This document shows positions 1 through 64,000 of a DNA stretch of 64,000 nucleotides, piece by piece. How positions within the stretch are numbered: position 1 is the first letter of the stretch; the number at the start of each line of letters is the position of its first letter. The stretch covers positions 3,844,001 to 3,908,000 of the forward strand of contig OZ116708.1 in assembly GCA_964199315.1 (NCBI GenBank), written 5' to 3'. Origin of the DNA: Orbicella franksi. Lineage: Eukaryota. A program made the position numbers and the translations under genes. The notes under the pieces were generated by a model that worked only from the letters and a program-made list of their open reading frames with translations, had not been told where the DNA came from and ran no database searches.

Positions 1-3000
1 GGACTGGCCAAATCCAAGCTGTGTGGAACTCTAGCTAAATCGTTCACGAGTCCTTTCTTCAGTAGTAGCTTCATGACATTGTTGGGCTGCACCCCCGCGG
101 CTGCTGCCGCATGTTGCGAAGATTGAGGTCCCGTCTCGATCATTGTTTGTACTAAGGTAAAGATCGCCTGTAGCCTGGAGTGTTTTGCAGTTGACTCTGG
201 TAAGCTCAAGGCTCGTCCTAGAGAGGCCTTCATCTCGGCAACCAGGACCTGCTGAGCTTCAGGTGCCTGGTGACATGTAGCGATTGTTGCAAGTAAGATG
301 CGCGCAAAAGATGGAGTGTCTTCATTGTCAGTTGGTGTGCCAGATGGAAGAAGGTGATCTAGAATGAAGGCTAGGACTGGTCCTTCATACTGTGGAGCAC
401 ACAACAAACACTTTAATGTTGCTAAGGTGATTTTGATCTCCATGTTTGCATTTTTCTATTGACAATTTTATAATTAGTCATGGTCTACTATATTTTATTT
501 GAAGCTAGAGGGAATTACACTTAAGAGAGAATAACCATTGGACCTGTCTAAGCCCAGTAGAGGGCGATCAACCAGAGGAGACCTGTGTTCGGAGAAACTA
601 CAGGGTCAGAGAACCATTTTCACTATGTAAAAGAGATGCTGATGGCAAGGACATGTTAACAATAGGATTGTCTGTACAAGAGTTAGTTTTAGATTTTGGA
701 CTTCTACCTAGAGAACTCACTAAAGGGGCAATCTCTAGATTGTGACTGCATACAGGGGTACTTTTAAAAAGACGATCCTCTACACAGTAGCTATCTGCAA
801 AGAGACTCTTCAAATTGGGATGTTTTCCTGAGGGAGATATCTGGTTATGAATCTAAAGGAGTTATCCGCGGGAAGACCATCTGCGGGGAAAGACAACACA
901 CAAGAGGCCGTTGGGGGCAGGGGAAAAGCCTAATTGAAGAGTATCTACTTTTGTGCTACAAGCTGACTAACCTCTGATGCTGAAGACAGCTGGGCAGTAT
1001 GACTGTAGTCTGTAATAAGCTGTGCTACTCCTGCATAAGACTTCACCAGCTCTGCTAACAGCTTCAGAATGGCTGACTTGGGTAAGAGAGGCTTGGAAGG
1101 TGCCTTGACATCTGGGGTTGAATCCTTGTTTTCTTCTGTGGCATTAACTTCGTCCTTCTTTTCATCAGTTTTTAATAGTGACTGTGAATTGCCTTGGCTG
1201 CTATTTTGCGAAGAATCTACATTGTATACAAAAAATACTTGCGTCAACATACGAAGTACAAGCAAATAGGTTGACTGTGAAATAGTAAATCCTATTACGT
1301 TTGATAACCACTTTGCTCACGCTTTTGCATCGTGTGTTCACACTTTAATGGCACTCGCAATGACTGTAGATAACTAGTACTAGAGGACTTGACAACTCGG
1401 AGTCCAGGAAAAACTCTCAAACTTACCCAGAGCCATTTCTTCAACTTCAACGTCCTCTCCAGTGAGTTGTCTTGTGTAGGCAGGTAGTTGACGAGCTGTC
1501 AGATTCTGCTGAGCGCCCTGACCACTAAACCCAGCTAGCAGATCACCAACTTGACCCAAAGCACGGCCGAGCTCGCCAAGCATTTGACTGTCTGAGCGGC
1601 ACATAAGGATTCCTCTATCCATTGCCCTTGCCGTGCTGTCAGACGCACATAAAACATTCAACAGATCGCAGACAACGCCATGCACCTGTTTTGCCACTGG
1701 GGGAGGTTTAGCAGGCTTTGCCACACTTGCCTTCACAATCTGAGCATAGTTCGATGGCATGTTTGTCTCTCCGCCTTCAATCATTGTCCGTCTTAGTTGA
1801 GGAGTTATGGCTAACTGTAGCGAGCTTGTAGCTACTTCCTTGAAAAGTTCAGCATTGCGACAAGCTGCAGGTCCTAGAATTCGTAATATATAATTTATCT
1901 CTTTAGCACCAGGTGAGCTTTGACTCACTCCAGTGACTGTACTACTGACACTACTGGTCGCTGACGATCGCACAACTTTCTCCATAGTGTGTTTCAAGTT
2001 CTCTTCGTCTTCCAACACATGCCTAAGGAGAAGGGTTGCCAGTGTTGTAAAACCAGCAACTGCAGAGTCTTGTGTGAGGAAAAGGAGCGCACGAGCTCCG
2101 CCTTGTTCCACAAACTGGACTGCGTACTTGTGTTCTTGAGTGAGTCTGAGACATAATTTCAGGACTGCTTGAAGGGTTGTTGGCGAGACAGGAATACTAA
2201 TAAGTCTTGTGCAGCATCTAAAACAGGATTATAAATGATAAGATAGGAAGAGGTAAACAAAGAAAACAAATTCAAATGGGACTGCTAAGAAGTACAACAT
2301 TGACAAACTCAGAGACTAACGAACTCAGCAATAATCATCTTGAGTAAAAAACGTTCCTTAAGGAACAGCTTTAAACTGGAAGCAGAAAGCTTAAAAGTTT
2401 TAAAATTCTTAACTAGAGAACGTTTTTATTCAAGACGATTTGAAATTCTGGTAACTTCATTTTTACTCGGCAATGATGTTTAGAATTCGTACAACATGCA
2501 GTTTTCAACAAATGTCATTTCCCCATCAGAAATAAGAACAACTAACAAGAGGAGCATAGACTGGATCACTCTATGGAAAAACTTGAGAGGCTCAGAATTC
2601 TGTTATCACAGATTGTTCATATCAACACTGAAAAGAGTGGAAGGGAAACTGTCCCAGCAATTTAAATCCTTGTGAGGATCTTTTAATACCTGATTACAAG
2701 AGCCTTCTGATCATCATTTAAGTGGTGAATAACCACACGTCCCTCAGTCTTCTCAGTTTTTGCCGAATCTGAAAAATACCGATAACGAACAATTACTCAA
2801 GCATCAAATAAACCTTACAAGCCTGAAACTCTCTATGGCTTTTTGCATGATCAATGTGCAAACTTCATTTTCCACGCAAATGCGGGCTTCATCCAACCTT
2901 CAAAGGAGTTATATGAAATGCTTGGACGAAATATCAACTCATGTTTTGTGATATAAAAGAATCGCCCTCAAATCAAAGGAATCTTTAAAATAATAGTTTA

Positions 3001-6000
3001 CTAAGGTTCGTAAACACCAAAAAGGTAAATATAAACCAAAGAACTACAAGGATGGTCAAGATTTCAATGAGATTAAAACGGATTACAAACAACGGCATTT
3101 GTGTCACGATTAGAGCGGTTTTCAAAACCAAACCCAGAGTAATCACTCTAGTCAATCACAAAGATAATCCAATACACCAACCAAAACTCGAAGTAAATAC
3201 ATTTACATGTAGCTGGTGCGAAGCGCGGGAAAACGTGCGGAAATGAGTTACGATTGGTTTTGCTTTTAGTTCTGATTGGATGAAAAAGTGCGAGAGTTTT
3301 TTAAGCCAATCGTGCAGCGTATTAATGCAAAACCAATTACTTTTCGATACTTAAGTGAAAACCACTCCATTGCCACGAAAAATTGTTACCTGAGCTTTCT
3401 CTGTCTTGCTTATCTTTCTTTGCTTTCTTGCTTGGCTTATCCTGGGAGGTACTCTGAGAATCTTCTCCGCTTCCTTTACCGCTAGCAACAGAGGCGCTGC
3501 TTGAAGAACTCTCTGCTTCGTCTCTTCTGCTTGTTGACGCACCACTACTGGGGTTGTCGACTGCTTCCAGCATTATAGGACGTCTGTTACCCGAGTCTTC
3601 ATTTACCTGCAGCAAAACACAATAAAATAAGAGTTCAAGCAACAGAAATATCGCGCACCACTCACAGTACCGCTCACTCTCAAACAGAAGTCATGAAGAA
3701 TACAAACAAAAATTACTCCACAATAATGACCCGAAAAATTGCTGTATAGATCATTACATAACATTACAAACATAACGGAAAATTCACCTGAACCATGGTG
3801 GAAAAGTTCACTAAATAACGCCGCCTTCCTGCCATAAATCTGGGAGAAAAATAAAAAAAAAAAACAAAACTTACTTATGACTTCTCTTTTGTGGTATTTT
3901 AAAAAGAATCAATACCAGAAAAATTCCTCTAATAGAGAAGTGATTTAGTCCAGCTCTGGTCCTCTCTCTGTCACGCAATGCTACGCTCTCAGGTTGCGTG
4001 ACGGAGAGAGGGACAGAACTGGATTAGAACTGATTCCACTGAACATGACGACTTACCTGACTCGTGATTCTCCATTCCTGTATGCTGCATCGATGGTTGT
4101 GTTGTTGTTAACATTGTAGTTGTACCAGCGACCACTTCGGTCGTCAAACCATTTCCAGGCATGAGTAGTACACTTATTGGGAAGAAAAGCAAAGCAGCAA
4201 TTCGTCATCATTTACTTCACGTTAACACACTGAGACAGATTATAATAGTACAGTTAAATGCAATTTAACTACGTTACAAGGAATTGTCTGCCAGTGTGTA
4301 TAGAAGACAGCTACAATCAGCTTGTTGTGCGTGTATGGCAGTGATAGCTTTAAGTTCATGCATTGCAAATTCTTGTTTGCTAGATTTTTACTTGCCCTCC
4401 CTCTCTTTTACTTTTTCTCTCTGTCTATTTAGTACGTTGGGTATGTGTTAGCCCTGTATGGACGCTCATGGCTGGCCTGCAGGAACACTGGGCAAACATG
4501 GGATTAGAAATCTGGCTAGGAATGGCTGACCACATAAGAGGTCATGCCAAATGATCTGTAGAGAAATTGAACTGAATGTTCACTTGTTAAATAACGTACT
4601 TTTTAAAAATGAATAAGAATGGTAATTTACTCTACCTTGTCATGAAGTTGTTTTCTTTTAGTTGTGACTGCCATTTTCTCGTGCGTGTCCAAGAAAAGTA
4701 TAAGTGGAGACAACCATCTATGAGAGAAACAGAAACGTGAGAAAGTCCTGCACTTCTAGTACTATTTTTAAGTGCGACATAAGTGGGAATCACCATTTTC
4801 AAGGATGAATAGAGGCAGACAGGGTTTCACAAAAGTGTTCTACACTACACAATATGCATTAAAACTCTTCAGAAAATAGCCCAAAGAAAATAGGCGCGAT
4901 GATTGGTTTAAATCGTGTTTTTGTAACTCGACAGAAACAGAACTAGCATGAGCTGTTGACGTAATGATGGTGCGGGCAAAGAGAATTTACATGTTGGTAA
5001 TTAAAGTAAACAAGTTGTTTCCTTCTTCTCGTCGGGGTGTTTTCTACAAGAAATACAGAACATGTTCTCCGTGTTTCTACCGAGTTATAAAAACATTCGT
5101 GAAAGTCGTGAAGAACTCGAAAAACCTGTGGAAACACTCGCCTGTCAGCTCGTGTTCCCACAGCATTTATCATTCTCCCAAACTTCCATTCGTGTTTCTG
5201 TAACTCGATAGACACACGGTACATAATATTTTCTATTTCTTAAGAACACAGAGGAATACATACACTGGTGTAGTAGCAGTATTTCCCATCAACTTGATTT
5301 GTACGAGATTTGCCTGGCACAGTTCAAGTAGCTCTAGTAATGAGTTCAGGATGCCAAACTTCTCAACAATGGCTTCACATTGAAACTTCTTCTCCTGTAA
5401 AACAAAATATTCAGGGCAAGGAATGTTTTTAATTTTTCATGGCAACACTTAACACCAACATACACTTTGTACACATACTAGTAAACTACGTACTTCAAAT
5501 AATAAGCAAGTGAGATGCAGAAGAGAAGACAAGCGTGCAGCTTCAGGTGTAGAATTCAGCTGTGACATACTCTCCTCAAGTTGCTTGGTGTCAGAACTTT
5601 GGTTAGTGCAAGACTTCAAAACAACCCCAATGTCCGTTGTAAGCTGCAGAAAAACAAGACTACTCTAATAAGGAAATAATTTCACAAACTCAGCAAACAA
5701 TGTCAAACAAAACATGCAAAAGTTATAGTCTGAAATATCAATCTTAATGTTCCTGATGTGGAATCAATCAGTGACTACTCATAAACTCTCATCAGTCATA
5801 TAAGCGAAATGCAGAGGTTTCATTAAGGGCTAGGCAACTGACAAATCGACCGGCTGTGAGGATGATATTAACTGCCTGGTTTGATCATCTATTAAAAGGA
5901 AAGCTTTTCTTATAAAGAAATTCCGTTGAAAAAGCTTTTTCCCGCATGGAAAATCCAGTTGCCCTCCTATTGAAAACGTCAATGAAACTCCTGCAAAATG

Positions 6001-9000
6001 GCAAGTAAACGTTGCTAAAAGACAGGGAGAAACACAACACCTGTTTTAAAACATGCATCATTGTGCTCTGCTTCCACTCCTCGCCATTACGCTGCGCCAC
6101 CACAGAGAGAACATCACAAGCTTTGAAGACAGTTCCTGGCATGCCAGTCAACACTTCAAGACAGCCTTGCAGCATGCCGGCAGTAAACTGATCTAGCACG
6201 GTCTTCTCCAAAGGAGTGGAATCATCACCATTGTCATCACCTTTTTCGTCTTTTTCTTTATCCTCTATTGTTTCTTCTACCTTCTTTGTTTTAGAGCTTG
6301 TCGCAGCAGGGGCAGCAGCAGAAGTGGTGTCAACAACAGCACCAGAAACAGCAGGGGCAACAGCAGACTATACATAAGTGAAAAGAGGTCCAGGGTCTTA
6401 ACATTACAAGTCTAAGGGTATTGCCATCGCACAAACATTTCAATCGAATCCTTCAACGTGGCTAAACTATTGAAATAATCCAACTGGCCAGGAGAATACA
6501 AGCAGTAATAGCAGAAAATTATATGAAGAGGAAATTCTTTAATGTACCAGCTTAGTCCAGGATGCACCTGCAATGTATGACAAGCAATCCAACGATGCAA
6601 AACTACTGGTTTGAATTAATATAGCATTGGTTTTACGAACAACACCACGAAAGGACATGGAGCTGCAGATACCGGCAATGCTTCTACTGTTACACACAGA
6701 TAACTTGCACCTGTAGAAAACATCGGTTTTCAATTCTGTTCTTCAAAAATACTCAAGATTGTAAAACAATAGCTATAGTTCTCAGATGACAATACTAACT
6801 TTTGGAAACCCAAGGTAGGTACATGAACATGTATAGAGAAACCATTTCCGTTCATCATTGTGGCATTGTTGTACTAGCCTGAAAACACAGCTTTTGTTTC
6901 ATGCTGTGAAACAAAAGCTGGAAATCTGTCTGTGTTTGCAGGTTATTGTTGTTGTACCTGATCTTCAGCAGGGGTGTTTGTTATGTCCTGTCCTAGCGAC
7001 ATTGCTATGGCCCTCATCATTTGATCTTCTTCTAACATGTCATAATCCAAGCCAAGCTCCTAACAAAAAAAAAATTGTGATGTCATTTAACATCAAAACT
7101 TACACTTGACTAAAGCACGATGCAAAGAGTACCACACAACACCTACCCTTGCAGGTGGCGGTGGAGGGTGAGTCAAGATGTAATCAGTAGCCTCCTCAAG
7201 GCTGCCTGTGCTCAGCAGGGCCAGTCTAGCATGTTCATGAGTGAAACCCATGTCTATAAACTGAACAAGCAATAGGCTCATTGGTAACTAACTAGTAATA
7301 TATGTCACCATCCAAGAAGCTTTAAATGAAATGCAATGTGTGGTACTGCACACTGCCAACAGCTTTCATATAGACCGTGACATACTAAGGTTTCATCCTC
7401 AGACTCAAAAGTAAGAGCCACCCTATACAACTTAACGAATCAAAATAAACACTATCACATTAAATATTTCCCAGTATCTTTCAGCTACGTGTATATAACT
7501 GGTCATAACTGGTCTGGGAGCTAGGGGAACAGTTAAATAGATCTGACGATGGCCTCCACAAGCTAGTAAAATGAAAGCACACCAGTAGGTATACTGTACC
7601 TGCTGTAAATGCCGCATGTTGATCTCAGGTTGGGCACGTGAAGGTTCATCAGCAGGTCTTGCTGCTGCAGCAGTAGAGGAGCCACTTGTAGATGATGAGC
7701 TTTCGGCTACTGGTCCCAGCTTCTCTTTGATCACAGCCTCGCCCTTTATGATGTGGTAAAGTATGGCCAGCATGGATTCAGCCATGTGTGGACCGTACTC
7801 CTTAGGAAGTTTCTGTCCCCAGAGCTGTTGGACAGCTGAGAATGCTTTCTGCAAAAAGGAAAACAAGCAACCAATAGTGAACATGTTGTAAGCATAATTA
7901 TTATACAATGTATCTGGTCTTAACTGCCAGTGAATTCAAAGAAATGGGTACATGTAGTTTAACACATGAAAAAGGAATGCAAGTTGGTAGGTACAGTGTA
8001 CATATTGATGCATGTAGGTAGGTACATGTACATAATTTATATGTAGGTAGCTAGGTTTGCTAGTTAGGTACACATGTAGCTAGGTAGATAGGTAGGCACA
8101 TATATGTAGGAAGGTAGGAGGAAGGAATGAAGGAAGGAAGGATAGTGGGAATAGGGGGAAAAAGGCAAGGAAGGAGAAAAGCAGGAAAAGTAGGGGCAAG
8201 GAAGGATGGTGGGAAAACGTAACAGTTTAGGATATGCCTGAATAAAAATTATCAGGCTAAACTGTATAAATTTTTGTTTCATTCTTTGAACAAATAACTC
8301 CACAGTGGCTTACAAGCCATTATCTCATATCTTCCTAAAGGTCTGGACAGGATAACTTAATAAATACATCAGAATTCTTAGAAATAATTGTATGTACCTT
8401 TTGAGTTGCGACAAGAAAGTTGATGGGGTGGAATGGCACAAAGCCTGGCGCTGTAGATGTTTGAGGAAGACTGTGTGGAGAATCCATCAGGGTTTCAGAA
8501 TTAGACAATCTACTGACCAGTGTTAACCAGGAATCCAACAATTCCTGTGAACCAGCTAAAGGGGAAAGAAAACAACCATTCAGGAAAACAGTTCTAAATC
8601 TCAACAAGTTGACCATTGCAGAAAATGAAAATAAGCACTAGTCGTTACCTGGAAAACCTGAGTGACTAATGCTGTCATTCATGGGTGCTTTGCTGTCCTG
8701 ACTCAATACCAGTTTTAACAACCTGCATCCGTACAAACAATGGAAAAACAAACAATACATGTACACTGATCAAGAAAGAAACTAGTGGATCATTGGGCAA
8801 AAAAAGCTAAAGATGCTACTTCAACAGTCTACAGCTTTGAAATTTAGTTAGGTTTCCCTAACAGTATAATCATACCTACAAGTATTTATGCAGCTCAAGG
8901 AAAAGTACAAAATGTACAAGGCACACAATAAACACAAGACCAAGGCTATATTTATCATTTTAGTAAGACAAAACGTATGACATAACATAAGACAAAACGT

Positions 9001-12000
9001 TTAGATTTCTCAACGGAAAGTAAATCTTACAAGAAAAGGCTACTGTGTGCCCCGGACATGACAAATTGTTGCAGCATCAAGTGATAAGGATTCTTCTTTT
9101 CATCAAACAGCAGGCGAGAAGCAAAACCAACAATGCACATGTGGAAGTGCCATCTAAAAAAAAAAAAAAACAAAAACATTAAATTAAAAAGATATGGAGA
9201 TTTGATTGTGACCTTGCAATGGGAAGCTATAGATTGATTTCATTAAGTTAAATCTAATTTAGAGGTACCACAACAGGTATTTGTGGCAGGTGTAATTTTG
9301 ATATGGTGTGGCATCCTCCTGAGCTTCGAATTAAACTTATTAATTTTGGCATAGAAACTTGCTAGGAAGGGTCTTATATATTGCCTTGATAAAAACCGCT
9401 AATTTAAAGTAATAATTATGATAGTGTAACCATTTATTATTAAATAAAAGTGTCACTTCTGAATTGCAGACAAACCTTAGTTTAGGCACTAAAGTATTAC
9501 TGGGAAGGCCTTGCCAAGTCAAAGCATCCTTCAACACTTTGCTAAGCTGCAAAGCTACATGACGAGCTGGTAGGGTAGGAAGACCAGGTGTAGCTGCAGT
9601 ATGTGGAGCCCGTCGCTGCCGCTGAGCTGATCCAACACTGAGCTTCACAAGGAGGACAAACAGGTCTGACATGGCACGGCCGAGAGCAGTTGATGTCTGA
9701 AGAAGTTGTTTTATAATTCTTTGTTGTTCAGGAAGAAGACTTGACTTTGAAGTGGTGGTTTCACTGCTCCCTTCTGTGTCATTTGTCACTGTTATTGATG
9801 GGTTGCCTTCAGGTGCTTGTCCTGGAACTGAATATGAATTTGATTACAGCACTGGTCTTGCTAGTTGAACTATTGTACAATAGCTCAATTTGCCATTTCC
9901 TTTATTCTTTTTAATTTTACAGGTTCTTTGCAACAGAGGCAACTGTGGCCTCATGGGTAAGGCACTGGACTTCAAATTATGTTTTAATGAACAGGAAATC
10001 ACCCAGTCATTTCTGCAAAGAAACCTCAAAATAGCACTGTGATAGTAAGGGAAGACAGTTTTTATTTTCACAGGGCAATCCTCACCTGATGGCTCTTCTT
10101 GACTTGCCAATGTTGATGCTTTCAGCATCTCTAGATCTTTTTCAACCAGCTTTGTTTCCTCAGGTGATGTTTCTGACTTGCTTATGGTTTCCAACACAAT
10201 TGTCTCCCAGATGAGAAACATGTAAAGCTGACTGAGTTGTTTTAGCACAGTGATTCCCTGATCTGAACCCCAGTGATTCACACACAAGGTACGGATGTCA
10301 AACTGTCAATGTAATTGAAATTCTGTCAACATTTGATATTTCTACAGAATAGTACTTACAGTTCTCAAGGATCAAGGATCATTTGTTATCACTTTTATAA
10401 GAATTGTGGAGATGCAGTAGCCTACTGGTTAACACAATGGATTCTGGACTGAGTGACCTTGGTGCAAGCTCTGGCTGAGGACATTGCATTGTTTTCTTGG
10501 GCAAGTCACCTTACTCTCCCAGTGTCTCTTTCCACACAGATGTATAATAAACAGCAAATTTAATGCTTGGGAGGGGGTAACCCTGCCATGGATTAGGATC
10601 CCATCCAGGGGGGTGCAAAAATACTCCTAGTCGCTTAGTGCTACAGAAACCAGGATAAGCTCCAGATTTATGGGCCTGTTGGCCTGATAGAGACTTTACC
10701 TTACATTACTATAAGTAGAATTCCAACCACAAACCACACCCTCACCTGTCCCACTTTGCACACATGAAGGAACATGCTGATGTATGCATGAGCAGCTACA
10801 ATTCCATGCAACAGTGGAGTTAGCTGCATTGACGCCATGGCCTGTTGGGGTCGGCCTGATGACGCCACCTCATGCAACAGGATAGACAATGGAGACACAT
10901 CTGATCTTGAAATGAGGGGTTCCAAGGAAGTGAGAACATCAATGAGGAGAGTCAGACCTTGTTTTAATACTTGTGCTTCATGGGAAAGCATCTGAAAAAA
11001 AAGATATTCATGACGTCAAACAATGTATCGTCCTATAATGGGCCAAACATGGCCAGCAAACAGAAGTTGACATTCTAGCAGTCCGGATGGTTGGACTGGC
11101 ACCAAGGGGTTGGAAAGCTTTTGTTGTAGCATTTATAACTTACATGTATGTTCTTTTTTATAGAAGAAAAACAATAATGTGGTCCAAAATTGTGTGACAT
11201 TTGACCTCCACTTGTCATTCATGACTCACACATACAGGTGTATATGTGCATAAGCTCTATCGCTAATGCAAGTGGTAAAGGAACCTGCGATCCTTAGCGA
11301 TAAAGATAGATGTCTTTGGCTTCTGTATACTACTAGATGTATGTGGAAATACAATTGCATGCAATGATTAGATCCTTTTTTCTTCTAACCTGTTCATGAG
11401 AATTTGAGATAAAAAGGTATAGCAGACTTCTAAATACATCAGAGATCAAACCAGAGTACTTATACTCACCAGGATAGATTTGCATACACCTGACACAGAT
11501 TGACAAGCAGGAGAGGATACAAAGTCGAGAGGCAGGTTCGGCAAACCAAGGATGTTAATTAGAGGTTCGAGTCCTCCAAGACGAACAAACTCTCTGCAGT
11601 GATCATCAGTTGAATTGTTGCTCAGAATTGAGTCAACAAACCGAACCTATGGAGAGATATTAACTATTAAAAAACTAGTTTTGCATTTAATGTTCATTTT
11701 CTGTGAACTTGTTGGTGGGCTATTGTAGTGATACATATGCCAAAAAAAAAAAAAACATACCAGAACTGCACACTACAAATGCTTTTGCCTGCTGAACAAT
11801 ACGCGCCGGCACTTGCACCAACGTGTCGATGAGCACAAAAACCCATCGTCATCAATTGGAAAACATTTTCGCGAGGAACATTCTTTGGCCCCTAAAGATC
11901 TTACTAATAACTTTTCGATTTTAAAGAAATGTACAACCAAGTTTCACTGTCTTATTTTCGAAATGTTTTTTATTCACGAACTGAGACCAAGTCTCAATGT

Positions 12001-15000
12001 ACAATCTGACTCTATTCGTGCAAAAGTTTTTAAATAATCTTACATGTTTTTTATTGTTTTAAGCACTACTTTGTTAATTCTTTTACATACTTTTTACATA
12101 TTTTTACTTCATTAATAATTTTCACACATTCTTACCTCTTTGTAGCTATATATATCTATGCAAATTTTACTTCTTACATCTTGCTTGATAATGACCGAAG
12201 AGCGGTCGAAATGTCGCAAACTTTTACCGTTTATTTTTATTGTCAAACAATACTTTTGTTGAGAATAAACAGGCATTAATTGTAGAACTGAAAATAAGAA
12301 TAAAACATCTAAACATGGTCTTTCACGTTTGATATATTACGTTGCTGTATTTCTATGAAGTTTAATGAACTATATATTTGCACACACCACATTCAGGATA
12401 TAGTCCATGAGTGGAATAAAGGTCCGTTTCTCCTCTTCAGAATTCCTTAAAAAAAAGAAAAAGAAAAAGAAAAATGCATCCATGATCTCTTCAAAAGTTG
12501 TTATGAACACAGGTCAAAAACCCTGTTGCTTGCTTTACTATGATAATTTTATACTTGATACATTAGTTATACAAAAAGGTTTGCTACCAGTTGCTACTCA
12601 GAGATTTGTAACAAATTGACCAGTTTGATGTCTATAATGAAAAGACTGTCCACTAGACCATAAACCTGGTAATGCTACTTTTTGTATCAAGCACTCATTC
12701 ACAGATGTGAATGCTTTGCTATGTTTCCCAACTCTGTTCATTCACACTTCTTCACAAAAATTATGTCAATCTTGTAATAAAACATGGGAGAAGTTCTTCC
12801 TCCATTAGAGTATTAGCAGTCATACTTTGAGTTATCTCTGTTCTTGTCATTTTCAGCAAGGACCTTAGCAGTGCTGGTAGTGCTAGTAAAGCTGAATCTA
12901 TCTTCATCATCCTCTTCCTCGTCAGACATTGGTTCCTCAGTCACAGGAGGAACACGCCCAGAGCCTTGTCCTAATCCACTACCACTGTCCACTTCACTAC
13001 CATCTGGCTTAGCACCCATCTTGAAGCCAATGTACTTTGGGTCCCGGCCTAGTGCACAGACCTCTTGTAACAGCTGAAAGAAAGTGTTATCCATCACATT
13101 CACTGTAACACATCATGATAGAGAGATTAGGGTGCAAAACGAAAACATTTTGGGCTTGCCCTCTGAGCAAACTCAAACTATGATATCATCATCAGTCCTC
13201 ATCGCGGACACATAAGGCCTTAAAAAACTATGATATGTTAGCCTCAAAATCATTCTCACTAGCCCCCCAAAAGTCCAGCTCTTACTGTACTTGCATGAGT
13301 CAAATTTCTGCAAAAATGTTTCCAAGATAGTTCACGTGCAAGTGGAGGACAGCATCTACTAGCCCACCTGGAAAATCCACTAGTCCTGGGCTACTGGACA
13401 AGACTTTCTTTGTACGCTGCATTTATAAACATGCAGCTTTCATATCACAATTCTCTCATGGAATTTAACATACATTTATGAAAGTGTCAGCGAGACACAA
13501 ACTACCAAGTGACAAATGACTTTGCAAGGTGTAATAAAATACCTTGATTATGGCTGTCATAGCATCTGTTTTTAATGTGGGCTGGTGTCTCATCAGCTCA
13601 TCCATTGCTGTCCCAAGGTTTGAAGCAGTTTCACCTACATCAGACAAATACCTACATTTAATTCTCGAAAACAAACATCTTTGCAAACAGCTTACTTCCT
13701 TCATCCATACAACATACTGTAGGTGGACAAAATTTATCCTCATGTCACAGTAACGATGTTACAGATCGCAGCTGGGGCTCTGGCAATAACTTTTTTTCAG
13801 CTTGATTCTCAGGTATCTTTCAGGGAATGAAGGAAACAGAATAAGCTATTTTCATCCTCAAGCTAAAGGTATATCAGTGCAATATACACCCTCATATCGA
13901 TAAGTTTGTCTATTTTCTAGTTTGTATGTTGGCTATTGGCAATGTATTATTGTTGTTCAAATCTAAATGTACCAGCTTAATCCAGGATACACCTGCAATG
14001 TTTAACAAGCAATCCAACGACGCGAAACTGCTGGATTGAATTAATATAGCATTGGTTTGACAAACAACTCCATGACAAGACTTGGAGCTGCAGATACCGA
14101 CAATGCCATCATCAAGTTATGGCCTCCTAATTCTGTTAGGCAGCTAAGTTCCTCAAAGCATTACAGTACAATGACAAATTATGCTACAATTATCCTACCA
14201 AGGCTTTCTGAAGTTCTCCTACGTCTCATGGCTGGAAGGTAATCAGGAGACAACAGGACTCTGAACAACTTGTCAAAAGGCTTGCACCTCATGAATGCTT
14301 GGAGCCCTCTAGTATTCAAACACAGAGCACTAAGCACACTGGGCAATGAAGACAGAACTTCTCGTGTAGCTGGAACCTAGAACAAGAAATAAGACATGTT
14401 TGTAATCAACCTTCGACTTTAAAACATATCAAAATAAATACTCTTTAAATTAACAGGTTTCAAAATGTTCATTGACAAACTGACCTCTTTGACGACCAAG
14501 GCCTTCAGCATAACCGCAGTCAAACCATTGTCTTGGAGTGACGACAGGAGAGATGGCTCATGGAAGACATACACAGTCACAACATCAATAGCTGTTGGAG
14601 AAAGGATCAAATACTCACTCAAAATATAAATTCTCTGTGCTGTTTGTCATTGGATTATTTCATGATAAAGTTATCTTACCTGCTTGGGACTATCCACTGC
14701 TTCATATAAACAATAATGCTGTTTGTAAAATGACATTGTAATAAATCCTTTATTGACCAAGCTAGTTTGGTCAACATGACTGAATACTGGCATCATTTCT
14801 TCATTGAATGTTTTTGGATGTCAACAGTGTCTCTGTCCACAAATGTGTACGTAAAAAAAGAACTTGGCAAGCACACTGTACATGTGCTGTATCCCAAGAC
14901 CTTCAGCTCACACTTGGTCAATTAAACCACATAATTTATACTGTTGTTTTTGTTTGTTTCTAGTGTTAACCACAGAGCATGATTAAGTTTTTTGGAGAAG

Positions 15001-18000
15001 TTAAGTCATACCTGCCATGAAAAGGACAGGACCATAGTACTCCACATTGCTGATAACGTACTTCAGTGATGTTGGAAGTGAGCTATCCATGACTGAAATA
15101 AACCAATATGTTCAATTTATTGTAACACTTGCATACTTGTCCTGTCAAGCAAAGCATGATCAAAGCAATGGAAGCTAACTTTACCATTTCTGATGCTTTC
15201 TGAGAAGGATGGGTCAGGAATAGACTTCTTCAAAAAGCTAAGAACAGCCTTGATCAGAGCTGCTCGCTGAGGCAAGCATCGGCTCTTACTGACAGGACTC
15301 ACTGATGAGCTAGGGCCTGCTTCAGCAAGCTCAACCTGTGACTTTTCTTTTCCTGTTTCATGTTCATCCACTTCCATTTTGTTATCTTCTGTATTGTTGA
15401 CGTAAGGCTGTTCAGTCTCCATGGGGACTTCTTCTGACTGATGTGACTGTGAAGAAGCATCAGACTGCACTCCCTGGTTTTCACTGGTTTCCATGGCAAT
15501 ACCTTCTTGCTGGTTGGATGGAGCAGAGGGGAGGTCTGGGGACAATATGGCTCCATGATGCGGTTGGCATTTCTTTATTTCTTGCTGTATAATTCAACAA
15601 AAATAATAATTTATAGTTAAGTACATGTAGGATGTATACCTACTCAAGTACCATGTAACAATAACTCAAATTAAGTCCTGGTAACATAATATAAGATGGA
15701 CAAGCTAGACTTTACATGGGCCCAGTTATGCTTCATGGAAGCTCTTGTCATCAGCAATGTGATCAACTATGGCTAACTGCCACAGTACCAACCAAATGTA
15801 ACCTACATGTAAGCTAAGTTCAATTTCAGAAAATGCTGATTAACCTCAATGGCTTTCCTCAATGGCCTCAGGGTTTTTTCTTAGGTGCTTCACATGATTT
15901 CTATTTTGCTCAGTTTGTACCTGTTATGTACTTGATGTGTATGACCTTCTTTGTAATGATGATTTTAACACATGATAACTGACAGAAGGGAGTTTTGTTC
16001 TGACATAAACACAGGAAGTGGCATCTCAAAGTCAGGATCAAAACTTACATGTACCAAGCTAGCACTGATCGTAACTGTAAAAAATTACTTGCATTCTAAA
16101 TTACCTCAAGTCTGTTGATAATGGCCGTCAGTCCACTCTGATTCTGATACCCAGAGAGATCCATGTTGGCAATCCACTCCATGATGCGAATGGCTCTTGT
16201 CACAAACTTTTGATCAAACAGAAATCACATCAAAGTGATTAATCTAATCATTTTAGTATACACGTAAATCTACTAGTCGTTCAAAACTTTATCTAAATCC
16301 TCTTTACAGACACTTCAAAGAAGCCAAGAAGCAACCGTCATTTTGTTGACAAGGGCACACTGCTGTGCTGCTATCTATCTATCACAGAATGGACACTGAG
16401 CAGCGCAGCCAATCAGAGAATGGCATTCGTGACAGAACACTAGTGGATTTATACTAATAAGTATAATAATATTATACTTGGAATGGAAAAAGTAAGTATC
16501 ATGCTCCCATGGCACTTAATGATCATCATTTCTGGTAGTTAAACAAGCACTTTTTCAGAATTTATCCTTACTGTCAGATGACTATCTCCTCCCTGATGTT
16601 CCACTACTCTGAGAAGAGCTTCTAATAAGCCACATGAGACCAGAGCTTCAGCACCTGGATAAGGAAAAATGAAATGATGAACTACAGTTTTAAAACAACA
16701 ATGTTTCATGAAAATGTTGTAGTTCACGATCAGATTTTGTTAAGAATGAAATGTTAATGAAGCACAGTTGTCTGGCTATCAACACTCGATACCGGATTTT
16801 TAGCAACACTTTGTCACAAGCAAGTGGAAGCCTTACGTTATTAGTTTTGCAAGTCCCATGATATTTTATTGCTACAGTGAAAGAGTTTTTGAACTCCAGA
16901 ACAATATAAAGATTGTACATGTACTTACCAATTTCATAATACGCCAAGTGGTAGAGAAATGAAAACAAGCCAGTTGCAAAAGGCAATGGTAGTGAATCTC
17001 CCAATGGATCTAAAATTCACAAAGAAAGAAAATTCACTGTCAATAATAACAATATTCCGATTGACTCAGAACAAAGAAAAAAGTGAGAAAAGTTTGCAAA
17101 ACTATCAGAATTTTATAAACATCAACAGTGACAGTGAAATACACTGTTTAATAATACTGCAGGATTAATCTTTCCTCAGACTCTGACTAAATGTATCATA
17201 CTCGACAGTAATCAGGGGTTTTAATAACATTTTCAGCAGGGTGGCAACTGGTTTTCACGGGTGGGCAAAACTCTTTAACTGAACTTCTTTATAAGAAAAA
17301 CTTTCCACAAGATGGTCAAACCAGGCGAGCAAAATCATCCTCGCAGCCGGTCAATTTGCTTGGTGCCCAGCCCTTAATAAAACCCCTGAGTGTTGTACCT
17401 GTGAGAGCTTGAATGCAGTTTCGCGTGAGGGTTGGTAGATATCCATGATAAGATGCTAACCCTGTACAGTCAATGACAGTGTTCACTCTAAAATCAGGCA
17501 AAATATAAAACAGAGTATTTTAGGATCACATACCACACTGTTAAGTTCTACTGAAATTCATAAAACCAATGATCAGTGACTGTCATCTTGTGCTAAAAGT
17601 GTCCTGGAGGCCATCTATACACTTAGGTATACAGTGAAAGGGCTCCAAAAAAAATACCGTCCAGTTGTCTGAGACAAGTAGATTGCCCTTCTGGGCAAGT
17701 CACTCTTCATTTTCACTTGCTAGTAGTAGTGCTGCAAGTAGTGTTTGCTAGTTGTGTTTGCAAGTAGTGTCCACTAGACAAGTTGCATTTGCTACTTGTG
17801 TTTGCTACATGTAGTTGTGTTTGCAAGTACATGTAGTGTTCACTAGTTGTGTTTGCTAGTTGTGTTGCTTGTTGTGTTTGCTAGTGTTCAAAAAAAGTGC
17901 CAATCGGTTGCCTGGGACAAGCAGATTCTCCTTCTGGGAAAGTAGCTTTTAATTCTCACTTGCTCAACAGGCAAGGGACCAGGTAAGTCATCTGCCTACT

Positions 18001-21000
18001 AAATCATTAAAGGAGCAAACTAAGACTTGCCCGGAACAAGCAAAATTTTTGAGCTAGCTATCCCAAGGGCAGGCTGGAATTCAAGTTTTTTTCAAGCCCT
18101 GAGTAGTAACACAAAAGTGCGTTTTTTTTTTTGTTAAACTTATATGTGCAATTAAAGAAGTCGGTGATTTCTTGACACATGTACTACAAAATAATGATAC
18201 ATATCTTCATGACTCTCACACTCTTCTTTATATGCTTTAAGAACTTCTTTATGTGCTTTAGATTGATGTGTTCAGAGTACCTTGGACTGCACTCCATGTG
18301 CACAAGAGCAGTAAGTGTCCGGATGGCTGCTGTTCTAATATCCTGAAAAAAAGGATAACACGTAAACTGACATTACAGTGTATGCCATTGTAACCTACAA
18401 ATGTATACATGTAGTTCAATTGCACTTTTTAAATGACAGTTTCTGATAAAAAAGAATCCACATTATTAGCTTGACAATCTCAAAGATTGACAGTGGTTCA
18501 TGTCAAGCATGGACTTGAGTTAAATTGAGGACAAGGTTTGCCTCAGACTGGTAAAACCTTTGTAAACAAACATGTGAAGTTTGCCTCTGTTGATGTCAGA
18601 AATATTTTGCTGTAGATGGCATGTATATAGCTATTAGCAGCAGAAATAGTTGTGTAACCTCGGAAACTTACACTGAACTGAGGCTGATCGAGCTCAAGCA
18701 GTTCCACTGTTTCCTCTATGAATCCCTGGTATAGCAGTGGGTTTACAACATCCTGTGTGCTGTTTGAATACACTACAACAATAAATAACATAAAGGAGGT
18801 AAGCTTGGTACCACTGAATACCATAAAAAATTTAATTCCTAAAATGTGATCAACATCATATTCCTCATTTCAAAATCAATGCATTACTAAGCAGACAATA
18901 AAATTAATATGTACATGTATGCATTGTCCAAACTTAACACCATACTCTGTGAATAGATAATGGTAGGAATGTACTGTTATCCACAAGATGAATCATTCCA
19001 CTCAAAGACCATCCTAAAATCCTTCCAAATACTGACAGTTGAAGCTCGCAATCAATAGAAAAGAGAGATGAAATACAGGAACAGTCCTTACATAACACTG
19101 AGATAGCTTGCAGTCGAGCCTGGATACACTGTAATCTCTTCTCATAGATGGGAAAGTGTTTGGCCAATCGTATTCTACTGAACAGATTCACCTGAAAATA
19201 GTAATAAAATGTATCAGTCGGTTTCCTTTTAATCAGCATGCTAGAAACAAAAAAGTCTTGAAAGATTGTATGTGCATGCATAAGACAAGATTTGAATAGT
19301 TTTAGGAGGAAAAACTACACATCCAAACAAGTGGTGCAGTGGCCTCATGGTTAGTGCACTCGACTTTGGATCAAGTGGTCCAGGTGCAGGTTCTGGCCGG
19401 GGACATTGTGTTGTGTTCTTGGGCAAGACATTTGACTCTAACATAGCCTCTCTCCACCCAGGTGTATAAACGGTAACCTGCAAATCTAATGTTGAGGGTA
19501 ACCATACGATGGACTAGATAGCATCCCATCCCGGGGGGAGCACAAATATTCCTAGTGGCTTCGTGCTACAGAAACCACGATAAGCACTGACCTGATAGGC
19601 CACTTGGCTTGTAAGGAGACTTTGCCTTTATGTGGAAAAACTAGATTGTACATATCCAAGCAAGTGCACATCATAAATACAGTTTACAATGGATAACAAA
19701 TTATTACCTGCTTGTCAGTCGGTACATTGTAACAAGTTGTTACTTGTTCCATAACTTCTCCTGGATTCTCTGAAAACTAGTGAAGGAGAAAAATTAATAT
19801 AAAAGAATGTACACTCAATAATATGAACATATCTTTGTTTAACAGCAATCCCAACCTACATGTAGCACATGCTGTTAACTACACTCTTCAGACCATTAGA
19901 TCTAACTATTATCACTTATCTATCTGGGCTTGTCTTAAGAAGGAACACACTATTAGGACCTTACAAGGCCAGAACTGTCAGACATTCCTGCATCGATTCC
20001 TGTGCATTCTGCTAACCTATTGGCCACTGAACCCCCCTTCTCCCCCAAGAAAAAGTTTGATGTCTATCAGCATGAATGAATTTCATTGCAAATGAGGATA
20101 AAAGAAGTGGATGCGTACATTGAACAAGAAGCTACATGTAAACATGGAAATCATGAATAAGTTAAGAGGTCTACATGTACATCAATTTAGTATGCAAAAG
20201 TTTAGCAAAGTTTAATATCAGTCTACCTGGTAAAGTTGCTTGACATGTACAGAACACAGTTGACTGCCTGGTGTTTTTTCCTGCTGAGAGAATTAAAATT
20301 ACCCACTGGTCATTAACTAGATGTCCATGTACTATTTCAGTTTTATTCAGACTGTTCAGTCCAAGACAGCTGATTAAAACTAATACTATGTACATCCCAG
20401 CACTATCATGAATTAAAATAATTATAATTATAGTCAACCATTATACACACAACAAGATTAATCAAAAACAATTCTATGCTTTTCGCCAATACATGTACAT
20501 TTATGATCAGACACATAAATAGTAAACCTATGGCCAGGGTTGTTTGAAAGATGGATAATGCTATCCACTGGATAAATCACCATCGAGTTGGTAGCGTGGT
20601 TTAGTCAGCACTTGTCCACTGCACAGCAATATATCCAGCGGATAGCTAGCATATTCCAGCCTTCAAACAACCAGGGAATGCACTGCAAGAGGCTGAATAA
20701 TTATTATTTTTGCCATACCTGTGAGTCAGACTGAGGAGTATTGGCACTTTCATTGTAATACTCAAAGTAAACATCAGCACAGCTGGCAGGAAACTCCTAA
20801 ACAGAAAAAAACAAAAATTTAATGCAAATTACAATGTTACAATATTACAGACAAAAGTAACCATAATGATGAACTTAAGTTGAAAGCACATGGTTTTCAT
20901 ATACAAGTAGGTCCTCTACAAGTACTAACCCTTGCACATAAACCAGAGAACTACATAGTACTAATCATGCAGAACACAAGTAGTACTGTTGATCACAGCG

Positions 21001-23284
21001 AGCTCCACTTACCTTGAGAGGTAAATCCTGACAACAGTGAGCAAGACTGAACCCTGCATTCTTACCTCCCCATGTCTAACAAGATAAATATGATTTCAAA
21101 ATGGATTTAATAAAGTTAATTAGTAATTAAGTTAATTTTACAGTTCAAATAAACCTTGTTGTTATTGTTGTTGTATACTGTAGTTAAAAATGTCTCTCAC
21201 TTTGCTGAATGTTAATTTTTTCAAGGTTGTTACTTACCTCTCCTAAGCACTGAAGACGCTGTTGAATTGCCTTTCTCTTATCAGCTGGCAACCGTGGTAT
21301 GAAACTGGATCTCTTGCTATAGTAGATAAAAAGGTTAAGAATATGATTCTCAGACAATATTAGTTATGCAACACTCTTGAAATTTATAAGTAATATCTAC
21401 ACTACATGTATCAATAACAAACAATGCTCAAGGGTTTTAGATGTTTTTAGGCAAGAAGACCAGCAGATCAAAAGCTGTTGAAGTTTGATTGTTACTCCCT
21501 GTCGCCCTCATTTGGAAGCCAAATTCATGTAGCTGACATACTTTCTAGTTTATGGTAATTAATGGAAACCTTGCTTGCAAACAGCGTGCATTACACTGGT
21601 CACAAGTAACAGCACTACTCCAAAATAAATCTTTTACCATTTTCTTGAAGGTACATGTACCCAGGTAACTCTCACTGGGCTTTTAAATCAAGGTGAACAA
21701 CCTTTAAGTCTGATGAACATTTGCAACATACCTAAATACATAGAGCACTCCAAGAACAGAGAGCACAACTTCCATGTCACTTGCAACTAACAGAGAAACC
21801 AGATGCTACAAGCAAACAACAAATTCAAACATAAGTGAACACTGAGATTTATAAGGCCAAAAAGATTGCAAAGAACAGAGTCTGGTGGAAAGCTATGGTG
21901 GAAGCCCTATGCCTCATAAGAGGAAAAGAGGATTAAGTCAAGTTTGAGATTTTAATTGATTACCTTTTTAAAAAACATTCTGCAAGTAAAATATAACAGC
22001 TAGGGTGCTTCTTTTAACTCTGTCCAGCTTAATCCATGAGGCCAGGCAGAGTGAGTACTCGCACAAGGGAATAAAAAAGTTACATTCCACGATTACATTG
22101 GGTCATATTTTATACCTTGTTAGTCATCCTAAAGAGCATGTAATCAGAATGAAGTTTTTCAACACTGCAAGTCAGATTACTGGCACCAGATTCATTTTGT
22201 TTGCTCAGATTGGGGAGGGACAGGATGAGAGAGGGTAGGTTTATAGGGGTGACCTAGTGGAGGAAACTGACTTAAAATTTACCTACCTCTGATGAGCTGT
22301 AGAGATGTCTTGTATATGAGTGCTCCAACACCAGAGCAGTGAATCTCAGCACATGATTAACCAGACACCGTTGCTCAGTCTATGTCCAAAAAAATTAATG
22401 AATAACAATGTACTCTCACCTTGAAGACTCCTAAAAAATATTGCTACAAGATTATGAACTCATAATGTACTTTGCTGTACCATCAAAGCATGAATCTTCC
22501 CACTGTCATACCCTCAAGCAACTGCCAGACTGCACATAGATATACATATGTATGCCATTCAAGGCTGCGGTCTAAAAAAATTAAGAAGAGCCCCTAAAAT
22601 CCTGGGTGCCCAGCACTCAAGCTTAATTATATGAATAGAGTATGTTTTACCAGTCGCCCAAAAGTAAAAGCTAGTAGCCTATGGTACCCAGGTGCTTCTA
22701 ACGCAGAGCCCTGCCATTGGTGATTGAAATTTTAAGGGAGGAATTCCTGAAATAAATCATGTCTGTGCAAAATTGAGTGAATGAAGAGAAATTCTCTCTA
22801 TATTTTAGTCTACAGTATTTACCGCTATGTCAGGTCCTTCAAGCTGATCTAACTTGTCATAAGTGAGAATCCAACTACTTCCGTTGACTGGTTTAGCAAC
22901 ACTTGCCAAGATATCATCAAATTTGTCCATGACATCAACCCAGTGTTGAAGCTCACACTAAAGAAACAACATTAGAAGCAAAATTTAAGATTTGTATTTT
23001 CAGTACATGTAAAATGTACACAAGTTTAGTAAATAGCCCAACGAAAATATCTGCACTGATTGGTTAAAAATCGTGTTTCTATAACTTGATAGAAACACAA
23101 AATTAGCACAAGCTGTTGATGTTATGATGATGAGAGCAAAGATAATTTACATTTTGATGATCAAAGTAAACAATTTGTTTTCCTTTTTTATCACAAAATT
23201 CTCTAAAAGAAACAGAAAACATGTTCTCCATGTTTCTAATGAGTTTTAGTATAAATCTACTAGCGCTCTATAATAATAATAGTA

Positions 23285-23329
<45 letters not shown>

Positions 23330-25313
23330 GGATTTTTAAACAGGATTAACCCATCAGTACTTGATAGTACTGTTATCGTAAGGGTCCTGTAAGATTTTAA
23401 AAATTAAAAAGGTAACACAAAAATTTTGAAAATTTTAAAAAGGCAAAAGTACAAGGGAAAAACAAATAAAAGCATACAAATAAGAATTACAAATAAAAAT
23501 GTTTGTTGGCCTTTTGCCTAAACTAAAGCCTAGAGTTCAGATTTCTCATGTCCAACAGTAAACTGTTTTAAACCGAGGCTTCTAGAAACAAAAAACTCTG
23601 ACAGCCAAACTCCAGGTTCATTTTCGGCAGATCGATTAAGGAAAATCTATTCCTTGCATTGACACTATGACTAAACCTTGTAAAATAGTTCTTAAAAGGT
23701 GCACATACATTTCCAGTTTCTTGATGTTTTCAAAGTGGATTTAGATAAAGTTTTGAATGGCTAGTACATTTCTACTAAAATAATTAGATTATTCGCTCTT
23801 GATTTCTATGTGTGATAGAAACCTCAAGCTCATAATCTAATTGTTTAATAGAAACACTTGTTAAAGTTTGGAAAGAACTCAAGAAAACTGGGGAAACACT
23901 CGCCTATTGGCTAGTGATCCCACAGCATTTCTCATTCTCCCAAACCTCCACTCGTGTTTCTGTAACATGATAGGAACACGGTACATTTTTCCTATTTCGT
24001 AAATATTTGGAGTTTTAGCTTTGTTTTACCTAAATTTGCTTCTAAGAGTGCAACTTGTAAGTAAAAGGAACGAAAGCCCATTAATATGCTCTAGTTTTTC
24101 TAAACCATCTCAAACCGCACCAGGTATAGATCAGTTGTATAAATTAATGCTAGGTCTAAATATATGCAATACTAACATCAGACATTGACTCTTGTCAAAC
24201 TTGATATCTGATGTGGCAGTTGTAAAGATCCAGCTAAGATCTTTTGATTAAATTGACCACAGTTAATTTTTGTTGAAATTACAGGAGACATTAAAACCAA
24301 CCCTCTACCAGATCAATGGTGAACTTGCGCTACAACCAAAACCTTTTACATGCCGTTATTTTCATCATTTAAACAGGAGAGGGGTGGTGTTAATTTTTCA
24401 TTCAAATTGAACAAGATTACAATATTTATGCCTATGACACCAGTCCCAAGAGTTTCAGTGCACCTGTTTATGGGTGCAAATAAACACAAGAAAAATACCC
24501 CCTTTGACCACAAATAGAAGCCTCGATTATCCAACGTGGCTGAGAGCTTGATTAAATCAGTAACACATCACATAACTATTGAGCTTCATGTAAAAAGAAG
24601 TTCTCAAATTATTCATGCATTGTTTTTAAAATGTCCCGCATCACTATTAATGTTTCAATTAATTACCCCAAAAGGACACGCATTTTCAAAACATTTTCAT
24701 TGCGTTCAAGTCATTAAACAACTTATTGCCACTACTGTGAAGCTATTTACTCTAAAAAGCAATAGTCAAGGGTGAACTGTTTACAAGCAAGTCATTAAAT
24801 GATTACTTCACACTTCCTGTAATCATTTCAAGCGAACAAACATAAATTTCCCCAACGACAATCTATAATTTAACGTCGAAAAACCCCGTCTTGGGTAAAA
24901 CTTGGAATGCTCAGTTAAACAGCTTCAATTCTGATGAACACATACCAAAGTTATAAAAATACAAGGGATTAATATCTGTTTTTTCACCTTTCCGTAGTAC
25001 CACGTATTGATGTCCTTGAGTATGCAGATCAGTTCGCAGTCACTCGCCTCCTTGAGTCTTTGAATAAGTTGCCTGCACTCAGGAGCCTGTGAAAAAAACT
25101 TTGTCAATATTGCACTTATAAAAAAGGAGCATCAGTGTAGTTAGTATCTATGCAACGACTTCTCTTGCTTCTAGCATGTACTTTGTATTATTTTACTCTC
25201 ATCGGATGAAAGTAAGTTCTTGGTCCCGACTGAACTTAGGGGAAATGGTACTACTCTCCGAGACTTACCACGTCCGACTGCGTTTTTCGCAGTTTACTTC
25301 TGTCAATCTTCAT
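1..25313 (-). CDS. HUWE1: E3 ubiquitin ligase HUWE1/Mule, N-terminal part (armadillo-like repeats, UBA, WWE, BH3 region); 3' end including HECT lies beyond the left edge
   Basis: 45 GT-AG exons joining in phase: 25269-25313 ([15 protein letters not shown]), 24988-25086, 22823-22957, 22287-22379, 21732-21805, 21238-21316, 21013-21075, 20719-20796, 20227-20283, 19708-19776, 19092-19191, 18672-18772, 18281-18342, 17399-17487, 16929-17009, 16572-16654, 16105-16206, 15185-15584, 15012-15092, 14485-14591, 14199-14376, 13543-13634, 12826-13073, 12388-12445, 11470-11646, 10746-10991, 10086-10302, 9476-9827, 9031-9153, 8649-8722, 8398-8555, 7600-7848, 7147-7260 ([14 protein letters not shown]), 6958-7059 ([13 protein letters not shown]), 6041-6367, 5494-5643, 5264-5394, 4636-4717, 4057-4172 ([14 protein letters not shown]), 3788-3839, 3390-3606, 2690-2768, 1427-2217, 972-1216, <1-389. 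Colinear with recalled human HUWE1 (e.g. [32 protein letters not shown]). Confidence 0.96.
3111..3369. mobile_element. Non-autonomous MITE-like element
   Basis: Imperfect terminal inverted repeats TAGAGCGGTTTTC ... GAAAACCACTCCA; no ORF; resembles an abundant coral repeat family. Confidence 0.6.
4885..5245. repeat. Dispersed repeat; a second, split copy lies at ~23035-23260 plus ~23820-24003
   Basis: Shared strings such as AAATAGCCCAA..GATTGGTT.AAATCGTGTTT, GAAACACTCGCCT and CCCACAGCATTT.TCATTCTCCCAAAC occur at both loci. Confidence 0.75.
6540..6682 (-). ncRNA. SNORA8: Intronic box H/ACA snoRNA, SNORA8/snR31-like (copy A)
   Basis: Sense to HUWE1, in intron 6368-6957. Hairpin 1 closed by GCATTG/CAATGC, H box ATATTA (6617-6622), hairpin 2 closed by CCAGT/GCTGG, ACA at 6543-6545. 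Pockets CGGTATCT/TCGT and GCATCGTT/TGG are complementary to 18S ACGA-U-C-AGAUACCG and CCA-U-A-AACGAUGC. Confidence 0.85.
7980..8225. repeat. Low-complexity GTAG/GAAG purine-rich tract
   Basis: Degenerate GTAGGTAG and GAAGGAAG units inside a HUWE1 intron. Confidence 0.6.
10406..10703 (+). mobile_element. tRNA-derived SINE (family 1)
   Basis: tRNA-like A/B-box head then GGGCAAG..ACT...GGGGGTAACCCTGC.ATGGA.TAG.ATCCCATCCAGGGGGG...GCTACAGAAACC...GACTTTACCTT; homologous to 19330-19630. Confidence 0.75.
11800..12250 (+). mobile_element. 5'-truncated Penelope-like retroelement (GIY-YIG endonuclease C-terminus plus 3' UTR/pLTR)
   Basis: [23 protein letters not shown]...[22 protein letters not shown] matches the PLE GIY-YIG C-terminal pattern; followed by a T-rich UTR with a hammerhead motif. 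Antisense to HUWE1. Confidence 0.8.
12181..12219 (+). ncRNA. Minimal type I hammerhead ribozyme motif (U3:A8 core variant)
   Basis: TTGC-TTGATAA-T-GACCG-AAGAG-CGGTC-GAAA-TG-TC-GCAA: stem I TTGC/GCAA, stem II GACCG/CGGTC, GAAA core, GUC cleavage triplet; located in a PLE 3' region. Confidence 0.6.
13965..14107 (-). ncRNA. SNORA8: Intronic box H/ACA snoRNA, SNORA8/snR31-like (copy B)
   Basis: Ungapped paralog of 6540-6682 (~16 differences in ~139 nt by eye); H box 14042-14047, ACA 13968-13970; in HUWE1 intron 13635-14198. Confidence 0.85.
16255..16458. mobile_element. MITE-like element
   Basis: Ends TAGTATA..TAAATCTACTAGT and ACTAGTGGATTTATACTA are imperfect inverted repeats. Confidence 0.5.
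17213..17388. mobile_element. hAT-like MITE
   Basis: TIRs CAGGGGTTTTAATA ... TAATAAAACCCCTG; no intact 8-bp TSD seen. Confidence 0.5.
17638..18100. mobile_element. hAT-like MITE with an internal duplication and a (TAGTTGTGTTTGC)n minisatellite
   Basis: Ends (A)GGGCT... and ...AGCCCTG; the GACAAG.AGATT.CCTTCTGGG block is duplicated on either side of a ~190-bp tandem array at ~17720-17885. Confidence 0.5.
19330..19630 (+). mobile_element. tRNA-derived SINE (family 1)
   Basis: GGTGCAGTGGCCTCATGGTTAGTGCACTCGACT head (A box), B-box-like region and the same body as 10406-10703. Decayed minus-strand relatives at ~34190-34392 and ~34735-34985. Confidence 0.8.
20531..20676. mobile_element. PIF/Harbinger-like MITE (degenerate)
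   Basis: Ends GGCCAGGGTTGTTTGAAAG and CCTTCAAACAACCAGGG are inverted; internal GGATA/TATCC palindromic repeats. Confidence 0.5.
23270..23660 (-). mobile_element. 5'-truncated CR1/L2-like LINE 3' end with (TTA)n tail
   Basis: Minus strand gives a decayed ORF2 end ([36 protein letters not shown]) followed by an AT-rich UTR and ~19 TAA units (23270-23327); it interrupts the dispersed repeat at 23035-24003. Confidence 0.6.
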
Positions 25314-25681
25314 TTTCCAAGGACAGATATTATCAATAAACTATTTCTCTCTCCAATCTACCATAATGCTTCACAGAGAGCTAAATATAAGGGGGTAACT
25401 TCTGTTCTCTAGCCAGCAAAGAAACTCTCGATTCTTGGAAATCGAGGGTTTCGCTCCCACGATGACTTCACAAAACAGCAAGAGTATCTCTGTGTTCGGT
25501 GACTAGCTCTTCTAGTTTATGTTTTGTCGTGCCTTGAAAAAAGAGACCAAACGGCGCTATAAATATCACATAATTTCGACCGTTTTGGCTTTGTACGTAT
25601 GAAGTGATTCATTCAACATGGCCGACAATAATGGCGTGCGCGGAGCTTCATAACGAGGCTTCGTCGCCTTTTTGCTTGAAA

Positions 25682-25700
25682 TCTCCCATAAGCCCTCGCG
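25682..25700. promoter_or_regulatory. Candidate ZNF143/Staf site upstream of HUWE1
   Basis: TCTCCCATAAGCCCTCGCG resembles the TTCCCA-N4-GC-YY-GCG consensus; ~370 bp upstream of the ATG in a GC/CpG-rich patch. Confidence 0.35.
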
Positions 25701-27239
25701 TTTCAATTTCCGCAGTGATCCCGGCGGGGGAACAGGAGGAAGGGGTAGGGGCGGCTAATACCCCTGCTTTCATCCCCGTTTCTCTCCCGGTCCGCTCCAT
25801 CTCACGCCTGCTACGCGATTATCTTGCAAAAGAGACGAAAGTAGAGAAATCTCTTTATCGGACAATCCGTCTCGGGATCCTGAACTCATCTATAATTTCC
25901 TGTTGATAACATTAACTTCGATCTGTTCTTACATAATGTAAGCTGAAAATAATCCCTCGGTCTTATTTATACGTTTCTCGTGACTCATGCTTCTTATGTG
26001 TTGACGGGTGGGTTGTTATTTTAGAGGCGGGGCAATTATTGGAGGATGGGAAGGCCTGGATGCATGGTCAGGATAGTGAACCACTGACGCAGCAATTTTT
26101 TCAATAATCCATTCTCTAAACTAAGACCGTGCTTGACAAAATATTGGAAAATATATATCAAATTTCTGTACGGTACGGTCAGCTTTACTTTATTGTTCTT
26201 CACATTTTGCAGTCAGTCACTGGTATCCGGTTACTCTGTATTGTCCTTTAGCCCTTGTAGAAATTTTGTGTTCACTTGTTTATATCTGTTCTACAATAGT
26301 TTCTTTTAGAAGTCAAAGAAAGTTTGAGCTAAGCCCAGATTAATCTCATGATTTCCAAAGAACATCCCTACGGGATTTCCCCGGGACTTAGCCGGTCCAA
26401 GAGGATCGGTTGGTTTGGGAGAAGTTCGCGAGAAAACAAGGGGGAGGGTACCTATTGGGTTAGCACTCACGCACTGCTATCGAACTTCGAAGCGAGAACT
26501 TTCAATTGCAACTACAGAAATTACGAATAGGATAAGGGAGAGAGTAAAAGGTGAAACAAACTGGAGAGTTTCTACTAGACACATTTTTCAAGGAACTTAA
26601 AAGACACAGGGACAGCCTATGTTTGCAAAAAGGATGGAAGGGTCTGTCGACTTGATTCTTTTATAGTATACTTATGTAGAGAGAAGCCACGCAGCCACAC
26701 ACCTCCCCCAAAGTGAAACACGCGCTGATGTCCTATTACCTTTGCGCAAAATAGAACGTGGTGGATGTCGGCGTACTGAACAGGAAACACAAACCCAAGA
26801 AACGCACTACATCTGAGGATAACCAAAATCATGATACGCAAGCTTTTGAGAAGATAAATGTATTTTATACCACGGATACACACGTCTGTACAAAAACAAA
26901 GCTATTAATTTACAAGACTTACATCATGCATAAAGCACGTGCAAAAAAAGAAACGTTAACATAAGCTTCAGGACCATCCGTTCGGGAATGTACGTAAAAT
27001 TGAACTGCAGCATTTTCAGCTTCTCATAACCATTCCCTCCTCACGAAGAGTGCTATACTTCACCGAAAAGGGTGTCAAGCTATCGTTACACATTTCGCTT
27101 CTAGTCACGCAACGGGCCATCAAGTTGATACAATGAAAAAGAAGGTGTGACTCCTTTCTTATAATTATATTGTCCAGTAACGCAATGGTTGAAATTGTCT
27201 AAAACAGGTTTCGAACTGTTTAACAAGAGGCAGCCTAGC

Positions 27240-38253
<11,014 letters not shown>

Positions 38254-38290
38254 GCTGTCTTCGTCGGCTGATCTGTTCACGTGACACAAT

Positions 38291-38299
38291 TTTCCCGCG
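38291..38299. promoter_or_regulatory. E2F site in the MCM2 proximal promoter/5' UTR
   Basis: TTTCCCGCG (TTTSSCGC consensus) ~40 bp upstream of the MCM2 ATG; MCM genes are established E2F targets. Confidence 0.65.
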
Positions 38300-40466
38300 T
38301 TTTTCAAGTGGGTACCGTAATAGGCCGAAGCGATCAGCTGACAGATATGTGACAAACTCTATAGTTGTCACGCAACTTGCACGCGGAACTGATTGACCAC
38401 ATTAGCTGTACATTGGCGACGACATGTATGTCGAGAACGCTTCTTTCCAAAAGGCCAGGAAGCCCTACCCAGGAAGCCCTCGATCTAAATCACTGAAATA
38501 AAAAATATTGGATCGCCTCTGCCTTCACAAAATTTTTGTCCGTCTGGGGTCTCTGGGGGTCTTTGACCCCCTCCACACCACGGCGGAGGTCGAGGCATTT
38601 GAAAACGGAGGTTTCACTCTATAAGCGGATCAAATGTTTTCCGTCCACACTACGCCGGTGGAATTAAAAAACGCAACAGTCATCAGGCATTTTGGATTTG
38701 TGGTTGACAAAAACTCGGTCGGGGAAATCACGAGATATTATCGTGACGCCATTGTTTGCGTGCCTCGTTTTCAAAATATTTCCGTCCATACTAACGGTGC
38801 GTTCCTTTGGGGTGATCTGGATCAGGATCAGTGATCCAAGATCACTCGGATCATGGTGCGTCAAAAGAACCGATGAGTCCACTCTGGTCACGGATCAATC
38901 AAAGTCGGCGTTTTCAAATTCCTCTGGTTTTAAGAGCGTTTTAGATTGGGCGGTAGGCCTAACAAGAGAAACAAACCTGCGTTTTCAAATTTCTCCGGCA
39001 CAGTATATGTACTGCTGCCTTAATAATCTTGTGCCCAGCAGGAGGCTGTTTCTCGAAAGCTCCCGTAAATACCGGGCTAGATAATGTACCGGGTCTTTCG
39101 AGAAACGGGCCCCAGTTGTTCAAACAATTCAACCACAGGTCTCGCAAGCTCCTTGGGAGCCGTGAATATTCAGTTGCGCAACACAGCGTAACAGTTAACA
39201 CTTTGTATGAAAGTGTAATGATCGTTAATAACAATTCGAAATATTTAAAAGAATCGAAATTCATTACAAATGACTTATTTCGACTTTTCCTTTCCGTAGC
39301 GTTTTAGGCCGTTTCACAGCGATTCCAGCGAGTTTTGGTTTCAATGTCTTCCTCTTTATACATATGTGGCACAATTTTTGCTTGATTCTCGTGAGTGTTT
39401 ATAGATTGCTCTAATTCGTAGATTATGCGTAATAGTTCTTTTTGTTAGCTGTTAAATTTTAATTGTTGTAATTGTATTGAATGTTACTTTTTTCAGTGAC
39501 TAAATAAAGGTTTACACCATCTAAAAAAACAAGTGGTGTACGGGTACTAAACAGCCCTCTGATAGAAAAGGACACTGGCGTAGCGTCGTTATTGTAGCGG
39601 ACACGAGACAAACAGAGATCAAAAGCAAGATTGATATTACGATTTATAACTTTAATTTGCCCCAATTGAGTTGAATACTTAATTAATATCATGGGTAACT
39701 TTAGTTTATAATTTCACATGTGAAATTATAAAATTGCCATGGTAACGTTTGGCGAGAGGTTTCTTGACTAAGAAGTCAAAAGCCTATACTCGCAAAATTA
39801 AGGGAAAAAAATCACTTACGCTTTGTCAAAATTCCAATAATTTCCCTCGCCTAAAGGCGTAGAAAATTATTAAAATTTTACCAAAAGGCGCGCAAATTAT
39901 CTCCTAATTTATCTCGTCACCATATCGATTACCCGTACGAATATGTCCTATAATTAAGGGATCTTCTTGCAATATTCTTAGCGTTCGCGAGTCGCAACCA
40001 GCTCCGCAGAAAATGGGGAGGAATATTTTTGTGCTGAGAGCGTGCTGCGAGCAATAATATTTTATTATTATGAGTCTGATGCCGCTGGCTAAATCAGCGT
40101 TGAAACAAACTCTATGATAATTGATGGTATGAAGCATTGTACGAATGAACGAGTCGAGGTTTTTGTTTAAATAGACTCTTGCCAATTTGATTGCTAAGTT
40201 TTAGTTTTACTCTAGCCTACGTAGGGCGAGATTTCGCGCGCGAGTGTGACTTCGAGCGCTTTGTTACAGCAGCGGGCCCTGTAACTGGAGAGGCGAGACC
40301 ACTTCTCGGTCCTCTAGATCTGCCGGTTGCACTACACCAGGAGCCATAATGACTGAATAAAATTTCATTCGTTCGCTTGTTTGTCTCTTAAAAGTCACCT
40401 CATTGTTGTTCAAATACAAAAATAAAGTTTGACAAAAAAGACAATGGTTGTTAGACAATCACCTCC

Positions 40467-43400
40467 CTACAAAAATAAATGCTCGAGTTCCTCCAGGGAT
40501 TTCCCTTTCGTCTCCGGAAGATATATGAAGAAAAACAGCCAGCCACAAAACGAAATTCCCCCGTAAAGCCAAAACGCTCCAAAGCGAGTGATCCACTCGG
40601 TCAGCGTGAGAAATGTCATAGAAATCACGAGATTACAAGTCCAGTTTGTAGCAGTAGCGAGAGCATTCCCTGTACTACGGGCCCACAGGGGGTAAATCTC
40701 CGAGTTTATCGTCCACGGCATTGGTCCCATCCCTGGGGCAAACGCTGCTATATAAAGTACTAAAGCGACTATAGCTAACCAGGCGTACTTATAAGGACAC
40801 GCCGCATATGACCAAGTCGTAGAGTGATCTTTTTTGCTGCATCTACCGTATGCCGCACTGTTATCACTGGAAGAATTGAAAGGAATACAAGAGCCTTTGA
40901 CAGGGTTGTTCGTGGCATCTTTCATGAAGCAAAATCCGCATTTATCTTCCAAGCAGTCTAAACAGAAACCAGAGCTGGGACAACTGTTTTTGATGTAGAA
41001 AGGCGCCGTCTCGTGTACGGATATGGAGGCGTCGTTGCGCTTCGCCATGTAAAAGGCACCTCCAAGAAGAAACAGGCTGAATGTGACTCCTGCCAGGCTA
41101 CCGAGCAACAGTTTACGCCGTCCCATTCTCTCCACCAGACACACTCCTACGATGGTAAAAGCAAAGTTTCCAAATGCAACCAGGGCCGCTAACCAGATAG
41201 CGAGCTGATAACCCTGGATTCCGGACATCTGTATGATGGTGGCACTGTAGTACCTAGTGACAGAAAGCTCCAAAGATTAATTCTCCTTACCTAGCTCCGC
41301 ATTTCTCTTCCTGTTAGTTACGAGAATTTCAAGGTACATCAAGACAATAGCTTAAGATTAAATTAGCCTAAGTTCATGTCTTTTCCTGCTGAGAAATTCA
41401 ACCTGGAAAACTCCGTCTGTCCACTTTTTTTCCCTACAATTAGTTTATCCAGGGTTGCTTTCCATTCGACTAAAAATTCCAAAAATTTTGAAAGAAGGAC
41501 AAATGGTACGAAAGTTTCCACGGAAATTTTCCAGGAAATCCGAAAATTGTTGACTTTCCGAAAAGTGAACCATTCAATCGCAAATTCAGGTTACTAGGCG
41601 TTCATGTCTTTTTCTGCTGAGAGATAACTGAAATTCAACCTGGAGAATTCCATCTGTCCACTTTTTTCCCCTACAATTAGTTTATCCAGGGTTGCTTTCC
41701 ATTCGACTAAAAATTCCAAAAATTTTGAAAAAGGTCAAATGGTACGAAAATTTCCACGGAAATTTTCCAGGAAATCCGAAAATTGTTGACTTTCCGAAAA
41801 GTGAACCATTCAATCGCAAATTCGGGAAATTCCGAGAGGAAAATCAAATGGAGTGGAAATTCTCGGTAAGAAATTTTCACAAATTTGGGTATACCTCGAG
41901 AGGTTGTCCGCTTTTCCAGAAATTCTGGGAAGTGCTGTACCATTCATTCTTGGAAATTTTCGGAAATTCAACCCAGAATTTTTCATCGAGTGGATGTGTG
42001 TGTGAGGCTATATTTAAACTGTCATGATGGTTTGTCACAAAGGCAAAAGAACCCGTAAGTCGTGCCCATAAATTTACTTACATAACAGTGTTAATCCCAG
42101 ACAGCTGTTGTATCGCCTGCAGCATGCAGCCAACCAACAAAGCTTTCCTTGTCGCTGAAGTTGTCAACACTTCATACACTACGCTTTGAGTAAATGAACA
42201 AGATTCTGGAAAAAAGGATACGGTTGGATAACTTTGTCAATGCATTCAATCCGAAGATAATCCAAATTCAGCATTTAATTTTTCTTTCATTTTAATAGTC
42301 ACATATCAGAAGCTAGAGCCATCTTGTTCAGCATAATAAACAGTACCACAAGAAAGTACTGCTCAATAGCTTTCATGTGAATCCTCACACACTAGGGTTT
42401 CATCTAAAGACTTAACAGTTAGAACCACCTTGCACAGCATAATTAACAGTACCACATGAAAGTACTGCTCAATAGCTTTCATTTGAATGGTCACACACTA
42501 GGGTTCCATCTACAGACTTAAAAGTTAGAACCACCTTGTACAGCATAATAAACAGTACCACATGAAAACAATGCTCAATAGCTTTCATTTGAATGGTCAC
42601 ACACTAGGGTTTCATCCACAGACTCAAACAGCATAATAAACAGAACATTGCCGATCCAACACACTTACTGCTCTTATGCAGCGATTTTTCCTCATCACAA
42701 ACATTTTTCATGGCATCAAGTTCTGAACCCACATTCACAGTGCCTCGTAGTTTCACAAGCACTTTCTTAGCTCGTTCAGAGTAGCCTCTACTAACAAGCC
42801 AGCGAGGACTTTCTGGTAGGACCAGACAACCAAAGACCATCACAATGGATGGAACAGCAGCTAAGCCAAGCATGTATCTAGCAAAAAGAAAACAATGATT
42901 ACAACATCTCCTAGGGGATGGAGAAGGCTTTGAGTGAGGTTTTAAGCCTGTAACTTGATCAAGCCCTCCACTTTTGTAGTGACATGGATCAAATTAAGAA
43001 CATTTGTCACATGTGGAGGTTAGGTGCCCATAGAAAACACACCCTGTTTGGTCTCCGCTGGTAGCCCTAAAAGCGTATTTCAGGTTCTCTGGACATTGTT
43101 TTCCTTCAAACAAGGTTAAACCCAGCAAGATTATGGCCTAATACTAAATTGTCAAAAATTTTGCTATTTAGCTAGTCAACATCAAATTTTAGACAGACTT
43201 ATTTTTTGTGTAATAGGCCATTTCCAAGTTACCTTGAGCCTTTGCTTCAAATTGAGTCTAAATTGAGTTTGATTTGCAGACTAATTTTGACATAGAGGCA
43301 AAAGGCAAACGGCAACTGGGAAATGGCCTATTGGGTCACAAGTGGAAGTGATATGCATAACTTATTTCTCCACAGATATTACTCATGACAAGACATCTAC

Positions 43401-45748
43401 CTTTAGTGATTTGATGGCTGCTTTCACTTGTACATATATCAAAACAAACTTAAGGCACCAGAATCTTCAATAACAGTCAAAGTATTGCTTTAGAAGAAAC
43501 TCTGCCTTTTCTATCACACAAAAATCATCTTTTATGCAAGTTTCCAAGTTGATTGTAAGATCTGGTCAATGAAACCAGGTCCTCAATAATCAACAATAGG
43601 AGAGCCAGTAAACTTGGTCAATATACCCTACACCATGGCAGGTTGTCACTAAAACAAAGTAAAATGTAACTAAAGAACTGCAAGTCAATGATAATAGTAC
43701 CTCCATCCATTCTTTTTGTATGAGCTGAAGAGGCCATCAACAACTGCAGCAACAAACTGCCCACCAGTAATAAAAAGATTGTTGGTAGTGACTAGGCGCC
43801 CTCTGATGGTTGACGGTGCTGTTTCCGCAATATAAACTGGGACAGTAACAGAAGCCCCACCTGCATATAATCAAAATTGGTAATTTAAGGTGCACTGTCA
43901 CCTGTGGATTATGCTATCCACTCAATTGATACATGTAGTGTTATCCAACCTTAAACAGCCACGATGGCAGTAGTATGACATATATTTTGACTCAATGATA
44001 GAAAAGCCAGACTCTGACATGCTAACTAACTCTATCTTGGATGAGAAAAATTCATGGCATAATTTATTTTGTAGGATTTCATATTCATACATTTGGTTGA
44101 TGTGTTGTTCCAGAAAACATCCATACCCCTCCCATGGGGGAGGGGGGGGGGGAGAGTTGTTTGGTTTGATCTCCCCTCTAAAAATTTCAGTTTAGTTTCA
44201 TACTTTCCTTTGTAAATTTTGGCTTTTGGACCCCCTTCCCCCCTGGGAATTTCCAATAACCCTCTTGAGGTGGGTTTGGAAACTTTCTGGAAGCAAATGT
44301 ATAGAAATATGACAAAAGATATTAAACAAATTTTGGTTCGTATCAAGGATGTAAACATTATGGATCTCCTCATGAGGCTATATTGAGCTGAATTTTACAT
44401 ATTTGCATGATGTCATATGTGTTGCCATGGTTTCTATAAGCTTTCAGTAAATAGTCCTTTAAAAATCAGCTGTTACACATTATCATAAAAAAAAACTAAT
44501 TTGGCAAATATGTAATCATTTTAATTCAAAATTTTGAAAGTCTGTCATATTCTTTACTTTCTCTGTAAACTTAGCCCAGTTTAATTTAAATCAAAAAAGG
44601 ATCTAATGTCACCTAAACCGCATTGTGCAAATCACTCCATATTTTTTCATTACTAACCTCAAATGAATGTTGTTTTATGCTTGTGCTTGTATGCTAGGGA
44701 AAACTAACCTTACGGCATTTGAAGTGACCAGAAACAATCCTTGTAAAAGTTACACTTATTGTTCCAGCAAAAAGCTGTATGAAGTGAATTTCAATATTTT
44801 CAGAGCTCTGAATGCGGCCGAACCCCTGCGATACATCGCGTGATAGTAAAATTAAAGGAGAGTCGTGGATGCATTGCTTACAAATTGGAGAGATCTTCTT
44901 CAATCATCTGCGGGTTTTAAAGACATTTATTAACAAGGTCGCAAAAAAAAGTAAAAGTAACTGTGTGCAAACACATTATTTACGATTTTATTGATATATT
45001 TACATCTGAGTGAATATTTGCATATTCTGAGCTAGCCCTTAATTTTGGGGAGCTCAACCACGACTAAAATTAAAGCCACAAATCGCGATCACTGATGGAA
45101 ATACTAACTCATCTTTCTATTATAATTACCAATAAACTCATAGAACTTCAATACTTGATTAAATTTACCTATTCCAATGCCCACAGTGAGCCTTCCAACG
45201 AGAAGAATCTCTCTCGAATGAGCAACCCCCATCACCACAGCTCCAACTGTGAAAACCATGGCTGAAGCGACAAGGAGAGGCTTTCTGCCAAGCCGTTGAT
45301 TCAGAAACCCTCCTAATAAAGCACCAAGTATGGCTGCACCGATGGTTACGCTAACAATTAGTTCTTGCCAGAAAGAAGACAAATCAAACTCCTGTTTGAT
45401 CAGAATCATGGCGCCGGAAATCACTCCAGTGTCGTACCCAAACAGAAATCCACCGATGGCGGCAAAAACAGTTAAGAAATAAACATATAATGGAGTTGTT
45501 TGTTTCGATTCAAGATGCGAGGTTTGTATCAAGGCTTGTTCCTCGCTTTCCTTGTCATCGGATGGGGCTTGATCAATGTTTACATCCATTACGTCTCCTG
45601 TTTGATCAACGTGAAGAACTAGAGAACGATCAACCATGTCTTCCTTCATTCCTTTGGACCGAGTGAGACTGGAAAGAGAAAATATATCCAACCGGACCGA
45701 ACTTCGACCTTTTGGAAAGACGGACTTCATCGTTTTCGTTTCACCCAT
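40467..45748 (-). CDS. SLC2A13: Proton myo-inositol cotransporter (HMIT/SLC2A13-like MFS sugar porter), complete
   Basis: 5 in-phase exons: 45169-45748, 43701-43860, 42669-42877, 42082-42205, 40467-41253. Motifs [55 protein letters not shown] and the Cys-rich exofacial loop typical of HMIT. Confidence 0.93.
41372..41830. repeat. Tandem duplication (~230-240 bp unit) overlapping a GGGTTGCTTTCCATTC-type repeat
   Basis: GTTCATGTCTTTT starts at 41372 and 41600; near-identical blocks through ...CCATTCAATCGCAAATTC. Confidence 0.8.
42328..42642. repeat. Minisatellite, ~106-bp unit, about 3 copies
   Basis: AGCATAAT(A/T)AACAG recurs at 42330, 42436, 42542 and 42630. Confidence 0.85.
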
Positions 45749-58967: not shown

Positions 58968-60434
58968 GCTAAGACCAGAGGATGAAAGAGTTATCTTATA
59001 AATCACCTGCTCTGGACCACGGTAAACAGTTTCTCCTAATTAAGTCTGGCGAGGAGCAACCTAAGCACGTGCAATATGGACAGTGTATGTGTAACGCACG
59101 TGCTCAAACATATGCGGGTCACGTGCATGAATACAACAGAGTATGACAGATTTACAAACCAGATCGTACTCTGTTATAAACGCGAAATTCTACAGGAGCC
59201 TCCGCGTCTATTGACAGCATGTTCTGCTGAGTGGATGGCAGCCGTGTCTTCTTTGGTTTTCTTCTAGAATGATTGATAAGTCTCGGAGCTGTATCGTCGT
59301 GATGGCAAAATAACAGCGGTGCCGGCTAATGTGAATCAATTGAGTCTAGAAATATGAAGCCCTGGCTAGAAAACTAAAAGGACGGCCGCGAAGTTCCCAA
59401 AAGGGACATCCTGTATTCTTATTAAAGTCGAGACAACGGCATGTTCTAACCAAAGGAACTCACTTGAACTAGAGCTGTTGTAGATACTATATGTTTCCAA
59501 ACTTGTTTTAATCCTGTTCCGAAAGGATGGAAAACAGAAATTCAGGGCTGTTAGTGGCCTCCCTAACTTTACCAAGTTGCCAGACAACAAGACGTCGTCT
59601 TATAACGTCCCGCTGACGTGCCGGCGATGTCTTGATAGGAGGTTAGGGAATCGGTAACTATTCGAGCGCGAAGATTTGCCGAAAACTATTCGGGTGCGAA
59701 GATTTCCCGGCTGAAACCGGGAGGTACACTTGTTGGAGTTATAAGCGAGGTAGCCGAAGTATCTGTCGAGAAAAGCGGTTTTACATCGAGCGAGAAAAGT
59801 TTGTATAAAATAAAGATTTGCAAGAAAAGTTTGTATGTGATGTTTTTCATCGATGATTGTAAAACGTCAAATATGTTTCCTTTCGCCTGTCCAGTTAGCA
59901 TTGAGAATCAGATCACTAGTGTTGAGAGAGATCTGGGAACGAGAAACTCCAATTAGCTGCCGGTAAAATGGGTCGCGGGGGAGGGCGGGGGGCCTTGCAG
60001 GGGAAATGCCACTTCCTTGCAATTTCTCCTGTATCACTTACTCAAAGTGGTTAATAACTTCCTTGATACAGTCTTGGGCCCAGCAACTGTGATCCCAATC
60101 TTATGGGACCATCAGAGAAAACGACGGTGAACAAGACTGACAGTAATTGTTTTTAATAAAAAATCATACTTATTGCGCCTACTACAAAAATAGTTCCGTC
60201 ATTTTTAACACCATAAATATCACAAAAAGTGCTGTCTGAAATGAGCAAGAAACATTTTACGATTTGTGTTCTGTAAGTTTGTGTCACCTCTTAAGTGCTT
60301 TTATAACAACTTTCCAAAGTTACTCCACGTGTCAGCTGACAGTTAAAGTTTAAGCCAATTCTCAGTTGTCAGATAAACACCATCCAGACCTTTAGGCCCC
60401 GTCCATACTAGGCCGGAGAAATTTGAAAACGGAA

Positions 60435-63400
60435 TCTTGTGTTTTAATTTTCGGTATGTGCTTTTTGAGGTGGCTTTAAAAAAAATTCTAAAAAAAATTC
60501 AAAATAAAGCGTTCATGTTCAGTGGTTTTCATTTGAATGGACACATTATATTGCAAAAGTTTGAGTCGAGCAATCGAAGCAATGGGAGCTGTAGTTTTGT
60601 CGTTCATGGAATATTACCATTCAAGCAGACACAATTAACTCGTACACATCACGAGAAAACAAATTCAGTTACATAACGTGTTAGGACAGGCAAAAGGAAC
60701 TTCTAGACATCTGATTGGTTGTTGATTTACATCACGTGGGTTTTTGTTTACCTTATCAATTTTCGTTTATTCGAATCATCGAATCAGTATCTCCAGACTG
60801 TTGGTCGTTCGACTTTAAAGGGATGGTAAGATTCTTTTTGCTCGTGGTTTTTTGATTTATGATCTCGAGGCCATCAAAATCGATTGTCCTCGGTAAGACG
60901 TGAAGGGTCTCTTTCGAAATACAGTATGCTTTTTTAATGCGGTCTAGTGTTGACGTGACTTTTAAGTACAGCATTGATGATTACACCGTTCCAAATAATA
61001 CAGACCCGATACCTTGTTGTGTATTGTTCATATTTGCCCTCAGTAAATTGCATGAACATGAACTGACTACAAACGAAGAACAAATCAAGTAGTCGACAGG
61101 CCTGTAGTGGAAGCAATGAATTGAATTGTGAATTGTGAAAATCGATTATGGGCATTCGTCCTGATGATCCACTTCCTTGAAGGTTTTTTTGCCATGCGTC
61201 ACCGGCCATGCGAGGATATTGGAGAAAACATGTCTTTCCAAGAAAACGTTCGATGAAAGCGTGTTGATGAGGTTTTCCAACGTAGACTACGACTTCCGCT
61301 TTTAACAAGTATGACTTTCTTTTAATGTCCTTGTTGCTCTTATCAGTTAAGTAGGAAAGGTATTTATTTTTATGTCTTTACTTGCTTGGGTGCTGTAAAA
61401 ATATTCGCCACTGGAGCGTGGGCGAAGATGTGAAAGTGAAAGGGGGAAAAGCCCCTGCTGACCTTTCATATTCAGATGTGACAACAGAAGACAGTTAATA
61501 CTTGACCACCAGTGTTAAGACAAAACTCACATGTCGCATAAATGGGTGGGCTCGAGAGAAACCGCTACAGTTAGTATTTAGGTAAATCCTATCAAAAGCC
61601 CAAAACATAAATAATCTTTTTTCAACGTTCAACGCTAAAGATAGGAAAAAGGACTTCATGGAAAGAAATCTTGTGTTTTAATTTTCAGTTTTATGTGCTT
61701 TTTGAGGTGGCTTTAAAAAACCATTCTTGAAAGAAAAAAAGAAGCGAATCAGCCCAAATAGACACCATTTTTGTACATTGTATATGTTGCTTGTCTTGTA
61801 CAGAAAATATAAAGGAAATCGATCTGTTTTCTATCGAAACTTCAGTGAGTGGTTCTTACGCGGACGCGCTCTTAAAACCTTTGTTTAAATGTTCTACTGG
61901 TGTTACATTTCCTGAGACCAACACGATATCAACACGTCTTTCCAGGAATAAGCAGTGGCATGTTGATAAAGTTATACTATAACGATTACAGTTTTTCTCT
62001 TACAATACTTACTGCTTTGTCTTTATGTCTTTGCTTCCCTTATCAATGAAATAAGAAAGGGTTGAATATTTTCTACTTAGCTTCTATCTACACGCCTAAA
62101 AGTTGTGTGGATGAACCCACTTAGAATAGAGTGTCTTCGCGGGATTGGATAGGGTTAGCGTTGTATAGCATTAAACCTGTTTATCTAGAAATTCAATGTT
62201 AGTTTCACTTGAGGGAGGAAAACAGTCTTCAGAGTTCAACTAACTCCTGCCCACCATGATTCAGCTATTTGTAACGGAGGAAACGGTATAATCATGGTCG
62301 GTGGTTTTTATTTGAAGGGGCACATTCTATTGCAAAGTTAAGTTTGAGTTGAGCAATGGGAGCTGTAGTTTTGTCGCTCATGGAATATTACCATTCAAGC
62401 AGACACATCACGAGAAAACAAATTCAATTACATGACGTGTTGGGACACGCAAAAGGAACTTCTAGACATCTGATTGGTTGTTGATTTACATCACGTGGGT
62501 TTTTTTTTTTAACCTTATCAATTTTCGTTTCTTCGAATCATCGAATCAGTATCTGCAGACTGTTGGTCGTTCGACTTTAAAGAGAAGGTAAGATTCTTTT
62601 TGCTCGTGGTTTTTTTGATTTATGATCTCGAGGCGATCAAAATCGATTGTCCTCAGTGAAGACGTGAAGAGTCTCTTTCGAAATACAGTAGGCTTTTTTA
62701 ATGTGGTGTAGTGTTGACGGGATTTTTAAGTACAGCGTTGATGTTTACACCGTTCCAAATAATACAGACCCGATACCTTGTTGTATATTGTTCATATTTA
62801 CTGTAAGTAAATTAGACGAGCATGAACTACAAACGAAGAAGAAATCAGGCAGTCGACAGGCCTGTAATAGAGGCAATGAATTGAATTGTGATTTGTGCAA
62901 ATCGATTGGGGGCATTCGTCCTGATAATCCACTTCCTTGAAGACTTTTTGCCATGCGTCACCGGCCATGCGAGGATATTGGAGAAAACATGTCTTTCCAA
63001 GAAAACGTTCGATGAAAGCGTGTTGATGAGGTTTTCCAACGTAGACTACGACTTCCGCTTTTAACAAGTATGACTTTCTTTTAATGTCCTTGTTGCTCTT
63101 ATCAGTTAAGTAGGAAAGGTATTTATTTTTATGTCTTTACTTGCTTGGGTGCTGTAAAAATATTCGCCACTGGAGCGTGGGCGAAGATGTGAAAGTGAAA
63201 GGGGGAAAAGCCCCTGCTGACCTTTCATATTCAGATGTGACAACAGAAGACAGTTAATACTTGATCACCAGTGCTAAGACAAAACTCACATGTCGCATAA
63301 ATGGGTGGGCTCGAGAGAAACCGCTACAGTTAGTATTTAGGTAAATCCTATCAAAAGCCCAAAACATAGATAATCTTTTGTCAACGTTCAACGCTAAAGA

Positions 63401-64000
63401 TAGGAAAAAGGACTTCATGGAAAGAAATCTTGTGTTTTAATTTCCAGTGTTATGTGCTTTTTGAGGTGGCTTTAAAAAACTATTCTTGAAAGAAAAAAAA
63501 ACAAGCGAATCAGCCCAAATAGACACCATTTTTGTACATTGTATATGTTGCTTGTCTTGTACAGAAAATATAAAGGAAATCTGTTTTCTATCGAAACTTC
63601 AGTGAGTGGTTCTTACGCGGACGCGCTCTTAAAACCTTTGTTTAAATGTTCTACTGGTGTTACATTTCCTGAGACCAACACAATATCAACACGTCTTTCC
63701 AGGAATAAGCAGTGGCATGTTGATAAAGTTATACTATAACGATTACAGTTTTTCTCTTACAATACTTACTGCTTTGTCTTTATGTCTTTGCTTCCCTTAT
63801 CAATGAAATAAGAAAGGGTTGAATATATTTTCTACTTAGCTTCTATCTACACGCCTAAAAGTTGTGTGGATGAACCCGCTTAGAATAGAGTGTCTTCGCG
63901 GGATTGGATAGGGTTAGCGTTGTATAGCATTAAACCTGTTTATCTAGAAATTCAATGTCAGTTTCACTTGAGGGAGGAAAACAGTCTTCAGAGTTCAACT
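60435..64000. repeat. Tandem segmental duplication, ~1.76-kb unit: copy 1 ~60527-62305, copy 2 62306->64000, plus a 5' fragment at 60435-60490
   Basis: Matching anchors 1,760 bp apart (e.g. GAGTTCAACT at 62232 and 63991); TCTTGTGTTTTAATTT..TATGTGCTTTTTGAGGTGGCTTTAAAAAA occurs at ~60435, ~61670 and ~63429. Confidence 0.92.

Follow-up and report, generated by a model that had tools for sequence, protein, structure and literature searches.

The window considered here, a stretch of 64,000 nucleotides from the genome of the coral Orbicella franksi, carries on its minus strand a HUWE1-like gene in which DUF913, UBA and WWE stand in the right order. All features described below lie on this strand. 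A downstream host exon, also HUWE1-like, was located at 6041–6367 by RNA contigs and splice joints, and its translation matches orthologous exons in other corals; the upstream exon (6958–7058) and the exon with the UBA domain (7146–7263, Pfam UBA match) were established by RNA splice joints. Between the first two exons there is an intron of 590 nt with GT..AG borders (6368–6957), whose spliced joint 6367/6958 was found in four RNA runs. Since the introns defined by spliced RNA contigs have their GT..AG borders when read on the minus strand, the element inside this intron is in the sense orientation relative to its host, and the initial annotation had correctly proposed both HUWE1 as a snoRNA host and the sense orientation.

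The element itself is a box H/ACA snoRNA candidate of 143 nt (6540–6682), and its edges are exactly the edges of an island of conservation. It was matched over the full length by the Rfam family SNORA8 with 20.2 bits and scored 154 bits with our own covariance model R1. The hairpin–H box–hairpin–ACA architecture claimed earlier was found in the sequence exactly as described, and the hairpin–hinge–hairpin–tail fold was recovered in the MFE structure of the element.

The lower stem of the 5′ hairpin consists of the strands GCAUUG (6676–6681) and CAAUGC (6624–6629), all 6 of its 6 pairs being unchanged across 15 homologues. It is followed by the left arm of pocket 1, CGGUAUCU (6667–6674), the upper stem with the apical loop (6639–6666) and the right arm UCGU (6635–6638). 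Direct reading of the sequence gives the H box AUAUUA (ANANNA) at 6617–6622. In the 3′ hairpin, the 5′ strand of the lower stem, ACCAGUAGU (6602–6610), pairs with the 3′ strand (6546–6556), leaving a 2-nt bulge, and pocket 2 is formed by the left arm GCAUCGUU (6591–6598) and the right arm UGG (6557–6559), with the upper stem and loop (6560–6590) between them. The ACA box (6543–6545) is placed 3 nt from the 3′ end and is unchanged in 15 of 15 homologues. The distance from the start of the right arm to the box is 16 nt for pocket 1 (H box) and 14 nt for pocket 2 (ACA). A 3′ pocket drawn as in Rfam, in which CCAG pairs with the inner CUGG, was ruled out, since its distance from ACA would be about 23 nt. 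Neither apical loop, when read by eye, contains UGAG (CAB box), so the element is not considered a Cajal-body RNA.

Both target sequences of these pockets belong to one 39-nt stretch of rDNA, which has about 1559 occurrences in the rDNA of this coral. Pocket 1 fits U1002 of 18S rRNA with 8+4 Watson–Crick pairs, its left arm being complementary to AGAUACCG just 3′ of U1002-C and its right arm to ACGA just 5′ of U1002. Pocket 2 fits U1027 with 8+3 such pairs, formed in the same manner with AACGAUGC just 3′ of U1027-A and with CCA just 5′ of U1027. When every U in the coral's own 18S, 5.8S and 28S was scanned, U1002 and U1027 ranked first (scores 12 and 11), and the runners-up, rich in G-U pairs, reached 8–8.5; alternative pocket registers gave no target scoring above 9 in the same three rRNAs. 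Shuffled guide arms equalled the observed score in 16 of 2000 trials for pocket 1 and in 91 of 2000 (4.6%) for pocket 2. Thus, both targets proposed in the initial annotation occur in the 18S of this coral, at the top of the ranking over all three rRNAs, and the two uridines are separated by 25 nt, as had been predicted. Human Ψ1056 was measured in the context A-Ψ-CAG and Ψ1081 in the context ACCA-Ψ-AAACG (PMC6182160); the contexts of U1002 and U1027 are the same, in agreement with the proposed correspondence to these human sites.

The 143 nt are present in 14 RNA-labelled runs from about 10 studies, and poly(A) libraries contain none of the words of this sequence. RNA contigs of four runs cover the element, and the depth in the neighbouring intron of 87 nt is zero. 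These data, which consist only of contigs and give neither strand nor level, extend beyond both ends of the element into the unspliced intron and exon. Such an origin from unspliced intron, together with conservation inside one host gene in corals, would also suit a conserved intronic element with some other role, for example a splicing or regulatory structure of HUWE1, in which the H/ACA features and the complementarity to rRNA are coincidental. This explanation is scarcely credible, because the top target of each pocket is a uridine modified in humans, the positions of the boxes and the spacing of 14–16 nt are correct, copies shift among HUWE1 introns between corals, and a homologue resides in the unrelated gene SND1.

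When orthologous HUWE1 introns from other corals are compared, the element is 77–91% identical, vs 12–65% for the 200-nt flanks; within it, the guides, stems and boxes are better conserved than the hinge and the apical loops. In the alignment A1 of 15 homologues, including the second copy described below, 90.4% of base-pair cells are kept vs 32–44% for slid controls. In the upper stem of the 5′ hairpin, 95% of cells are paired and some pairs have gone from G-U to G-C; in that of the 3′ hairpin, the value is 93% and two pairs are changed on both sides. Changes on both sides were found in 3 pairs altogether, and the upper 3′ stem contains compensatory changes; with homologues so close in sequence, covariation is modest. 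RNAalifold reproduced the 5′ hairpin as well as the upper stem of the 3′ hairpin and left the guide arms open. The 3′ lower stem is paired in 75–77% of cells over all 15 rows and is weak in the homologues L006 and L007. The first and third positions of the H box, both A, are unchanged in the 15 homologues; at the sixth position, some orthologues have U or G.

In most of the 15 copies, the guide arms are unchanged or have only wobble-pair substitutions. The left arm of pocket 1 is kept in 14 of them, once with a single wobble, and has one mismatch in L015. The left arm of pocket 2 is identical in 9 of 15, shows one wobble in the second copy and a single mismatch in both L018 and L015, and is lost in L006/L007, one coral lineage in whose 3′ pockets no convincing rRNA target was found. 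In comparison with the intron background, the element shows strong purifying selection.

A paralogous copy of the snoRNA was found in another HUWE1 intron at 13965–14107, near the DUF913 exon (13465–13743). It is 88.7% identical to the first copy and scored 143 bits with model R1. The right arm of its pocket 1 is UUGU, which is wobble-compatible, and its guide substitutions likewise keep the pairing. A covariance search of the 497-Mb genome with R1 revealed only these two copies among the best candidates scored, and the coral would accordingly be credited with two copies, both in HUWE1 introns; the SNORA8 model applied to the whole genome gave no match among 46 of about 35,000 candidates. In different corals, copies of the element occupy different HUWE1 introns, and a distant homologue (L052) from another animal is situated in an intron of SND1. 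A pattern scan of metagenomes yielded 57 loci, 51 of which are chance matches.

Two copies in one gene, as well as the guide mismatches in L015 and L018 and in the L006/L007 3′ pocket, could be expected of a decaying or non-functional relic, retroposed or duplicated, with the working guide elsewhere in the genome. We consider this very improbable, since the R1 search gave no further copies among the best candidates scored, the substitutions in copy 2 preserve the pairing, and the selection discussed above is strong. The element is a real snoRNA and a probable orthologue of SNORA8.

At the Rfam gathering threshold, which is 38 bits for SNORA8 (RF00393), there was no match in the window. Below it, each of four independent scans ranked SNORA8 highest among the Rfam families, always at full length and with the same ends; its scores, apart from that of the present element, were 24.8–25.2 bits for three orthologues in corals and 17.1 bits for L052. 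It was also the sole Rfam H/ACA family matching from end to end, and a partial snR161 match of 14.2 bits overlaps it. Thus, of the proposed relation to SNORA8/snR31, the full-length SNORA8 match was obtained, although under the cut-off, and the families snR31, Nc ACA5 and snoR5 were all absent from the Rfam matches, listed up to E = 10.

The coral RNA resembles SNORA8/ACA8 in being a box H/ACA RNA of about 140 nt that is intronic and sense to its host, in its lower stem and the ends of its upper stems, which are similar, and in its 3′ pocket GCAUC(G/A)UU/UGG, directed against CCA-U-A-AACGAUGC at the Ψ1081 site. It was compared by eye with the Rfam consensus and with the chicken orthologue of ACA8 (PMC2653536, additional file 2). 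As in the coral, the left arm of the 5′ pocket in chicken is GGUAUCU, against AGAUACC of 18S (the Ψ1056 site), the 3′ pocket GCAUCGUU/UGG is identical, and both guides occupy the same hairpins in the same order. There are also differences. The right arm of the coral 5′ pocket, UCGU, makes 4 pairs; in chicken and in the Rfam consensus, UC stands before an A, which gives about 2 pairs. The coral 3′ lower stem is built otherwise, CCAG pairing with the CUGG that adjoins ACA. Moreover, ACA8 is credited with a 28S site common to E2, where the coral RNA has no match. As the vertebrate right arm of the 5′ pocket forms about 2 pairs, a part of the likeness could be due to shared constraint.

The hosts differ as well: HUWE1 in corals, but TAF1D/JOSD3 in vertebrates, JOSD3 presumably being the old name of TAF1D. 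Neither HUWE1 nor SND1 is known as a snoRNA host in vertebrates. Host genes of snoRNAs change in the course of evolution, and because of this the mismatch between HUWE1 and TAF1D weighs little; the coral RNA is similar to other intron-hosted snoRNAs with mobile hosts, which are found in different introns by species and in different genes by phylum. Human ACA8 lies in JOSD3, and the chicken study reported intragenic translocation for the JOSD3 cluster (PMC2653536).

The initial annotation had ascribed both human sites to SNORA8. For the first site this is supported by the literature, which names human ACA8 as corresponding to yeast snR31, Neurospora Nc ACA5 and Arabidopsis snoR5 (PMC2780460); for the second it is not, as the literature search found no paper assigning human Ψ1081, or Ψ1056 and Ψ1081 together, to SNORA8. 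The likeness of the three listed RNAs to the coral element is that they guide the same 18S uridine (yeast Ψ999, Neurospora Ψ996), and Nc ACA5 differs from it in having the guide in the 3′ (ACA) pocket and an intergenic locus (PMC2780460). All three are longer RNAs than the coral element. Since fungi use the 3′ pocket for the first site, snR31 is a functional counterpart and not a demonstrated structural homologue. In yeast, snR31 likewise has its guide in the 3′ pocket and is independently transcribed, and the second site (human Ψ1081) is not known to be modified there.

This use of the 3′ pocket in fungi, the sub-threshold Rfam score, the hosts that differ among corals, L052 (SND1) and vertebrates, and the fact that the guide arms hold much of the similarity would also agree with a genuine H/ACA guide for both 18S sites that does not descend from SNORA8 and arose by convergence or pocket swapping on invariant rRNA. 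Such an origin is, in our opinion, unlikely: coral and chicken share two guides in the same order, and the likeness goes beyond the guides, including the lower stem GCAYUG/CARUGC with one compensatory pair, GCA after the left arm, UUC before the right arm and GG..CC closing the 3′ upper stem beside UGG. Full-length Rfam matches with identical ends in several corals also speak against it. Summarizing these data, it may be concluded with good confidence that positions 6540–6682 (minus strand) encode a box H/ACA snoRNA, most likely orthologous to vertebrate SNORA8/ACA8.

The probable mode of action of this SNORA8 orthologue may be described as follows. The element is transcribed within the HUWE1-like intron, as the shared strand and the observed splicing show. 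By analogy with the known biogenesis of intronic H/ACA RNAs, dyskerin, Nop10, Nhp2 and Gar1 would assemble on the RNA, and exonucleases would trim it to about 143 nt after splicing; genes of dyskerin (DKCLD) and Gar1 are present in the genome. In the nucleolus, according to the complementarity observed, the 5′ pocket would pair with both sides of U1002 and the 3′ pocket with both sides of U1027. Each pocket would leave the uridine and the next base unpaired 14–16 nt from the H or ACA box, where dyskerin could convert this uridine into pseudouridine.

The occurrence of similar two-pocket RNAs in coral and vertebrates suggests that a dual-guide SNORA8 may predate bilaterians. A further reading can be offered with reserve, namely that the two-site, fully functional SNORA8 of the cnidarian–bilaterian ancestor is retained in the coral RNA. 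According to it, the Ψ1056 arm would since have weakened in vertebrates, the Ψ1081 arm would have been lost in some corals, the gene would have hopped between introns and hosts (HUWE1, SND1, TAF1D), and the GCAUAGUU arm of L052 would represent guide–target co-evolution with an 18S reading AACUAUGC. Taken together with all these corollaries, it is a serious possibility that falls slightly short of being probable.

The coral RNA does not change how snoRNAs are thought to work, being an expected member of a known RNA class. Its value is connected with the fact that H/ACA snoRNAs evolve fast. In the 2009 annotation of Trichoplax, only U17 was unambiguously matched to vertebrate H/ACA families (PMC2655684). 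The chicken ACA8 orthologue was called an orphan by its authors (PMC2653536), and the comparison with the coral suggests a target for it, the Ψ1081 site. Host switching is documented by the two HUWE1 copies, the different introns by coral and the SND1 locus in another animal. An RNA that can be aligned pocket for pocket with vertebrate ACA8 would provide a dated anchor, at least as old as the cnidarian–bilaterian ancestor, for a two-site 18S guide, and it predicts two pseudouridines in coral 18S rRNA.

Read directly from the sequence, the H/ACA snoRNA candidate (window 6540-6682, minus strand) is a 143-nt RNA. Its 5' hairpin has a lower stem of 6 bp (GCAUUG/CAAUGC) and, beyond an open internal loop, an upper stem of 10 bp. 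The hinge that follows carries the H box AUAUUA and leads to a 3' hairpin, in which an open loop separates the bulged lower stem from an upper stem of 10 bp; the ACA box lies 3 nt from the end of the element. The 5' hairpin was also obtained by single-sequence folding. The fold energy was slightly better than that of shuffles (z = -1.8), and such a mild score is usual for RNAs having large open pockets.

Orthologues were recovered by using the translated downstream exon to find related exon fragments in other coral assemblies and coral metagenomes, and the contigs were compared. The snoRNA was present in every recovered contig extending far enough. In an alignment that included 200-nt flanks, identity to the window was 0.77-0.91 within the 143 nt versus 0.12-0.65 in the flanks. 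The orthologue average, taken in 20-nt steps, jumped at the 5' end (0.46 to 0.93) and dropped at the 3' end (0.94 to 0.41). Within the element, loops and hinge showed 0.73-0.75 identity versus 0.89-0.94 for stems, guides and boxes. In an alignment of 15 homologues, 90.4% of pair cells of the proposed structure held standard pairs versus 32-44% with slid partners; three pairs, two belonging to the upper 3' stem, had both partners changed, and G-U and G-C were exchanged at many others. RNAalifold independently recovered the 5' hairpin and the 3' upper stem and left all four guide arms open. Sequence variants in four RNA runs numbered zero inside 6540-6682 versus six in the remaining intron, which is weak support by itself. 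The hairpin-H box-hairpin-ACA architecture proposed in the initial annotation is borne out by the sequence reading, the fold and the conserved pairs, and the element is a genuine box H/ACA snoRNA kept by selection.

The rDNA of this coral is an 8.5-kb repeat, with the 18S target stretch counted about 1559 times; in the coral genome assembly the repeats are scattered across many small contigs (e.g. C22, L020) and also occur on contigs C10 and C15. Rfam resolved one unit into a 1800-nt 18S plus the 5.8S and 28S. Every U of these three rRNAs was scanned under the rule that each arm pairs contiguously, starting at the top of the pocket, while U-N stays unpaired. The top target of pocket 1 (5' hairpin) was 18S U1002, with 4+8 Watson-Crick pairs, and that of pocket 2 (3' hairpin) was 18S U1027, with 3+8; runner-up rRNA sites scored 8-8.5 and required 4-5 G-U pairs. 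A one-base shift of the pocket register gave no comparable target in the same scan. Shuffled arms equalled the observed score in 0.8% of trials for pocket 1 and 4.6% for pocket 2, so either pocket alone is only moderately improbable. The weight of the case comes from the combination of top matches on uridines modified in humans, correct pocket-to-box spacing of 16 nt (pocket 1) and 14 nt (pocket 2), and conserved arms. Human 18S Psi1056, in A-Psi-CAG, and Psi1081, in ACCA-Psi-AAACG, are 93% and 94% modified, respectively, by mass spectrometry (PMC6182160), and the contexts of coral U1002 and U1027 and their 25-nt spacing are the same. The earlier claim that both pockets fit these two human sites therefore holds in the coral's own 18S, where the target sequences are present and rank first among rRNA uridines. 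U1002 and U1027 are strongly predicted to be the targets of this RNA.

Pocket 1 was kept in all 15 copies: most have 8+4 pairs and one lineage has 8+6, with a single wobble in the homologue L008a and one mismatch in L015. Pocket 2 was identical in nine copies. It contained one wobble in the second snoRNA copy within the window (GCGUCGUU), one A-C mismatch in L018, where the letter is that of the Rfam SNORA8 consensus, and one mismatch in L015. In the lineage of contigs L006 (602-735) and L007 (585-724 and 5894-6034), the 5' guide is kept, with its right arm extended to 6 pairs; pocket 2 is replaced, and the 3' pockets are without a good rRNA target.

Four RNA runs yielded contigs with the spliced joints 6367/6958 and 7058/7146 (GT..AG, minus strand). 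These joints place the element, in sense to its host, inside a 590-nt intron (6368-6957), where 275 nt separate it from the 5' splice site and 172 nt from the 3' splice site, in agreement with the orientation suggested initially. A DUF913 exon (13465-13743), a UBA exon (7146-7263) and WWE (about 4053-4211), all on the minus strand, follow one another in the HUWE1 domain order, which supports the HUWE1-like host suggested initially. Among the upstream neighbours of HUWE1 are an MCM-type helicase exon and a sugar-transporter (MFS) gene (28840-29112, 40467-41273 and 45104-45748, minus).

Of the words sampled from the element, at least 78% occurred in each of fourteen RNA-labelled runs from about ten studies (100% in most of these runs), and none in the poly(A)-selected runs listed alongside. 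When four metatranscriptome assemblies were aligned to window 5850-7350, the element was covered by one contig in each (6340-6738, 6393-6987, 6487-6969 and 6543-6969; common segment only 6543-6738), at 11-25% of the depth of the spliced exon contigs; a neighbouring 87-nt intron had zero depth in all four. The element-covering contigs run unspliced across splice sites and cannot reveal ends, strand or local depth, so they are compatible with a stable intron-derived RNA but are no proof of a discrete 143-nt species. The genome contains dyskerin and Gar1 genes. Very deep RNA contigs were found at 5850-5900 in the next intron (word depth 194-1889, many records of 90-95% likeness); this stretch is probably a dispersed repeat.

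A second copy, 88.7% identical, lies in another HUWE1 intron (13965-14107, minus), and all its guide substitutions keep pairing via wobbles. Searching the 497-Mb genome with a covariance model built from the 15 homologues gave, among the best candidates scored, only these two copies in HUWE1. Copies in other corals occupy different HUWE1 introns, which for L006 and L007 are not the one hosting the element: those of L006 and L007a are upstream of the UBA exon, that of L007b is downstream of the query exon, and L008 has two. In contig L005, a near-perfect long hairpin (4509-4605) matched the mir-7563 model on both strands at about 61 bits, below the cut-off of 80, and probably represents an inverted-repeat element, not a microRNA.

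Scanning metagenome contigs with a pattern and filtering the output with the model gave five close coral matches and one distant homologue, L052:501-645 (minus; 48 bits, E = 9e-8), having an AAAUCA H box, an ACA box and both pockets, the first with 7+4 pairs and the second with arms GCAUAGUU and UGG. This second guide would match perfectly if the 18S of the animal carrying it has U in place of G there. The exons flanking its intron (L052:766-1059 and 1941-2210, minus) belong to what we take to be SND1/Tudor-SN; one of them is 61-76% identical to the coral version, which is split by an intron. Since this homologue resides in another gene, HUWE1 hosting belongs to these corals and not to the RNA family. 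Next to the L052 homologue on the same strand is a box C/D-like stretch (L052:279-354, minus), which the SNORD66 model scores below its cut-off (23.9 bits, E = 0.015); its presence may indicate that a single host gene carries several snoRNAs.

Among H/ACA families of Rfam at E-value thresholds, SNORA8 (RF00393), the family proposed initially, was alone in matching over the whole length of the element, and the ends agreed in every case. The scores, 20.2 bits in the element and 24.8-25.2 in three orthologues, lay under the gathering score of 38. The E-value of 0.36 refers to 4227 families and becomes ~1e-4 for a single pre-named family in a 601-nt stretch. A partial snR161 match overlapped the element (14.2 bits, E = 9.1), and the L052 homologue scored 17.1 bits with SNORA8 and 15.5 bits with SNORA35. 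The gene name JOSD3 is presumably the old name of TAF1D. Human ACA8 (SNORA8) was placed in JOSD3 and assigned a 28S target in common with E2; its chicken orthologue was called an orphan (PMC2653536). The counterparts listed for the Neurospora guide of 18S-Psi996 are human ACA8, yeast snR31 and Arabidopsis snoR5 (PMC2780460); Neurospora guides this site from the 3' pocket (PMC2780460), whereas the coral RNA is predicted to guide U1002 from the 5' pocket.

Chicken ACA8, taken from the additional file of PMC2653536, was compared by eye. The left arm of its 5' pocket is GGUAUCU, and UUCAAAAAC in the chicken RNA corresponds to UUCGUAAAAC in the coral. The chicken 3' pocket (GCAUCGUU and UGG), which starts 16 nt from ACA, is identical to that of the coral. 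Both guides stand in the same order in coral and bird, and the resemblance reaches past the guide arms; the case for homology, and for an origin predating the cnidarian-bilaterian split, rests chiefly on this. Together with the full-length Rfam matches, this supports the kinship with SNORA8, and the element is probably its coral orthologue, present twice in HUWE1. A literature search found no paper assigning human Psi1081 to SNORA8; judging by the pocket sequences, SNORA8 is likely its guide.

In our opinion, the interest of this RNA consists in a deep H/ACA orthology that is still recognisable, with a first guide better preserved in coral than in vertebrates, a second guide lost in one coral lineage, and host genes that change.
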